The notes below the pieces were generated by a model. It ran no database searches. It saw only the letters and a list, made by a program, of their open reading frames with translations, and had not been told where the DNA came from. Below are positions 1 to 64,000 of a stretch of DNA of 64,000 nucleotides, piece after piece (within the stretch, counting starts at the first letter, position 1; each line of letters begins with the position of its first letter). Origin of the DNA: Candidatus Helarchaeota archaeon (GTDB lineage Archaea; Asgardarchaeota; Lokiarchaeia; Helarchaeales; RDOG01); the NCBI GenBank assembly GCA_019058315.1, contig JAHPZH010000008.1, positions 32,001 through 96,000 on the forward strand, written 5' to 3'. The position numbers and the translations under genes are program-made.

Positions 1-746
1 TCGCTTATTGCAATAATTTTACAATTATGTTCTTCATATAGAAGTATGGCAACAGTAGACCCTACATTTCCAAATCCTTGAACTGCCACTGTACAATTTT
101 CATCTAATTTAAATCCTTTTTTTTCATGCATTTTTTCAATTACATAGAGCAGACCACGACCTGTGGCTTCTTCACGACCGAGAGAACCTCCGAGCTCTAC
201 TGGTTTACCTGTTACAACCCCTAGAGTAGTCTCGCCGACATCCATAGAATATGTATCCATAAACCATGCCATTATCTGTTTGTTAGTATTCATATCCGGA
301 GCAGGTATATCTTTATGTGGTCCTATCATCCGAATAATAGCAGATGTATACCGTCTTGTTAAACGTTCCAATTCTTTTTTCGATAATTTTCTAGGATCAA
401 CTGTCACCCCCCCTTTTGCACCACCATAAGGCAATCCAACAACAGCAGTTTTTATACTCATCCAAAATGCAAGTGCTTTAACCTCATCTAAATTTACAGT
501 AGTCGCATAACGAATCCCACCTTTACATGGACCTAAAACATCATTATGCTGTACTCTGTAGCCAGTAAAAACATCGATTTCTCCATCGTCCATAACTACT
601 GGAAGTGATACAATGTAAATCCTCGCACAGTGGCTTAAGTATTCATAAATCCCTTCTGAGAGCTTTAGTTTATCAGCGGCAATTTTTAATTGCTTCATAG
701 CATTATCATATGCTGAAATTTCCTTTTTGATAGAATTGTTTTTCAT
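1..746 (-). CDS. gdhA: Glu/Leu/Phe/Val dehydrogenase (glutamate dehydrogenase), 3' end outside the window
   Basis: Not in the ORF track. Read by hand from ATG at 746 behind a GGGTGA SD: [13 protein letters not shown]...[19 protein letters not shown]...LPYGGAKGG...APDMNT...[13 protein letters not shown]...VQGFGNVG. Confidence 0.92.
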
Positions 747-819
747 TTTTTCACCCATTAGTTTCAGTATTTAAATGCAATAATTACTATCCTATTAAAT
801 ACAAATTATCATAAAATTA

Positions 820-1716
820 TTGGAAGAAATATTGGAGGAAGCAATTATTATTCTTATCAATCAAAACACCAATGTATTAGTACAAGGAATAACTGGAAGA
901 GAAGGACGTTTTAATACTGAACAAATGATAGATTATGGAACAAAGATACTAGCTGGGGTAACTCCTGGTAAAGGTGGCTCTGAAATATTAGAGATCCCAG
1001 TTTTCAATAAGATTCATGAAGCATTGGAATCCTATCCTCAGATTAATGCGACAATTTTATTCGTTCCTGCTAAATTTTGTAAAGACGCAGCATTGGAAGC
1101 AATAGATGCGAATATACCATTAATTGTAATAATAACGGAAGGACTGCCGTTATTGGATGAGATTAATTTAATCAATATGGCTAAAAAGAATAATTTAACG
1201 GTAATCGGACCTAATACAGCAGGAATAATAAGTCCCAAAGCAAGATGTAAATTAGGAATAATGCCAGTAAAATTCTTCCCGGAGGGGCAAATAGGAATAT
1301 GCTCGAGAAGCGGTACATTAATGTATGAAATTGCTAATAATTTAAAAGATTTTGGAATCTCAACAGCAGTTGGTATAGGAGGAGATCCTGCTATTGGGTC
1401 GAATTTCATTGAGATTTTACAAATGTTTGAAGAAGACTATGAGACTAAAGCAATCGTGTTAATTGGAGAGATTGGAGGAAATATGGAAGAAAAAGCTGCA
1501 GAATTCATTAAAAACCAAGTAAATAAGCCTGTAATTGGATATATTGCAGGGAGGACGATAACAATAAAGGGTAAGAGATTTGGACATGCAGGAGCATTGA
1601 TTTCAGCTGGAGGATATGGGACAGCACAACATAAAATTAGAGAATTAAAATCTGTTGGTGTGAGAATAGCAGAAATTCCGAGTGAAATACCAGAACATAT
1701 TAGAGAATTATTATAG
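820..1716 (+). CDS. sucD: Succinyl-CoA synthetase alpha subunit (real start probably at 832 or 844)
   Basis: VLVQGITG, GPNTAG, SRSGTL, GIGGD, GEIGG and the phospho-His motif GHAGA; adjacent to sucC. Confidence 0.93.
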   Translation: MEEILEEAIIILINQNTNVLVQGITGREGRFNTEQMIDYGTKILAGVTPGKGGSEILEIPVFNKIHEALESYPQINATILFVPAKFCKDAALEAIDANIPLIVIITEGLPLLDEINLINMAKKNNLTVIGPNTAGIISPKARCKLGIMPVKFFPEGQIGICSRSGTLMYEIANNLKDFGISTAVGIGGDPAIGSNFIEILQMFEEDYETKAIVLIGEIGGNMEEKAAEFIKNQVNKPVIGYIAGRTITIKGKRFGHAGALISAGGYGTAQHKIRELKSVGVRIAEIPSEIPEHIRELL

Positions 1717-1725
1717 TGGGTAATA

Positions 1726-2850
1726 ATGGTAAGATTATACGAGTTTGAGTCAAAAAAAATTTTAGCTAATTATGGGATTTTAGTTCCAGAGAATTATTTG
1801 GTTAGTTCCATTGATGAATTAAGAGATAATATTAAAAAAATTGATTTTCCTGTAATGGTAAAGGCACAAGTTCTTATAGGTGGTCGTGGCAAATCGGGTG
1901 GGATCAAAGGGGCAGATACTCCAGAAGAAGCTTTTTCAATTGCTAATGTATTATTCAAAACTAAAATCAAAGATTATGAAGTTAAATCATTACTAATCGA
2001 AAAAAAGATAGATATTCAAGATGAAATCTATATTGGAATAACAGTAGATCGCTTGAATCAGAATTTTGTTTTAATTTTTAGTGCAAGTGGAGGAGTTGAA
2101 ATTGAAGATTTAGCAAAAGCTGATCCTGAAAAGATTATCAAAATTAATTTTAAATCATACGAATTCGACGATATTGATTTAAAAACACATTTAAAAGCAA
2201 TAAATTATTCTCAAGAAATAATTTTCCAAATCAATGAATTAACTCACCAGTTATGGAGAATTATGAATGATTATGATCTAGATTTAATTGAAATAAATCC
2301 TTCTATCCTCTCGAAAGATGGTAAATTATATGCAGCTGATGCTCGTGTTAATGTAGATGATAATTCAATCTTTCGACATGAGGAATTCATTGCTAGAACA
2401 AAAGAAGGATTAACTCAATCAGAAATTCAAGTAAAAGAAAAGGGGATGTCTTATGTTGAATTAGATGGTAATATTGGAATAATTTGCAATGGGGCAGGAT
2501 TGGTAATGGCTACTATAGATACTGTTAGACATTATGGAGGAACTCCAGCAAATTTCCTTGATATTGGTGGCGGTGCAACAAGGGAGAGAATTTTATTTGC
2601 TTTAGAAGTAATTTCATCGAATCCAAGAATTAAAGGAATTTTAGTAAATATTGTAGGTGGAATTACTCGTTGTGATGAAATAGCACTTGGAATTATAGAA
2701 TTTTTAAAAAATAAGAAAGAAATTTCCATGGTAATAAGGTTAGTAGGAACTAAAGAGAAAGAAGGTAAAGAATTATTAGCACAACATGGGATACCAATGT
2801 TAGAAACAATGGAGGAGGCAATAAAAAAAGTACTTGAGCTTGTTTCCTAA
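1726..2850 (+). CDS. sucC: Succinyl-CoA synthetase beta subunit
   Basis: LYEFESK, VKAQV..GGRGKSGG, EINP, NGAGLVMAT, PANFLDIGGG, NIVGGITRCD. Confidence 0.93.
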   Translation: MVRLYEFESKKILANYGILVPENYLVSSIDELRDNIKKIDFPVMVKAQVLIGGRGKSGGIKGADTPEEAFSIANVLFKTKIKDYEVKSLLIEKKIDIQDEIYIGITVDRLNQNFVLIFSASGGVEIEDLAKADPEKIIKINFKSYEFDDIDLKTHLKAINYSQEIIFQINELTHQLWRIMNDYDLDLIEINPSILSKDGKLYAADARVNVDDNSIFRHEEFIARTKEGLTQSEIQVKEKGMSYVELDGNIGIICNGAGLVMATIDTVRHYGGTPANFLDIGGGATRERILFALEVISSNPRIKGILVNIVGGITRCDEIALGIIEFLKNKKEISMVIRLVGTKEKEGKELLAQHGIPMLETMEEAIKKVLELVS

Positions 2851-2880
2851 AAAGGATTGAAATAATAAGGAAAAAAAGTT

Positions 2881-3780
2881 CTATAAATTTTTTAAATAGA
2901 TTTTATGTTTCCCTAATTTTCCACCGAAATTTCCAGCAGATATTTTCATTAATCCAGGCGCATCTTTCACTGCTTCAATAATACGTTTCATGGCTAATTT
3001 TACATGATCCATATCTATGCCGTTAATGACAATTTCAGGAATTGATTTTACCCCTTTTGGAACTTTTGAGTCATCAATTTTTCCTCTGAGAGTTGGACAA
3101 AACCAATGGTTTGTTGTGGGACCTATTTCTGGAAAATTAGTTTCAACTTTGGACCCCGCAGAACATATATCGAATGATGTAATAGCTCCATCTAGTTGTA
3201 ATATAGTGTCTACTGCCTTATCCCCTGCATTTAAAGCACTATCAATACTATCGCAAAAGAACCAAAGATTTCCGCCCATTACACCGTGTTGATATCCAAT
3301 ATTTTCCTCTATTAAAAAATCTTGACCAAACATAATAGGAACAGAGATAAGTTTCTTTCCATATTTTTCAATTATTTCTTCAAAACCATCTCCACAATGC
3401 CCAACATTATTCATCATATTAAAATAATTTTTAGACTCAAGCGAATTGAAAATTGCAGTTGTAGGAACAACCAAAATTCCTTGTCTTGATCTCCTTCCTA
3501 ATTTATCATATAAAGTATCTATGGATTTTTTATTATAACCCGTAGTCCAAAGTTGTACAATAGCTCCTGGTCTCCCATCTGGGGTTTCATTATTCTGTAC
3601 CCACTTTACTAAACCCCCTTCTGCATCACCAAATACAGTTGATGGAAGAGCAGTAAAACTATACACGGCCTTTTTTAATAATTTATCATTTTTAGCTGTA
3701 ACTAATAGTTGACAGACTGTCCCATCAAAGGCTTCTGCATATGTATCTTCAATTTCTATAATTTCAGTTCCCCTTGACAA
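2881..3780 (-). CDS. ftr: Formylmethanofuran--tetrahydromethanopterin N-formyltransferase
   Basis: IEDTYAEAF, TPDGRPG, GDGFE, GVMGGN, SAGSK, TTNHWFCPTLR, EIVINGI, ISAGNFGGKLG. Confidence 0.93.
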   Translation of the reverse strand: MSRGTEIIEIEDTYAEAFDGTVCQLLVTAKNDKLLKKAVYSFTALPSTVFGDAEGGLVKWVQNNETPDGRPGAIVQLWTTGYNKKSIDTLYDKLGRRSRQGILVVPTTAIFNSLESKNYFNMMNNVGHCGDGFEEIIEKYGKKLISVPIMFGQDFLIEENIGYQHGVMGGNLWFFCDSIDSALNAGDKAVDTILQLDGAITSFDICSAGSKVETNFPEIGPTTNHWFCPTLRGKIDDSKVPKGVKSIPEIVINGIDMDHVKLAMKRIIEAVKDAPGLMKISAGNFGGKLGKHKIYLKNL

Positions 3781-3789
3781 ATTTTTTAT

Positions 3790-5151
3790 TTATAATTTAT
3801 CAATATATCTTTCGAATTCCCAATCACTAATTTGTGTTCTATAAGCATCCCACTCTGCCCATTTTACGTCTAGAAAATTTTTAAATAACTTTTCACCAAG
3901 AATTTTTTTCATTGTTTGACTGTTTTCCATTTCATGCAAAGCTTCAGCGAGTGATTCGGGTAGGGAAACAATATTCATTTTGGCTCTTTCTTCATAGGAT
4001 AGTTTATATACATTCATGTCAGTAGGCTCAGGAGGATTAATTTTTTCTTGAATACCTAATAAACCAGTTCCCAAAAGAACAGCAAACTGGAGATAGGGGT
4101 TTCCTGCCGGATCTGGACATCTTATTTCCATACGGGCAGCTTTTTTCCTTTTACCAAAATCTGGGACTCGAATTAGGGGTGAACGATTTTTATGCCCCCA
4201 AGCCATGTAAACTGGTGCTTCATAACCTGGTACTAACCTTTTATAAGAATTTGGCCATGATGCTAAAATTGCACTCATTTGACGACCATATTTCAATTGA
4301 CCGCCTATAAAGTAAAATGCAATTTCTGATAAATGTGATTTTTCAGGATCCTCCGAATAAAACGCATTTTGATCATCTAGAGTCCATAAACTCTGATGAA
4401 CGTGCATACCAGAGCCATTTACGCCAAAGAATGGTTTTGGCATAAAAGTAGCAAGATATCCATTTCTAGCTGCTGTTCCTTTTATTATAGATTTCATGGT
4501 TATTGTTCTGTCAGCAGTTGTGACTGCTTCATCATATTTAAAATCAATTTCATTCTGTCCTAATGCAACTTCATGATGTGCAACTTCTACGGTTATGCCA
4601 AATTTTTCTGCAATATCACACATCTCTCTTCTTAAATTCTCCGTAATATCCCCAGGATGTAGATCAAAATACCCCTTCATATCAAGAGGTTGTGGTGTCC
4701 GAAATTCCGTCTCTTCTTCTGTTAAAATAAAAAATTCCAGTTCAGGAGCACATTTATATATATAACCTTCCTCTTTTGCTCTATTTACTGCTTTTTGTAA
4801 GATATATCGCGGATCTGCCTCAAATCTAGAGGACCCGTCATAAATATCGCAGATTAAACGACACGTCGATATTTCTTCTTCTCTCCATGGAATAATTGCA
4901 AAAGTAGTTGGATCGGGAATAGCAATCATATCGGATTCTTCTATACTACCATAACCAGTGATGGATGAGCCATCGAAATATTGTCCATTTTCCATAGTTT
5001 CCTCTATATTTTTAGTGGAAACTGAAAAACTTTTAATAATTCCATTAATATCGATAAATTGCAGCCTTACAAATTTTATATTCTTTGTTCTTATGGTCTT
5101 TATTACCTGTTCTACATATTCTGGTCTTTTCTTGTCTTTTAGATCAATCAT
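3790..5151 (-). CDS. glnA: Glutamine synthetase type I
   Basis: FDGSSI, ELEFF, HHEVA..QNEI, TFMPKP..GVNGSGMHVH, SYKRLVPGYEAP, NRS..IRVP, RMEIRCPD. Start placed at ATG 5151, 5 nt after a GAAGTGA SD. Confidence 0.95.
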   Translation of the reverse strand: MIDLKDKKRPEYVEQVIKTIRTKNIKFVRLQFIDINGIIKSFSVSTKNIEETMENGQYFDGSSITGYGSIEESDMIAIPDPTTFAIIPWREEEISTCRLICDIYDGSSRFEADPRYILQKAVNRAKEEGYIYKCAPELEFFILTEEETEFRTPQPLDMKGYFDLHPGDITENLRREMCDIAEKFGITVEVAHHEVALGQNEIDFKYDEAVTTADRTITMKSIIKGTAARNGYLATFMPKPFFGVNGSGMHVHQSLWTLDDQNAFYSEDPEKSHLSEIAFYFIGGQLKYGRQMSAILASWPNSYKRLVPGYEAPVYMAWGHKNRSPLIRVPDFGKRKKAARMEIRCPDPAGNPYLQFAVLLGTGLLGIQEKINPPEPTDMNVYKLSYEERAKMNIVSLPESLAEALHEMENSQTMKKILGEKLFKNFLDVKWAEWDAYRTQISDWEFERYIDKL

Positions 5152-5377
5152 AAAATTCACTTCCATAACTTAATTATTAATAATATCTTTTGATTGCAAT
5201 TCTTTTTAATTAATAAAAATAGTGTTTTAATTATTACATTTTATTCTTTAATTATTGATTCTAATATTATGAGGGATTTAAATTAAATGTCTGTTAAAAA
5301 GAAGAGCATAACGAAAAAAAGGGAAGAAGCTAGAGGAAAAAGGAAATCTAAATGAAAGAAACTGGTAAAGATAATCT

Positions 5378-6628
5378 ATGAAAGGAATTTATAAGAGCTA
5401 TCGGAAATATAAAAATGTAATTGATAAAAAACTCTTTCTACCAAAATTTCTATGGAATTGGTTAGACTCTAAAATTAATTCATTTATTCCAAAAGCTTAC
5501 CCATTTCGTGAAGTAGTATTATATTTTTTAAAATATATTAGTGGAACACCAGAGATTTATCCTTATATGCCCTCAAATTCATCGGGATATTTATATGATG
5601 GACATATTCACTCGACTGGCTCAGATGGGAGAAACACAATCGAGGAAATAGTAAAATATATATCAAAGGTTAAATACAAGGGCAGATGGCTTTTAGATGG
5701 GATTTCTCTTTCAGATCATAGCCTGGATCCAAAACATGAGATAGTTAAAACTTTCAAAGGATATGGAAATGAAAAAATTATAAGAGATAGTTATAAATTT
5801 GCAGAAATTATAAAAGAATATAAAAAAATGGGAAAATTACCGGAACATTTTATGACTTTTAACGGTTCAGGGGAATTTAATACTGGTCATTTTGAAGATG
5901 AAGATAGTTGGCATCGTGAAATATTAGTATATGGGGTTCCAGAAAATTTTGTTGAAAAATTGGGAGGATGTGCAGATAAAATTGCCTTTATGCAACCTGT
6001 GGAATTTATTGAAAAAGTTCATGAAGAAAATGGGATAGCAATTTTAGCTCACCCCTTCGCACCGCCTGGAATCCATGATAATTTAGAGGCATGGAAAAAG
6101 GCAGATGGAATTGAGTCAATTAATGCAGTATCTGGAATGCCTTGTGATGCTATGGTAGCGGAAAATCTCTATAGATTGTTGAAACGTGAAACTAAATACC
6201 CAAAAGTCTTAAAAGATGGCTCTAAAATAATAAAAAACTTACTACTTATAATAGGTTACATTAATTGGATTAGTGAACGCCTTGCAAAAAAGTGGAATGT
6301 TCCTGTTGTTGGAAATTCTGATGGACATGATGTAGCACTTATGGGGTGTGGCGTTACTCGAGTTAAAGAACCGCTAGAATCTCTGGAGGATTTCAGAAAT
6401 GCACTTAAAGAAAGAAAAACAGAGGCTATCTTTAATACACGTTGGCACTTTGGCAGAGATAGAGAAGAGGCAATTGAAGCAATGATGTTGGATGTTCAAC
6501 TGACTCTAGAAAAATGGGGACCAAATGTAATTTATAAGCCAAAAATGAATGTATTAGTTAGATTATTAAGTAGATTTCTCTCATTTGCTGTCAATATTCA
6601 TAATATAAATGCTAAAAAATTTAGATAA
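5378..6628 (+). CDS. PHP-domain metallophosphoesterase-like protein
   Basis: DGHIHS..SDG, LSDH, AHPF, IESIN and GNSDGH metal-ligand motifs. Confidence 0.8.
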   Translation: MKGIYKSYRKYKNVIDKKLFLPKFLWNWLDSKINSFIPKAYPFREVVLYFLKYISGTPEIYPYMPSNSSGYLYDGHIHSTGSDGRNTIEEIVKYISKVKYKGRWLLDGISLSDHSLDPKHEIVKTFKGYGNEKIIRDSYKFAEIIKEYKKMGKLPEHFMTFNGSGEFNTGHFEDEDSWHREILVYGVPENFVEKLGGCADKIAFMQPVEFIEKVHEENGIAILAHPFAPPGIHDNLEAWKKADGIESINAVSGMPCDAMVAENLYRLLKRETKYPKVLKDGSKIIKNLLLIIGYINWISERLAKKWNVPVVGNSDGHDVALMGCGVTRVKEPLESLEDFRNALKERKTEAIFNTRWHFGRDREEAIEAMMLDVQLTLEKWGPNVIYKPKMNVLVRLLSRFLSFAVNIHNINAKKFR

Positions 6629-6636
6629 TAAAAAAT

Positions 6637-7575
6637 TTATCCATGAAAATAAACTGACCCTAACTTATCTTGAGTACAGGATAAACATTTTTCTAAACCT
6701 GGTACTCCCATAGCATCAGCACGACACTGCTTACATACTCTAAATTGAGGCAAGTATTTGAGAGAGATACTTCTTGCTTTGTTTAATTGTTCAGCTGTGG
6801 GTTTGGGCATATATTTAAAAAGATATATGGGTATTAGTGGAATAATATTATGTATTACAGCCCCTCGCTTTGCTGCCTCTAGAGAAATTTTCTCTATTTC
6901 ATCAGAATTAATTTCTGGGATTAAAACGGTGTTAATCTTAACTAACATACCCGCAGCACTCGCTTTTTCAACCCCTTCCATTTGCTTTTCTAATAATAAT
7001 TTTGCACCATCTGTTCCTGTAAGTGTTTTATTTTTATAAATAACAAAGGCATAAATTTTACTTGCTACTTCAGGATCCACAGCATTAATAGTTACTGTTA
7101 CTGTTGAAACTCCCACTTTTTTTAATTCATCAACTTTTTCTGCTAGGAGTAATCCATTACTTGCAACACATTTAATTAAATGAGGAAATTCTTCATGAAC
7201 TAATCTAAAAGTTTCAAATGTATTTGGATTTGCTAGTGGCTCTCCCGGTCCCGCAATTCCAACCACCTTAATTTGAGGCATTTTTTTCAAAGCTGTTCTT
7301 AGAACCTCAAGAGATTCTATGGGTTTTAAAACACTTGCCGAAACTCCAGGTCTATTTTCGCTTTTATTGATATCCCTTTTACAATAGTTGCATTGTATAT
7401 TACACACAGGAGCTACGGGAAGATGAATTCTTCCTGTTTTAAAGTGTGCTCTCTCACTGTAACATGGATGAATTGATCTACTAATTAAATCTTCAATATA
7501 TTTACGATTAACTCCGTCAACCCTCGAAACATTTTTTAATCTGGAAATAATTTCCTCATTTGTTAATTCCGCTAT
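6637..7575 (-). CDS. nifB: Stand-alone NifB-like radical SAM protein (no NifX domain); start extended to ATA at 7575
   Basis: The frame is open 56 codons upstream of the track start and encodes HPCYSERAHFKTGRIHLPVAPVCNIQCNYC. Also ENRPG, GIAGPGEPLAN, and C-terminal CKQCRADAMG. Confidence 0.85.
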   Translation of the reverse strand: MAELTNEEIISRLKNVSRVDGVNRKYIEDLISRSIHPCYSERAHFKTGRIHLPVAPVCNIQCNYCKRDINKSENRPGVSASVLKPIESLEVLRTALKKMPQIKVVGIAGPGEPLANPNTFETFRLVHEEFPHLIKCVASNGLLLAEKVDELKKVGVSTVTVTINAVDPEVASKIYAFVIYKNKTLTGTDGAKLLLEKQMEGVEKASAAGMLVKINTVLIPEINSDEIEKISLEAAKRGAVIHNIIPLIPIYLFKYMPKPTAEQLNKARSISLKYLPQFRVCKQCRADAMGVPGLEKCLSCTQDKLGSVYFHG

Positions 7576-7667
7576 TTATATCACTTCTTAAAAAATTTGT
7601 TTGTTCCAATTAAAAAAGAAAAAATCATTTTTTTAACATTTCGACAACTATAATATTTATTACTTAG

Positions 7668-7943
7668 GTGAAGATTACGAATTTATCGAAAAAAATTAAA
7701 TATATTCGAGATACACTATTGGAAATTATTTCTCGACTTAATTTAGCATTTAATAAAAAGGCAAATTTTAAAAATTTAGCTACTGTACTTCATGAAAATA
7801 ATCTTATAAATGAAAACTATTACCAGAAAATCGTAACTCTCGATTCAATTAATGAAAAGGATTTAGGAAGTTTGGAATCATTAAAAATTGAATTAAATGA
7901 TATTCAATTATATTTAGAAATGCGGTTTTACCATTATATATAA
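7668..7943 (+). CDS. Small hypothetical helical protein
   Basis: 91-aa ORF filling an intergenic gap; no recognisable motif. Confidence 0.5.
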   Translation: MKITNLSKKIKYIRDTLLEIISRLNLAFNKKANFKNLATVLHENNLINENYYQKIVTLDSINEKDLGSLESLKIELNDIQLYLEMRFYHYI

Positions 7944-8045
7944 TTTTTTTAGTTTTCTCATAAAATGTGAACAATATTTTTTCCGAGCTTTTTTTCGAAA
8001 AATTCGTAAATTTTTTATATGATCACTTATTGAAATAATATAGAA

Positions 8046-8064
8046 TAGTCACAATTTGTGACTA
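8046..8064 (+). promoter_or_regulatory. Palindromic operator at the predicted transcription start of the Hsp20 gene
   Basis: Perfect inverted repeat TAGTCACAA-T-TTGTGACTA about 25 nt downstream of a BRE/TATA (CGTAAA-TTTTTTATAT, 8005-8020). Confidence 0.65.
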
Positions 8065-8103
8065 ATGAGAATTGATTAAAAATTTATTTTGAGGTGATTT
8101 TTA

Positions 8104-8568
8104 ATGGCTGAATCAAAAGATAAATTGGCTAAAAGATCAGGTAGGTATTTTGGAATTTTAAGACCTTTTCGTAGCTTTTTCGATGATATTTTCACGGATG
8201 ATTTTTTCTTAACACCTTTTGAGATGGAATTTCCCGAATTCAGATTTCCGTTAATGGACCTCAAGGAAGAAGAAAATCATTATATTTTAGAAACGGAAAT
8301 TCCAGGTCTTAGTAAGGATGAAATCAGTATTGAAGTGAAAAATAATAAATATGTTGAAATTAAAGGTGAAAAAATAGAACACGAAGTAGAGGAAGAAGAA
8401 GGAGAATATATTCATAAAGAACGAAGTAAAACCTCATTTTATCGTAGTTTATATTTGCCTTCAGAGATTGACAGTGAAAAAGTCGAAGCTATGTCAGAAA
8501 ATGGAGTATTAAAAATAACCTTTCCTAAAAAAGAAACAGAACCACCGAAAAAAATAGAAGTTAAATAA
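8104..8568 (+). CDS. Small heat shock protein (Hsp20/alpha-crystallin)
   Basis: EIPGLSKDEISI, ER...FYRSLYLP, A.SENGVLKITFPKK, C-terminal IEV; GAGGTGA SD; T-tracts downstream. Confidence 0.93.
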   Translation: MAESKDKLAKRSGRYFGILRPFRSFFDDIFTDDFFLTPFEMEFPEFRFPLMDLKEEENHYILETEIPGLSKDEISIEVKNNKYVEIKGEKIEHEVEEEEGEYIHKERSKTSFYRSLYLPSEIDSEKVEAMSENGVLKITFPKKETEPPKKIEVK

Positions 8569-8727
8569 TTTTACTATTATTTTTTCTATTTTTAATTTAT
8601 TTTTTTTTGATTATCAAATAATTCAAATATTTTTTTTAATTTATGCTGGAAAAAAAAACTGTACTAAAATTAAGAGGAAAAATAAAAAAAGGGGAAGAAA
8701 ACTGGTATATAGATTTTATTAAGACGT

Positions 8728-9966
8728 TTAAATCTTTTTCATGTATATCTTTTCAATAATTCCAATTATTTTTTTCAGTCCTTCTTTTAGATCTTCGTCT
8801 GGTAACGCCAAACTAATTCTAATACATTCTTTCGTATGATTCCATGGTTTTTTTAGTCCTAAGAAGAAGAATGATCCAGGTACAATGAACACTTTTTGTT
8901 TCTTTAACATTTCATATAATTGTAGATCACTTATTGGTAAGTTTTCGAACCATAACCACATAAAGAAGGTTCCTTTTCCCACATGAATATTAACTGGTAT
9001 GTCTGAATTCAGATTTTCTAGAATAATCTTTTCCGCAATTTCTCGTTTTCTTCTATATAATGGATTTACAATTTTTTCACATATATCCATTAATTTGCCA
9101 GATCTTAAACCATGCAGTGCTAATCCCTGACCCAAACGACTCGAATGTAGACATATATTTGATTGAATATTTTCAAGCTTACTAATTAGATCTGAGTTAC
9201 CCACAATCACTCCAATTCTAGATCCTGGGAGACCGGCTTTAGAGAATGAGAAAATATTTAAAATATTATCTCTAAAAATTGGTTTTGCTTTATGGAATTG
9301 TAAATTAGGAATTGGAGCAAGATATGCGCCATCCATAGTTACTATTGCCTCTTTTTCTGTTGCGATTCTTATAATATCTTTAACTTCGTTCTCAGATAAA
9401 ATGTTTCCAGTAGGATTATTTGGGCGTGATAATAAAATCATTCCTATATTTTCATCTATTAAATTCTTTATTTCTGGATTTAGACTATATTGAAATTTGT
9501 TTTCTTTAAGATATGTAATTTTAGGCTTCAGACCAATTATTGTATTAGGTTTAATAGGCAGTTTTTGATAACCAGTATATTCTGGCAATATTGGGCATAA
9601 GATCTTTTTAAATTCTCCGTGGGATTGTCCAGAAAAAGCATTTACCGCATAAAAATATGCAATTTGAGAGCCTGGAGTTACCAGAATGTTTGATTCATCA
9701 ATGTTCCACCCATAATATTTATTACAATACTGTGCAAATGTTTCCAAAAAAGGTTCATACCCAGGTGTTGAACCATATCTGCAAATTAATTCTCCAAATT
9801 CATCAGTCTTCATCATATCATTGCAATATTCCTTCCAAAGTTCATTCATTTCTTTTATTATAAGTGGATTGCCAGCAGCTAACAAATAGATTTTAGATTC
9901 ACTTGATTGTTTTATAGACTGCTTAATATCGGACATTATAGTCCGTACACCAGATTTGGCATTCAT
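8728..9966 (-). CDS. avtA: Valine--pyruvate aminotransferase (class I/II PLP enzyme)
   Basis: SGVRTIMSDI, LAAGNP, PGSQIAYFY..NAFSG, PEYTGY, SRPNNPTGN, DGAY, SFSKAGLPGSRIG, VPGSFFF, ECIRIS. Confidence 0.85.
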   Translation of the reverse strand: MNAKSGVRTIMSDIKQSIKQSSESKIYLLAAGNPLIIKEMNELWKEYCNDMMKTDEFGELICRYGSTPGYEPFLETFAQYCNKYYGWNIDESNILVTPGSQIAYFYAVNAFSGQSHGEFKKILCPILPEYTGYQKLPIKPNTIIGLKPKITYLKENKFQYSLNPEIKNLIDENIGMILLSRPNNPTGNILSENEVKDIIRIATEKEAIVTMDGAYLAPIPNLQFHKAKPIFRDNILNIFSFSKAGLPGSRIGVIVGNSDLISKLENIQSNICLHSSRLGQGLALHGLRSGKLMDICEKIVNPLYRRKREIAEKIILENLNSDIPVNIHVGKGTFFMWLWFENLPISDLQLYEMLKKQKVFIVPGSFFFLGLKKPWNHTKECIRISLALPDEDLKEGLKKIIGIIEKIYMKKI

Positions 9967-10074
9967 CCAATTTAAAAAGTCGGAAATTAACGATTATAGA
10001 CACCTCCAAAGTTTTTAAAATATATATAGCCAAAAAAAATCGTTAAAAATAGATTGGTTTGTAATGGAAAAATT

Positions 10075-10149
10075 TTATTTGGCATATGGTGTGATGATGG
10101 CTTTTCTAATGTTCGGGATAACAAAAGACCACCCCATTTTTCACACCAT
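10075..10149 (-). promoter_or_regulatory. Structured 5' leader of avtA containing a 20-codon uORF (10137-10075)
   Basis: GGTGTGA SD + ATG, peptide MGWSFVIPNIRKAIITPYAK*; 9-bp stem AUGGUGUGA/UCACACCAU with inner helices; U5 and U8 tracts downstream. Confidence 0.45.
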
Positions 10150-10282
10150 TAGATTAAATTTATCCATTAGTATAAAGGAATCCCTAGGCTTAAATAAAAA
10201 GGTTTTGATTTTATGTATTAGAGGTTTATAATTTTTCAATTTTTATAAATTATTAATAACTAAAAACTGGAGTCATATTAAT

Positions 10283-11125
10283 TTGAAGTTTCCATGGGCA
10301 AAATCATCATTTGAAGAATCGGATTGTGTAATTATAGGAGTACCTGACGAAAGTGGAAGCCGTGCTTCAAGAGTGGGAGCACAATTGGGGCCATATTTTA
10401 TAAGAAAAGTTTCTAGTAGCCGTGATGTTTATGGACCCACTCGAATTGCACAATCTCTATCTGGAGAAATCAAAACTAAAATCCATGATTTAGGAGATGT
10501 AAAAAAAGAAGATGTAGAAAAGACTATTAGATATATTGTTGAGAATAATAAAGTTCCTGTTACCTTAGGTGGCGATCATTCAATCACCACTGAAGTATTA
10601 AAAGGATTTCCAACTGATAGGGAGATTAGCTTAATTTATATGGATGCTCATCCAGATATTATTTCGTCAGAAAGACATTATTTTGGTAGCGTAATTTTTG
10701 ACGTTTCCCAATTTAATAATATTAACATAACTGCGAGTGTAGAAGTCGGAATACGTGATCCAGAGGTAGAAGAAATTATAAATATTCGAAAATTAGGACT
10801 TAAAACTTTCACTACTTATGAAATTTACGATATTGGTATGAAAAATGTATTAAAAGAAATAGAAAAAATTGCCACAAAAAATATTTACTTATCGATTGAC
10901 ATGGATGTTTTAGATCCAGCTTTCGCTCCAGGAGTTGGTAGCCCGTCCCCCGGTGGTATTTCTGCTGTCAGATTAATGTATTTAGTTAAGAATATCGCAT
11001 CATGGGGGCGTCTTGTTGGAATAGATATCATGGAAACTAATCCAAAATATGATATACAAGATATGACCAGTCATTTAGCAGCGAATATATTAATAGAAAT
11101 TCTAGCTGCATTGAAAATTAGATAG
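10283..11125 (+). CDS. speB: Agmatinase / ureohydrolase family protein
   Basis: GGDHSIT, DAHPD, VGIR, SIDMDVLDPAFAPG. Confidence 0.85.
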   Translation: MKFPWAKSSFEESDCVIIGVPDESGSRASRVGAQLGPYFIRKVSSSRDVYGPTRIAQSLSGEIKTKIHDLGDVKKEDVEKTIRYIVENNKVPVTLGGDHSITTEVLKGFPTDREISLIYMDAHPDIISSERHYFGSVIFDVSQFNNINITASVEVGIRDPEVEEIINIRKLGLKTFTTYEIYDIGMKNVLKEIEKIATKNIYLSIDMDVLDPAFAPGVGSPSPGGISAVRLMYLVKNIASWGRLVGIDIMETNPKYDIQDMTSHLAANILIEILAALKIR

Positions 11126-11174
11126 AATATAATTTATATTTTTGAATTATCTTAATTTTTTTTAGGGTATTAAT

Positions 11175-11729
11175 TTGAAAGAAAGTGAGCATGACTTTTC
11201 TTCAACTTTAGGAGTTACTTTAATCTTTTTGACTGCATTTCCAGCATTTTATTTGATATTATTAATATTATCAGGTTTTCTAAATGTTGATGTCGGTGGA
11301 TCTTTCGGAGGAATCGACTTTTTCTCAATGGGTTCTATAATTATTTCAGTTATTTCTTTGTGCTTTTGTGTCACATCTTCATTATTGTATTTTACTGGAA
11401 TTTTAAGTAGTAAAAATGTTTTAATTAAAATTGGGTTTGGGTTAGGGATACCATATTGTGCTTTAAGTATTATAGGGGGATTTTTTATTTTTATTGTTTT
11501 TAAAAAGACAAATGATTTAATTTGGTACTATATATTCTTAAATATACTAGATACTATCGGAGGAACAGGTCCCCATTTCCCATATGTTAGAATTCCTGAA
11601 CTCAGCGACTTTTTACAGATTTTTTATATTTTAAATGTAGTAATAGCAGTTATTTACCTTATTTTGAGTTCAATTATTCTTTATTCAAAGTTAAAGATTC
11701 CTTACTACAAGAACTTCAAGGAATATTAA
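11175..11729 (+). CDS. Hypothetical multi-pass membrane protein
   Basis: About four hydrophobic segments. Confidence 0.6.
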   Translation: MKESEHDFSSTLGVTLIFLTAFPAFYLILLILSGFLNVDVGGSFGGIDFFSMGSIIISVISLCFCVTSSLLYFTGILSSKNVLIKIGFGLGIPYCALSIIGGFFIFIVFKKTNDLIWYYIFLNILDTIGGTGPHFPYVRIPELSDFLQIFYILNVVIAVIYLILSSIILYSKLKIPYYKNFKEY

Positions 11730-11736
11730 TAAAAAA

Positions 11737-13575
11737 TCAAATTTTTAATTCCCTAATCACAAACTCCAACTTTAATTCTTTTAATTTTTCTTTTGTAGGT
11801 TTTCCATTTGCATCCCAACCCCTAAGTTCATAATATTTATCAAGAAGTTCATTATAATCTTTCATTTTCAAGGTCTGTCCTTTAGTAGGCCCTTTATCCA
11901 TGGGATTGGTCCATCTTTTTGGCGGTAGATCCCAACTACGATCGAATCCAGGAACTTCTCGAAACCAAAAACAGCGGGTTAAATTCCACACTTTTTCAGA
12001 TTTTTTTAATAATTCTGTTGTTGTTGTTTCAATTCCTGTAATTGCAGTATAAAATTTCGCGTAATAATCATAATCTAGTTGTGTCTCAACCCACGGAAAT
12101 CTACACACCCCTAATTGATCTAATAAAGGGCGTTTATGTTGCAGATCGATAACAAGTTCAGGTTTTCCATCTAATTTTTCACGACCCATCCGAACATCGT
12201 CCATAACAGCCCAAGATCGGTTATGATGAGCTCCAATATCAGCAGTCATAAATGATAGTGCCATAGCGGGAGCCATCCTTGAATCATAAGCCGAAGTTTC
12301 ATTATTTTTAACTTGAATAGCGAAATCTATTGAATTTTTATCCCACCTTTTTGCTAGAAATACCGTACCTTCAGCTAATAACTCCCCAATACCATTTTTA
12401 TTGGCAATTTTCTTAATTAAATCAAATACTAATTCAGCATCTCCAAATTTGAATTCTATTCCATTTGTATCCTTTGAGGTTATTATACCTCTTTGATAGC
12501 ACTCTATTGTAAAGGCTATAGTAGACCCTGTTGAAATTGTATCTAAACCTAAATTATTACATAGATAATTAGCATATTGTAAATCTTGAACATCATTAAG
12601 TTCTAAATTTGACCCTATCATTCCAGTTGTTTCATATTCTGTAAAATGGGTTTGGATTCCTCCATATTTTTTAAGTTCTACAATCATCCAACACCCAATT
12701 GGGCAGCCCCAGCATGTTTTATCTTTCACCATAGTTTCTCTTCTTTGGGTTTGTCCACTAATTTTTTCCCAATCATCATAGCTCCCATATTGAAAATTTT
12801 TATTTGGTAGTATAGCAAAATTGTGACACCAATCTACTACGTTGGTTGTGCCCCATTTATGGAAAGCTTCGAAAAATCCATGTGAACGAATCTGTTTTAT
12901 AGCTTCTTTATTTAATGATTTCAAAGTTTCAGGATCAGTCACTTCAGGGCGTTTTGAACCTTTTGCTATGATTGCTTTAATTTTTTTATTCCCCATAATT
13001 GTACCAACGCCCTCTCTTCCTGCATTTCTTCCCTCAGCGTGAGTTATACAAGCATATTTTACCCCATTTTCAGCAGCAGGGCCAATAGAAGAAACTTGAT
13101 GAGTTTCAGAATATTTTTCTTTTAAAATTTTTTCAGTCTCAACTGTTCCTTTGCCCCACAGATTTGAAGCATCCTCAATGCTGATTCCATCATCATTTAC
13201 TAAAATATAAACAGGTCTGTTTGCTTGATTATTGAAAATCAACGCATCATATCCAGCAAATTTCAACTGTGGAGCGAAAAAACCTCCCATCATAGAATCA
13301 GCATATCCTCCAGTATGGGGTGATTTAGTTCCGAAAATTGTCCTATTTGCTGCTGGAAGAGTATGTCCTGTTAAAATACCAGTAGCAACAATAAAAATGT
13401 TATTCGGGTTTAAGGGATCTGTTTCAGCTTTCAACTCATCCCAAAGTATTTTTGCAATAAAACCTCTTCCACCTAAATATTCCTTTGCAAATTCATCATT
13501 CAAAGGTTTTTCCGTGATTTTTTCTCGCTTTAAATCTATATAAGCGATTTTTCCAGCATAACCCTTAATGGGCAA
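11737..13575 (-). CDS. aor: Tungsten aldehyde:ferredoxin oxidoreductase family protein
   Basis: YLGGRG, KSPHTG, LKFAGYD, GREGVG..MG.K..KAI, CWGCPIGC, EYET, CN.LGLDTIS, YY.LRGWD..G.P. Confidence 0.92.
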   Translation of the reverse strand: MPIKGYAGKIAYIDLKREKITEKPLNDEFAKEYLGGRGFIAKILWDELKAETDPLNPNNIFIVATGILTGHTLPAANRTIFGTKSPHTGGYADSMMGGFFAPQLKFAGYDALIFNNQANRPVYILVNDDGISIEDASNLWGKGTVETEKILKEKYSETHQVSSIGPAAENGVKYACITHAEGRNAGREGVGTIMGNKKIKAIIAKGSKRPEVTDPETLKSLNKEAIKQIRSHGFFEAFHKWGTTNVVDWCHNFAILPNKNFQYGSYDDWEKISGQTQRRETMVKDKTCWGCPIGCWMIVELKKYGGIQTHFTEYETTGMIGSNLELNDVQDLQYANYLCNNLGLDTISTGSTIAFTIECYQRGIITSKDTNGIEFKFGDAELVFDLIKKIANKNGIGELLAEGTVFLAKRWDKNSIDFAIQVKNNETSAYDSRMAPAMALSFMTADIGAHHNRSWAVMDDVRMGREKLDGKPELVIDLQHKRPLLDQLGVCRFPWVETQLDYDYYAKFYTAITGIETTTTELLKKSEKVWNLTRCFWFREVPGFDRSWDLPPKRWTNPMDKGPTKGQTLKMKDYNELLDKYYELRGWDANGKPTKEKLKELKLEFVIRELKI

Positions 13576-13605
13576 AATTAATCCTCCTCTTCATTCAAAA
13601 TAAAT

Positions 13606-14919
13606 TTAACAAGATTCTTTCAATACTTCATCCAAAATGTTTAATCCTTCTGTAGCTAATTCTTCATCAATATTTAGTGGAGGCATAATTCTAATAACCG
13701 AAACTCCAGCAGGCAGTAAAATTAATCCTTTTTTAAGTGCTGCACTCATGATTTTTTTGGGAAGTTCAAGATCTGGAGTTTTTAATTTTTTATCCTTTAC
13801 AAATTCAATACCCATCATAAGTCCTTTACCACGGACTTGTCCTATAGGCTCATAATCATTCTCAAATTCTTTAAGACGTTTCATAAAAAATTTACCCATC
13901 TTTGCGGAATTTTCAACCAATTTTTCTTCTTGCAAAATTTTAATGGTCTCAAATGCAGCAGCGCAGGCTAATGGATTACCTCCAAAGGTATTTGAATGCA
14001 TTCCTGATTCGTCAAAATTGTATTTACTATTAAATATTGTAGCTCCTATCGGAACTCCTGATCCTAACGATTTAGCAATGGTAATTATATCAGGTACAAC
14101 ATTCCAATGCTCAATAGCGAACATTTTACCAGTTCGTCCAAGACCAGCTTGAACTTCATCCATCACTAATGGAACTTGGTGTTCATCACAAATCTTCCTA
14201 ATATTTTCATGGAATCCTTCTGGAGGAACAACCATTCCACCTTCCCCCTGAATTGGCTCGGTGATAATTGCGGCGACTTTATCAGGAGGAAGAAAAGTCC
14301 TAAATATTACATCCTCAATATAATCTGCACAATAAAAACCACATTCACTTGGGCTTTCAAATTTACAGTGATAACAATTTCCATAAGGGACATGAGTGAC
14401 ATTTGACAGTAATGGTAGAAATTCCCGTCTATGTATGGGTTTACTAGCTGTTAATGCTAGGGAGCCCATCGTTCTTCCATGGAAAGCCCCAATAAATGCA
14501 ATAACATGTAAACAATTTCTTTGGGCTCTTGCTAGCTTTAAGGCAGCTTCTACTGATTCTGTTCCACTATTTGAAAAAAATACTTTTTTATCAAAAGTCC
14601 CAGGACTTATCTCACATAAGATTTTTGCTAACTTAACTTGAGTTTCGTTGTAAAAATCTTGGGGTGCAAAATGGATTAACTTATCCAACTGCTTTTTAAT
14701 TGCAGCCTTTAATCGAGGATGTTGATAACCAATATTAGCAACAGAAATCCCCGATGTAAAATCCAAATATTCATTTCCATCAATATCAATAAGTATACAT
14801 TTTTTACCAATTTCAGCTACAATTGGTGAAACTTTAGTTGAGTTACATAAATATTTTTGATCCATTTCAATTATTTTTTTAGATTTTGGACCAGGAGGAG
14901 GTATTTTAATCAATGGCAT
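13606..14919 (-). CDS. Class III PLP aminotransferase (4-aminobutyrate / ornithine omega-aminotransferase type)
   Basis: PPGPKSK, DIDGNEYLDF, NSGTESVEAA, AFHGRT, EPIQGEGG, DEVQAGLGRTG, AKSLG, TFGGNP. Confidence 0.9.
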   Translation of the reverse strand: MPLIKIPPPGPKSKKIIEMDQKYLCNSTKVSPIVAEIGKKCILIDIDGNEYLDFTSGISVANIGYQHPRLKAAIKKQLDKLIHFAPQDFYNETQVKLAKILCEISPGTFDKKVFFSNSGTESVEAALKLARAQRNCLHVIAFIGAFHGRTMGSLALTASKPIHRREFLPLLSNVTHVPYGNCYHCKFESPSECGFYCADYIEDVIFRTFLPPDKVAAIITEPIQGEGGMVVPPEGFHENIRKICDEHQVPLVMDEVQAGLGRTGKMFAIEHWNVVPDIITIAKSLGSGVPIGATIFNSKYNFDESGMHSNTFGGNPLACAAAFETIKILQEEKLVENSAKMGKFFMKRLKEFENDYEPIGQVRGKGLMMGIEFVKDKKLKTPDLELPKKIMSAALKKGLILLPAGVSVIRIMPPLNIDEELATEGLNILDEVLKESC

Positions 14920-15109
14920 AGTTTACCCTCGAAGTGATCTAAATTACATTGAATAAAGAATATATAAAAAATTAGAGAAAAAAAAAAGAATTTAAATGAT
15001 TTTAAGCTTAGCTAGAGATAAGGCTTACTTACAAACGGATTAAGGACTACTCGAGTTAGATAAAAGGAAGAAATATAAAGTTTGCCGAATTAAAATTAGA
15101 AAGTTCTAT

Positions 15110-15298
15110 TTATCCGCCAGCAATCTTAGGCAAGATAATGACTTTTTCGCCTTCATTTATAATATGATTTAAACCAACTGTTTTACCATCAATCAGTACT
15201 GCAAAGTAACTTGATTCTAAATTTAATTCAGTTAAAAGATCACTAACAGCTGTTCTTTTTTCTAAAATTAATTCTGTCATAGTGGATTTTGTGGACAT
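15110..15298 (-). CDS. MoaD/ThiS (SAMP-like) sulfur-carrier / ubiquitin-like protein
   Basis: About 62 aa, AVLIDGK, C-terminal PKIAGG; ATG at 15298 after AGGTG. Confidence 0.85.
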   Translation of the reverse strand: MSTKSTMTELILEKRTAVSDLLTELNLESSYFAVLIDGKTVGLNHIINEGEKVIILPKIAGG

Positions 15299-15404
15299 AA
15301 TATACACCTTAAAAGAAAAAGAGTAATCTAAAAATATAAATGTTATTATTTTATAAGTAGAGCTTTATTTATAGAATAGAATAATAGTAAAGTTAGGATT
15401 ATCT

Positions 15405-16718
15405 ATGTTTGCAGATAATGAAGCAATTATAAACAGAATTTCACAATGTTTTAAAACTGGAAATGTCACAGGATTCATCGAATTATTTAATTCGATTTCC
15501 AAACAAGAATTAAGTCTTGATTTCCAAAAAATTATAAATTTGAAAGAAAAACTTGGAGGATTATTAGTTGTTGCATTACAAAGCTCAATCCAAACTTCCG
15601 ATTTTTCTTCATTCTTTAAAATATTAAGTATAATAAATAAATATCAGCTTGCAAAACAAGATAAAACTAAAGAAGAAATTTCAAATATCGATACTTCAAT
15701 CGCCTCTGATTCGTTTCTAGAAAATCTACATAATTTATTTGGAACTTTTACCAGTGATTTTATCAGTTTCATTAAAAACGATTTACCAATATTTAATATG
15801 AGATTCCTCATGGGTTTTACACCAGAATTCCTTCTAGAAATAAGTCAAAAAGATAGAATTGCCGAAATTAAATCTTATGTAGAAAATAATTTTTATTTAT
15901 ATGGATTTAGGGTTAGAAAAGTTGGGAATTTCGATAGTTATCTGAAAAATTATTATAATAATAGAAAACCATACAAAGAAAGTGGCTATTATTCCTTGAG
16001 AATTAAAGGGGGAGCTTCTCTTATTTCATCTCGTTTTTTCTTTGAATTTTATGATTCTATCCGAGAAACTCACTTAATAAGAGAGGATGTGTTTAATAGC
16101 ATAATTGAGCAATATCAGAATGAGGAAAGTGTTTTCGGATATCCCTGTGTTTCAATGGTAGTTTCTGGGGGTATTGGACCGCAAGGGAAAGGTTTTGCTT
16201 ATCTAACTCCACACAGTGAGGTCATTGAAGTATGTTCAGATGCTCGACAAAATAAAGCATATATAATTGAGTTCAAGAAATTCCTTAAATCAAGATTTTT
16301 ATCCGAATTAGAAAAAAAATTACAAACTAGAGGTATAGATATAGGTTTAATAGAAGAAATTATCGATTTTCTTAATTCTCTTATCAAAGTAGAATTTGTT
16401 AGTTCTTTGCAAATAAATCTGGTTTGGGATAAAATTGAAGCATATTTGGAAGAAAAGTTAGAAAAGGCAGACATATCAGAAGAATTTATTGTTTTTTTGG
16501 AAAAATCTATATATAATATATTGGTACCAGTTAAAATAGAAGATCAATTTAAAACCAGAATGGATCTAATTAAGGACAACAAACTTTCTGCCTCAGATAT
16601 TTCAAAGCTTGTATCTCTTGGTAGTATATCACATTTCGATATCTTATGTCAACGGCGCTTTTTCTTAAATTTATTGGATAACATGATGGTAATTTATCTG
16701 CGGGAAGGAAAACTATAA
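15405..16718 (+). CDS. Hypothetical protein
   Basis: 437-aa ORF with a Gly-rich core GYPCVSMVVSGGIGPQGKGFAYLTP; function unknown. Confidence 0.7.
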   Translation: MFADNEAIINRISQCFKTGNVTGFIELFNSISKQELSLDFQKIINLKEKLGGLLVVALQSSIQTSDFSSFFKILSIINKYQLAKQDKTKEEISNIDTSIASDSFLENLHNLFGTFTSDFISFIKNDLPIFNMRFLMGFTPEFLLEISQKDRIAEIKSYVENNFYLYGFRVRKVGNFDSYLKNYYNNRKPYKESGYYSLRIKGGASLISSRFFFEFYDSIRETHLIREDVFNSIIEQYQNEESVFGYPCVSMVVSGGIGPQGKGFAYLTPHSEVIEVCSDARQNKAYIIEFKKFLKSRFLSELEKKLQTRGIDIGLIEEIIDFLNSLIKVEFVSSLQINLVWDKIEAYLEEKLEKADISEEFIVFLEKSIYNILVPVKIEDQFKTRMDLIKDNKLSASDISKLVSLGSISHFDILCQRRFFLNLLDNMMVIYLREGKL

Positions 16719-16816
16719 TCTGAATTTTTAATCTCTTTTTATATTAAAAGAAAATTATAAAAATTCATTAAATTCTATTTTTAATTAAAATGTTTAATAA
16801 GGGAGTTTAGATAACT

Positions 16817-17257
16817 TTGAAAATTATTAGTAAAGATTTCCAGCATGGAGGAATGATTCCATCGAAATTTACATGTGATGGTGTTGATGTATCTCCGCAA
16901 TTAGAATGGTCTGAAGTACCTGATGGTGTCCAAAGTTTCGCTTTAACTTGTATAGACCCCGATGCCCCTGTAGGAGGAATAGGTTGGGTTCATTGGATAG
17001 TTATAAATATATCTAAGGATGTTCTAGAAATTCCACAGGACGGACCAGTACCAGGTGAGGAAATTAGAAATGATTTTGGAAAAAAACCTTATGGTGGTCC
17101 ATGTCCTCCAGGAGGAACGCACAGATATTATTTTAAATTATATGCACTTTCAAAAGAGAAACTTGAAGGAGTGAAAAGGAGTAATTTTTTAAAAATAATC
17201 CAAGAAGCTACTATTAAATCGTGCGAAATAATGGGAAAATATTCTCGAAAACGATAA
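16817..17257 (+). CDS. YbhB/YbcL family (PEBP/RKIP-like) protein
   Basis: FTCDG..VSP.L.W, DPDAP, WVHW, YGGPCPP.GTHRYYFKLYAL. Confidence 0.93.
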   Translation: MKIISKDFQHGGMIPSKFTCDGVDVSPQLEWSEVPDGVQSFALTCIDPDAPVGGIGWVHWIVINISKDVLEIPQDGPVPGEEIRNDFGKKPYGGPCPPGGTHRYYFKLYALSKEKLEGVKRSNFLKIIQEATIKSCEIMGKYSRKR

Positions 17258-17328
17258 TTCATATTTTTTTTTATTATTACCATATAAATTTTTAGAATAC
17301 TCTCCATTAATACTGAACAGATAATAAA

Positions 17329-17652
17329 ATGTCAAATAAAAACCCAATAGGAACAAAAAAACTTGCGGAAATTGTATCAAACTATGAAAATTTAATCCTT
17401 TCAGATAATAATATCTTATTTCTTCAATTTATAAGCGCTAAATTGGATATGAATCAATTAAATGGTCTTCAGGATTGGCTCTTTGAGAAACTCACAAAGC
17501 AGGTAAAACCAAAATATAAGGAAGAATTTAATATTGATCTTGAATGTTCGAGATTTCCTACTCATTTTGAAATTAGAAACCTTGAAAAGTTACCTGAGGA
17601 AAAAGTTTCAAAAATTTTTAAGATGTTTGAGTGGGTATTAAATAAATTTTAA
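17329..17652 (+). CDS. Hypothetical protein
   Basis: 107-aa ORF with ATG start; no motif recognised. Confidence 0.55.
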   Translation: MSNKNPIGTKKLAEIVSNYENLILSDNNILFLQFISAKLDMNQLNGLQDWLFEKLTKQVKPKYKEEFNIDLECSRFPTHFEIRNLEKLPEEKVSKIFKMFEWVLNKF

Positions 17653-17664
17653 ATCAACAAAAAA

Positions 17665-17889
17665 TTATCCCGATTTCATCATCCAACTTTTTTTGCTAGT
17701 TCGTTCAACTAACCCTTTTTCTTCGAGTCTGATTAATACTTGGACGACTTGGTTTTGATTTAGAACTTGACTTTTATGTGCAATAAATTTTGGTCTACGG
17801 GCTTCTCTTTTTATTATTTCTAGGACTAATTGTTCTTCTAAGTCCAATTTACCACTTTTAGTCTTTTTTATCTTTGTCTTTTTACTCAA
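17665..17889 (-). CDS. Small basic winged-helix protein
   Basis: VVQVLIRLEEKGLVERT wing pattern; AGGAG SD. Confidence 0.6.
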   Translation of the reverse strand: MSKKTKIKKTKSGKLDLEEQLVLEIIKREARRPKFIAHKSQVLNQNQVVQVLIRLEEKGLVERTSKKSWMMKSG

Positions 17890-18061
17890 TTTAAAAGCGT
17901 TCTCCTTTGAATAGATTTTACTATTTTAAAAATTTGTTATTAATTTAAAAATTCTTTCTTTTTTTACATATTTTTATTTCATAGAAAAATATAATTATTT
18001 AAAAAAGTTAAAACAATATATATCAATTAGACATTTATCTTTTTACTTAAGTGAAGATAAA

Positions 18062-18199
18062 ATGGAATTATATAAAAAATGCATAATTATTTTTATGGGT
18101 AATGCATTATTCTCGTTGTTTTTAGCAATTATATTCTTTATATTTTTTGCTAATGACCCACTTTTTCAATTTCAAGAAGCTTTGGCTGATTTAGGTTAA
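18062..18199 (+). CDS. Small single-pass membrane protein, 45 aa (below track cutoff)
   Basis: AAGTGA SD, then MELYKKCIIIFMGNALFSLFLAIIFFIFFANDPLFQFQEALADLG*. Confidence 0.5.
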   Translation: MELYKKCIIIFMGNALFSLFLAIIFFIFFANDPLFQFQEALADLG

Positions 18200-18244
18200 A
18201 ATAAAATAATCTAGGAGAAAAGTATATTTTTAGAATTGAATAAT

Positions 18245-19948
18245 CTATTTTTGCTCTGTAATCATTTTACGCACTATAGCAACTATAATAAGACAAAATA
18301 CCGATACTGATATGTAAAATATCATCATTACGAGCAATTTATCGACTTCTCCACCAGATGCAATGCCATAAATAAAAAAGCTTGTGAAAAATACAGGTAA
18401 CCCCATTGCATACCAATAATAAGGTTCATTATATTTCTCTTTAGGAATCCTCTCAGCTTTATATGCATGAATTTCTGTTGCTGCAATTTCTTCTAGCATT
18501 CTCCCCTTGCCTTCTGGAGCTAGTAGATAAGTTGTAAATAAAATAGTGGCCACTGCCAGTCCCATGAGCCTAAACATGAATTGATAAGAGAGTCCCAAGC
18601 CCCCTAATTTTTCGGCTCCATACATCATTAGAAAAGGGGCTAAAATCGTTCCTCCTCTAGAAATTGCACCAATCCAACCCATAGCCGTGCTTCTAACATG
18701 AGTAGGGAACATCTCTAAGGGAATAAGAGTAGATGCAGTAGCCCATATCGGTGCACAAAATCCTGACAACATTGTGCCCAAAACAGAAATAGTCATAAGA
18801 AGAGGAATTGGTATATCCCCAGGTACAAATAAGGCGGGCCATGCCATAAATGCACCAGCCCAAATTGTGATATTTCCGAAACGATGAATACAAGTCACCC
18901 TACCCCAACGATCTATTAAAGGACCTGCCAGATAGTATCCCAGTCCTGCAGATATCATAAGTGGCAATGATACAAATCCAACTAAAGTTGATCCCATGTT
19001 TTGTTCTTTAGCAAAATAAAGTGCGAAAAAGGTTACTTGAGCAGACGTGATTAGCGTTCCCAAAAATCCCAATATGCAACCCAAAGTCATTGGACGAATA
19101 TATTTTCGTTTTAAGGGAACTGTCCATCCAGTCTTTGGCTTTAAACCTTTTTTTAATCGCCACTTTTCATATCTTTTCATAGAATTAAATAATTTAGTCT
19201 CTTTTAAAAAGAAAAATAATGGAATAATGAAAAAATAACCTAAACTTGTTAAGAAAAATAAACTCTGCCATGTGGATAGTTTCATTCCGAAAATTGATAA
19301 TTCAACTCCAATAGCTTGAATTATTCCACACGCAAACCCACCAACCGCATTTGTTGCAAGTACAGCTCCTACCAATCTCCCTCTTAATTGATTTGGAGCC
19401 TCTTCAGCCATTATAATAAGAACTATATCAGCAGAGAGAAAATAATTTGCACAAATTCGGATGATAAGAAAATAAATTAAACCTGGAGACCCACGGGGAG
19501 AAAATGCGGTTAAGACTGAAAATGTGATAAATGCAATTGCAGTTAGGAGTGTTAATGGACGTCTTCCATACTTATCAACAAAATATTTAAACGAAACCGC
19601 TGCAACTACTCCAACACCTGCAATACTAAGCACAATTCCCATGGTTACGGGACTACCTGTAAGCCCAAAATAAGTAAATAAGTCTGGATTAAAAAATTGC
19701 TCCAGACTCAATTCGAATCCACCCCCAAATCCGCCCATCGCTAAAGTAATTGCTAAAGTAGACCAACCATCGAAGAACGTGACAATTCCAGCGAAAAAAA
19801 GGACAAACCATAGATATTTATTCATTTTAGTAGGAAGTGAAGTTTCCTCTCTTCTTTTTTCACGAATTCTTCGGCGTTCTTCTTTAGATAATTTTTTGGA
19901 AGTCTCAGGATTATTAATTTTTTCTGTTTCTTTAGGTTCTGTTGACAA
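18245..19948 (-). CDS. MFS transporter
   Basis: 12+ TM helices; DKYGRR, EEAPNQLRG, DRWGR, EMFPTHVRSTAMG, PEGKGR.LEE. Confidence 0.9.
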   Translation of the reverse strand: MSTEPKETEKINNPETSKKLSKEERRRIREKRREETSLPTKMNKYLWFVLFFAGIVTFFDGWSTLAITLAMGGFGGGFELSLEQFFNPDLFTYFGLTGSPVTMGIVLSIAGVGVVAAVSFKYFVDKYGRRPLTLLTAIAFITFSVLTAFSPRGSPGLIYFLIIRICANYFLSADIVLIIMAEEAPNQLRGRLVGAVLATNAVGGFACGIIQAIGVELSIFGMKLSTWQSLFFLTSLGYFFIIPLFFFLKETKLFNSMKRYEKWRLKKGLKPKTGWTVPLKRKYIRPMTLGCILGFLGTLITSAQVTFFALYFAKEQNMGSTLVGFVSLPLMISAGLGYYLAGPLIDRWGRVTCIHRFGNITIWAGAFMAWPALFVPGDIPIPLLMTISVLGTMLSGFCAPIWATASTLIPLEMFPTHVRSTAMGWIGAISRGGTILAPFLMMYGAEKLGGLGLSYQFMFRLMGLAVATILFTTYLLAPEGKGRMLEEIAATEIHAYKAERIPKEKYNEPYYWYAMGLPVFFTSFFIYGIASGGEVDKLLVMMIFYISVSVFCLIIVAIVRKMITEQK

Positions 19949-19970
19949 ATTTATCTCCCTTTAAAGAAAT

Positions 19971-19990
19971 TGTAATAATAATGTATTACA
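19971..19990. promoter_or_regulatory. Inverted repeat upstream of the MFS gene
   Basis: TGTAATA-N6-TATTACA in the divergent intergenic region. Confidence 0.35.
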
Positions 19991-20060
19991 TTTATTTATT
20001 TTTTTTACTTTTTGGTGTGCGTTAGTATTTCTTATATTCTAAAAAAAAATTAGAACTCTA

Positions 20061-20774
20061 ATGAATGCAAAATTACTTTTAAAAACCCTAGAACTATCAT
20101 CACCTCATTCAGAAATAAAATCTGAAAGCATATTGCAAAATAGAAAAGTACCTATTAATAAGATATTAACTTTTTTGGGAAAACAAGGGTATATTACAGA
20201 AGATAATAAAAGGAAAAGAACTATTTCTAATTTTAGAATAAATTTAGCAATATTCGGAATAGTAAATTTAAACATACAGCCATCGCAAGTTATAAACTAT
20301 CTTAAATGGCAAGAATTTGAAGAATTTTGCCTTTATGTTCTGGAACAGCATGATTTTAGTTGTATTAAAAACTTTAGGTTTAAAAGAAAGAAAAAAAGGT
20401 TTGAAATAGATATTGTGGGTATTCATCAACCTTATATATTATGTATCGATGCAAAACTATGGCGCATTCGTTCCGGAAAGTCTACCGCTTTGAAAAAAGC
20501 AGTAGAAAGGCAAATAATTAGGACTCAAGCTTTATCAGATGTTATTTCTCGATATTTTGATAAATTACCTATTTCAAATTGGAATAATGCTATTTTTATT
20601 CCAATTTTAACAACTTCGATGAACGAGGGTATAAAAGCTCATAAAAAAGTTCCCATCATTCCATTCTATCAACTTAATAATTTTATTGCTGATTTCAATG
20701 AAATTACTGATGATTTACCCCAATTTAAAGTTAAAGTTCCAAAATGTGGAGTTCAAACTAAACTTATATTTTAA
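20061..20774 (+). CDS. PD-(D/E)XK restriction-endonuclease-like (Mrr/NERD-like) protein
   Basis: WQEFEEF, FEIDIVG, CIDAK.W. Confidence 0.75.
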   Translation: MNAKLLLKTLELSSPHSEIKSESILQNRKVPINKILTFLGKQGYITEDNKRKRTISNFRINLAIFGIVNLNIQPSQVINYLKWQEFEEFCLYVLEQHDFSCIKNFRFKRKKKRFEIDIVGIHQPYILCIDAKLWRIRSGKSTALKKAVERQIIRTQALSDVISRYFDKLPISNWNNAIFIPILTTSMNEGIKAHKKVPIIPFYQLNNFIADFNEITDDLPQFKVKVPKCGVQTKLIF

Positions 20775-20894
20775 AAATTACTTTCATTTGCCCCAATTAA
20801 TAATTTTATATGAAGACTTTTTTTGTATTATTTAGCGACCTTTGTCGTAATATGAAAGTTTAATTACAATCAAAGTTATCTTTATTATAGTTAT

Positions 20895-21638
20895 GTGAAA
20901 CTCTTTCAAAGAGGTTTATTGGTGCCGAATAACAAATATGATATAATTATCTGTGACCAATGTGGACGTCAATCCGAGCCCGATATGCGGTTTTGTACTT
21001 ATTGTGGTGCTGCTCTTACTAAAAATCCTATAGATTTCTCTTCAACTTCCTCCTCAACTTCCACAAACACAGAATCTGAAGCAGGTAGTTTATTATTTCA
21101 AAGACTTCAATCTAAAACTAATCAAAAGCAAAAACAACCAAACAGATTGAAACCAATATCTAAAAGTCCTAAAACAGTATCATCCACAGCCAAAATGAAG
21201 AGAGTAGCTAGACCAAAACCTAAAAAACCTGCCATAAGAACCGTTACAGTTATCGATTCAAAATTAAAATTAAAACTTTTAGAGCAGCTTAAAGACCTAA
21301 ATAAATTGGATCGAACTTTAGAGGCATCAGCAATTATACGATATAGAGACCATAATGTTTTAGCTGCTGCCACTTCTACTCGAACTAGTGAAAATCTTAT
21401 GGTGACAATAGCAAGTACTATTTTTGACATTTGTTCAGATTCAATTAAAGCCTTAGGGGGAGGAAAAATTCGTATTCTAAACATTACCGCGGAACAGATT
21501 ACATTATTGCTTTCTCCTATTGATTCAGATACAGTTCTTATCGTAGTAACTAATCCTAAATCAAATGTGGGCTTAATTTCAATGTATATGGAAATTACTT
21601 GCGAAAGAGTTAGGGGATTATTACAAATACCAGCTTAA
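20895..21638 (+). CDS. Zinc-ribbon + roadblock/LC7 domain protein
   Basis: CDQCG...FCTYCG, Ser/Lys/Pro-rich linker, C-terminal roadblock pattern ending SNVGLI. Confidence 0.75.
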   Translation: MKLFQRGLLVPNNKYDIIICDQCGRQSEPDMRFCTYCGAALTKNPIDFSSTSSSTSTNTESEAGSLLFQRLQSKTNQKQKQPNRLKPISKSPKTVSSTAKMKRVARPKPKKPAIRTVTVIDSKLKLKLLEQLKDLNKLDRTLEASAIIRYRDHNVLAAATSTRTSENLMVTIASTIFDICSDSIKALGGGKIRILNITAEQITLLLSPIDSDTVLIVVTNPKSNVGLISMYMEITCERVRGLLQIPA

Positions 21639-21824
21639 GAAAATAAATTTTAGTTTTTTATCCCTATTTTTTTACTTCATTAACTCTATTCACTTAATCT
21701 AATTATTACAAATTTTTTAATACCATCCTTATGACATTTATTTATTTTGATTTAATTTCATCATAGAACTTTTATTAAAAATTAAAAATATTCAAATGAA
21801 CCTTCCAAAAAATAACTTAGTGAT

Positions 21825-22952
21825 GTGGAGATTATGGATTTTATTCCAGTCAATAAGCCTATGTTAGGTAAAGAAGAAACAACTGAAATTTCGAAAATAA
21901 TTCAATCTGGAGCTCTTACTCATAAAGAGGGAAAGGGCAAATACGTTTTAAAATTTGAAGAATCCTTCTCTAAATTTATTGGAACAAAACATGCTATTGC
22001 AGTAAATAATGGAACAGCTGCTTTACATAGTGCTTTGTTGGCTTTAGACCTAAAACCAAATGATGAAATAATAGTACCTACTTTTACATTTGTCGCAACA
22101 GCGGAGGTTGTACTCCACGTTGGATGTAAGGTTGTATTTACGGATATAAATCCAAGGACTTTTAATATTGATCTTTCAAATATTCAAAAAAAAGTAACTG
22201 AACGCACGAAAGCAATAATTACAGTTCATTTATATGGTCATCCTGTAGATTTAAATCCTATTTTGGAATTTGCTAAGGATAAAGAAATATTTGTTATAGA
22301 AGATGTGGCTCAAGCACATGGTGCAAAATATTATGATAAGATGGCAGGAAGTTTGGGGGATTTTGGCTGTTTCAGCTTTTATCCAAGTAAAAATATGACA
22401 ACTGGAGAGGGGGGAATGATAACGACAAATAATTCTGAACTTGCAGAGAAATTACGGATGATTAGAAATCACGGAGAATCCGAAGAATATAAGACAATCA
22501 TGTTAGGTCATAATTTTAGAATGCCAGAATTATCAGCGGCAATAGGAGATATTCAGTTAAAAAAACTTAAAGATTTTTTAAATAAGAGAACAAATAATGC
22601 AAAAATTCTAAATAATGCTTTGCAAAATGTCGAATCAATCAATATCCCAATAGTTGAGAAATGGGCTACTCATGCTTGGTATTTATATACCACTAATTTA
22701 AAAGATCCTAACAAAAGAAATGATCTAATTACTAAATTAAGAGAAGAAAATATAGGGACAGGAGTTTATTATTCAACTCCTTTACATTTAATGCCTTTAT
22801 TTCAAAAATTGTATGGTTTTAAAGGAGGAGAATTTTTAAACTCTGAGAAAGCCTCAAAATCTGTATTAAGCCTCCCAGTCTATCCGGGAATTAATAAAGA
22901 GGAAATGCAGTTTATAGCAAATAAAACCCGTGAAATTTGCTTATCACTATAA
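21825..22952 (+). CDS. DegT/DnrJ/EryC1/StrS sugar aminotransferase
   Basis: NGTAALH, FTFVAT, VHLYGHP, EDVAQAHG, FSFYPSKNMTTGEGG, GHNFRM. Confidence 0.93.
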   Translation: MEIMDFIPVNKPMLGKEETTEISKIIQSGALTHKEGKGKYVLKFEESFSKFIGTKHAIAVNNGTAALHSALLALDLKPNDEIIVPTFTFVATAEVVLHVGCKVVFTDINPRTFNIDLSNIQKKVTERTKAIITVHLYGHPVDLNPILEFAKDKEIFVIEDVAQAHGAKYYDKMAGSLGDFGCFSFYPSKNMTTGEGGMITTNNSELAEKLRMIRNHGESEEYKTIMLGHNFRMPELSAAIGDIQLKKLKDFLNKRTNNAKILNNALQNVESINIPIVEKWATHAWYLYTTNLKDPNKRNDLITKLREENIGTGVYYSTPLHLMPLFQKLYGFKGGEFLNSEKASKSVLSLPVYPGINKEEMQFIANKTREICLSL

Positions 22953-22976
22953 GTCTATTAAGATTTTAGAAGAAAC

Positions 22977-23783
22977 GTGGTTCCTTTGCATTCAAAATGG
23001 AAAATGATTATTTTCTGTACTTTTTATAATCTACTCTTTGAATTTTCAATGAGGGGGATTACTGGTTTTATAGAGCGATTTTTAGCTTTTTGGCTCTTTT
23101 GGGTTTATTTTGCATTTTTCAATATGGTTATTCATATTGCTATAATAAGTTATGGTTCTGAACGAGCAGTTTTAGCATCAACCGCAACATTCGGAATAAT
23201 TCCAGCTACTTTTATTACGGGAGTTATTTTTATTAACCCTGATTTCACAGGTTTAAATACAATAATATTAATTATCGATTTGTTCGTCTGGTGGGGCATC
23301 CTACAAACTTGGTTTCCCTTATTTATGTGTGGTAAATTATTTGGAGAAAAAATTCTGGATGGTAAATTAAATAAGATTGGGTGGATTTTATGTTTGATTT
23401 ATATTGCTGGTTTTACATTAATTGCTTTTACAGGAGCAACGAAAGGAGCCTTTCATGGTTATATTATATCTATAATAATTTTTTCATTAATATTTATATG
23501 GACCTTTATTGAAATCCGAAAGGCTGAACAAGTAGGAAAAAAAGAATTAATTGATGATGAAAAAGATCTTTTTGATTCAAAACTTTTGGAATTTGGTTTT
23601 TATGCCACTGTTATAATATCTTTATTTTCCGGTCTTATCTTGCCTTTATTTGATAGACCGATAGGAGATCCTCAAATTTATCCTAAATCTCTTTGGTTAA
23701 TGAGTATTTGGTCCATTATTTTAATGATAATTACATTATTTTATAAATTAAAAGAAAAAAAACCCTTTCCTCTGCCACATTAA
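22977..23783 (+). CDS. Hypothetical polytopic membrane protein
   Basis: About eight hydrophobic segments. Confidence 0.7.
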   Translation: MVPLHSKWKMIIFCTFYNLLFEFSMRGITGFIERFLAFWLFWVYFAFFNMVIHIAIISYGSERAVLASTATFGIIPATFITGVIFINPDFTGLNTIILIIDLFVWWGILQTWFPLFMCGKLFGEKILDGKLNKIGWILCLIYIAGFTLIAFTGATKGAFHGYIISIIIFSLIFIWTFIEIRKAEQVGKKELIDDEKDLFDSKLLEFGFYATVIISLFSGLILPLFDRPIGDPQIYPKSLWLMSIWSIILMIITLFYKLKEKKPFPLPH

Positions 23784-24194
23784 TCATAAAACTCTTTTTA
23801 AAGTGTCAATCAATCTCGGTACTGTTTTATAATTTTCAAGTTCCTTTGGATATATCCATTTACATGTTTTATGTTCCCAATCTATTTTAATCTCGTCAGT
23901 TGACACATCCCAGAGAAATGGATGAACGTTCCACAATATTTTTTTGTCATTATCAATAATTTCTAATGGCGTTCCTTCTTTTACCAGTTTAATATCTTTA
24001 TCTTCTAATCCTGTTTCCTCGAAAATCTCTATTTTTGCTCTCATCTTTGGGTTGGCATCATATTTCTCAATATATCCACTAATTCCTGCCCATTTTCCTT
24101 GATATGTTCCAACCTTACTACTACGCTTAAGAATTAATATTTTATCTTTATGGCGAAGGAAATTTGTTACCACTTTTCTAGATTCTAAAGACAT
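23784..24194 (-). CDS. NUDIX hydrolase
   Basis: ILILKRS, WAGISGYIE...AKIEIFEETGL, DWEH. Confidence 0.88.
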   Translation of the reverse strand: MSLESRKVVTNFLRHKDKILILKRSSKVGTYQGKWAGISGYIEKYDANPKMRAKIEIFEETGLEDKDIKLVKEGTPLEIIDNDKKILWNVHPFLWDVSTDEIKIDWEHKTCKWIYPKELENYKTVPRLIDTLKRVL

Positions 24195-24497
24195 TTTTAA
24201 TTACTTTTTCAATTCTTATTGTTTTATTTGGTAATATTCCTCATAAATAAGTTATTTTTCGAGCTTATCAATAATTAAAAATATAAATAACCACTTAAAT
24301 ACCTCATTTTAACAGAAATAATATTCTTAAGAAGTATTATAAGTAGTATTAAATTAAAATTTTTTCAAAGGATACATATTTCTACTGAAATCTTCTATAA
24401 GAGAGAAGAAAAATATATTTAATATAAAATTTTTATTTATAAATTTATTAATTTATTACAGATAATATAAATTATTTTTAATTAGTGAGAAATTATA

Positions 24498-25628
24498 ATG
24501 TCTTTGAGGAGAGAAGATTCATTATATTTTAGAATTTGGATTAAGAACCAAATAAGATATTTAACTAAAGACTCGGAGTTTAATTCAAATTTTTGCATTG
24601 AAGCACCTGCTTTAATGGATGAAAATAAAGATCTAATTATTTATATATTAGAAAAAATCATTAAAACAAAAAAAGAAAATGAAAATACACTAATTTCTCC
24701 TTTCATAATCGATCCAGTAATTCCAAGAATTTATAATTCTTCTACAGAATCATCAAGAGCAATAAGAATATTATATAATAAATTTAAAATTGATGAACTT
24801 AAAAAGCAAATTGAAAATAGAAAATTTTCAAAAACACTAATTGAAGAATTTACAACTAAAGTTATAAATTTCCAAAATTTAAAAAGGAAAAATCCAAATT
24901 TAATGGATGTTGTATTCGATCTTGAGGAATTTAATCCTCCTCAATTAACTCCAAAATTTTATATTCCGCCTTATTTTAGCTTTAGAGAAACACAAAATGG
25001 AGATTTAAATCTAGCTTATGATTATAATAAGTATTCCTTAGAGTTTGCAAAAAAAATAAAACCAAAATCCAAACATTATATAGTCCTTTGTTCAACATTG
25101 AGGATTTTAGAAAGACACATTGATGATTTTATTGGTGATTTTAAAACAGCAGATGGTTTCATAATATGGGTTGAAAATTTTAACGGGGAAGATTCTAACA
25201 ATAAAATTAAAAATATGCAAAAAAAAGAATTTGAAACTGAATTATCTAAACATAAAAATGTAATTTCTGCTTATGGATCTTCATTTGATTTTTCAAATCA
25301 TAATTTATCAGGAATAATTTTAAAAACTAATTCTATGCCTGTAGGTTATTCTAGATCTGGTAGACCATATAAAACTGGGGCACCAAAAGATTGTTATTTA
25401 GAGAAAAAACAAATAATGGGGACTTTCAATGATTTTAAAAGTTCTTTCATGTATCGTAATTGTAATTGTAATACTTGTAATAAAAAATTTACTTATATTA
25501 GAAGTCAATATCCCAATAAATCTAATAGATTCCATAAACAAATATTTTTAAGTGAATTTAAGAATAGTGAACAATTAAAAATTCAACATTTTCGAGATAC
25601 TAAAACAAAAGAATATTTGGAATTATAA
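24498..25628 (+). CDS. Hypothetical protein, possible TIM-barrel enzyme with a TGT-like Zn-binding tail
   Basis: FIIDP, YIPPYF, FIIWVENF and C-terminal CNCNTC...H; visibly more AT-rich than its flanks. Fold is inferred. Confidence 0.5.
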   Translation: MSLRREDSLYFRIWIKNQIRYLTKDSEFNSNFCIEAPALMDENKDLIIYILEKIIKTKKENENTLISPFIIDPVIPRIYNSSTESSRAIRILYNKFKIDELKKQIENRKFSKTLIEEFTTKVINFQNLKRKNPNLMDVVFDLEEFNPPQLTPKFYIPPYFSFRETQNGDLNLAYDYNKYSLEFAKKIKPKSKHYIVLCSTLRILERHIDDFIGDFKTADGFIIWVENFNGEDSNNKIKNMQKKEFETELSKHKNVISAYGSSFDFSNHNLSGIILKTNSMPVGYSRSGRPYKTGAPKDCYLEKKQIMGTFNDFKSSFMYRNCNCNTCNKKFTYIRSQYPNKSNRFHKQIFLSEFKNSEQLKIQHFRDTKTKEYLEL

Positions 25629-25672
25629 TTTTGAAAATTTTGTAACTAATAAAAAAATATTAAGGGAAAAAA

Positions 25673-26410
25673 ATGATACAAATAAAAAACGAGTTATTCA
25701 CAACTTTACTTTATTTGAATCAAGAATTAGAAGGGAGTAGGTACTTAGAAACCCGATTAAGAATGCAAAAATTAACATTTTTAGCACAAAATTTCTTACA
25801 AAAACTACCTCAAAATATAAGATTTGAATATTATGCGGATAAATTTGGTCCTTATTCAAGAGAACTTAGAGCAAATATAGAATTAGAAGAACAAAGTGGG
25901 ATCATTGAAACACTTGAAATTACTACAAAAAAAAAGGGGGGAGAAATTGAAGAAGAACAAGAAACTACTTCATATATTGACAGATATGATTATAGATTAT
26001 CTGATTTTGGAATAAAAATAATGAAGGATAGGTTTAAGAATTATTTTATAGAAAATAAGTATATTTTTTATGGTTTAAGGAATCTTTCATTATTAAGAAC
26101 AAAGATTTTAATTGGAATTGTCTATTTTTTATTTCCAGATATGGCAATAAAGTCTAAAATTAAACCTATTATAAAAAAAATACCTGAAAATGAAATCAAA
26201 ATGGGAATAAAAGTCTTCTTTAGAACCCTACCTCAAGAATTAATATTTAAAATCTATGACTTAAATAATAACTTTTCTTTATATTTTCCAGATATTGAAA
26301 AAGATTTATCATTTAAAATTCGTGAAATAGAAAAAGAAAAGGAAATTAAAATTATAAGAAAAGTTATTTCAAAAAATTTCGATCTATTAAGAATATTAGA
26401 ACACTATTAA
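25673..26410 (+). CDS. Panacea/SocA (DUF4065)- or YwgA-like winged-helix protein, putative antitoxin
   Basis: RMQKLTFLAQ...FEYYADKFGPYSREL...GII...Y.LSDFG signature. Confidence 0.65.
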   Translation: MIQIKNELFTTLLYLNQELEGSRYLETRLRMQKLTFLAQNFLQKLPQNIRFEYYADKFGPYSRELRANIELEEQSGIIETLEITTKKKGGEIEEEQETTSYIDRYDYRLSDFGIKIMKDRFKNYFIENKYIFYGLRNLSLLRTKILIGIVYFLFPDMAIKSKIKPIIKKIPENEIKMGIKVFFRTLPQELIFKIYDLNNNFSLYFPDIEKDLSFKIREIEKEKEIKIIRKVISKNFDLLRILEHY

Positions 26411-26423
26411 ACTAATTTTTTAT

Positions 26424-26900
26424 GTGATCATACTTTTGAACCTAAATATCTATAAATTACCAAATATGTTAAGAATTTTAAATGAATTGGTTGATAAATT
26501 CCCGGAAGGTGATGTAAAACAGAATAAAAATAATGAATTTGTAATAAATTGTTTAAAATCCATAAAAGATTTACTTGATATGAAAATAACTTATTTTAAA
26601 CCATCTGTTATTGATTTCTTTGCTTATCTTATTTTTACTTTAATCATTAAGGATTGTTTAGTAGATGGAAATAAAAGATTCTTTACAATTTTCATTACAG
26701 AGTTTATTGAATTGAATTCTAGATTACTCTTAAAGCAATTTTGGACTGAATTAACTGCTGAAAAACAAAAGGATTTAATAATAGATTTATTTTCAGGTAT
26801 TGAAAAAGAAATTAAGAATGAGGAAAATGATATCAGTGATATCAAGATTATTGATGAAATTATAAAACCATGGGTTATAAAATTATTAGTTTTTAAATAA
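26424..26900 (+). CDS. Fic/Doc-like protein with degenerate catalytic motif
   Basis: AYLIFTLIIKDCLVDGNKR..F...FIELN corresponds to Doc HxFxDGNKR with His replaced by Asp. Confidence 0.6.
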   Translation: MIILLNLNIYKLPNMLRILNELVDKFPEGDVKQNKNNEFVINCLKSIKDLLDMKITYFKPSVIDFFAYLIFTLIIKDCLVDGNKRFFTIFITEFIELNSRLLLKQFWTELTAEKQKDLIIDLFSGIEKEIKNEENDISDIKIIDEIIKPWVIKLLVFK

Positions 26901-26905
26901 ATTCA

Positions 26906-28381
26906 TTATATTCTTTTTTTTAATTGCTGTAATCTTTTTTCAACAATTTTATTCAAAATTCTAGGATCTGCCGTATGATTAGAGATTTCCATGACTTGTC
27001 CCACTAAAAATTTCACTGATTTTGGATGTTTTAGAGCGTCTTGAACAGCTTTGGGATGTTCTTGAAATATTTTTTCTACCAATTTCTCAATTTTCTTAGG
27101 ATCACTGATTCTATAAAGATTTTCTTCCTCAATTATTATTGCAGGGGGTTTTTCTGTCTTGATCATTTTTTCTAAGACATATTTGGCTGTTTTATTATGT
27201 ATAGTCCCCTCGTCAATTAAATTTAATAGTTTAATTAAATCATCTGATGTGATTTTAATTTCAGATATATCAAGATTTAGCTCATTTAACCTTCTCAATA
27301 GAGAATTTATTACCCAATCACTTACTTTTTTAAAATTCGAATATGATTTACAACATTCTTCATAAAAATCAGCTAATTTCTTACTACTCACTATTACTTC
27401 TGCGTTATAAGCCGGAAGTTCATACTCCTTTATCAATCTTATTTTTCTCTCATCAGGTAATTCTGGTAGATTTGATTTAATTTGGTCAATAAATTCTTGA
27501 GTAATATTTATTGGAGCAAGATCAGGTTCAGGAAAATAACGATAATCATGTTCTTCTTCTTTGGTCCTTAAAGAAATTGTCATTTTCCTTTTTTCATCCC
27601 AATGTCTTGTTTCTTGTGGTATTTCATGTTGAAATTTAATCGATTGTTCTTGTCTCCAAATTTCGTGGCTAAGTGCACGTTCCACATCTTTGAAACTTGA
27701 AATATTTTTTACTTCTACCCTATTCCCACCCATTAATGAAATGTTAGCATCGCATCTGATTGCCCCTTCTATACTACAATCTACTCCTAGATGTTCCATA
27801 ATCGATCTTAATTTTTGTAAAAAAGTTCTAGCTTCTCTTGGTGAGCTTAAAACAGGCTCCGTTACTACTTCTAATAGACAAATTCCTGCACGATTATAAT
27901 CCACTAAAGTATATGCAGCAGTGTCAATAGTTCCAGGATAAGTTAATCTACCAGGATCTTCCTCTATTTGCATTCTTGTAATGGTGATTTCCTTTTTATG
28001 AGTTTTCTTTTTATTTTTAACTTCTATAACAATTTCTCCTCCAGAAGAAATCGGAATTCCACCAGCTTTATCATATTGGGATATTTGAAAATTCTTTGGC
28101 ATATCGGGATAATAATAATTTTTGCGATAAAATAAAGTATGATGTGAAATTTTAGCGTTTAAAGCTAGACCAGTCATAATTGCATATTCTACTGCTTTTT
28201 TATTAAGTGATGGAAGTGATCCTGGTAAACCAAGGCAAACAGGACACATCAAACTATTTGGTGGTTTTCCCCTATAATCCGAACTACAACCGCAAAATAA
28301 TTTTGTTTTCAGATTAGTTAATTGAATGTGAACTTCTAATCCTATCATTACACCTAATTTTTCTAGCTCTTTTTTACTCAT
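26906..28381 (-). CDS. gatB: Asp-tRNA(Asn)/Glu-tRNA(Gln) amidotransferase subunit B
   Basis: IGLEVH, CLGLPGSLP, RKNYYYPDMPKNFQISQ, DYNRAG, EVKN, KEEEHDYRYFPEPDL; start at ATG 28381 after GAGGT. Confidence 0.96.
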   Translation of the reverse strand: MSKKELEKLGVMIGLEVHIQLTNLKTKLFCGCSSDYRGKPPNSLMCPVCLGLPGSLPSLNKKAVEYAIMTGLALNAKISHHTLFYRKNYYYPDMPKNFQISQYDKAGGIPISSGGEIVIEVKNKKKTHKKEITITRMQIEEDPGRLTYPGTIDTAAYTLVDYNRAGICLLEVVTEPVLSSPREARTFLQKLRSIMEHLGVDCSIEGAIRCDANISLMGGNRVEVKNISSFKDVERALSHEIWRQEQSIKFQHEIPQETRHWDEKRKMTISLRTKEEEHDYRYFPEPDLAPINITQEFIDQIKSNLPELPDERKIRLIKEYELPAYNAEVIVSSKKLADFYEECCKSYSNFKKVSDWVINSLLRRLNELNLDISEIKITSDDLIKLLNLIDEGTIHNKTAKYVLEKMIKTEKPPAIIIEEENLYRISDPKKIEKLVEKIFQEHPKAVQDALKHPKSVKFLVGQVMEISNHTADPRILNKIVEKRLQQLKKRI

Positions 28382-28394
28382 TGATACATTACCT

Positions 28395-29864
28395 CTATAA
28401 ATTGGGTTTTCTTTTATGAAATTCTGTATTTTGTTCAAATGTATAGGCAACTTTTAAAATAATTGGTTCAGCAAAGAAATTCCCTACAATTTGTAAACCT
28501 ATGGGTAATGAATCCTTTTTTGTAAATCCACATGGTATAGATATCGCAGGAACACCCGCAATATTTATAGGAACCGTGCAAATATCTGCTAAATACATAG
28601 ACAATGGATCTCTTATTTTTTCTCCTATTTTAAATGCAGGGAAAGGCATAGTTGGAGTTAATAAAACATCAAATTTTTTAAAAATCTCTTCAAAATCTCT
28701 TTTTATTAACGTTCGTACTTTTAACGCTTTTAAATAATAAGCATCGTAATAACCGGAGGAAAGAGCATAGGTTCCTAAAATGATTCTACGTCTTACCTCA
28801 GCTCCAAAACCAATTCTTCTATTTTCTGCATAGACCTTATTCCATTCATTAAAATCTTCATTTACCCTAAATCCATATCGCATTCCATCAAAACGAGCTA
28901 AATTTGAACTCGCTTCGGACATTGCAATAATATAATAGCAAGGTAATGCATAATTAATGTGAGGTAATGAAACTTCCTCGTAAGAGGCACCAAGCCCCTC
29001 TAATTTAGATATAGCATCCCACACCGCCTTTTTAACGTCTTCATTAATCCCTTCTCCTAGAAATTCTTTTGGTACTGCAATTTTGAGTTTGTTAACATCA
29101 TTTATTATAGAATCTAAATAATTTACTTTTGGACGATTTATAGTTGTATTATCATAAGGATCGTATCCAACCAAGTAATTTAATAATAATGCACAATCTT
29201 TTACATCCTTGGTAATAGGACCTATTTGTTCTAAACTACAAGCATAACTCACTAAACCATATCTTGAAATCATTCCATAAGTAGTCTTTATACCAACTGT
29301 ACTAGTAAAGCTTGCTGGGCATCTTATAGAACCTCCAGTATCACTTCCAAGAGCTAATATTGTTTCATTTGCCGCAACAGCCGAACCCGAACCTCCTGAA
29401 GAACCACCTGGAACTCGATTTATATCCCATGGGTTATAAGTTGGACCATAATAGCAACTTTCAGTTGAGCTGCCCATTGCAAATTCATCCATTCTAGTCT
29501 TACCTATGATGATTGAATCGGCTTGTTTTAGGCGAGCTACTACTGTTGCATCGTATACTGATATATAACTTTCTAAAATATGTGAGCCACAAGAAGTTTG
29601 TGTATTCAATACATTCATATTATCTTTTATCGCAATTGGTATGCCTGCTAAACCCCCAAATTTCTTTTTATTTTTAATCTTTTTATCAATCTCTTTCGCA
29701 GATGCTAAAGCTTCTTTTTTATGCAAAGAAGAATATCCATGGATTTTGTCTTCAACAGCCTCTATCCTTTGAAATATAGATTGGACTAATTCCGCAACTG
29801 AAATTTCTCCATTTTTGATCATATCTTGTAACTCATGAGCTGTTAGTTCATATAGATGTGTCAC
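28395..29864 (-). CDS. gatA: Amidotransferase subunit A
   Basis: IKDN, DEFAMGSS, PGGSSGGS, GSDTGGSIR, EASSNLARFDG, FGAEVRRRI. Confidence 0.96.
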   Translation of the reverse strand: MTHLYELTAHELQDMIKNGEISVAELVQSIFQRIEAVEDKIHGYSSLHKKEALASAKEIDKKIKNKKKFGGLAGIPIAIKDNMNVLNTQTSCGSHILESYISVYDATVVARLKQADSIIIGKTRMDEFAMGSSTESCYYGPTYNPWDINRVPGGSSGGSGSAVAANETILALGSDTGGSIRCPASFTSTVGIKTTYGMISRYGLVSYACSLEQIGPITKDVKDCALLLNYLVGYDPYDNTTINRPKVNYLDSIINDVNKLKIAVPKEFLGEGINEDVKKAVWDAISKLEGLGASYEEVSLPHINYALPCYYIIAMSEASSNLARFDGMRYGFRVNEDFNEWNKVYAENRRIGFGAEVRRRIILGTYALSSGYYDAYYLKALKVRTLIKRDFEEIFKKFDVLLTPTMPFPAFKIGEKIRDPLSMYLADICTVPINIAGVPAISIPCGFTKKDSLPIGLQIVGNFFAEPIILKVAYTFEQNTEFHKRKPNL

Positions 29865-30160
29865 TCTTTTACCTCCGTCATCCTAGGCGCTTTTATGAAA
29901 TCTTTTTCTTTCTTGGGTATGTTTTTAAAAATTTTCTCTTTTGTTAAAGAAGGTTTTACCTCATCGTCACGAAAAACATTGGAAATGTTTAAAACATGAA
30001 ATGTGGGATTAACGTCGTCTGTTTCTATCTCATCTAATTGTTTAAAAAAAGATAAAATATCATTAAATTGTTTAGTGAAAAGTTCTTTTTCATCTTCACT
30101 AAGTTTAATCCTACAAAGTTCTGCTATATGTTCTACTTCTTTTTTTGAAATTATTTTCAT
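29861..30160 (-). CDS. gatC: Amidotransferase subunit C
   Basis: VEHIAELCRI, ILSFFKQLDE, NVFRDD, FIKAPR; first gene of gatCAB; ATG at 30160. Confidence 0.92.
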   Translation of the reverse strand: MKIISKKEVEHIAELCRIKLSEDEKELFTKQFNDILSFFKQLDEIETDDVNPTFHVLNISNVFRDDEVKPSLTKEKIFKNIPKKEKDFIKAPRMTEVKE

Positions 30161-30265
30161 ATTAAGATCAATTTTTGTGATATATTTTTGAATACTTAAA
30201 TAAACAAACACATTATCTATTTATATCTAAATTGAATGAAAATCAAAATTTAAATTGTTAATAAG

Positions 30266-31171
30266 GTGATTTTTTTGTCTGATGAGATCTCTGAAGATGA
30301 TATGATTATTGAAGAAGATATGGAAGAAGAAGATGAAGATGAAGTATTTGAGGAAATTGTAGTAAATTTTTGGCGGACTGGATTTCACGATGCATCTTTT
30401 GGTATTAGACAATTAGATCAGTATCGTGCTCGAAGTAGACAGTGGAGTGCTGGAATGCAAGTAAGGGGAGATGTCACATTTAAAGAAAAAAAGGACAAAA
30501 AATATATTATAGGATTCAATGAAGAAGCTTGGGAAGAAGATGAGGACGGGAGATTAGCTAAAAAACATGGAAAGTTCGCAGATTTGAATAGCAGAGTTAT
30601 AATAAAACTATTCTCAGAACTTAAAGATAATAGAGGAGGAAATTGGGCTGGTTCTCTAGAATTATCAATCTTAGAATCTTTAGTTCTGACGATTGGAGAA
30701 AGAGTTGGGCCATTACCTGTATTTTATTTAATATTACCTAGATATCCTTACATAATTCGTTTAATTAGATCCCACACAAGAATGGGTCAGAGATACTGTT
30801 TCGCGCTCATAGATCATAAAGAGAAAGATCCGGTAAGAATTTTTGAAATTGAAAAGAAAATGGTTGCATTAGGCTTGGATTTCAGAGTTGAAGATTCTTT
30901 TACGGAAAAAGAGGTAGCTAAAGTTGACGGTAAACTTCTAGATATCGGTGGAAAATGGGTTATTCATATTAAAGATAAGGCTTTAAAAAACAATAGGATA
31001 TTTCGTCAGGTTGTAATTTTATTTGCATGTTTATGTAAATTTATAGAGGATGTAAATGAAAATATCAAAAATTTACACGAACAAGTGGTAAAAAAGAAAT
31101 ATAAATTTAGTCCTGACTATCATGAGAGAACTATGTTCTTAAATCCCCGTGTAGCAAGACGTAAAGCCTAA
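30266..31171 (+). CDS. Acidic-N-terminus protein with a possible tubby/LURP-one (scramblase-like) C-terminal domain
   Basis: Poly-Asp/Glu N-terminus; KKMVALGLDFRVED...VAKVDGKLLDIGGKWVIHI...VILFA resembles LURP-one. Likely start TTG 30275. Confidence 0.55.
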   Translation: MIFLSDEISEDDMIIEEDMEEEDEDEVFEEIVVNFWRTGFHDASFGIRQLDQYRARSRQWSAGMQVRGDVTFKEKKDKKYIIGFNEEAWEEDEDGRLAKKHGKFADLNSRVIIKLFSELKDNRGGNWAGSLELSILESLVLTIGERVGPLPVFYLILPRYPYIIRLIRSHTRMGQRYCFALIDHKEKDPVRIFEIEKKMVALGLDFRVEDSFTEKEVAKVDGKLLDIGGKWVIHIKDKALKNNRIFRQVVILFACLCKFIEDVNENIKNLHEQVVKKKYKFSPDYHERTMFLNPRVARRKA

Positions 31172-31340
31172 ATATTCTAAATATAATTCGACCTCAAATA
31201 TCTTTTTTTACTTATTTTCTAATTTTTGTTATTTTAATTAAGTTTGGTTACAATCTAAAAAATAATATAATAAAATTGTAGAAGTAGTAATAGAAAATCT
31301 TCATATTATCATTTGTTAGTTATTAAATGGAGTAAGGTAG

Positions 31341-32279
31341 ATGATTCACAACATAGCAATTATGAAAAAAATTACGGGTGGTTTCCTCTTCTATAAGGAT
31401 TATTGGAATCTTTATAAGGATTATACAAGTATTTTGAAGATTTTTACTGCTTATATTCCTTTTATTATGCGAAATGAAGAGGAAACAATAAAGATATTAA
31501 AACAAGGGGAAGAATTCGAATTTCATTTCGGAAATTATCAGTTAGTAGTAGTAGTATTTGGAGTTGATAGAGGAACTGATAAAGAAATGATTCGTGACTT
31601 TATGGAACGCATATCAAATAATATTAACATAATTTATGATTCCGAAGAAGCACTGATGAGTAAGGATCTCCCTCCAGGTATGGATCAATTTTCAAAAGAA
31701 ATTGAGCTTATGGTTCGTGCCTCACCTAATTATGAAGAGTTATATAAACTGGATAAGACAGTAGAACAAAGAATAAATATTACTCCTGCAAGCGAAGAGT
31801 TGAACCGACGTAATACTATGTTTGCTGAGCAGGGGTTTCAGTTAAAGAATGAATTTTTTTGTGAATTCACAGCAGATGATGACAAGATGCCTGTGGTTAC
31901 AAGGCCAAAATTTTATATGACCTCAAAAGCTGAATATAATCCTGATACTAGTAAAATTGAAGCAAAATCATATGAAATTAACGTAGATTTCCTTGAATAT
32001 CCCAAAACTCCTAAATTTCCCGACTTTCCTAGGGGGTTATATAATATTATAGGAAATCCATATGAAGCCCTAAATACTTTGAGAGAATGGGATATAGTAC
32101 ATCCACCAGCATGGGTAGAATTAGTGAGGGAGCTTGAACAAGTAGTTTATAAATCAGAAACTCATTTAATAGAACCTATAATCGAAGAACCGTATGAACT
32201 TGGGAAGAAAGGTAAAGGAAAAGGGGAAGCAACTGGTAAAACCAAGGATGGTCAGAAAAAAACTAGTAGTTATAAATAA
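31341..32279 (+). CDS. Longin-like N-terminal domain fused to an E2/UEV/RWD-like C-terminal domain
   Basis: MIHNIAIMKK..GG.LFYKDY longin-type start; YEINVDFLEYPKTP..FP...TLREWD...WVELVRELE is E2-fold-like with no Cys. Confidence 0.5.
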   Translation: MIHNIAIMKKITGGFLFYKDYWNLYKDYTSILKIFTAYIPFIMRNEEETIKILKQGEEFEFHFGNYQLVVVVFGVDRGTDKEMIRDFMERISNNINIIYDSEEALMSKDLPPGMDQFSKEIELMVRASPNYEELYKLDKTVEQRINITPASEELNRRNTMFAEQGFQLKNEFFCEFTADDDKMPVVTRPKFYMTSKAEYNPDTSKIEAKSYEINVDFLEYPKTPKFPDFPRGLYNIIGNPYEALNTLREWDIVHPPAWVELVRELEQVVYKSETHLIEPIIEEPYELGKKGKGKGEATGKTKDGQKKTSSYK

Positions 32280-32698
32280 AATTATTAAAAAAAACAGGTG
32301 TTCTATAATTATTTGAAAGATAAATCCAATAGGATTTTTTTCAGATGATTGGTATGAGACTTTAAGAAAAATTTTGGACTTTTTGAAAATTAAAATAAGT
32401 AATTTAAATGATTCGATAGATTAAAATGTCCAATATTTTTTAAATGTTCAAAATCCCCACTTATATTTTATCAGAATCGAGATATTACATGAAAAAAATA
32501 ATTCAAAATAGTACAATATTTATATATTAGATGTATCTTCTTTAATTATATACAAGATTTCTGGGGCGATATTGCAATTTTTAAAGATACGACATATATT
32601 ATCTAGGAAATTTTTCTAAAAAATAAAAAAGAATAACAGAATAATAAGTTAACCTACCCAAGATCGGAATACTTCACTTAAAGGATGGAATGTAATCA

Positions 32699-33841
32699 AT
32701 GGAGAATGATTTTAGAAAATCTTTTGAGAATTTGACTTGGAAAAGAAGAATAGCTAGATTTTATTTAGGATATATTGTTTTTTACAACCTAGTCACAAGA
32801 ATTTTATTTTTAATTTTAAGAATACGAATAAATAACTTTACCTATTGGGCAGACGAAGTTATTTTTCCTGCTTTTAATTCTCTTTTTTGCCTTGTGACAA
32901 TATTTTTTATTGATGAATTTTATAAAAAGGTCGAATTATTAAAAATTTATACAAATATAAAAAAATATCTTTGTAATATATTTCCTGATAAATATGTTTT
33001 TATAACAATAACAATACTGGGGATTATTTTAAATATAGAGGGATATTGGACGAATAGATTTGCAAATTTAAAATATTTCGAATTATTTGGAGATTTCTCT
33101 GTTACATTATTTCACCTAGAAATTTGGCAAGACCTCCTATTACTACCTTTTGGATTTAGTACTTTTTGGGCAATTGTAACGGCTCCATATAAAATGAAAA
33201 AAAGACAACATAAATTTATAAAGGAAAAAGTTCTACATGAATTTCAAAAATTATCATTATTAAATATTCAAGTTTATCTGATTTTTACTTTGGTATATGT
33301 TATTTTCATGTTACTTGGCTTAACTTCAGAGGGTTTTTTGGTCTCAATTTCTTATCTTATCTCTTTTATTATTGGAATTGTTTTTTTTATATATTTAATA
33401 ATAAACTCGTTAAAAATCATTAGTTTCAAAAAACCTCTGAATGGAATAAATGAAAGTTTAATCAAAGAAATATATGATATGTGTAATTCTTTTAGAAATT
33501 GGGAAGATATTTTAAACCTTTTATGTTCATCTAGTGGTTTATTTGTTCAACATTTTAGAAATATTTTAGATGTTTTTTCAAATTCTGAAAATTTAAAACA
33601 ATATTTTAATAAAAATAAAAGCAAGAACTATAATAAAATTAAAATTTTATTATATATTTTTGCATTTCATCAATGGAAAAGCAAAAACTGTACAGCACAG
33701 AATATTAAAGATGATTTGAAGATCCCAAAGGCTACTATTTATAGAAATGTTAACAAATTAGAAGAAGAGAGAATAATTAAAAAAGAAAAAAAGGGTAACA
33801 AAAGAGAAGAACTGCTCCAACCGTTAAAAATTCCAACTTGA
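32699..33841 (+). CDS. Multi-pass membrane protein with C-terminal HTH (membrane-anchored regulator)
   Basis: About six TM segments; TAQNIKDDLKIPKATIYRNVNKLEEERII winged HTH. Confidence 0.7.
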   Translation: MENDFRKSFENLTWKRRIARFYLGYIVFYNLVTRILFLILRIRINNFTYWADEVIFPAFNSLFCLVTIFFIDEFYKKVELLKIYTNIKKYLCNIFPDKYVFITITILGIILNIEGYWTNRFANLKYFELFGDFSVTLFHLEIWQDLLLLPFGFSTFWAIVTAPYKMKKRQHKFIKEKVLHEFQKLSLLNIQVYLIFTLVYVIFMLLGLTSEGFLVSISYLISFIIGIVFFIYLIINSLKIISFKKPLNGINESLIKEIYDMCNSFRNWEDILNLLCSSSGLFVQHFRNILDVFSNSENLKQYFNKNKSKNYNKIKILLYIFAFHQWKSKNCTAQNIKDDLKIPKATIYRNVNKLEEERIIKKEKKGNKREELLQPLKIPT

Positions 33842-34060
33842 GTGTAATAATACATGAAAATTAAGATTCTGTTATAGAATGAACCTCGAACCTAACATCT
33901 TGATTTAGCGCTCCTTTTTGATTTGGATTAATTTTAAGTTTTTGGAAAATCTCTCTTGCTCCTATTTCCATGGAAATCATCTCTCCAAATTATGTTTTGA
34001 TGTAACTTATAAAATCTATGATTTTTTAATAAACACAAGGGCTAAAAATATTTTTTTAAT

Positions 34061-34333
34061 TTATCTTGCTATAGAGATTATTATCGTAAAAACGATAATT
34101 ATACAAATAATAATAAAACATATACCACCTGTTGTCAAAGAATTCTTCTTTTTTGAACTGGGGAAATACTCTGATGCTTGGATCCGTTCTGGTTCTTGAT
34201 TGGTAAGTTGTTGTTTTATATCTGGTAATGGTGAACTATCAGTAACTTTAGTAAATACAAATCCACAATGAATACAAATATTACTTTCATATGGAATTAT
34301 TCTATTGCATTTTGGACATTTTTTACCTTCCAT
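34061..34333 (-). CDS. Zinc-ribbon protein with C-terminal TM helix
   Basis: CPKC...CIHCG and a hydrophobic tail. Confidence 0.7.
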   Translation of the reverse strand: MEGKKCPKCNRIIPYESNICIHCGFVFTKVTDSSPLPDIKQQLTNQEPERIQASEYFPSSKKKNSLTTGGICFIIICIIIVFTIIISIAR

Positions 34334-34382
34334 TTACATCGAACCTGTTTCAATTTTGAAATTAACAATATTTATGAAAAAA

Positions 34383-34997
34383 TTAAGTTACATAGCCAAT
34401 TTTTAAGACAATAGGGAGGTCCGTTTGAATAGAATTTTCCCGTAAATTTTGTATTAGATCTTTTATTTCTGTTTTTCCTTTTCTTAAATTTGTAATCGAC
34501 ACTGGAAGCATCGGTTCAAATTTAGATTTTTTAATAAAGTTGTTAATACGGTATTTACCTTCTAAAAGCCAATAATAGGTTCCTTTGGTTTTCTTTTCAT
34601 AATAATAGCCAGGATCTAGAAAATCCCCAGTTAATGGGATATAAAATACAACAGAGCCATCCATATATTTACTTTCTTGAGCGTATACTCCTGGCTTTTT
34701 TATATTTTTTTTGGGTTTTTTAAGATATTCTGTTATTTTACAAATGGGTATTTCTACATAAATTTCTCCGCGTCCTAGTTCTTTTTTGTGAACAGTTATA
34801 CCATATATTTTACGACTTCTTTCAGAATAATACTGTGATAAAAATACGATTCTATTTTTTGTTATTGATATGTCGCCAGGAGCATCAGGTGGAAAATAAC
34901 ATCTTGCTCCAATGTTTATCATCATTCCAACATTATTTATCTTCTTAATAATTTCTTCCTCATCCGTTTCCATCACTTTCATAGGAAATATATACAA
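34383..34997 (-). CDS. Hypothetical protein (possible PH/GRAM-like beta domain)
   Basis: GDISITKNRIVF...EIPICKI pattern; weak. Confidence 0.45.
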   Translation of the reverse strand: MYIFPMKVMETDEEEIIKKINNVGMMINIGARCYFPPDAPGDISITKNRIVFLSQYYSERSRKIYGITVHKKELGRGEIYVEIPICKITEYLKKPKKNIKKPGVYAQESKYMDGSVVFYIPLTGDFLDPGYYYEKKTKGTYYWLLEGKYRINNFIKKSKFEPMLPVSITNLRKGKTEIKDLIQNLRENSIQTDLPIVLKIGYVT

Positions 34998-35033
34998 TTA
35001 TAAATTTTTTTACTCAAAATATTCTATATTTCA

Positions 35034-35438
35034 CTAATTACTGCTTAATATTTTTGCTATTGCACAAATGGCAATTACTACACCTAATAAAATAAATACC
35101 CAACTATAATCAGGAGAACTTGAACCATCCGAGTCACTATCTTCCGCTGCTGACAGAAGTACCATTTCGGAAGTAAATAACTTCGTTCCACTGAAAAAAA
35201 ATGTATTTACATAATTGTTTATTTGAAATTGATTAATGCATGTAGTTAAAGAGTTTCTGTATAAGGAATCTATATTAATAATTTTTTTCATCTCAATTCT
35301 GTTCTCATCAAGAAAATAATAATTATTTCTGTCATTGAAGGGGCGTACAAATGTTTTAATGTTTTGAATGGGTAGAATTAAGATGATGGAAACAAAAATA
35401 GTAGCAATAATGATTAAAAATAATTTTTTTCCTCTCAA
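35034..35438 (-). CDS. Hypothetical membrane/secreted protein
   Basis: N-terminal signal-like segment and C-terminal TM; GGTGA SD. Confidence 0.55.
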   Translation of the reverse strand: MRGKKLFLIIIATIFVSIILILPIQNIKTFVRPFNDRNNYYFLDENRIEMKKIINIDSLYRNSLTTCINQFQINNYVNTFFFSGTKLFTSEMVLLSAAEDSDSDGSSSPDYSWVFILLGVVIAICAIAKILSSN

Positions 35439-35516
35439 AATTTCACCATTCTTATTTATTACTATGTATTAAAACTGGATATGTGTAGATGTCATTTATT
35501 TTTAAAAATTACTTTT

Positions 35517-35538
35517 TTTAGTCTCAAGTGAGACTAAA
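35517..35538. promoter_or_regulatory. Palindromic operator candidate
   Basis: TTTAGTCTCA-AG-TGAGACTAAA, 10-bp perfect arms, about 80 nt upstream of the 35438 start. Confidence 0.55.
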
Positions 35539-35654
35539 TTGATGAGATTTTTTAATGAAATAGTCAAGATATATTGTTATCTTTGAAAAATAATGCATTT
35601 TAAAACTTGAAAACAATTTGAAGGTCAGAAAAAAACTAGTAGTTATAAATAAAA

Positions 35655-36101
35655 TTATTTTAAAAGATATTTCTGACCAATATAAATAAATATTACTGCT
35701 CCAAGTATCATAAGAGTTGTACATATAATAAGAACTAATTCTTGAGTCGTAATACCCAAAACTGCATATAATGCAAATGCTGCTATAATTCCGATTGAAA
35801 GCATAAGGAAAAGAAAAAATGAATATATCATCAATCTAACATTCTCTTTGTTATTCATGTACCATCTTTTAATTCTATTTTCTTCATATGCAAGTTTTTC
35901 CTTTGCTTCCCTTTCCTTCAGCCTTTCTTTCATTTCTTTTTCTAATTCTTCCTCGATTACTATTCCTTCCTCTCTGGTAGACACTTTATTTTCTTCTTCA
36001 ACCTCATTATCTTTGATTTCGTCTATCTCTTCTTCTATTTCTTCCTCTTCTATCTCTTCTTCTGACTCTTCAATATTTTCAATTTTTTTCCGCTTACTCA
36101 T
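35655..36101 (-). CDS. Acidic coiled-coil protein with two C-terminal TM helices
   Basis: Glu-rich N-half and two hydrophobic segments. Confidence 0.7.
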   Translation of the reverse strand: MSKRKKIENIEESEEEIEEEEIEEEIDEIKDNEVEEENKVSTREEGIVIEEELEKEMKERLKEREAKEKLAYEENRIKRWYMNNKENVRLMIYSFFLFLMLSIGIIAAFALYAVLGITTQELVLIICTTLMILGAVIFIYIGQKYLLK

Positions 36102-36128
36102 TTCCTAATACACCATATCAACCAGCAG

Positions 36129-38426
36129 TTACATCCATGGTTTTTGAATAATTGAAAAATTTGAACCAATACTTACTCTAATTTTATCCTTTTTTTCTCC
36201 ATAGTAACCAAATTTCATTTGATACTGCAGATCTGGAATTTTTTTATTTTGTAGTATTAATAATATTGGTTTTACTATAAACTTACTATATGCTTTTACT
36301 TGAAAATTTTCTTGAAATTCTTGAAAACTCTCAGTTTCATTTAATAATATCTTTTTTGGTTCTATAGTTTCAACATCTAATTGTTTATTTTGTAAAAAAT
36401 TCTTAAAATTATTATTTAAAAATACAGGAAATGTATTCCTTAATTCAATACTTTGCTGAAAAATTTCACCAAATAATTTCAATAAGGCTTTTTGAATCTC
36501 ATCTGTTTCTAATTCTGTACTTATTTCTAAATTTTCTAGAAATATATTTGGTTCCAGCTGTTTTTGACCTTGAGATTTGATAAAATTAATCAGATTATTT
36601 ACTTGATCAAATAATAGTAATTGTTTATCAACATTCGCTTGTCTAAAGTCGTCAAACCAATTTAACAATACGTCATTCCAATTTAACTTCATTGCACTTA
36701 ATCTTCTATCAAGAAATTTAAGATATTCCTCTGAGAAAGAATCTGGTTCTTCAGAAAGCTTATCCTCATTTTCAAATAAAAATGTATTAAAAACATTATA
36801 ACGAAGCAAATATTCTGTTAAGAATAAAACTTCCCTAGGATAACTTCTTAAATTATTAAAAGTCTTGGAAAAAAGCTTTTTATTTTCTTCAGAATCCACA
36901 CGGGGTAAGATAAAATTCCCGCTGAATTCAATCAGATCCTCTAAAGTTAAATTTTGTTCTTCTACAAAATTTTCCATATAAATCATTAATTCTTTAGGAA
37001 GTTGCTCCTCAATCTTATCCTGATCAAATTGTACTTCTGCTTCTTCTAAGTACTTCTTATAGATCTCATTTATTGCGTAACTCTCGAATTTCTTTAGGTA
37101 TGTATCTGCGATTGCTTTAATTGTTTCTTCTTGATCTTTTAGAACATCATCTTTGAATTTCCTTATATATGATCTTAGAAGTTCGACTTCACAGTTTTTA
37201 GATAGAAAAATAGGAAGTCCCCTTATCAAATTTGAAATTGAATGATTAGCATATTCAATAAAGAAATTTAGTTCAGGTTTGAATTGCCAAGCAACAATCT
37301 CTTCTGTACCAAATTCTTCTCGTAGGGGACTAAAAAATTCTTCAAATATTTTTATTAGTAGAGATTTTTGTTGTCCTAGAGATTTTTCGAGAACCCAATT
37401 TTTAAATTTATTAACATGTTCATTAAAATCAGCTTTTATACCGCTTTTAAAATATTCTTCAGCAGAAGTTTGAAAACTTTGAAGAGCATCACGATATACT
37501 TCGGCCTCTTCGTTCAATACAGGAATTAAAAAATCAAATCTTTTTTTGGCTTCATATCTTCCTATCATATCAATAAAATAATCTAAAAAAAAGGATAAGA
37601 ATCTAGATTGAGTCATATTGCCTGATAATTCATTTAAAGGCAGAAAAGCCTCTCTTGAAAATGAAAATGTATTTTGAGTAATTCTTTTACCAGTAATTGG
37701 AGATAAAGCATGTTTTAGATATTGAACCGATGCTCTTTGTTCAGTTTTTTCTTTTAAACGGGACAATTTAATATTTTCTAATTTAATTGCGGGAGGTAGG
37801 GATACATAATTCGTATTTTGATTACCCGTAATTATATTGTCAGCATCGACATCAACTTGATCAAGATTTTGGCTCTTTTTATGTTCTGCTTCCTTATATT
37901 TTCTTTGCCATCTTTTTTCTATAAAAATTCCAAACATTTTTTCTGCAGATCTGGAACTAAATCTTTCAAGGATTTGCGTTCGAGCTTTGCCATCAATCTC
38001 TGGTCTGGTAATTTCTTCTTCTATTTGATAAATATTTTCACAAACTGAATTTAGCTCATCTTTAGCTTTATAGACGTCGATTAATCCAGTTTCATACTCA
38101 AATGCTAAGATAAAATCTGATCTTGTTTTTCGTGAACCTGTAATTAATAATATACCTTTTGGAAGTAGTTTATCTTCCTTTCCTACATATTCTAAAAGAA
38201 ATTCAGCCGAAAATAATGTTGACCCAGCATAATCTTCTAGAAAAGAATTAAAAGCGGACAAATATTTGGAAGCATTATTAATTAATTCTTTTACTTTCGC
38301 ACTATGTACTCTTCCTGGGCTTACAATACCACCATAAGGTGCACCATTTTCATCTATATAGCTAAAAATAGTAGCGTAGATTCTTGAAAGTTCATCTCCC
38401 GTAAAAACAAGATCTGTTATCTTCAA
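36129..38426 (-). CDS. Large helical hypothetical protein
   Basis: 765-aa ORF; no motif recognised. Confidence 0.7.
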   Translation of the reverse strand: MKITDLVFTGDELSRIYATIFSYIDENGAPYGGIVSPGRVHSAKVKELINNASKYLSAFNSFLEDYAGSTLFSAEFLLEYVGKEDKLLPKGILLITGSRKTRSDFILAFEYETGLIDVYKAKDELNSVCENIYQIEEEITRPEIDGKARTQILERFSSRSAEKMFGIFIEKRWQRKYKEAEHKKSQNLDQVDVDADNIITGNQNTNYVSLPPAIKLENIKLSRLKEKTEQRASVQYLKHALSPITGKRITQNTFSFSREAFLPLNELSGNMTQSRFLSFFLDYFIDMIGRYEAKKRFDFLIPVLNEEAEVYRDALQSFQTSAEEYFKSGIKADFNEHVNKFKNWVLEKSLGQQKSLLIKIFEEFFSPLREEFGTEEIVAWQFKPELNFFIEYANHSISNLIRGLPIFLSKNCEVELLRSYIRKFKDDVLKDQEETIKAIADTYLKKFESYAINEIYKKYLEEAEVQFDQDKIEEQLPKELMIYMENFVEEQNLTLEDLIEFSGNFILPRVDSEENKKLFSKTFNNLRSYPREVLFLTEYLLRYNVFNTFLFENEDKLSEEPDSFSEEYLKFLDRRLSAMKLNWNDVLLNWFDDFRQANVDKQLLLFDQVNNLINFIKSQGQKQLEPNIFLENLEISTELETDEIQKALLKLFGEIFQQSIELRNTFPVFLNNNFKNFLQNKQLDVETIEPKKILLNETESFQEFQENFQVKAYSKFIVKPILLILQNKKIPDLQYQMKFGYYGEKKDKIRVSIGSNFSIIQKPWM

Positions 38427-38600
38427 TGCCTCCGCTTTATCATTATTTGGATTTGGAATTATTTTAACAAAATTAATTTATATTAATGGTTTTATTATCA
38501 TTTTTATTGGACATATATCTAATCAATAATTGATATTTTTAATTAAAAATCAATTCAATTTCATTAATAATATTTGAAAATAATTATTAAAGTGATAATT

Positions 38601-39815
38601 ATGGCAGATAAGGGAACTATCTTTGAACAAATAAAGGAAAAGATCGATGAATTAATTATGGGACGCCGATACATTATTTCGGAAGTTGGGAAGCTCAAAG
38701 TATCAATGGATAAACTACAAGCAAGCCTTCCAGATGTTACAGATCTTGATAAATGGTTAGTAGAAGTTAAAGGTGCCGTTAGCAGTATGGGGCAGCTTTC
38801 AACGGTATTGAACCAGCTTGCAGATTCTGCGGGAGCCATCCAAAGTATGAATATGAGTATGGAATCTGTAAAGAACGCAATTAAGGGTATGGGCGATCTC
38901 CGCTTAGTAAGCGAGAATATAACAACATCTTCGGCAAAGATAGGCGGTCTTGGTGAATCTGTTAGAGAAGTTCGTGATTCAATCCGTGGTTTGGACTCGC
39001 TTAAAGAAGATTTTGCGGCAAATCTGGGCATTATGGGAGAGTTGAATATTTCTATGTCTGGACTTAAAGGTACAATGGATACTTTATCTACAAAATTCGA
39101 AGGTCTTGCAGGTCTAGCAGATTTAGGCAAAGTTGCAAAGGATTTAAAACCAGCTATTGATGAATTAAAAGGAACTATGAATGCTGTTGGAGAACTCAAA
39201 GAAACCCTGGCGGATATTAAAAGAAGCGCAACAACACTGGGGGATTTAAAATTACTAGCCACCGAACTTAAAGCAACTATGGCAGAATTTCGGGAGAGGT
39301 CGAAAACTATCGGTGTGGCTACACCAGCTGCGTCAGTAAGTTTACCTAAAGCAAAACCAATAGCAAAACCTATTAGTATAAAGCCAATATCCAGTTCCAC
39401 AACAACAAGCCCAAAACCTATTAGTGTAAAACCAATATCCCAAGAACCATTAAAAGCAGGAATAACTTATAAGAGGAAAAAAGAAGAACCAACAGTGGAA
39501 AAACCAACTTCGGAGGAAACTGCAAAAAAGAAAAAGGGTAAAACACCTCCAATTGTTTTAGAAGTATTTCAATTGATAGAACAACGAGCAAAGAGAGGCG
39601 AAACTGCAGATGCGCTTTCTAAAATTATAGAAAATGCTAGGGATACTATCTCAAAAAGTTGGAAATGGCACCCAATTTTATACGAAGTAGGGACTTTTGC
39701 AAGAAAATTAAAGAAATACCCACCAGGAAAACCACCAGATGCAGAAGTGATAGATCTTTTAATGAAAAAGATGGAAGAATGGAAAGAAAAAATGACTGAG
39801 GATGCAAAAAAGTAA
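38601..39815 (+). CDS. Long amphipathic/coiled-coil protein with Pro/Lys linker and C-terminal helical domain
   Basis: AAGTGA SD + ATG 38601; repetitive amphipathic helix; duplicated KPISIKPIS/KPISVKPIS. Confidence 0.7.
   Translation: MADKGTIFEQIKEKIDELIMGRRYIISEVGKLKVSMDKLQASLPDVTDLDKWLVEVKGAVSSMGQLSTVLNQLADSAGAIQSMNMSMESVKNAIKGMGDLRLVSENITTSSAKIGGLGESVREVRDSIRGLDSLKEDFAANLGIMGELNISMSGLKGTMDTLSTKFEGLAGLADLGKVAKDLKPAIDELKGTMNAVGELKETLADIKRSATTLGDLKLLATELKATMAEFRERSKTIGVATPAASVSLPKAKPIAKPISIKPISSSTTTSPKPISVKPISQEPLKAGITYKRKKEEPTVEKPTSEETAKKKKGKTPPIVLEVFQLIEQRAKRGETADALSKIIENARDTISKSWKWHPILYEVGTFARKLKKYPPGKPPDAEVIDLLMKKMEEWKEKMTEDAKK
39365..39440 (+). repeat. Intragenic direct repeat, 28-nt unit with 48-nt period
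   Basis: aaaacctattagtataaagccaatatcc / aaaacctattagtgtaaaaccaatatcc. Confidence 0.7.
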
Positions 39816-39927
39816 ATTCAATTTTTTAACCATAAAAACATAAGAATTTATCAACTACCTTTTTTTATTTTAAGCAATTTTATGATTATTTTAAAAATTT
39901 AAATCACAATAGAATATGAAGATTAAA

Positions 39928-40068
39928 TCAAATCTCATCCCATACAATGTCATATATGGCGTTTCGAATCGCTTCTGTACGAGAAACATATAATCCAGAT
40001 TCTACAAATTTTTCGATTTGATCTAGATATTCTTTAGGAATTTTAATTGATAATTTTACTAACATCAT
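39928..40068 (-). CDS. Ribbon-helix-helix (CopG/CdrS-like) protein, 46 aa, not in track
   Basis: AGGAG SD; MMLVKLSIKIPKEYLDQIEKFVESGLYVSRTEAIRNAIYDIVWDEI*. Confidence 0.85.
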   Translation of the reverse strand: MMLVKLSIKIPKEYLDQIEKFVESGLYVSRTEAIRNAIYDIVWDEI

Positions 40069-40323
40069 TATTCATCTCCTTAAAAATATAATATTTCTAG
40101 CCCTTTTTGAATATTTTTTCACTATTTTAAAAAAAATCAACATTCCGATTTCAATTTTTAAATTTTTAATCCATTTTCAATTTAAAAATTTAAAAGAAAC
40201 TATCTTAAAAATTAAAATAATTAAAATACAAAAAAAATATTAAAAATGAATCGTAAAATATTATAATTCAAAATACTTGAAAAACTACTATTAAATTCAA
40301 AAAAATAATATGAGAAGGGAAAA

Positions 40324-40599
40324 TTGCCGGATATTTCTGATGTATTTAAAAATTTAAGAGAAAAACGGAAGGATAAGGATAAAATTTTCAAAAAAATTTT
40401 TAACTTAATTGATAAAGCCCAAATTAGCGAAGAAAAGGGAGAATTTTTTGATGCTGCAGATTTATATGAGAAAGCAGCCAAAGAAGCAGATAAAACAGAT
40501 GATGTAGAATTACAAGAGCAGCTTTTAATCAAGATAGAAGAGTGTATGGTCAAGGGGGAAGAGAAGCGGGAAAAATTAGATAAAATGTTTTCTATTTGA
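40324..40599 (+). CDS. Small helical-bundle protein (MIT- or TPR-like)
   Basis: IDKAQISEEKGEFFDAADLYEKAAKE pattern. Confidence 0.55.
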   Translation: MPDISDVFKNLREKRKDKDKIFKKIFNLIDKAQISEEKGEFFDAADLYEKAAKEADKTDDVELQEQLLIKIEECMVKGEEKREKLDKMFSI

Positions 40600-40879
40600 A
40601 TGTCTTTTTATTAGTATTTTTTATTTATTTATGTCAAAAGTTAGTAATCTTATTTTTTTAAAAACCTTTGTGGATGAAAAAAAATTCAAATTTTTGTCGA
40701 TAACTATAAAATTCGGAGGATCATTGACTTTAATCACAAAATTTTCGTCGAATATCGGCGTTTAAAATTAGTTTTAACAATATTTTTATAAGTAAAATGA
40801 TCTTATAAAATATTAAAAAATAATTAAAAAAATTATTTTATAATCCAAATAAATTAAAAAAAATATGAGGGAAATAAAT

Positions 40880-41098
40880 ATGGCAAAGAAAAGATTCTTC
40901 GCTTGGAGCCCAACAAGAACTTTAATGTCCAGTGTAGGTGCGAAAATCGTTAACAAAAATGCTGTGGACTATTTGATTGGTCATCTCGAAGCCGAAGCTG
41001 TTGAAATCACAAAAAAAGCTATTACATTTGCAAAACATGCAAATCGTAAAAAAGTTACCGCAGCAGATGTAACACTAGCAATAAAAGAATTCTCCTAA
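40880..41098 (+). CDS. Archaeal histone
   Basis: WSPTRTLM..VGAKIV...AV..L...LE...A..FAKHANRKKVTAADV.LA histone fold; ATG at 40880; T-tract downstream. Confidence 0.92.
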   Translation: MAKKRFFAWSPTRTLMSSVGAKIVNKNAVDYLIGHLEAEAVEITKKAITFAKHANRKKVTAADVTLAIKEFS

Positions 41099-41358
41099 TT
41101 AAAATCTATCATTTTTTTTATTTTTTTATTTTAGATTCTGGCTGATTGAATAAAAATATTATTAATTCTTTTTTCACTTAACAAAAACTAACCTATAATT
41201 TCTCCATTTCCAGTGATCTTAATAAAATTCCAATTTAATTTAGATAAGAAGTATAAATTCAATCCCATTTCAACATCATTTTAAATTTTAAAAATTATAT
41301 ATAGATTTATATAATTCAAAATGAAAATGGTTGTGTAATTTATCGTTTGGTGACGTAA

Positions 41359-41706
41359 ATGTCTGAAAAAGACGAACCAAAGGTTGTTAAAGTTCTGCAG
41401 AAATCAGGAAAAGTTGATGACCAAATTGATTGGCAAGTTGCAAAGCATGTAATGAATTTAGGGGGTTATACAGCTTGTCAACCAAGTTTGGTAGAATTAG
41501 AGAATGGTAAACAAGCGATAAAATATTTAATTGATAAAACAGTAGTTGAAAAAGACGGATTATATGGATATGGAATTGTGGGAAGTTTATATGTAAGTTT
41601 GGACCCTTTAGGAATAATTTGGTTTACACCAAAAGAAATATTAGAAAAGAAAAGTGAAGAACTTATTAAAACAGCAAAGCCACAAAAACGCCCGAGGGTT
41701 TATTAG
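41359..41706 (+). CDS. Hypothetical protein
   Basis: 115-aa ORF with GGTGA SD. Confidence 0.65.
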   Translation: MSEKDEPKVVKVLQKSGKVDDQIDWQVAKHVMNLGGYTACQPSLVELENGKQAIKYLIDKTVVEKDGLYGYGIVGSLYVSLDPLGIIWFTPKEILEKKSEELIKTAKPQKRPRVY

Positions 41707-41767
41707 GTATTTTTCTCATTATGTATGACTTCAATAAGTCAAAATAGTACTTTTTAAGGTATATAAT

Positions 41768-42427
41768 ATGGTTAATTGGAATCAAGTTAAATTATGGACA
41801 AAGCGAATTTTACTTATAATAAGTCTTATTTTAATTGCCATCGCTTTTTTTGGATATTATCCAAGAATATATGAGGTCTCATTTTATCCTGATTATACAA
41901 ATCTGATTGTATTTATTATTTTATTATTAATAGGTTTGACATATCTAGTTATAGCAGTTGCAAAATATCTAATTCAATTTTTTGAATTACGAAATATGAT
42001 ATCAAATGCAATAAGTAAAAGTATTACAATTAACGATAAAGAATTAGCTTCAGAAATACAAGAGCCATTGTGGCGTGTAACTCCATTATTTAAAAAAATT
42101 GCTTATAAATATGGAATTTTAGTCTATTTTTCAGGAGCTCCAACTTTTTTTCACTCTAATTTCATTGATCATTTTATAAAAATATATGAAAATGATGGAG
42201 ATTTAGGTAATATTTCAAGCGAATTCGCACAAAAACATTCTATGAATATTTCAAAAGATGATCTTGATATAATTTTGGATGAACTAATCTATTTGGGATA
42301 CAATAACATTATTGAACTTGCGGAAAAATGGAAAAAAGAAAACCCTAAAAGAACTGAAGAAGCAAAAAGACCTTCAAAAGCGATCATTAGAAGATTAGGC
42401 GATAGCCGAAAAAAGAAGAAAAAATGA
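41768..42427 (+). CDS. Membrane protein (two N-terminal TMs, soluble domain, basic tail)
   Basis: Hydrophobic segments followed by a soluble domain. Confidence 0.65.
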   Translation: MVNWNQVKLWTKRILLIISLILIAIAFFGYYPRIYEVSFYPDYTNLIVFIILLLIGLTYLVIAVAKYLIQFFELRNMISNAISKSITINDKELASEIQEPLWRVTPLFKKIAYKYGILVYFSGAPTFFHSNFIDHFIKIYENDGDLGNISSEFAQKHSMNISKDDLDIILDELIYLGYNNIIELAEKWKKENPKRTEEAKRPSKAIIRRLGDSRKKKKK

Positions 42428-42442
42428 GATTTTAATTTGAAA

Positions 42443-42610
42443 TTATTTTTTTTCTAATTTAAGCAGTCTATCTTTATCTCTTTTTATTACTTTTCGAATA
42501 GCTACCCTAATAACTTCTGCTTTAGATGGATATTTCCCAGTATTCACCAATTCTTCAATAAGATTTAAGTATTTTAAAGGTAATGTGATTGAAGTCTGGA
42601 TTAGTTTCAC
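42443..42610 (-). CDS. Ribbon-helix-helix protein, 55 aa, not in track
   Basis: GTG start; MKLIQTSITLPLKYLNLIEELVNTGKYPSKAEVIRVAIRKVIKRDKDRLLKLEKK*. Confidence 0.85.
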   Translation of the reverse strand: MKLIQTSITLPLKYLNLIEELVNTGKYPSKAEVIRVAIRKVIKRDKDRLLKLEKK

Positions 42611-42620
42611 ATTCGTCCCA

Positions 42621-42658
42621 CACTAATATCGATTTATAATGTAAAACTAATATTAGTG
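42621..42658. promoter_or_regulatory. Putative autoregulatory RHH operator
   Basis: Perfect palindrome ACTAATATTAGT (42646-42657) plus a degenerate copy ACTAATATCGAT (42622-42633) just upstream of the RHH start. Confidence 0.45.
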
Positions 42659-42802
42659 CTTTATAGTTAATATATATTAAATTTGGCTCTATTTCCATTG
42701 TACCCAATAATTTTCAAGAAATATTTTTAAAAAACCATGAATACTATTAAAAGGCTTGATTAAAAAGTAAAAATAAGAATTTGGTGATATAAAAAAATTT
42801 TA

Positions 42803-43153
42803 TTATTTTTTAAGAAATTTATCACATATATCTGATAATGATTCCTCTCTTTGAACCCCAATAAAACGATCTACCTCATCTCCATTATCTGGAAATTTTA
42901 GCAGCTCTCCTTTATGATAAATTTGGAGTGTTGGAACCGCAACTATATTAATTTTTTCAGCATGATTTCTATTTTTATCAATATCAATTGAAACTATTTT
43001 AACTCCCTTGTCTTTATATTTATTCTGTATTTTTTCCAAAATCATATGCTGTATTCTACAGGGACCACACCAGACTGCTGAATAATCGACAATTACTATT
43101 TGATTTTTATTTAATACCTCTTTCAAGTCGGCTTCATTAATCTCATCAATCAT
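42803..43153 (-). CDS. trxA: Thioredoxin
   Basis: DYSAVWCGPC and AVPT. Confidence 0.9.
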   Translation of the reverse strand: MIDEINEADLKEVLNKNQIVIVDYSAVWCGPCRIQHMILEKIQNKYKDKGVKIVSIDIDKNRNHAEKINIVAVPTLQIYHKGELLKFPDNGDEVDRFIGVQREESLSDICDKFLKK

Positions 43154-43250
43154 TTTTAATTCTCCAGATTTTATCAGAATAGATATTCCTAAGAATGAAT
43201 ATTAATATTATTACAAATTATCCAAAAAAAAATAATTCTTTACCTAAGTC

Positions 43251-44216
43251 TTAAATTTTTAATCCATTTAATAGATTTACCATAATTGTTGCAGCAGTAA
43301 GATCAGCTGTTGTTCCCGGATTTAATTTTCCTGATTCTTTTTGCAAATTTTTATCGAGCTCAATAATTTCCTTTTTCCTTTTTCTAAGTCCTCCACCAAC
43401 TACGATTTTTTTTGCTAGAGCACTAATTTCTTTCGCTTTTTCAAGATTAGATTTGCGCTGTATTAGAGAATCTGGTATTTCTGAAAGTATATAGAGAAAA
43501 GTATCAACAACAGCTACATTAATATCATTGCATTCTTCAAAGATTTTTTTAAAATAAGGAACTCCAGTTTCAAATGTTATTTTAAAATTAGAAACCCATT
43601 CAGAGGCAATATTATCCCATGGTGCGCTAATTTTTAAAATATTGTATAAGTTGATATCTTCTTTTATAATTTTAGTCTGCGATGATTTATCCATAACATC
43701 AAAATCTTTAACTTGTCCTAGACCTCCCGGTTCACAAATTTCAATTGCTTTATATAAATTAATTGCATCTTCTGGTGTCGTGTTTATAACAACCTTAGAT
43801 AATACTTTTCTCAAAATATCATTATCTATTTCTCCTTGTTCTAATACAATTCCTGCTGCTGCAGATAATGGCATTAAAAGCAATAATAATCCTAAATTAA
43901 TATTTCCTCCTCCTTGCCATTTAATAGTCTCTTTAACTCCTTGTAAAATAAAGTGACCCAAATTTAATTCGCTTAATTGTAATTCACCTCTAGCAATTTT
44001 GCTACTTTTTGAAACCAACTCATTTAATGATTTCCCACAAACAATGGCTCCAATTAAAAAATGTTCAAATTGGGTTTTCGGAAAATTTTGGGTTCGATGA
44101 ACATTACCTGGCTTAGGGTAGCCAGAAACCTCCAAAACCATAGCAATTTGGCTACATCTTACAATATCTTCTCCATTTTCGATGATTAATTTTTCATTCA
44201 ATTTAAATAACTCCAA
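43251..44216 (-). CDS. citG: Triphosphoribosyl-dephospho-CoA synthase (CitG) family, archaeal type
   Basis: LEVSGYPKPGNVHR, NINLG, PDSLIQRK, NPGTTADL. Confidence 0.88.
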   Translation of the reverse strand: MELFKLNEKLIIENGEDIVRCSQIAMVLEVSGYPKPGNVHRTQNFPKTQFEHFLIGAIVCGKSLNELVSKSSKIARGELQLSELNLGHFILQGVKETIKWQGGGNINLGLLLLLMPLSAAAGIVLEQGEIDNDILRKVLSKVVINTTPEDAINLYKAIEICEPGGLGQVKDFDVMDKSSQTKIIKEDINLYNILKISAPWDNIASEWVSNFKITFETGVPYFKKIFEECNDINVAVVDTFLYILSEIPDSLIQRKSNLEKAKEISALAKKIVVGGGLRKRKKEIIELDKNLQKESGKLNPGTTADLTAATIMVNLLNGLKI

Positions 44217-44362
44217 ATTATTCCAAAATAGATTCTTAATTTAAACGTAAATTAAATATAAGTGAGAATGATCTATTTTTATTCCTAAAGTTCTTAATCT
44301 AATTGGTTTAAATATCATTTTTTTTACCATTTCCAATGAAATATTTAAATAGATGAAAACAA

Positions 44363-46114
44363 ATGGAAGATAATTCGATCTATTTAGGTGAAGGCTATAG
44401 TTTAAGCATTTTATTAAAAGATGGAAGAATAGCGGGTTTTCGAGATAATATTTTCAAAAAAGAATTTGAAATTAATGATGAATTTGAATCGTTAAGAAAA
44501 ATTGAAATATCAGATACTGTCATTTTTGATGCTGTTTCGGATAAAAGAGACAGGATAAAGATTTTATCGCCATTTCCAATCTCATTAGGTTTGCCAGTAA
44601 AGGTATTAACTCAATCTCTTGGAGTTGGAACTAGAAAAATCGAGGTATTTCAAGGGCAAACTTTAGGTAGAATGGTAATGAGAGCAACTTTTAATTTAAA
44701 GAGATCAATGAAATGGAAAATTATAACAGATTACGAGCAACTTGGCTCTAAATCAGTTCAATTTCCGCAAAAAGTAACCGCTGAAATTTATTCTACCGCA
44801 TCAGCAGGATTTGAAACAAATTATTTTTATTTTGCACTACCTGAAGGATTTAGCCAAGTTATCTTATTCTTCTCTAGTGAGCTTGATTTTGAACGTATTG
44901 GAAAAAACATGTTAATTCTTGATTCAAATGATCCCTCTTATGACACAATTGCGGAAAGTGCCCCTAGTGGTGAAAAATTCTTCCCTTTATTAACTTTTAC
45001 GTTTATGACTGACTATAAAGATAAAAAAGAAGAGTTAACAAATCATCTTATTATTGGTTCAATATTAACAGCTCGGGGAAAATATGAGCTTGCATTGGAA
45101 TTCTTTGATAAGGCGTTAAATATTTCTAGGGAAACTCAAGATTCAAAAATTGAGGCAGAAATTCTAATTAAAATGGGATCTGCTTTTGAAGATTCAGGAC
45201 AATTAGAAGAAGCTCTACAATGTTATCAATCAGTTTCAAGCGTCTATCATGCAGCAGGAAATACTCTTGCATTAATTTCTAATTATTTAACAGTAGGAAG
45301 TGTTCTTGAACGTCTTGGAAGATATGAGGAAGCATTAGAGTATTACAACGAAGTTTATAATAGTGGTGCTCAGGACCCCAAAACAGTATTAAAAGGAATA
45401 AGCAGATGTCTTGTTGGTTTAAATCGTAGTGATGAAGCTGTTGATATAAGACAACAATTACTTGCTGATGCACGAACAGCTCGTGATAGGGAGAGCGAAG
45501 CAGCAGCCCTAATGGATTTAGGAGAAGTTCTATTGGCTGTAGGAAGAATGGGTGAATCAATGGGCATGTTCGAACAGGCAATTAGAATAAGGAAATCTAT
45601 AGGCGATGAACGAGGTATCGCAGAAAGTTTGGAATCGATGGGTGAAGCTTTATTTAAGAGAGGCAAACTAGCAAAGGCAAAAGATTATTATCAAAAAGCG
45701 ATAGAAGAATATGAAAATATAGGATTGTTATTAGAATCAGCTCGAATTAAAGAAAATAAATTAAGAAAAATAACTACAAAACCTTATAGTGGATGTGAAA
45801 TTTGTAATGCTGATTGCTCTTTAGATATTATGGGACTTTCTCATGCAGATATTAATGATCCTATATTCAGGGAACAATTCAAAAAGATTTTAAGAACCGC
45901 CCTCTCCCGAAAGGATTTAAATCCTGTAGCCGAATTGCTTCTTGAAAAAGCTCAAACTAACATCCTACTGCGACAAACAAATTTAACACCGAAACAATAT
46001 GCATATTGTTTATTTGTTCATGCAGGAGAAGAAATTCTCGGTAAATTAAAACCAGAATATAAACGGCAGATTGAAAAATTAGTATCAGATTCGATAATTC
46101 GTCTTCCTGCTTAA
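44363..46114 (+). CDS. TPR-repeat protein with a C-terminal Cys cluster
   Basis: Repeated G.Y..AL..Y..A TPR units; CEICNADC. Confidence 0.85.
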   Translation: MEDNSIYLGEGYSLSILLKDGRIAGFRDNIFKKEFEINDEFESLRKIEISDTVIFDAVSDKRDRIKILSPFPISLGLPVKVLTQSLGVGTRKIEVFQGQTLGRMVMRATFNLKRSMKWKIITDYEQLGSKSVQFPQKVTAEIYSTASAGFETNYFYFALPEGFSQVILFFSSELDFERIGKNMLILDSNDPSYDTIAESAPSGEKFFPLLTFTFMTDYKDKKEELTNHLIIGSILTARGKYELALEFFDKALNISRETQDSKIEAEILIKMGSAFEDSGQLEEALQCYQSVSSVYHAAGNTLALISNYLTVGSVLERLGRYEEALEYYNEVYNSGAQDPKTVLKGISRCLVGLNRSDEAVDIRQQLLADARTARDRESEAAALMDLGEVLLAVGRMGESMGMFEQAIRIRKSIGDERGIAESLESMGEALFKRGKLAKAKDYYQKAIEEYENIGLLLESARIKENKLRKITTKPYSGCEICNADCSLDIMGLSHADINDPIFREQFKKILRTALSRKDLNPVAELLLEKAQTNILLRQTNLTPKQYAYCLFVHAGEEILGKLKPEYKRQIEKLVSDSIIRLPA

Positions 46115-46115
46115 T

Positions 46116-47162
46116 TTATGCTTCAATTTCTTGAAGTCTCATTTTTTTATCAATTATTCTATCCACAATCTTTTTTTGGTTCAAAAAAATAATCATGTTT
46201 GGAGAAAGATAAACATTTTTTTGTGATTTTATAGAAGAGAACTTATTTTTATACTTCAAATTCCAGTAAAAGAAGTCATCAATGCTTGGATGACTTGATA
46301 TAATAGATAAATTATATTTTCCAGCGCTGATTTTATAGACGATTGGAACATTATAGTCTTTTTTAAGATCTTCAATGATTTCATCTTGCATAGCTGAAAT
46401 CTCTAGAAATGTTAAAACCAGATAAAATGTGGGAGGAGCAAAAAAATTTAAAAAATTACATGAAGGATAATCAATCAATTCTAATTTTCTTAACTTCTTT
46501 ATTCTCAATTCAATCGTTTTTCGATGGACTGCTAATTTTTGGGATAGTAAATTCTTATTTATTTTGATATATTTATTTGTACTTAATAGATTTTTTAAAA
46601 TATTAAATCCAACGAAATCAATCTCATAATTATTTATATTAATTTTCTTATTTTTATTAAATTCTTCTTCTAAATATCCGAAAACTGCATTTGGTTCGTA
46701 TTTTTGAATCAAATCATTTGAAAAATGGTAACTTTCTGAGGCATGTCTATGCTCTCTTGAAGGAATCTTATTTTGTTTCACCAGATTTTCACGCCATATA
46801 TGGTATGATAAAACTGTTTTATGATATTCAAAAATTAATGTATTATAATCACCTTCAATTATCCTAAATGCAGCAAAGATATTTTCATCTGTTGATAACC
46901 AATTTTTCGTAGTTTCTGGTAAATCTGCAAAAACAATTACGAACAGGGGAAATTCTTTGGTAATTAGACCAAGAGGAAAATAAATAGGGGGAGTTATTAT
47001 TTTATTTTCAAATAAATCATCGATTCTTCTTTTTATAGTACTTCTATGTTTACCCAACTTTTGGGATAATAGACCATAATCAATACTTAAGCCAAAACCT
47101 GAACTAATTTCCTTTAAAATTTGCAAATTTAATTTATCTAACTCCATTGTTTTATATCCCAT
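46116..47162 (-). CDS. Duplicated Lrp/AsnC-type transcriptional regulator
   Basis: Two HTH+ligand-binding units (LSQKLGKHRSTIKRRI; LSQKLAVHRKTIELRI; GDYN/GKYN). Confidence 0.75.
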   Translation of the reverse strand: MGYKTMELDKLNLQILKEISSGFGLSIDYGLLSQKLGKHRSTIKRRIDDLFENKIITPPIYFPLGLITKEFPLFVIVFADLPETTKNWLSTDENIFAAFRIIEGDYNTLIFEYHKTVLSYHIWRENLVKQNKIPSREHRHASESYHFSNDLIQKYEPNAVFGYLEEEFNKNKKININNYEIDFVGFNILKNLLSTNKYIKINKNLLSQKLAVHRKTIELRIKKLRKLELIDYPSCNFLNFFAPPTFYLVLTFLEISAMQDEIIEDLKKDYNVPIVYKISAGKYNLSIISSHPSIDDFFYWNLKYKNKFSSIKSQKNVYLSPNMIIFLNQKKIVDRIIDKKMRLQEIEA

Positions 47163-47348
47163 GATTTTATTTTCTTATTTCTAATTTCATTCAATACAAA
47201 ATTAATTTTTCAAATTTTATCAAAGAAAAACAAATTATTGATAATTAATTACCTAAAAAATATTAATCTTATTGATAAATAAGCAATTTATCACACATTT
47301 TTCATACTTAGTTCCAAGTGTTTTTAGCCTTAAATTTAATGAATTAAT

Positions 47349-48500
47349 CTAAATTTTGAATTCTTCTGTAAATCTAAAAAATGTATCTTTCAATAATCCT
47401 CCCAAAAATGAAATTAGATTTTGTTTTGTAGATTTAAATCCTACTGGAACATTTTTTTCATCGATAAAGCCAAAGAATAAGGTTGATGCATCAGATACAA
47501 TGCCAAAAAGGTCTGCAGGAGGATATTTTCTCAATTTAATATTATTATAATCTTTATAGCGATCCAGATTTAAGATTTGATCTCTATTGCCTATTTCAAT
47601 GCTAGTTGCAGCCTGAATCATTATTCTGGAAGGTAAAGAGGTCAAATCTAACTGCTCTAATTGTGTGAGTTTTGGAATAAATAAAATAATGTTTCTTTTT
47701 GTATTTTTTATTATATCTTTAATACATTCAATAGCTTGCCTTTCCCCGAAATATATAGTTTCTATCTTTTTCCCTTCATAAAAAGCAAGTTCCTTATTTT
47801 GAGAATTAATTTGAGACTTTAAATCTTCGATTTGTATTTGTAGTTGTTTAACACTTAATTCGGGAACTAAATCAGATTTTTCACTTAATTGTTTAATTTT
47901 TAAAGAAGCTTCATTTAATTTTTCTTTTAATCCGTATATTTCATCATCTTTATTTTTCAAAGTTTCTTCTAAATCCGTAAGTTTTTTTGCAAATTTAGGA
48001 TCTTTAGTTGTTAATGAACGTTCCCTCTCATATTCGCGAATTTTTTCTTCTAATTTGGTTAATTCTTGAGTTTTAGATTTTTCTTGGTCTAATTTTTGTT
48101 CAAGTTCATTATTCAATTTATTTATTCTATCTATTTCTCTGGATTTTTGTTCACTTTCATCCAAATACTTATTTTCTATTTCTTTACACCGATTATCAAC
48201 AATGGAATATTTCATTTCCCAGTCTTTTTCGACCTTTATGAGTTTATCCTGTAATTCCTTAACTTTTTCTAAGCTGGATGTTGAATATTGTTTGATAAAT
48301 TCATCCTTTTTTTCGAGTTCAGGTTTTATGCTTTTTAATTCTACATTTAATTCCATCTTTTCTCTTATTAGATTTTGAATATCTGTCGCATATTTTTTTT
48401 GAATTTCCAGAAGTTTAAGCTTTAACTCACTAATTAATTTGTCTTTTTCTTTTATTGTATTTCTTAATCGCCATACATCTGCTTCTTCATCTAGACTCAA
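47349..48500 (-). CDS. Coiled-coil protein with a C-terminal TrmB/PLD-like alpha-beta domain
   Basis: About 240-aa heptad region, then YFGERQAIECIKDIIKNTKRNIILFIP...GIVSD. Confidence 0.6.
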   Translation of the reverse strand: MSLDEEADVWRLRNTIKEKDKLISELKLKLLEIQKKYATDIQNLIREKMELNVELKSIKPELEKKDEFIKQYSTSSLEKVKELQDKLIKVEKDWEMKYSIVDNRCKEIENKYLDESEQKSREIDRINKLNNELEQKLDQEKSKTQELTKLEEKIREYERERSLTTKDPKFAKKLTDLEETLKNKDDEIYGLKEKLNEASLKIKQLSEKSDLVPELSVKQLQIQIEDLKSQINSQNKELAFYEGKKIETIYFGERQAIECIKDIIKNTKRNIILFIPKLTQLEQLDLTSLPSRIMIQAATSIEIGNRDQILNLDRYKDYNNIKLRKYPPADLFGIVSDASTLFFGFIDEKNVPVGFKSTKQNLISFLGGLLKDTFFRFTEEFKI

Positions 48501-48585
48501 CTTATATCCCCGTTTCTGTTTTGTTTCATGTAAATATAAAATATTACTAATAGTTTAATTTAAAGAAAGGTATTCAGTTTTTATA

Positions 48586-48654
48586 GGCGTTCAGACGGCT
48601 CTTTCCAAAATCATCATCTTCAACTGACTCACAGAACCTGTTCTTCATTACGCC
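48586..48654 (-). ncRNA. Box C/D 2'-O-methylation guide sRNA
   Basis: GGCGU-A-[C AUGAAGA]-ACAGGUUCUGUGAGUCAG-[D' UUGA]-AG-[C' AUGAUGA]-UUUUGGAAAGAGCCGU-[D CUGA]-ACGCC; 5-bp terminal stem; TATA-like TTTATTA about 25 nt upstream. Confidence 0.88.
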
Positions 48655-48736
48655 ATGATTATATAATTTTGAAATCTAATAAATATTTTTAGTTAATTTA
48701 ATAGGAATGGGAAATTTATGAAATACAATAAATTTA

Positions 48737-49009
48737 TTAATAATTGACAAAAAATTTATCAAATTCGTTTCTAAATTTTTCCCAATTTACTTCTACTTTA
48801 GTAACTCTTGCGTATGTAGGACCTTTATGTAAATATTTTATTAATTCTTTTAGTTTATCTTCCTCTCCCTCCGCAATAACTTCTACTCTTCCATCTCTAA
48901 GATTTTTAGCCCAACCTTTTAAACCTAATTTAGATGCAAATTTTTCCGTTTCCCATCTAAAGAAAACTCCTTGAACCCTCCCCGATACGAATGCATGTAT
49001 TCTTTTCAT
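48737..49009 (-). CDS. acyP: Acylphosphatase
   Basis: GRVQGVFFR, GWAKNLRDGRVE, GPTYARV. Confidence 0.95.
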   Translation of the reverse strand: MKRIHAFVSGRVQGVFFRWETEKFASKLGLKGWAKNLRDGRVEVIAEGEEDKLKELIKYLHKGPTYARVTKVEVNWEKFRNEFDKFFVNY

Positions 49010-49383
49010 CTTTATCCCAGACTTTTTTTACATATTCTTTCTTAATTTTGAATTTTGATTTAAACTAGATAAAATTCTTTTTACTAATTTTAAAATATCA
49101 TAAAAAAATAATATGATAATTAACCAGAATAATTATTAATTACCAAAATCGAAAAAAATACTAAAATTTTTTCCTATATTATACCGCCATAAATATTGCT
49201 GAAAGTTCTTTTTGAATCTGTAATGATTCTTGATGTATTTAAAAATAGTTAAACTTATATATCAAAGGAGTTTTTAGAAATTAAATTTAGAATAAGCCAT
49301 AATTAAATTATTGATTAATAAATTTTTGATTTATTAGGATATTTAGTGATATTTTTCTTAATAATTGGATGTGGGTGTAATAT

Positions 49384-49710
49384 ATGAAATTTTGCCCAGA
49401 ATGCGAAAATCTTTTATATCCAATGAGTAAAAAAAATGGAAATTTTTTGGTATGTAAATTTTGTGGTTATGAGATGAAGCTAGACACTAAAGAAGATGTA
49501 TATGAAGATTATAGAATACCAGAAAAAATTAATCATCAAAGTGGAGTAGAAATCATAGAAGAGGACGAACCACGTCCAAAAGTAACAATTGAATGTCCTA
49601 AATGTGAGAATGATAAGGCATTACACTGGGAGAGGTACAATGATGATGGCGAAATCATTCTTTTATATAAATGTACAAAGTGCAAACATGTTTGGGCCGA
49701 AACTGACTAA
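49384..49710 (+). CDS. TFS / RpoM (TFIIS-like) paralog with atypical catalytic loop
   Basis: MKFCPECENLLYP...CKFCGY and CPKC...YKCTKCKHVW zinc ribbons; WERYNDDGE where QTRSADE is expected. Confidence 0.85.
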   Translation: MKFCPECENLLYPMSKKNGNFLVCKFCGYEMKLDTKEDVYEDYRIPEKINHQSGVEIIEEDEPRPKVTIECPKCENDKALHWERYNDDGEIILLYKCTKCKHVWAETD

Positions 49711-50759
49711 CTCAATTTTCTTAGTAACCAGTCCAGACTGAATTTGTAATCCATAATTGACCATAAATATGATAAAGCTAAAAAAACTACACAAATATAG
49801 GTAACTAAGATTAAATAAGAATAAATTGTTAAATTTTTTAATATTTCAAATAGATTATAGAAAATATATTTATTGATGAAATGATGTCCTACTAAGAAAG
49901 TCAAAGATATTTGTCCGTATAGCCAAAAAGGTTGAAAAAGATTAATTTTTTTAACATCCTCAATCCAAAATAACCCAGAAAGTAAAATCATTACCATGCC
50001 TGTAGTCACAAAAACATGCAATCCTTCTTCAAAGGAATCAACAATTGGAGAGTTAAAAATTCTAAAACCATATCCTATTAGAATTAATAAAACACCATAT
50101 TTTAATAAATTTATGCAAAATTTTTTCTCCATTTCTTCTTTATATCTAGCTTGGACTAGCTCATCCCCAATTATCATACCTAGAATCATATATGATATAT
50201 ATGGAAAGATTGCAAATGGCATATTCACTATCATTCCTCTAAAGAAGGTTCCAAAATCCCAAACAGGATTAAATAAAGTAAATAATTCTTCTTGAAATCC
50301 ACAAATTAATCGGAGAAATGGAACTAAAAGAATTATTATAACACAAACTAAAATTTTGAACATGTTAGGTTTTTCCATAAGTAAATAGCAAACTATTTGA
50401 GATACACCTACTAAAATAAGAACTTCGTATGTCCAAGCTTGGTAAATATTAAATATTACTAAATTGAGGAAAAATTGCATGAGAATTAGAAGAAAACCCC
50501 TTTTATATACATGATTTCTAAAATTTTCTTGCTCTTTTCTACTTTCAGCTGAAAGTGAAAAGCTAACACCGACTATTACCATAAAAATCGGACCACCTAT
50601 GTAAGATGGAATTAAAAAAAAAGTTTGAAATGTAAATAAGCTCTGGAAATTCATCCAACTTTGTCCGTAATGTACGAATATCATAAAAAAAATTGCAGTT
50701 CCCCTTAATGTATCAACAGAGTGAACTCTATTTGGTGTTATCTGTCTCAAGGGGTTCAC
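49707..50759 (-). CDS. DUF1624 / heparan-alpha-glucosaminide N-acetyltransferase-like membrane protein
   Basis: RVHSVDTLRG.AIFFMIFVH, P.F...VGVS, FAIFPY, GQISL. Confidence 0.8.
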   Translation of the reverse strand: MNPLRQITPNRVHSVDTLRGTAIFFMIFVHYGQSWMNFQSLFTFQTFFLIPSYIGGPIFMVIVGVSFSLSAESRKEQENFRNHVYKRGFLLILMQFFLNLVIFNIYQAWTYEVLILVGVSQIVCYLLMEKPNMFKILVCVIIILLVPFLRLICGFQEELFTLFNPVWDFGTFFRGMIVNMPFAIFPYISYMILGMIIGDELVQARYKEEMEKKFCINLLKYGVLLILIGYGFRIFNSPIVDSFEEGLHVFVTTGMVMILLSGLFWIEDVKKINLFQPFWLYGQISLTFLVGHHFINKYIFYNLFEILKNLTIYSYLILVTYICVVFLALSYLWSIMDYKFSLDWLLRKLS

Positions 50760-50993
50760 AATCTTAAAAAGTCTTTTCTATAAAAATTTAATTAATTAAA
50801 TAATAAATTAAAATGGCTTTAATAAAAAATTCATTATATTTTTATAATCAAAAAGTTCATATTTTAGTAGATTTATAATTTTATTATCTGAATTTTTACT
50901 TTAAAATAATTATACTTTAAAATTCCTCCTTTTTGTTTGAATTTTTAATTTATAATTATTCTAACGTAAATCAAAATTTTAAAGGAAATTTGA

Positions 50994-51260
50994 ATGTCGG
51001 ATCAAGGAACAATCTCTTATAACTGGCGAACCGTTATTGTAATTCCTCATAAAAAAGTCTTTGAAAAGATAAAGGAAATGTGTATTCAATTACAAGAAGA
51101 AAAAAAGAATTTTACATATTTTACTCCAAACAAAACAAGAGGTAAAGGTCCTCAATATCAAATCTGGATATATTCAATTAACAAACAACAAGCCTATGAG
51201 CGAGGAGATTTCTTTCATCAGAAATTTGGGGTTCGCTACTATGTTAATCCTAGGAGATAG
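50994..51260 (+). CDS. Hypothetical protein
   Basis: 88-aa ORF with ATG and AAGGA SD. Confidence 0.55.
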   Translation: MSDQGTISYNWRTVIVIPHKKVFEKIKEMCIQLQEEKKNFTYFTPNKTRGKGPQYQIWIYSINKQQAYERGDFFHQKFGVRYYVNPRR

Positions 51261-51391
51261 TTAGGATAATTATATGGTTTTTAAATTATTTAGTTATCCG
51301 ATCAAATACTGATTAATTTTTAATTAACTAGTCTTATTCTTATGTAAACATAGAATAGTTGTTATTTAATCTAAAATTTGGAGTATATTTT

Positions 51392-52744
51392 ATGTGTGAC
51401 ACAATAATAGTATTAGGGAATTCTACAGAAGATGGATCGACTATTTTTGCTAAGAATTCCGATAGAGAGGCTAATGAACCTCATGCAATATGTTATTTAC
51501 CAAGCTCTACTCATAATAATAGTGAACAAATTCAATGTCAATATATTTCAATTCCTCAAGTAAAAGAAACATTTGCAGTTATTCTTTCCAAGCCTGTTTG
51601 GTTAAAAATTGGTTGCGAGATGGGTGCAAATGAATTTGGTGTTGTCATGGGAAATGAAGCTGTTTTTACCAAAGAGAAATATGAAGAAGAGGGTTTACTA
51701 GGAATGGACCTTATGACAATTTCTTTACAAAGATCAAAAACAGCCAAAGAAGCTTTGGAGATAGTTACTGATTTACTTGAAAAATATGGACAGGGAGGAT
51801 CAGGACATCCATTTGATCCGAATTATATTTATCATAATTCTTTTATTATAGCTGATCTTAATGAAGCATGGATTTTAGAAACTGCAAATAAGTTTTGGGT
51901 TGCAAAGAAAGTCGATAATATCGGAACAATTTCAAACGGTTTAACAATTGAGGATAATTGGAACCGTGCTTCATCGGGTCTTATAGAAAATGCAATTAAA
52001 AAAGGTTGGTGTGAATCAAAATCGGATTTTAATTTTAGTAAATGCTATTCAGACCCAGAATTACGAATCATAACAAATTGTATAGAACGTCAATCCAGAA
52101 CTATTAATCTATTGTTTGATAAAAAAGGTCAAGTAAAAGTAACTGATATAATGGAAATTTTAAGAGATCATGGTTTAAAATTCAAAGAAAAACCATTTCA
52201 ACCTTCAAAAGGCACAATGTCGAGTGTTTGTATGCATTTGAATTCTAAAGCTATTTCACAGACTACAGCGAGTTATGTTGCTCATTTAGCAAAAGATATT
52301 CATGTCCATTGGTTGACAGGTACTTCCGCTCCATGTTTGAGCATATTTAAACCTTTCTTCTTCGAAAATCCTGAAGCATTAAAAAATATAAAGGTTCCAT
52401 CTTTAAAAAATGATAATAAATCTCTTTGGTGGAGACATGAAATACTTCATAGAGAGGCTATACTTGATTATCAAAAAAGAGCACCAATTATAGTTAAAAA
52501 TAGTCAAGAATTAGAACAAGAATTAATTAATGAAGTTAATGACGTATTGAACAAATCAGATTCAATTAATAAAGAGGAATTTAAAATTAAATTAAATGAA
52601 ATCAGTACTAAAGCATTGGATCAGAATTTTTCTTTAATTAAAAGTGTATATGAAACCATTTCAAAAATGGAGATCGAAAAATCGGCTCCAAAAAGTTATA
52701 TAAAATTCTGGAAAAAACTGAACGCCGAAGTTAATATAAATTAA
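51392..52744 (+). CDS. Peptidase C69 (secernin / dipeptidase A-like Ntn hydrolase)
   Basis: N-terminal MCDT nucleophile, FAKNSDR, EMGANEFGV..GNEAV, LLGMDL, HNSFIIAD, VCMH, PCLSIFKP. Confidence 0.92.
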   Translation: MCDTIIVLGNSTEDGSTIFAKNSDREANEPHAICYLPSSTHNNSEQIQCQYISIPQVKETFAVILSKPVWLKIGCEMGANEFGVVMGNEAVFTKEKYEEEGLLGMDLMTISLQRSKTAKEALEIVTDLLEKYGQGGSGHPFDPNYIYHNSFIIADLNEAWILETANKFWVAKKVDNIGTISNGLTIEDNWNRASSGLIENAIKKGWCESKSDFNFSKCYSDPELRIITNCIERQSRTINLLFDKKGQVKVTDIMEILRDHGLKFKEKPFQPSKGTMSSVCMHLNSKAISQTTASYVAHLAKDIHVHWLTGTSAPCLSIFKPFFFENPEALKNIKVPSLKNDNKSLWWRHEILHREAILDYQKRAPIIVKNSQELEQELINEVNDVLNKSDSINKEEFKIKLNEISTKALDQNFSLIKSVYETISKMEIEKSAPKSYIKFWKKLNAEVNIN

Positions 52745-52764
52745 TCTAAAATATTTACCAGAAA

Positions 52765-53970
52765 TTAACTACTTAACATTATATTCTTAATTCTTTTTAG
52801 TTCACTCAACATTGCTTCGCGTAGCATTAAATATGATTCCTCTTCTTCAGAATTGTACGATTTGCTTTCACCTTCTTTTTGGTTCAGCAAATCTTGCATC
52901 TTAACATATGTTGAAGCAGGAATACGTCCCTCAAATAATTGAGTCTTAAGAACTTTTAATCTTTGTTGTATCTCAAAATGAGTTAAATTAACATAAATCT
53001 CTTCTTCCTCTGGTTCGGGTATTTCTGGAATTATAGGTTCAAGTTTTACTGGATGAATAATTTCTGGACATTTTTGCACCTGTCTCATTTGGTTAAGAAC
53101 ATGTTCTGGGAGGTCTCCTTCTATTATAGCAAAAATTTTAGAGAGGATCAATAATTTATCTTGTTCGATAAATAAATTATTCCAACCATAAGAGTCTGAT
53201 ACAATGCACAATGCTTTTTTAGGAATAATAGGTTTATTTTGGCAATTTTCAAAATTTTCGCAATTTTCACACATTAAGGATTCATAGATTACAGATCCAT
53301 TGATAATATCGACAGTGAATAAACCATACTTATTCAAGATTTTGATATTATTATCTACAATTTTTAAGCCCATTTGATTTAAGACATCATAGAAATTTTC
53401 ATACCCTTGTTGTTTTAAATCATAGTATCTTTGGAATTGCTCTCTAATTTTAGTGGTAATTAAATCTGAGGATTCTTGAATCATATTAAGTGATATTTCT
53501 GCCAAGTAACCCAGAATTTCTTTTTGAAAATATAATCTATTTTCAAAATCAAAATAAAAAATATAATCTTCTTTACTAAATTCTTCAATAATTTCGTTAT
53601 TTGATGAATTATCCGAATTTAAACCTATAAGGAAAATAGGAATAGGTCCAATTGAATTATATATTTCATCAAGGATTTCGGTGAGAAAAGGAGAAATTGT
53701 TTTTGGATTATTATAATCAAAGAACACAACGACACTAGAGGTGCCACGATAGAAACTTGAGCGGAAAAATCTCAATCTCTCTTCCATAGATATATCCCAA
53801 AAGCTGAAATCTACTTTATAACCATTTAAATTAACGTGTGTTAAGAGTATATCTAACCCAATGGTGTTTTTATATGATTTATTAAATCCGCGTTTTAGGA
53901 TGTCCCCTGTAAAATCCAGTTTTAATGCTGGATGATAAAACAGTAGTGATTTAAGCTTATATGAGACTAT
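52765..53970 (-). CDS. Rab-like small GTPase domain with degenerate P-loop plus a Cys-rich C-terminal region; start extended to ATA at 53970
   Basis: The open frame upstream of the track start encodes FNKSYKNTIGLDI...FSFWDISMEERLRFFRSSFYRG...VVFFDY. G1 reads FYHPALKL. C-terminal CENCENFENC. Confidence 0.75.
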   Translation of the reverse strand: MVSYKLKSLLFYHPALKLDFTGDILKRGFNKSYKNTIGLDILLTHVNLNGYKVDFSFWDISMEERLRFFRSSFYRGTSSVVVFFDYNNPKTISPFLTEILDEIYNSIGPIPIFLIGLNSDNSSNNEIIEEFSKEDYIFYFDFENRLYFQKEILGYLAEISLNMIQESSDLITTKIREQFQRYYDLKQQGYENFYDVLNQMGLKIVDNNIKILNKYGLFTVDIINGSVIYESLMCENCENFENCQNKPIIPKKALCIVSDSYGWNNLFIEQDKLLILSKIFAIIEGDLPEHVLNQMRQVQKCPEIIHPVKLEPIIPEIPEPEEEEIYVNLTHFEIQQRLKVLKTQLFEGRIPASTYVKMQDLLNQKEGESKSYNSEEEESYLMLREAMLSELKRIKNIMLSS

Positions 53971-54027
53971 TGAACCCCCCTTTAATATTTAAAAAGACAG
54001 TTTTTTGACTTAGGGCTAAAACTAAAT

Positions 54028-54222
54028 TCAGCCCCCTTTAATTTTTGGGAGAACTAAGATTTTATCTTCAGGCACTAATACTTGATTAATTTCGGCTTTT
54101 TTACCATTTACTAGTACAGCGAAAAAATTATCCTTAAGGTTTAATTCTTTTAGTAAATCACTTACGGTCTTTTTTTTCTTAACTTGAATAGTTTTGTATA
54201 TTAAATTGGTGGATTTTGACAT
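54028..54222 (-). CDS. MoaD/ThiS (SAMP-like) protein, paralog of 15110..15298
   Basis: TVSDLLKELNL, FAVLVNGK, C-terminal PKIKGG. Confidence 0.85.
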   Translation of the reverse strand: MSKSTNLIYKTIQVKKKKTVSDLLKELNLKDNFFAVLVNGKKAEINQVLVPEDKILVLPKIKGG

Positions 54223-54387
54223 TTTTCAACCACATTTACTTCTTTTCCAATTAAAAAAGGTGAAGATAACTATTTAATATTTACTACTTTTCGAATATTA
54301 TATGATTATAAGTCTTTTTCATATAGAATTTACATTAAAAATTCTCTAAATACTAATTTCATACAATTATATAAATTTTTTAATTTC

Positions 54388-54400
54388 ATCTCATTGAGAT
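54388..54400. promoter_or_regulatory. Palindrome upstream of the HTH-roadblock regulator
   Basis: ATCTCA-T-TGAGAT about 15 nt downstream of TTATATAAA. Confidence 0.4.
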
Positions 54401-54453
54401 AAATTAATATCCAATTAATTACACTTTAAGCATAAAAGATTTTATAAAATTTT

Positions 54454-55410
54454 GTGTTCAAGATGGCAACTTCTGATATAGAATTAAAAAACAGATTAAA
54501 ACTTATTCATAACAAAACCCTTTGTGATTTGTTAAGATTATTCAATTCAGAACCACAGAGGGAATATTCTATTGAAGAATTAAAAGAAAGATCAAATCTC
54601 AATAGTTCTACTTTATTTAATTCACTCAAAAAATTGAGAAAAATAGGTTATATTGAACAACTTGTCAGAGGTCATTATAAAATCAATTATATTGTTGGTC
54701 CTTCTCTTATAAAAATGTTAGACGAACTTGAAAAGAATAAACTACCAAATATACCATTAAATCATCGTAATGGCAATTTTCTTTCCTTATTAAGACGTTT
54801 TAAAAATCCTGATATTGTCTTTTCTAAATTATTAACAACATATAGAACAATAAAAATCTCAGATTTAATTGATGCAGGAGTATCAAGAGCGACAGCATTT
54901 CGTATTTTAAAAGAATTAACACATCTTGGTCTTTTAATAAAAGATGAGAAAGAAAAAAACTGGAAATTCTCACCAAGTCTAGATTTCTTAAGAAAGATCA
55001 TTGTTCAAGAAATAACTCAAATCCCTGGGAAAATATTAAATATTTTTCATAATCTTAAAAAGAATTTACCCGAATTTACTGAATACCAAGGTTCTATTAT
55101 CTGTTCCATTGAAGGGTTCCCTATTTTTGTTCATTCAATTGAAAAGAAAATTAGTGACTTCTCAGCTTGGATCTCAGCTCAGATGAATGTCGCAACCCAA
55201 CAATGTGCAGTTGTTGATTATGATCTTGAATTTTTTATTAATTTTACAGAAAGAGGTTTGATATTTGCTTATCCTTTAAAGAAAATTACTTTAGCAATAG
55301 TTCTTCATACTGAAAATAAATTCAAGGATTTTCAAAAATTAATTAAAATTTTAAATAATACCGCAAGAAAAATAGATATAGAAGCTGAAAAATTAAAAAT
55401 TGAATTATAA
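54454..55410 (+). CDS. Double winged-HTH regulator with C-terminal roadblock/profilin-like domain
   Basis: LNSSTLFNSLKKLRKIGYI; GVSRATAFRILKEL...GLL; GSIICSIEGFPI roadblock start. Confidence 0.7.
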   Translation: MFKMATSDIELKNRLKLIHNKTLCDLLRLFNSEPQREYSIEELKERSNLNSSTLFNSLKKLRKIGYIEQLVRGHYKINYIVGPSLIKMLDELEKNKLPNIPLNHRNGNFLSLLRRFKNPDIVFSKLLTTYRTIKISDLIDAGVSRATAFRILKELTHLGLLIKDEKEKNWKFSPSLDFLRKIIVQEITQIPGKILNIFHNLKKNLPEFTEYQGSIICSIEGFPIFVHSIEKKISDFSAWISAQMNVATQQCAVVDYDLEFFINFTERGLIFAYPLKKITLAIVLHTENKFKDFQKLIKILNNTARKIDIEAEKLKIEL

Positions 55411-55446
55411 AATAAATAATTTCTTATTAAACTAAAATATTTAAAA

Positions 55447-56961
55447 TTATTTGAGTTTCTTTTTCTTTTCTAAGTGTTCACTATATTCAACAATCTTTAC
55501 AAGCAACCTTGCAGCATCATAAGATGAATTTAATATCAAAACACCACTTTCATATGTCTTCTTTACGATTTCGGGCTCCGAAGGCAAGTCAGCATGATAT
55601 AAACTAGTTGGACAAACGATAGTTTTATTTGAATGTTTTGCTATACGCTTTAAAGAACCAACCATTGTATCTTCAAATGCTTCGAGAACATCAGGTCTAA
55701 AAAGATTCTTAGGTAATTGTTTTAGAATTGATTGAATATCAGATTGTTTTAACTGAGAAGAAATACCTAAAGGAAGACTTGCTATGATAATATCGATTTC
55801 TGGAGCTTCCGACAAGATTTTAAGAACTTGTGTAAAGGCACCTAAATTTCTAGTGGCTACCAAATCAACAGGATTACTTTTCGGCCAATATGGAGGAAGC
55901 AATTTATCCAATTTTTCAATAGTTTCATCAGATAATTTTGCAATTTCTAATCCAGCTTCTGCACAAAAATCAGCTGTTAATACACCAGCCCCTCCACCTC
56001 CAGAATAAATGGCAGTTCGTCTGCTCTTCGGCATTTTATTTTTCATAAGAACTGAAAATGCACGGCCTAAATCTACTAAATCTGTTGAGTTATCTGCTTG
56101 TATTATACCATATTGTTTGAAAAGAGAATCATAAATTTTTCTTGAGCCAGCTATGGACCCTGTATGTGAACTAGCTGCTTTTGATCCAGCTAATGTTTTC
56201 CCACCTTTCAGAACTATTATAGGTTTATTTATTTCGGCTGCGATTTTCTTAAATTTCTTCCCATTTCTAAGACCTTCCATAAAACAGAGAATAATATCTG
56301 TGTCATTATCATAGAGTCCAAAATATTCTACAAAATCCTCTAATTTTAGATCAGCTTCATTTCCGTTTGAAACTAATTTTGAGAATCCCAAGCCGTGTAT
56401 ACTAGCACTTCGCATTGTAACCACACCCCATGTCCCTGATTGTGATGTGATACTTACCTTTAAATTATCATTAGCTTGCTTAGTGGGTAACACTGCCCAT
56501 CCCATTAAAGCCAAAAGCCGTGTTTGCGTAGATGCAACACCCATACAATTTGGACCAACCAATCTTGTATTGCCTTTTTTGGCAATTTTGAGCAATTCAT
56601 TTTGTAAATCTATTCCTTTTTTATTAAAAGGACCTATCTCTTTAAATCCTGCAGTGATAATAACGACAAATTTGACATTTTCTTCAACACATTCCTCAAG
56701 TACTTCAGGGACTTTTATATTCGGAACTGTAATTAAAGATAAATCAATAGATTCCGGAACTTTTTTAATAGATTTATATGATTGGTGATCTAGTATAATA
56801 TCACCCTTAGGATTTACTGGAAAAATCTTACCAATATAACCACCTAAAAGCATATTTGTTAGAACTTGCCCACCCACTTTAGTTTGGTTTTTACTTGCCC
56901 CAATGATTGCAACACTTTTTGGGTTAAATAATGAATGTAATTCTTCTGGATTATAATCCAT
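55447..56961 (-). CDS. ADP-forming acyl/acetate--CoA ligase, alpha subunit
   Basis: FNPKSVAIIGAS, ITAGFKE, GPNCMG, SQSG, GNEADL, AASSHTGSIAG, GGGAGVL..D, NPVDL. Confidence 0.9.
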   Translation of the reverse strand: MDYNPEELHSLFNPKSVAIIGASKNQTKVGGQVLTNMLLGGYIGKIFPVNPKGDIILDHQSYKSIKKVPESIDLSLITVPNIKVPEVLEECVEENVKFVVIITAGFKEIGPFNKKGIDLQNELLKIAKKGNTRLVGPNCMGVASTQTRLLALMGWAVLPTKQANDNLKVSITSQSGTWGVVTMRSASIHGLGFSKLVSNGNEADLKLEDFVEYFGLYDNDTDIILCFMEGLRNGKKFKKIAAEINKPIIVLKGGKTLAGSKAASSHTGSIAGSRKIYDSLFKQYGIIQADNSTDLVDLGRAFSVLMKNKMPKSRRTAIYSGGGGAGVLTADFCAEAGLEIAKLSDETIEKLDKLLPPYWPKSNPVDLVATRNLGAFTQVLKILSEAPEIDIIIASLPLGISSQLKQSDIQSILKQLPKNLFRPDVLEAFEDTMVGSLKRIAKHSNKTIVCPTSLYHADLPSEPEIVKKTYESGVLILNSSYDAARLLVKIVEYSEHLEKKKKLK

Positions 56962-57198
56962 TTTTTTTCAATCCAAAATATTTAGCTTTGATTAACTTAT
57001 TTTTATTCTAATAGCGGTTATTTACAATGACCTTGTCATATATTCAATTATCGTTATGATCGCTCAAATTTTCTTAAAGTTTTCGTTAACGGAGAGTAAA
57101 AGTTTGTCTTTCTAATATTAGACAAATTAATTTAAATACTTCAATTTATACAAAATTTTAACTTCTAATTAGTTTAAATCTTAAAAAAGGAGAATAAA

Positions 57199-58491
57199 TT
57201 GACTTCAAAAGAAACGACTACAAGTTATCGATGGATAATTATAGCAGTTCTTTGGATATGGAATTTTTTTGGAACTGGTGCTTGGTTATTTATAATTTCT
57301 ATTATTGGTTTAATAAAGTTTGGACCGTTTGATGTTGGCGGTTTAGGAACTGGGGAAGGAGCATTAATAGTTATACTACCTTTTGCTAGTATTATACCTT
57401 TATCATTCATTGCAGGACCAATTATTGATAAAGTCGGAGTAAAAAAAATTGGTATAATTGGAATTCTAATTTTCACTGTTTTTTCAGTATTAAGAGGATT
57501 AAGTGACAGTTTTTCGGCTCTTGCAATATTTACAATCTGTATGGGTGCAGGGTTGGGATTGACATATCCTCTCCCCTCAAAATTAATTGGTTATTGGTTT
57601 GAAGAAAAAGAAATTGGAACTGCAAGTGGACTAAATGTTATGGCATCGGGTCTTGGAATTTTTTTCTTTGAAGCAATAACTTTACCAATACTATTACCAT
57701 TAGTTAGGCATTGGAGAAATACATTCCTTTTCTATGGAATTTTAACCTCAATAGTATTTATATCGTGGATTATATTAATTAAAGATTTTCCTGAGGGACA
57801 ATTAAAAGTAGAAGAAGAACGAGCCCCAATTCGAGAAGCACTATCAGTTAGCCTTAAAAATAAAAAAGTATGGTATCTTATAATAATCAATATTGCTGTT
57901 GTACTGTGTTATTTTGTAGGAAAAAATGCTTATAGGCTACTTTTCCCCTTAAGAACGGGAGAAAATTCATTTCTTCATAATATAATTCGAATTTATTATT
58001 GGTATATCGACTTTGGAGAACCACATATTGCTGTATTTATAATTGCTTTTATATCATTAGGTGCTATGTGCTCTAATTTAATCATTCCTATGATCTCAGA
58101 TAGAGTGGGAAAAAGAAAAATTTTTCTAATCTCAGCTCTTATTTTGATGAGTATTACAGTAGTAACTACAGGAATCCTAGAGGGCTTATTTTTATGGATT
58201 TCGGCATTCTTAATAGGGTTCTCTGTTGGAATACTTGCTTCCCTTATTCCAACTTGTATAATTGAAAATGTTGACGCAAAATATATTGGGACTAGTATGG
58301 GGTTAACTAATAGTATTGCTAACTCATTTGTACTTGTCTTAACTCTTATGCTTCCGTTATTAATTTCAGATAGATACAATCCAATTTCTTATTTACCTTT
58401 ACTTATAGCCTTTGGAATAATTTCTATAATTAGTGTATTTTTCGCCCAAAAATTACCAGAAACGGGTGGAAAAATAAAAAGGGTTCACTAA
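57199..58491 (+). CDS. MFS transporter
   Basis: About 12 TM; IDKVGVKK, WFEEKEIGTASG, SDRVGKRK. Confidence 0.88.
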   Translation: MTSKETTTSYRWIIIAVLWIWNFFGTGAWLFIISIIGLIKFGPFDVGGLGTGEGALIVILPFASIIPLSFIAGPIIDKVGVKKIGIIGILIFTVFSVLRGLSDSFSALAIFTICMGAGLGLTYPLPSKLIGYWFEEKEIGTASGLNVMASGLGIFFFEAITLPILLPLVRHWRNTFLFYGILTSIVFISWIILIKDFPEGQLKVEEERAPIREALSVSLKNKKVWYLIIINIAVVLCYFVGKNAYRLLFPLRTGENSFLHNIIRIYYWYIDFGEPHIAVFIIAFISLGAMCSNLIIPMISDRVGKRKIFLISALILMSITVVTTGILEGLFLWISAFLIGFSVGILASLIPTCIIENVDAKYIGTSMGLTNSIANSFVLVLTLMLPLLISDRYNPISYLPLLIAFGIISIISVFFAQKLPETGGKIKRVH

Positions 58492-58987
58492 TATTCCAAA
58501 ATAGTCTTTAAGCCTAAATCCCTAAATTAAATTAATTTATTATTATTGAAAAAAATTTAAATTAATAAATATCTTGTAATTTTTGTCATATTAAAGAAAA
58601 CTCTTTTTAATTTCTTCAATTTTTCTTAGTTCAACTTTTATATATGGGTTTTTTTAGTTCTTCCTTTATAAAGAAATATATTAAATTTTTAAATTTTAAA
58701 GCGAAAAATGCAATTCAGAGTGTATAGGGGAAATGTGGGGATAGACCATAACTGAAAATAAAGAGTTAAAATTTATATTCTCTTGTTTTTCTTAATTTTA
58801 TTCAAAAAAAGCAATTTTTCTTTATTATTACAAATTTAATATTCTAATTTTTTAATGCTCTTTGAGAGTTAGTAAGATAAATTTAAGGATATTTAATTTT
58901 AATATTTTCAATTAATCGGTAAAAATTGCTCCTCTTTTTAATTTAAACAAAAAAATATAGATTTTATATGTAAGATAATTTTTGATT

Positions 58988-59024
58988 TTTACTATAGCAT
59001 ACTCTGGAATCTAGGGATTGAAAC
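58988..59024 (+). other. Solitary CRISPR-repeat-like 37-mer (no array)
   Basis: TTTACTATAGCATACTCTGGAATCTAGGGATTGAAAC: 3' GGGATTGAAAC handle and CUCU/AGGG stem; single copy. Confidence 0.3.
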
Positions 59025-59088
59025 ACATTAATCCAGTGGAGGCTAAAAATAGAGAAGGATTTTAAAAAATAGACTGTTGTGAGAAGTT

Positions 59089-62000
59089 ATGAAGAATAAT
59101 AAATACAAAAAATTAATTTTAATTAGTTCTCTAATTATTCTTATATTTATTCCAATTATTAATTCTTATATTTATAACTCTCTGGGATGGGAAAATATCA
59201 AAAATTATCAGAGTGGGAAGAAGGATCTAGATATATTTCATAATCATGGAATTGAAGGAAATTCTGAATTATGGAATTATACAACAGCAGATAGCGTTAT
59301 TTTTAACGAGCCAAATTTAACCAGGGTAGGTTACCCTCTAATCATAAGAATGATAGATAATCCGTATGTATACAATGCATTACAAGGATTGAATGAAAGT
59401 TTCATTAGAATTTTATATTATAATGTCTCGAACCAATGGGTTGAAGTACCATTCCAAATAGATGAGAAGGGATGGCCTCTTATATGGGCAGATGGAGATT
59501 ATAACATCGGAACATATGATCCTGTTCTTAGAATTAAGCATACTTATGTTTCTAAAAATGGAACGTATAATTATGAACCAAGCAATGGGAATGATACACA
59601 AGTGCCATATGCCATTGATTATGATGATGAAATTTGTTTTTATGTTGAAAATGGACAATGGGTTTCAAATCAAACATGGTGGAATCATGAAAATTTTCCT
59701 TATAGATTAGCCGTTAATATCACGGATCCCGTTGATGGAGGGCAATCTTTCATGTATATTTATTATAATAATCATACACCTCAAGTAAGCCCAGAATATG
59801 AAAGTTATGTGAATTGGGATTCTGAAACCTTAACTATCACTACTCAAATTTATCAAAAACGGTTCAAAAATGATGATCCTGATATTATGAACCTATTAAG
59901 AATATTGGCTCCGGGTTCTGATGGAAAGAATATCATAGAGGAAATGGATAATTCCTTTGCGGGGATTCATGTAAGAGTTGTAGGTCCTTTAGGTATAAAT
60001 TTTTATGGTGATATGGATTGGATGACCCATGGTTCTTGGAATGAAACTTATTATGATGATAGTGCTTGTGGAATTGACAACCCTAATGAAGAAACAGAAC
60101 AGTTAGCCCAACCCGATCCTGGTAACATACCGAGTTGGAATGAATGGGATACCCAAGGAGATCATTTAGCAGTTGTAAATGGTCCTATTCGTGTAATTTT
60201 ATTAAAACAAAGATATACACATGGGATGGTTAGTCTTGGTGGGTTGGCGGGAAACCAACATATTTATACTTATGATCTACTTTCACACATTTTTTATAAC
60301 AATATGGAACAAGATGATAAGGGTTCAATGAAAATAATTGTCCCTACAGCACCAGTAGGTACGGCTTATATAGACAATACTTGTTTAATAATTGAAACTA
60401 TAGGATTTAATGTTTCTCTGAGAGAGGATTTTGCTAACGTTTTAGGTGGTAATCCAGGCGGATATCCAGGTTATAATGAGACAGAAGACTGGAATCCGGA
60501 TTATCCTAATAACGTTACTGATAGTCAAAAATATTTGTATTTTAATGGAAATGATATAGATGATGATTTGAAAAATGGAGGAGATCCGACAACTGATCCT
60601 CCCACTCCTCCACCTATTGATAATGAGGGATTATCGGACTGGACTATAACATGCTCAGAAACACATGGGGGAATGTGGATGTATATACCAAGAAAAGAGT
60701 TTTTAACCGCTATTGAACCATATAGAGCTGGTGGTGCACGAGAATATATGTATTATCAAGATGATGTTTCTAGTTCTGAAATTGGTTATGGTGTTTTTAA
60801 TCTTAATGCTCAGCAAGGAGATATAATAGCGACAGATCCTTATTATATACGATATGTTTACGGCATATTTGATAATGTTTCAAATGTTGAACGGGCAAAG
60901 CTCGAATATAGAAGATATAAAACAGATTTAAGTAATCCAGATGTCAGTCCTATTTGTTATCAAGAACAGACTTGCATTCAAAATCATACTGGAACTATAG
61001 AACTAGATGCTGAAACTTATTATGGAACTGCAGCAGTTGCTGAAATAACTTTGATAGACCAAGATCTGGATACCACAGATAATGTGAATACTGCATATGT
61101 AAATGTCACAAGTTCCAGAGATCAGTGGGGAATTAGAGTGTTTTTGACTGAGACAGGACCAAATACAGGGATTTTTAAAGGAATTGTCATGTTCAGTACG
61201 ACTGGAAGCGATGATCCTAGTGATATAATCTGGGTTAAAGACGGAGATACAATCATTGTCCGTTATGATGATGAACATACTATGACTGGAGATCCGGCTA
61301 GTTTGACAGATACTGCCATTTGGATTGGAACTTATACAGGGACAATTGAGCTTAATAAGGCTGAATATATTGATGATGAAATTCCAATCGTTACTATTAT
61401 TGATCCTGATTTAAATCAGAATCCAAATATTAAAGAAACTGTGAGTATTTCTGTAATTAGTGATAGTGATCCTATAGGTATTTCAGTAATTTTGACAGAA
61501 ACTGAAAAGAATAACGGAGGATTTGAAGGATATTTCAGCTTTAATAGATTTCTTAGTAATGATACTTTAGATCAGATTTATATTTTTGATGAAGACAATG
61601 TAATTGTAACTTATTATGATCAACACTCTTTAACTGGGGCTCAACTTAATATCACAGATACAGCTACTTGGCATGCAACTCATAGTGGGACTATAGAGTT
61701 AGATAAAGAGATTTATTACGGGACGGGAGCGGTTGCCATGGTTACAATTAACGATACCGATTTAAATACGAATATTAATCTTAAAGAAACAGTTTCCTTA
61801 AGAGTTTGGAGCGACACTGTTTTAAGTTACTTAGAACCCGGAATATTCGTGAATTGCTTAGAAACTGGAATAACTACAGGAATATTTATTGGTTATTTCA
61901 CTTTCAGCACTGTTGAAAGCGATGATATTTTAGATAAAATTTGGGTTGATGACGGTGATACAATTTACGTTGGAATGGATAATTATTTATGTGTATATCC

Positions 62001-64000
62001 CCCACCTTGTTCGGATACAGCAATTTGGAGGAATAGCAATATTACTCCAGGGATGCCAATTCTTGAGCTTATACTTAATCCTGACAATCTTTTAGTTGAC
62101 AAACAATCCTCATTGGAGCAAAGTATGGATCTTACTTTAATAGTCTCATGGCCGTATGACAGTACTTGGGAAGGCACATTAATGAGCTCACAGATTTTTG
62201 ATTTTATTATTGAACTAAATGGTAATAAAATCTGGCAATGGAGTGATGATTATTTATTCCTTCAATGGATCACAACAATCACAATCCCACCTTATGGTTC
62301 AAGAGTCTATACCGTGACTTGGGATTTTTTGCCTGATGAAATCGAGTATGAAGGGATTTATACGGCTCGAGCATTTTTTATTGCTTCTGGACAGGAAATA
62401 TCTAAAGATTTTGAGATAAAATTCACACCAAATATTCCACCACCTACATATCCGCAATTAGAAAATTTAACAGAAAGTGCAGATCCATTAGAATTAGGAC
62501 AAACGGAAACAATTCAAATTGATGCTTTCGATATAGATGGTATTTCAATGGTATGTATTGGATTGGATTCAGGAAATTATACAATGAATAATATTGGAGG
62601 TAATAAATATGAATTTAGCTGGGTTCCTACGGATATTGGAGTAAAACCATATTCAATTTATGCAGTGGATACTCAAGGCTATTGGAGCTGCTTATATGAT
62701 TCTATTACTGTTCAAGACACAACATTTACTGGCACTATAGAATTAGATCAAGGGGAATATTATGGAACAGCTGCAACACCTATAATAACATTGACTGATT
62801 CGGAGCTTGATACGACTTCTAGTGCTGATTTAGTTAATGTACACGTGACATCTAATAGCGATTCAAGTGGGATTATGGTAATTTGCACAGAAACAGGGAT
62901 AAATACCGGAATATTTACTGGAACTTTTTCATTCAGCACAATCTCTAGTAATGATCTTTCAGATATAATTTTAGCATATAACAATGATATTATAACAGTA
63001 AGTTATTGTAATGCTTCTGATAATGCAACTTGGATTCAAACCCATACTGCTGAAATGCCAAAACCACCCATGGAAGATCATTTTTACGGTCTAACTCAAT
63101 ATAATGTAATAATTATTGATGATGAAGATATGGATTTTACTCCAGGACCTTATAATGATCAAATAAAAGGTTTAATAATTAGTAGTAGTGATCTTACTGG
63201 TTTTACAGCTGATTTTATTGAAATGGGTACGCCAGGTGTATTTGGTTTCGTATTTGGATTCACATTTGGATCCACAAATGATAGATTTCTCCATGTTGAA
63301 GATGGAGATACAATTGAAATTATATATTTCGATCAGCATAACGATCAAGGCTATAGCGATTATTTAAGAGAATCGGCCATTTGGCATAGAACATATAATG
63401 GCTCACTTTCAATTAATACAACCCTAATAATTGGTTATAACTCAGTTTTAGAAATAACAGTTAGTGATAAAGATTTAGATATAGACAATCTTAATCCTGA
63501 TTATTATCCCGCACCATTTAGCCCTGTTGAAGTTCAAACAAAGGATAATTTTACTAATTATATTAGAATCGCTCTAACTGAGACAGGACTATCTACTGGA
63601 ATATTTAAGGGATTTTTATATCTAGGTGCTGGACCTACAAATATTTTAAATCAAACATTAAACGTTTTAGATAATGAAAATATAGTGATTAGATATTCCG
63701 AAGCACACAATATTTATGGTGATCCTGAATTACATGAAGAATTAGTTCGATTTTTAGTATGTCACAATGCAATTATTAACACTGATAGAGATATTTATTA
63801 TGGGGATTTTATTAACGTTATTGTAACCGTTAGAGATGAAGACTTAAATTTAGACTCTAATTTGCAAGAGTGCATTACAATAAATGCATCAAACGGTCCT
63901 AATAATATGATTAATGTTGAACTCCATGAACAAGGTATTGATAGTGATTTTTTTATTGGTATTTTTACATTAGTTACTAATTCTACTAGCGATGTAGACG
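59089..64000 (+). CDS. Giant secreted/surface protein (>1630 aa, runs off window) with Ig-like repeats and a BsuPI-like domain
   Basis: Not in track because no stop occurs in the window. MKNNKYKK + hydrophobic signal; VPFQIDE and DYDDEI motifs; no stop seen in the long stretches read by hand. Confidence 0.88.
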   Translation, partial: MKNNKYKKLILISSLIILIFIPIINSYIYNSLGWENIKNYQSGKKDLDIFHNHGIEGNSELWNYTTADSVIFNEPNLTRVGYPLIIRMIDNPYVYNALQGLNESFIRILYYNVSNQWVEVPFQIDEKGWPLIWADGDYNIGTYDPVLRIKHTYVSKNGTYNYEPSNGNDTQVPYAIDYDDEICFYVENGQWVSNQTWWNHENFPYRLAVNITDPVDGGQSFMYIYYNNHTPQVSPEYESYVNWDSETLTITTQIYQKRFKNDDPDIMNLLRILAPGSDGKNIIEEMDNSFAGIHVRVVGPLGINFYGDMDWMTHGSWNETYYDDSACGIDNPNEETEQLAQPDPGNIPSWNEWDTQGDHLAVVNGPIRVILLKQRYTHGMVSLGGLAGNQHIYTYDLLSHIFYNNMEQDDKGSMKIIVPTAPVGTAYIDNTCLIIETIGFNVSLREDFANVLGGNPGGYPGYNETEDWNPDYPNNVTDSQKYLYFNGNDIDDDLKNGGDPTTDPPTPPPIDNEGLSDWTITCSETHGGMWMYIPRKEFLTAIEPYRAGGAREYMYYQDDVSSSEIGYGVFNLNAQQGDIIATDPYYIRYVYGIFDNVSNVERAKLEYRRYKTDLSNPDVSPICYQEQTCIQNHTGTIELDAETYYGTAAVAEITLIDQDLDTTDNVNTAYVNVTSSRDQWGIRVFLTETGPNTGIFKGIVMFSTTGSDDPSDIIWVKDGDTIIVRYDDEHTMTGDPASLTDTAIWIGTYTGTIELNKAEYIDDEIPIVTIIDPDLNQNPNIKETVSISVISDSDPIGISVILTETEKNNGGFEGYFSFNRFLSNDTLDQIYIFDEDNVIVTYYDQHSLTGAQLNITDTATWHATHSGTIELDKEIYYGTGAVAMVTINDTDLNTNINLKETVSLRVWSDTVLSYLEPGIFVNCLETGITTGIFIGYFTFSTVESDDILDKIWVDDGDTIYVGMDNYLCVYPPPCSDTAIWRNSNITPGMPILELILNPDNLLVDKQSSLEQSMDLTLIVSWPYDSTWEGTLMSSQIFDFIIELNGNKIWQWSDDYLFLQWITTITIPPYGSRVYTVTWDFLPDEIEYEGIYTARAFFIASGQEISKDFEIKFTPNIPPPTYPQLENLTESADPLELGQTETIQIDAFDIDGISMVCIGLDSGNYTMNNIGGNKYEFSWVPTDIGVKPYSIYAVDTQGYWSCLYDSITVQDTTFTGTIELDQGEYYGTAATPIITLTDSELDTTSSADLVNVHVTSNSDSSGIMVICTETGINTGIFTGTFSFSTISSNDLSDIILAYNNDIITVSYCNASDNATWIQTHTAEMPKPPMEDHFYGLTQYNVIIIDDEDMDFTPGPYNDQIKGLIISSSDLTGFTADFIEMGTPGVFGFVFGFTFGSTNDRFLHVEDGDTIEIIYFDQHNDQGYSDYLRESAIWHRTYNGSLSINTTLIIGYNSVLEITVSDKDLDIDNLNPDYYPAPFSPVEVQTKDNFTNYIRIALTETGLSTGIFKGFLYLGAGPTNILNQTLNVLDNENIVIRYSEAHNIYGDPELHEELVRFLVCHNAIINTDRDIYYGDFINVIVTVRDEDLNLDSNLQECITINASNGPNNMINVELHEQGIDSDFFIGIFTLVTNSTSDVD
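60985..64000 (+). repeat. At least seven ~116-aa degenerate intragenic repeats
   Basis: Units start near 60985, 61333, 61681, 62725, 63043, 63394 and 63763; consensus GTIELD..Y...D.DL.....V.S..D..GI...LTETG..TGIF.G...DGDTI.V.Y. Confidence 0.85.

What the first reader, a model, noticed from the sequence alone, without database searches (positions are those of the whole stretch)
48586..48654. Unannotated box C/D sRNA targeting the peptidyl-transferase centre in the register of eukaryotic U49/SNORD49
Seen: all four boxes (C AUGAAGA, D' UUGA, C' AUGAUGA, D CUGA), a 5-bp terminal stem GGCGU/ACGCC, an upstream TATA-like element, and 16-18-nt guides, longer than the 10-12 nt usual in thermophilic archaea. 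The D guide UGGAAAGAGCCG is complementary to CGGCUCUUUCCA, which fits the conserved LSU segment after GAUGU (E. coli ~2507-2518). The +5 rule gives the C2510-equivalent as target. From memory, to be verified: vertebrate SNORD49 has a guide ending GCCGU-CAGA that methylates the equivalent 28S cytidine. Inference: this may be an archaeal counterpart of a eukaryotic snoRNA-guided modification.
Basis: partly seen in the sequence, partly recalled or inferred. Interest (0 to 1): 0.82.

Follow-up and report, generated by a model that had tools for sequence, protein, structure and literature searches.

The report
Asgard box C/D methylation guide RNA
A real, conserved but lineage-restricted 69-nt box C/D guide RNA of an Asgard archaeon that most likely directs ribose methylation of a 23S rRNA cytidine next to the peptidyl-transferase centre: an ordinary kind of RNA aimed at a hotspot other archaea also target.

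Summary
The element is real. On the minus strand (48586-48654) there is a 5-bp terminal stem, box C AUGAAGA in K-turn geometry, box C' AUGAUGA and box D CUGA. Homologues occur in nine related sediment or MAG contigs, always just upstream of the same ~383-aa coiled-coil gene, and they share a conserved TATA block at about -25. The RNA is 88-94% identical where the flanks are 69-76%.

- The proposed D' box UUGA is not conserved. The conserved D' is NUGA at RNA 23-26, which leaves a 9-10-nt D' spacer.
- The predicted target CGGCUCUUUCCA is not in this genome's 23S, which reads CGGCUCUUCCUA.

The D guide forms 8 contiguous pairs next to box D, then a 1-3-nt guide bulge, then 2-5 more pairs. The bulge varies among relatives while both paired blocks are kept. 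The +5 rule gives C2720, which corresponds to E. coli C2510, human Cm4456 (SNORD49A/B) and Arabidopsis Cm2880.

Shuffle tests alone do not make the match significant. No RNA data exist, and there is no Rfam match to SNORD49. Published crenarchaeal and M. kandleri sRNAs, and a Nitrosocosmicus sRNA found here, aim at the same one or two nucleotides. This is therefore a new member of a known kind, not a special Asgard-eukaryote link.

The parts
48586..48654 (-). whole box C/D sRNA (69 nt)
   Evidence: Sequence. Nine homologues are aligned in A1. 88-94% identity against 69-76% in the flanks. The covariance model scores 90 bits on itself.
48650..48654 (-). 5' arm of the terminal stem (GGCGU, RNA 1-5)
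   Evidence: Pairs with RNA 65-69. Pair 3-67 is C-G in 7 sequences, U.G in L032 and U-A in L037.
48642..48648 (-). box C, variant AUGAAGA (RNA 7-13), preceded by the 3-nt K-turn bulge AAU
   Evidence: Invariant in all 9 homologues. The same variant appears in another candidate sRNA of this genome (C5:56815-56878) whose D guide has 10 contiguous pairs to 23S. It also appears in published M. kandleri and S. acidocaldarius sRNAs.
48633..48641 (-). D' spacer (ACAGGUUCU, RNA 14-22), with no convincing target
   Evidence: GG.UU is conserved. No rRNA or tRNA site is consistent across the family. It can pair with the D guide GAGCC.
48629..48632 (-). conserved D' box GUGA (RNA 23-26)
Evidence: NUGA is kept in every homologue as GUGA, UUGA or AUGA.
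48618..48628 (-). variable loop between D' and C' (RNA 27-37)
   Evidence: The most variable stretch of the alignment, in both sequence and length.
48611..48617 (-). box C' AUGAUGA (RNA 38-44)
   Evidence: Invariant in all 9 homologues.
48607..48610 (-). variable 5' part of the D spacer (UUUU, RNA 45-48)
   Evidence: Reads UUUU, CUUU, CAUA, AUUA or UAUA among homologues.
48595..48606 (-). conserved D guide GGAAAGAGCCGU (RNA 49-60)
   Evidence: AGAGCCGU is invariant and GG(A) is conserved. Between them lies A, U or UUU+A. Positions 2-9 from box D pair with 23S 2717-2724. After the bulge, GG(AU) pairs with CC(UA). The +5 nucleotide is C2720.
48591..48594 (-). box D CUGA (RNA 61-64)
   Evidence: Invariant. 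It abuts the 3' arm of the stem, as a K-turn requires.
48586..48590 (-). 3' arm of the terminal stem (ACGCC, RNA 65-69)
   Evidence: See the 5' arm.
48672..48690 (-). conserved promoter block AAAAATATTTATTAGATTT, with TATA-like TTTATTAG at -22 to -29
   Evidence: Identical in own, L032 and L036, while the rest of the 5' flank is about 75% identical. Similar A/T boxes sit at the same distance in L037 and L039. Its function as a promoter is inferred.
47349..48500 (-). downstream 383-aa coiled-coil ORF, linked to the sRNA in every homologous locus
   Evidence: The sRNA lies 15-100 nt upstream on the same strand in all 9 loci. Pfam gives only a weak coiled-coil hit.

Best explanation
This is a genuine box C/D sRNA. 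It is transcribed from its own conserved TATA promoter, and the transcript possibly continues into the downstream coiled-coil gene.

Inferred mechanism:
1. L7Ae binds the terminal C/D K-turn and the internal C'/D' motif.
2. A Nop5 dimer and fibrillarin assemble on them.
3. The roughly 12 nt upstream of box D pair with the 5' strand of 23S helix 90 (GAUGU-CGGCUCUUCCUA). There are 8 Watson-Crick pairs at guide positions 2-9, a 1-3-nt guide bulge, then 2-5 more pairs.
4. Fibrillarin then 2'-O-methylates the nucleotide opposite guide position 5. That nucleotide is C2720, the E. coli C2510 equivalent beside the peptidyl-transferase centre.

The D' side has only a 9-10-nt spacer and no identifiable target, so it is probably structural or inactive.

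Shown: the sequence features, their conservation, the pairing geometry, and the presence of the protein machinery. Inferred: expression, RNP assembly and the methylation itself.
For: Motifs and K-turn geometry are present.

The motif arrangement is enriched over a reversed-genome control: 29 against 7 hits, and 6 against 0 with a stem of 5 bp or more.

Conservation:
- Relatives in other sediment metagenomes align only over 48582-48655 while the flanks diverge.
- Nine homologues were recovered through acyP-bearing contigs. All sit upstream of the same ORF, even where acyP linkage is broken.
- Boxes C, C', D and AGAGCCGU are invariant, while the loops vary.
- The terminal stem shows a C-G to U-A change through a U.G intermediate.
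- The sRNA is 94% and 88% identical where the flanks are 69-76%.

Machinery: fibrillarin and Nop5 are adjacent genes, and L7Ae is present.

Target:
- The helix 90 site is the top-ranked rRNA/tRNA site for the own guide.
- It is the best or among the top three for every homologue.
- Relatives read UAGGA-A-AGAGCCG or UAGGA-UUU-AGAGCCG. Each is the exact complement of CGGCUCUUCCUA split by a variable bulge.
- The only substitution inside the conserved own-type guide (A51U in L036) falls on the bulged or mismatched position.
- A complete 16S of the sister genus has no better site, and none of the 27 detected tRNAs contains CGGCUC.

Independent sRNAs aimed at the same spot:
- Sac-sR7, IHOsR165, MKAsR45, TtesR150 and MKAsR7 carry GAGCCG-type guides (targets by my own +5 reading of the published sequences).
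- A dual-guide sRNA in two Nitrososphaeria genomes has GAAGAGCCGU-CUGA.
Against: - The complementarity alone is not statistically significant. 194 of 1000 shuffled guides reached the same ungapped score. 56 of 150 (own) and 11 of 150 (L037) reached the same duplex energy.
- Continuous pairing is only 8 bp, and the conserved bulge is atypical for archaeal guides.
- Competing sites at LSU ~1021 and ~2696 have similar energies.
- Spacer lengths of 9-10 and 16-18 nt depart from the roughly 12-nt archaeal norm.
- The target set is incomplete. 5S rRNA was not found, part of the 16S is unassembled, and only 27 tRNAs were detected.
- Not found in the sister genus or in 150 other genomes of the class, although the sister genus has the identical target site.
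Confidence: 0.6

Rival explanations
1. It is a real box C/D sRNA, but the helix 90 match is coincidental. The D guide would then act on another RNA: the nearby 23S site around position 2696, an unassembled rRNA or tRNA, or an mRNA. Alternatively it is an orphan or chaperone-type sRNA.
For: Shuffled guides match the rRNA/tRNA set as well in 19-37% of trials. LSU ~2696 and ~1021 score within 0.5 kcal/mol of the top site for the own guide. An exact 12-mer complement exists at C10:62133-62144. The target set is incomplete.
Against: - Two conserved guide blocks flank a bulge of varying length and match adjacent target nucleotides in every homologue.
- The C10 site lies in no known RNA, and about one such 12-mer is expected by chance.
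- Unrelated archaeal sRNAs use near-identical guides on this helix.
Confidence: 0.22
2. It is mainly a cis-acting leader element of the downstream 383-aa coiled-coil gene, for example an L7Ae-binding K-turn that controls translation or stability, and not a trans-acting methylation guide.
For: The element lies 15-100 nt upstream of the same ORF, on the same strand, in all nine loci, even after rearrangements that separate it from acyP. L7Ae binding to mRNA K-turns has been proposed in archaea (PMC5539422, title and abstract listed; I did not read the paper).
Against: A K-turn leader would need neither an invariant 8-12-nt antisense block next to box D nor a second C'/D' pair. The sRNA has its own conserved TATA at the right distance from its 5' end. 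Archaeal sRNAs are often co-transcribed with neighbouring genes (my own knowledge), so linkage does not exclude guide function.
Confidence: 0.1
3. It is a chance occurrence of short box-like motifs in AT-rich intergenic DNA and not a functional RNA.
For: The boxes are short. The reversed-genome control gives 7 four-box hits. Rfam gives no hit at gathering threshold.
Against: The element is a conserved island with invariant boxes, a compensatory stem change and a conserved promoter across nine loci whose flanks have diverged or been rearranged.
Confidence: 0.03

Closest known systems
Archaeal box C/D sRNAs that target 23S helix 90 (S. acidocaldarius sR7, I. hospitalis sR165, T. tenax sR150, M. 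kandleri sR45 and sR7; Dennis et al. 2015, PMC4644070)
   Same: Same RNA class, and the same antisense core (A/G)AGAGCCG against CGGCUC(U/C)U. Sac-sR7 even shares AAAGAGCCG. By my +5 reading, MKAsR7 points to the same nucleotide (C2510 equivalent) and the others to the neighbouring 2509. Helices 90-93 are described as a methylation hotspot.
   Different: There is no detectable sequence homology outside the guide. Here the guide carries a conserved 1-3-nt bulge, the spacers are 9-10 and 16-18 nt rather than about 12, and the host is a low-GC sediment Asgard archaeon rather than a hyperthermophile.
Dual-guide C/D sRNA of Ca. Nitrosocosmicus agrestis and one other Nitrososphaeria genome (found here; I do not know whether it is annotated)
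   Same: Identical guide/box junction GAGCCGU-CUGA, so the same register and the same predicted target (C2510 equivalent). It has a terminal stem whose variation is compatible with pairing.
   Different: There the antisense element is the D' guide, with 9 uninterrupted pairs, and box spacing is more regular (14-nt D' spacer, 12-15-nt D spacer). The rest of the sequence is unrelated. It was found in only 2 of 121 class genomes.
Eukaryotic SNORD49A/B (U49), the guide for human 28S Cm4456 (old Cm4426); the equivalent Cm is mapped in Arabidopsis (Cm2880) and listed for Ostreococcus (Cm2711, predicted there from snoRNA genes)
   Same: The same rRNA nucleotide is predicted by the +5 rule, 42 nt before the A-loop Um in all of these species. 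From memory only, U49 also ends its antisense element in GCCGU before the box.
   Different: No Rfam SNORD49 match at E<=10. U49 uses its D' side (from memory). The site is not listed as methylated in yeast or P. abyssi in the table of PMC11542601, which for those species lists only sites shared with plants. The archaeal RNA family is confined to one small clade, so common descent is not shown.

Membership tests
Archaeal box C/D sRNA | Box C (RUGAUGA) near the 5' end and box D (CUGA) near the 3' end | tested here: met
   AUGAAGA (one departure from consensus, a variant seen in published archaeal sRNAs) and CUGA. Both are invariant in 9 homologues.
Archaeal box C/D sRNA | Terminal stem that juxtaposes C and D in K-turn geometry (stem, 3-nt bulge, tandem G.A) | tested here: met
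   The 5-bp stem abuts box D, with a 3-nt bulge AAU before GA. One compensatory change and one wobble change in the stem. Covariation is too sparse to be statistically decisive (121 of 500 shuffles reach the observed value).
Archaeal box C/D sRNA | Internal C' and D' boxes | tested here: met
C' AUGAUGA is invariant.
Archaeal box C/D sRNA | Antisense element of about 10-12 nt directly upstream of D or D', complementary to rRNA or tRNA | tested here: inconclusive
   8 contiguous pairs at positions 2-9 with 23S helix 90, then a bulge and 2-5 more pairs. Not significant by shuffling alone, but supported by the conservation pattern. No target was found for the D' spacer.
Archaeal box C/D sRNA | Spacers of about 12 nt between C-D' and C'-D | tested here: not met
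   Spacers are 9-10 nt and 16-18 nt across the family. Published archaeal sRNAs such as Sac-sR7 also depart from 12 nt, so this is a typical feature and not a strict one.
Archaeal box C/D sRNA | The genome encodes L7Ae, Nop5 and fibrillarin | tested here: met
   Fibrillarin at C3:1273552-1274235 (310 bits), Nop5 next to it (218 bits), and L7Ae at C5:287009-287287 (107 bits).
Archaeal box C/D sRNA | Expressed as a discrete ~50-70-nt RNA bound by fibrillarin/Nop5, with the target nucleotide 2'-O-methylated | not testable with these tools
   No RNA run is listed for this DNA. No modification data are available.
SNORD49 / U49 (Rfam RF00277) | Sequence and structure match to the family model | tested here: not met
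   No hit at gathering threshold or at E<=10 on the 351-nt and 81-nt stretches. Only generic sub-threshold C/D families appear.
SNORD49 / U49 (Rfam RF00277) | Guides 2'-O-methylation of the LSU cytidine equivalent to human C4456 | tested here: inconclusive
   The +5 rule places the target at own C2720. Its 42-nt spacing to the A-loop U equals that of human Cm4456/Um4498 and Arabidopsis Cm2880/Um2922. The methylation itself is untested.

The most novel reading that the evidence does not exclude
The conserved bipartite guide (8 bp, a 1-3-nt bulge, then 2-5 bp), the asymmetric 9/16-nt spacers and a D' spacer that mimics the target and pairs with the D guide may mark a relaxed, eukaryote-like or self-gated sRNA architecture in this Asgard lineage. 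Cm at the C2510 equivalent would then be an ancestral archaeal modification that eukaryotes inherited and now make with U49.
Probability: 0.12. Interest if true: 0.6.

Novelty: new member of a known kind. Interest (0 to 1): 0.35.

Why it matters
No catalogue of box C/D guide RNAs in Asgard archaea turned up in the searchable literature. A validated example with its promoter, homologues and a covariance model is therefore useful for annotation.

The predicted target coincides with a cytidine that is 2'-O-methylated in humans and plants (and predicted in a green alga). That adds one data point to the question of which rRNA modifications near the peptidyl-transferase centre are shared between archaea and eukaryotes. 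The same spot is targeted by unrelated sRNAs in Crenarchaeota, Methanopyrus and Nitrososphaeria, and this family is confined to one small clade. The finding therefore illustrates recurrent targeting of a hotspot and gives no special evidence about eukaryote origins.

The conserved guide bulge is a small mechanistic oddity that can be tested in vitro.

Tried and rejected
- Rfam at gathering threshold over the whole window: no hit.
- BLAST of the 69 nt against 40 relatives: only low-complexity GAAGATGATGA matches inside coding DNA, for example G001:C23.
- Pattern TGATGA-N(1-12)-AGAGCCGNCTGA in 161 genomes of the class: own genome only.
- Covariance model R1 in 151 class genomes: own genome plus two weak hits that lack box D and are not homologues.
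- Filter-free R1 search upstream of distant homologues of the 383-aa ORF in G001, G002, G004 and G006, and in L042: nothing.
- Sequencing runs: no RNA holder listed, so expression could not be examined.
A 7-bp match of the own D' spacer to the 16S 3' end (GGAACCUG) does not keep its register in relatives.
- The exact 12-mer complement at C10:62133-62144 is not in any Rfam RNA and fits chance expectation.
- The bacterial-type promoter and terminator scan is uninformative for an archaeon.
- An alternative parse with box C at RNA 4-10 (GUAAUGA), giving a 12-nt D' guide, was rejected. It puts AA where the K-turn needs GA and shortens the stem to 3 bp.
- Exact positions of published archaeal target labels could not be read from the supplementary alignment because its spacing is lost. 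I derived the targets from the published sRNA sequences instead.
- The genome contigs and metagenome contigs pattern scans gave 7 hits. Five look like chance matches in high-GC or bacterial DNA, one is a further family member (L058) and one is the Nitrosocosmicus sRNA.

Full report
**What is in the sequence.** The feature lies on the minus strand of 48586-48654. The 69-nt RNA reads, 5' to 3':
- GGCGU, then AAU
- GA-A-GA (so box C is AUGAAGA, RNA 7-13)
- ACAGGUUCU
- GUGA
- GUCAGUUGAAG
- AUGAUGA (box C')
- UUUUGGAAAGAGCCGU
- CUGA (box D)
- ACGCC

The 5-bp stem GGCGU/ACGCC abuts box D. On the 5' side it is followed by a 3-nt bulge and then GA, which is the layout of a C/D K-turn. A TATA-like TTTATTAG lies 22-29 nt upstream of the first G.

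Rfam has no match at gathering score. Below threshold, eight of the ten weak matches on the 81-nt stretch are box C/D families, seven of them spanning essentially the whole element, on this strand. SNORD49 is not among them.

**Is it more than chance?**
- A four-box pattern allowing one substitution in C and C' found 29 places in the 5.8-Mb genome against 7 in the reversed genome. With a terminal stem of 5 bp or more it found 6 against 0.
- A stricter K-turn-geometry scan gave 33 against 10.
- Another candidate, C5:56815-56878, uses the same AUGAAGA variant for both C and C'. Its D guide has 10 contiguous pairs to 23S.
- The genome encodes fibrillarin and Nop5 as neighbours, plus L7Ae.

**Conservation.**
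- Contigs from other sediment metagenomes were laid on the locus. A close strain has two changes within the 69 nt, eleven in the 85 nt towards the downstream ORF (48501-48585), and at least six plus an indel in the stretch towards acyP.
- A more distant relative aligns only across 48582-48655, with diverged flanks and a 1.1-kb insertion beside it.
- Close homologues of the neighbouring acylphosphatase led to contigs from MAGs labelled Helarchaeota, Promethearchaeota and Hodarchaeota, and from Logan and JGI assemblies.
- Eight further loci (seven distinct sequences) were recovered this way. One more came from a metagenome pattern scan (L058).
- In every locus the RNA sits 15-100 nt upstream of the same ~383-391-aa coiled-coil ORF on the same strand. 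This holds where an ARMT1-like gene has been inserted between it and acyP (L035, L037, L039) and where the pair is inverted (L040, L041).
- In alignment A1 the stem, box C, box C', box D and AGAGCCGU are invariant. The D'-C' loop and the first four nucleotides of the D spacer vary freely.
- Identity to L032 and L036 is 94% and 88% within the RNA, against 69-76% in the flanks.
- The block AAAAATATTTATTAGATTT containing the TATA element is identical in those three loci.
- Stem pair 3-67 changes from C-G to U-A in L037, with U.G in L032. With nine sequences this is suggestive but not statistically decisive.

I conclude that this is a real RNA gene (probability about 0.9).

- The proposed D' box UUGA (RNA 32-35) is not conserved. 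It reads UUAA, CUAA or UUUU in relatives, and the close-strain variant at 48621 is exactly its G.
- The conserved D' is NUGA at RNA 23-26 (GUGA, UUGA or AUGA).
- The layout is therefore C, a 9-10-nt spacer, D', a 10-11-nt variable loop, C', a 16-18-nt spacer, D.
- Only the 12 or so nucleotides next to box D are conserved. The guides are not unusually long; the spacers are asymmetric.

**The target.**
- The 23S gene is at C5:105496-108654. It reads GAUGUCGGCUCUUCCUACCC at 2712-2731.
- Counting from box D, guide position 1 (U) faces U. Positions 2-9 (GCCGAGAA) form eight Watson-Crick pairs with CGGCUCUU. Position 10 (A) faces C. Positions 11-13 give G-C, G.U and U-A.
- RNAduplex prefers a bulged A followed by GG-CC.
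- Position 5 pairs with C2720. This C lies 42 nt before the A-loop U in GGGGC-U-G. E. coli C2510/U2552, human Cm4456/Um4498 and Arabidopsis Cm2880/Um2922 have the same spacing (PMC11542601).
- SNORD49A/B is the assigned guide for human Cm4456, old numbering Cm4426 (PMC9941101).

**How strong is the target assignment?**

By complementarity alone it is weak:
- 194 of 1000 shuffled guides reach the same ungapped score on the 6.5-kb rRNA/tRNA set.
- 56 of 150 shuffles (own guide) and 11 of 150 (L037 guide) reach the same duplex energy.
- Two other 23S sites come within 0.5 kcal/mol for the own guide.

Three things raise it:
1. The family pattern. L037 and L039 read UAGGA-A-AGAGCCG and L038 reads UAGGA-UUU-AGAGCCG. 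Each is the exact complement of CGGCUCUUCCUA interrupted by a bulge of different length. In L036 the only substitution within the own-type guide is at the bulged position. Two conserved blocks that match adjacent target nucleotides across a variable bulge are what selection for this target would produce. My rough estimate for such a box-anchored bipartite match arising by chance in 6.5 kb is 0.002-0.03.
2. No better site exists in a complete 16S of the sister genus or in the detected tRNAs. The single exact genomic 12-mer complement lies in no known RNA and is expected by chance.
3. Independent precedent. Published RNA-seq-supported sRNAs carry near-identical guides: Sac-sR7 (CAAAGAGCCGAA), IHOsR165 (AGAAAAGCCGAG-CUGA), MKAsR45, TtesR150 and MKAsR7 (PMC4644070 supplement). 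By my +5 reading they aim at the 2509 equivalent, and MKAsR7 at the 2510 equivalent. Helices 90-93 are a described hotspot. A pattern scan of species genomes also turned up a dual-guide sRNA in Ca. Nitrosocosmicus agrestis and one other Nitrososphaeria genome. Its D' guide GAAGAGCCGU-CUGA has the same register and nine uninterrupted pairs.

I put the target assignment at about 0.65-0.7, given that the RNA is real.

**The D' side.** No rRNA or tRNA site fits the D' spacers of the family in one register. The conserved GGUUC can pair with GAGCC of the D guide. RNAalifold and the single-sequence fold both predict this helix (z = -2.3). Its variation is on one side only and is wobble-compatible. 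This may be a free-RNA structure, or it may be a coincidence arising because the spacer resembles the target. An earlier unchecked note of this scan reports self-complementary spacers in another sRNA of this genome. I did not test that note.

**Distribution.**
- The covariance model found the RNA in none of 150 other species genomes of the class.
- It was not found upstream of the distant homologues of the coiled-coil ORF in four genomes of the order.
- The sister genus has the identical 23S target sequence.
- The Nitrososphaeria sRNA is likewise present in only 2 of 121 genomes sampled.

These narrow, scattered distributions fit the fast turnover of archaeal guides around hotspots. They argue against reading this RNA as a vertically inherited ancestor of U49.

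**Verdict.**
A specific evolutionary counterpart relationship is not shown, and the pairing is interrupted.
- It is a new member of a known kind.
- Expression and methylation remain untested because no RNA data are available.

Noticed in passing
L062:1456-1585 (-) = Ca. Nitrosocosmicus agrestis NZ_VUYS01000006.1; L063:1456-1585 (+): A dual-guide box C/D sRNA in two Nitrososphaeria genomes. Its D' guide CGACGAAGAGCCGU-CUGA pairs over 9 nt with 23S CGGCUCUUC in the same register (C2510 equivalent). Both guides are conserved, and the stem varies in ways compatible with pairing.
   Followed up: partly
own genome C5:56815-56878 (-) and C2:196989-197043 (+), outside the window: Two further likely C/D sRNAs. 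The first has AUGAAGA as both C and C', and its D guide has 10 contiguous pairs to 23S near position 2153. The second has an 18-nt D spacer with 11 contiguous pairs to 23S near position 2538.
   Followed up: partly
window 47349-48500 (-): A 383-aa coiled-coil protein (only weak Pfam coiled-coil hits) whose gene is always immediately downstream of the sRNA in relatives. It may be co-transcribed with it. Its function is unknown.
   Followed up: partly
L035:2506-3363, L037:842-1699, L039:2807-3664: An ARMT1-like gene (285 aa, opposite strand) is inserted between acyP and the sRNA in some relatives. In L040 and L041 the sRNA plus coiled-coil gene are inverted relative to acyP.
   Followed up: no
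own genome C12:1-897 and C5:1-360; G032:C2:450044-450885: The 16S rRNA is broken at contig ends in the own assembly, and about 200 nt around positions 930-1150 are missing. In G032 the 16S match also stops at model position 828. This could be an assembly break or an insertion in the 16S.
   Followed up: no
own genome, G001, G032: The Rfam 5S rRNA model found no 5S gene in any of these three Asgard genomes, including one that is 100% complete in 10 contigs.
   Followed up: no
window 48633-48637 with 48597-48601 (-): The D' spacer GGUUC is complementary to GAGCC of the D guide. The spacer therefore resembles the rRNA target and could mask the guide in the free RNA.
   Followed up: partly
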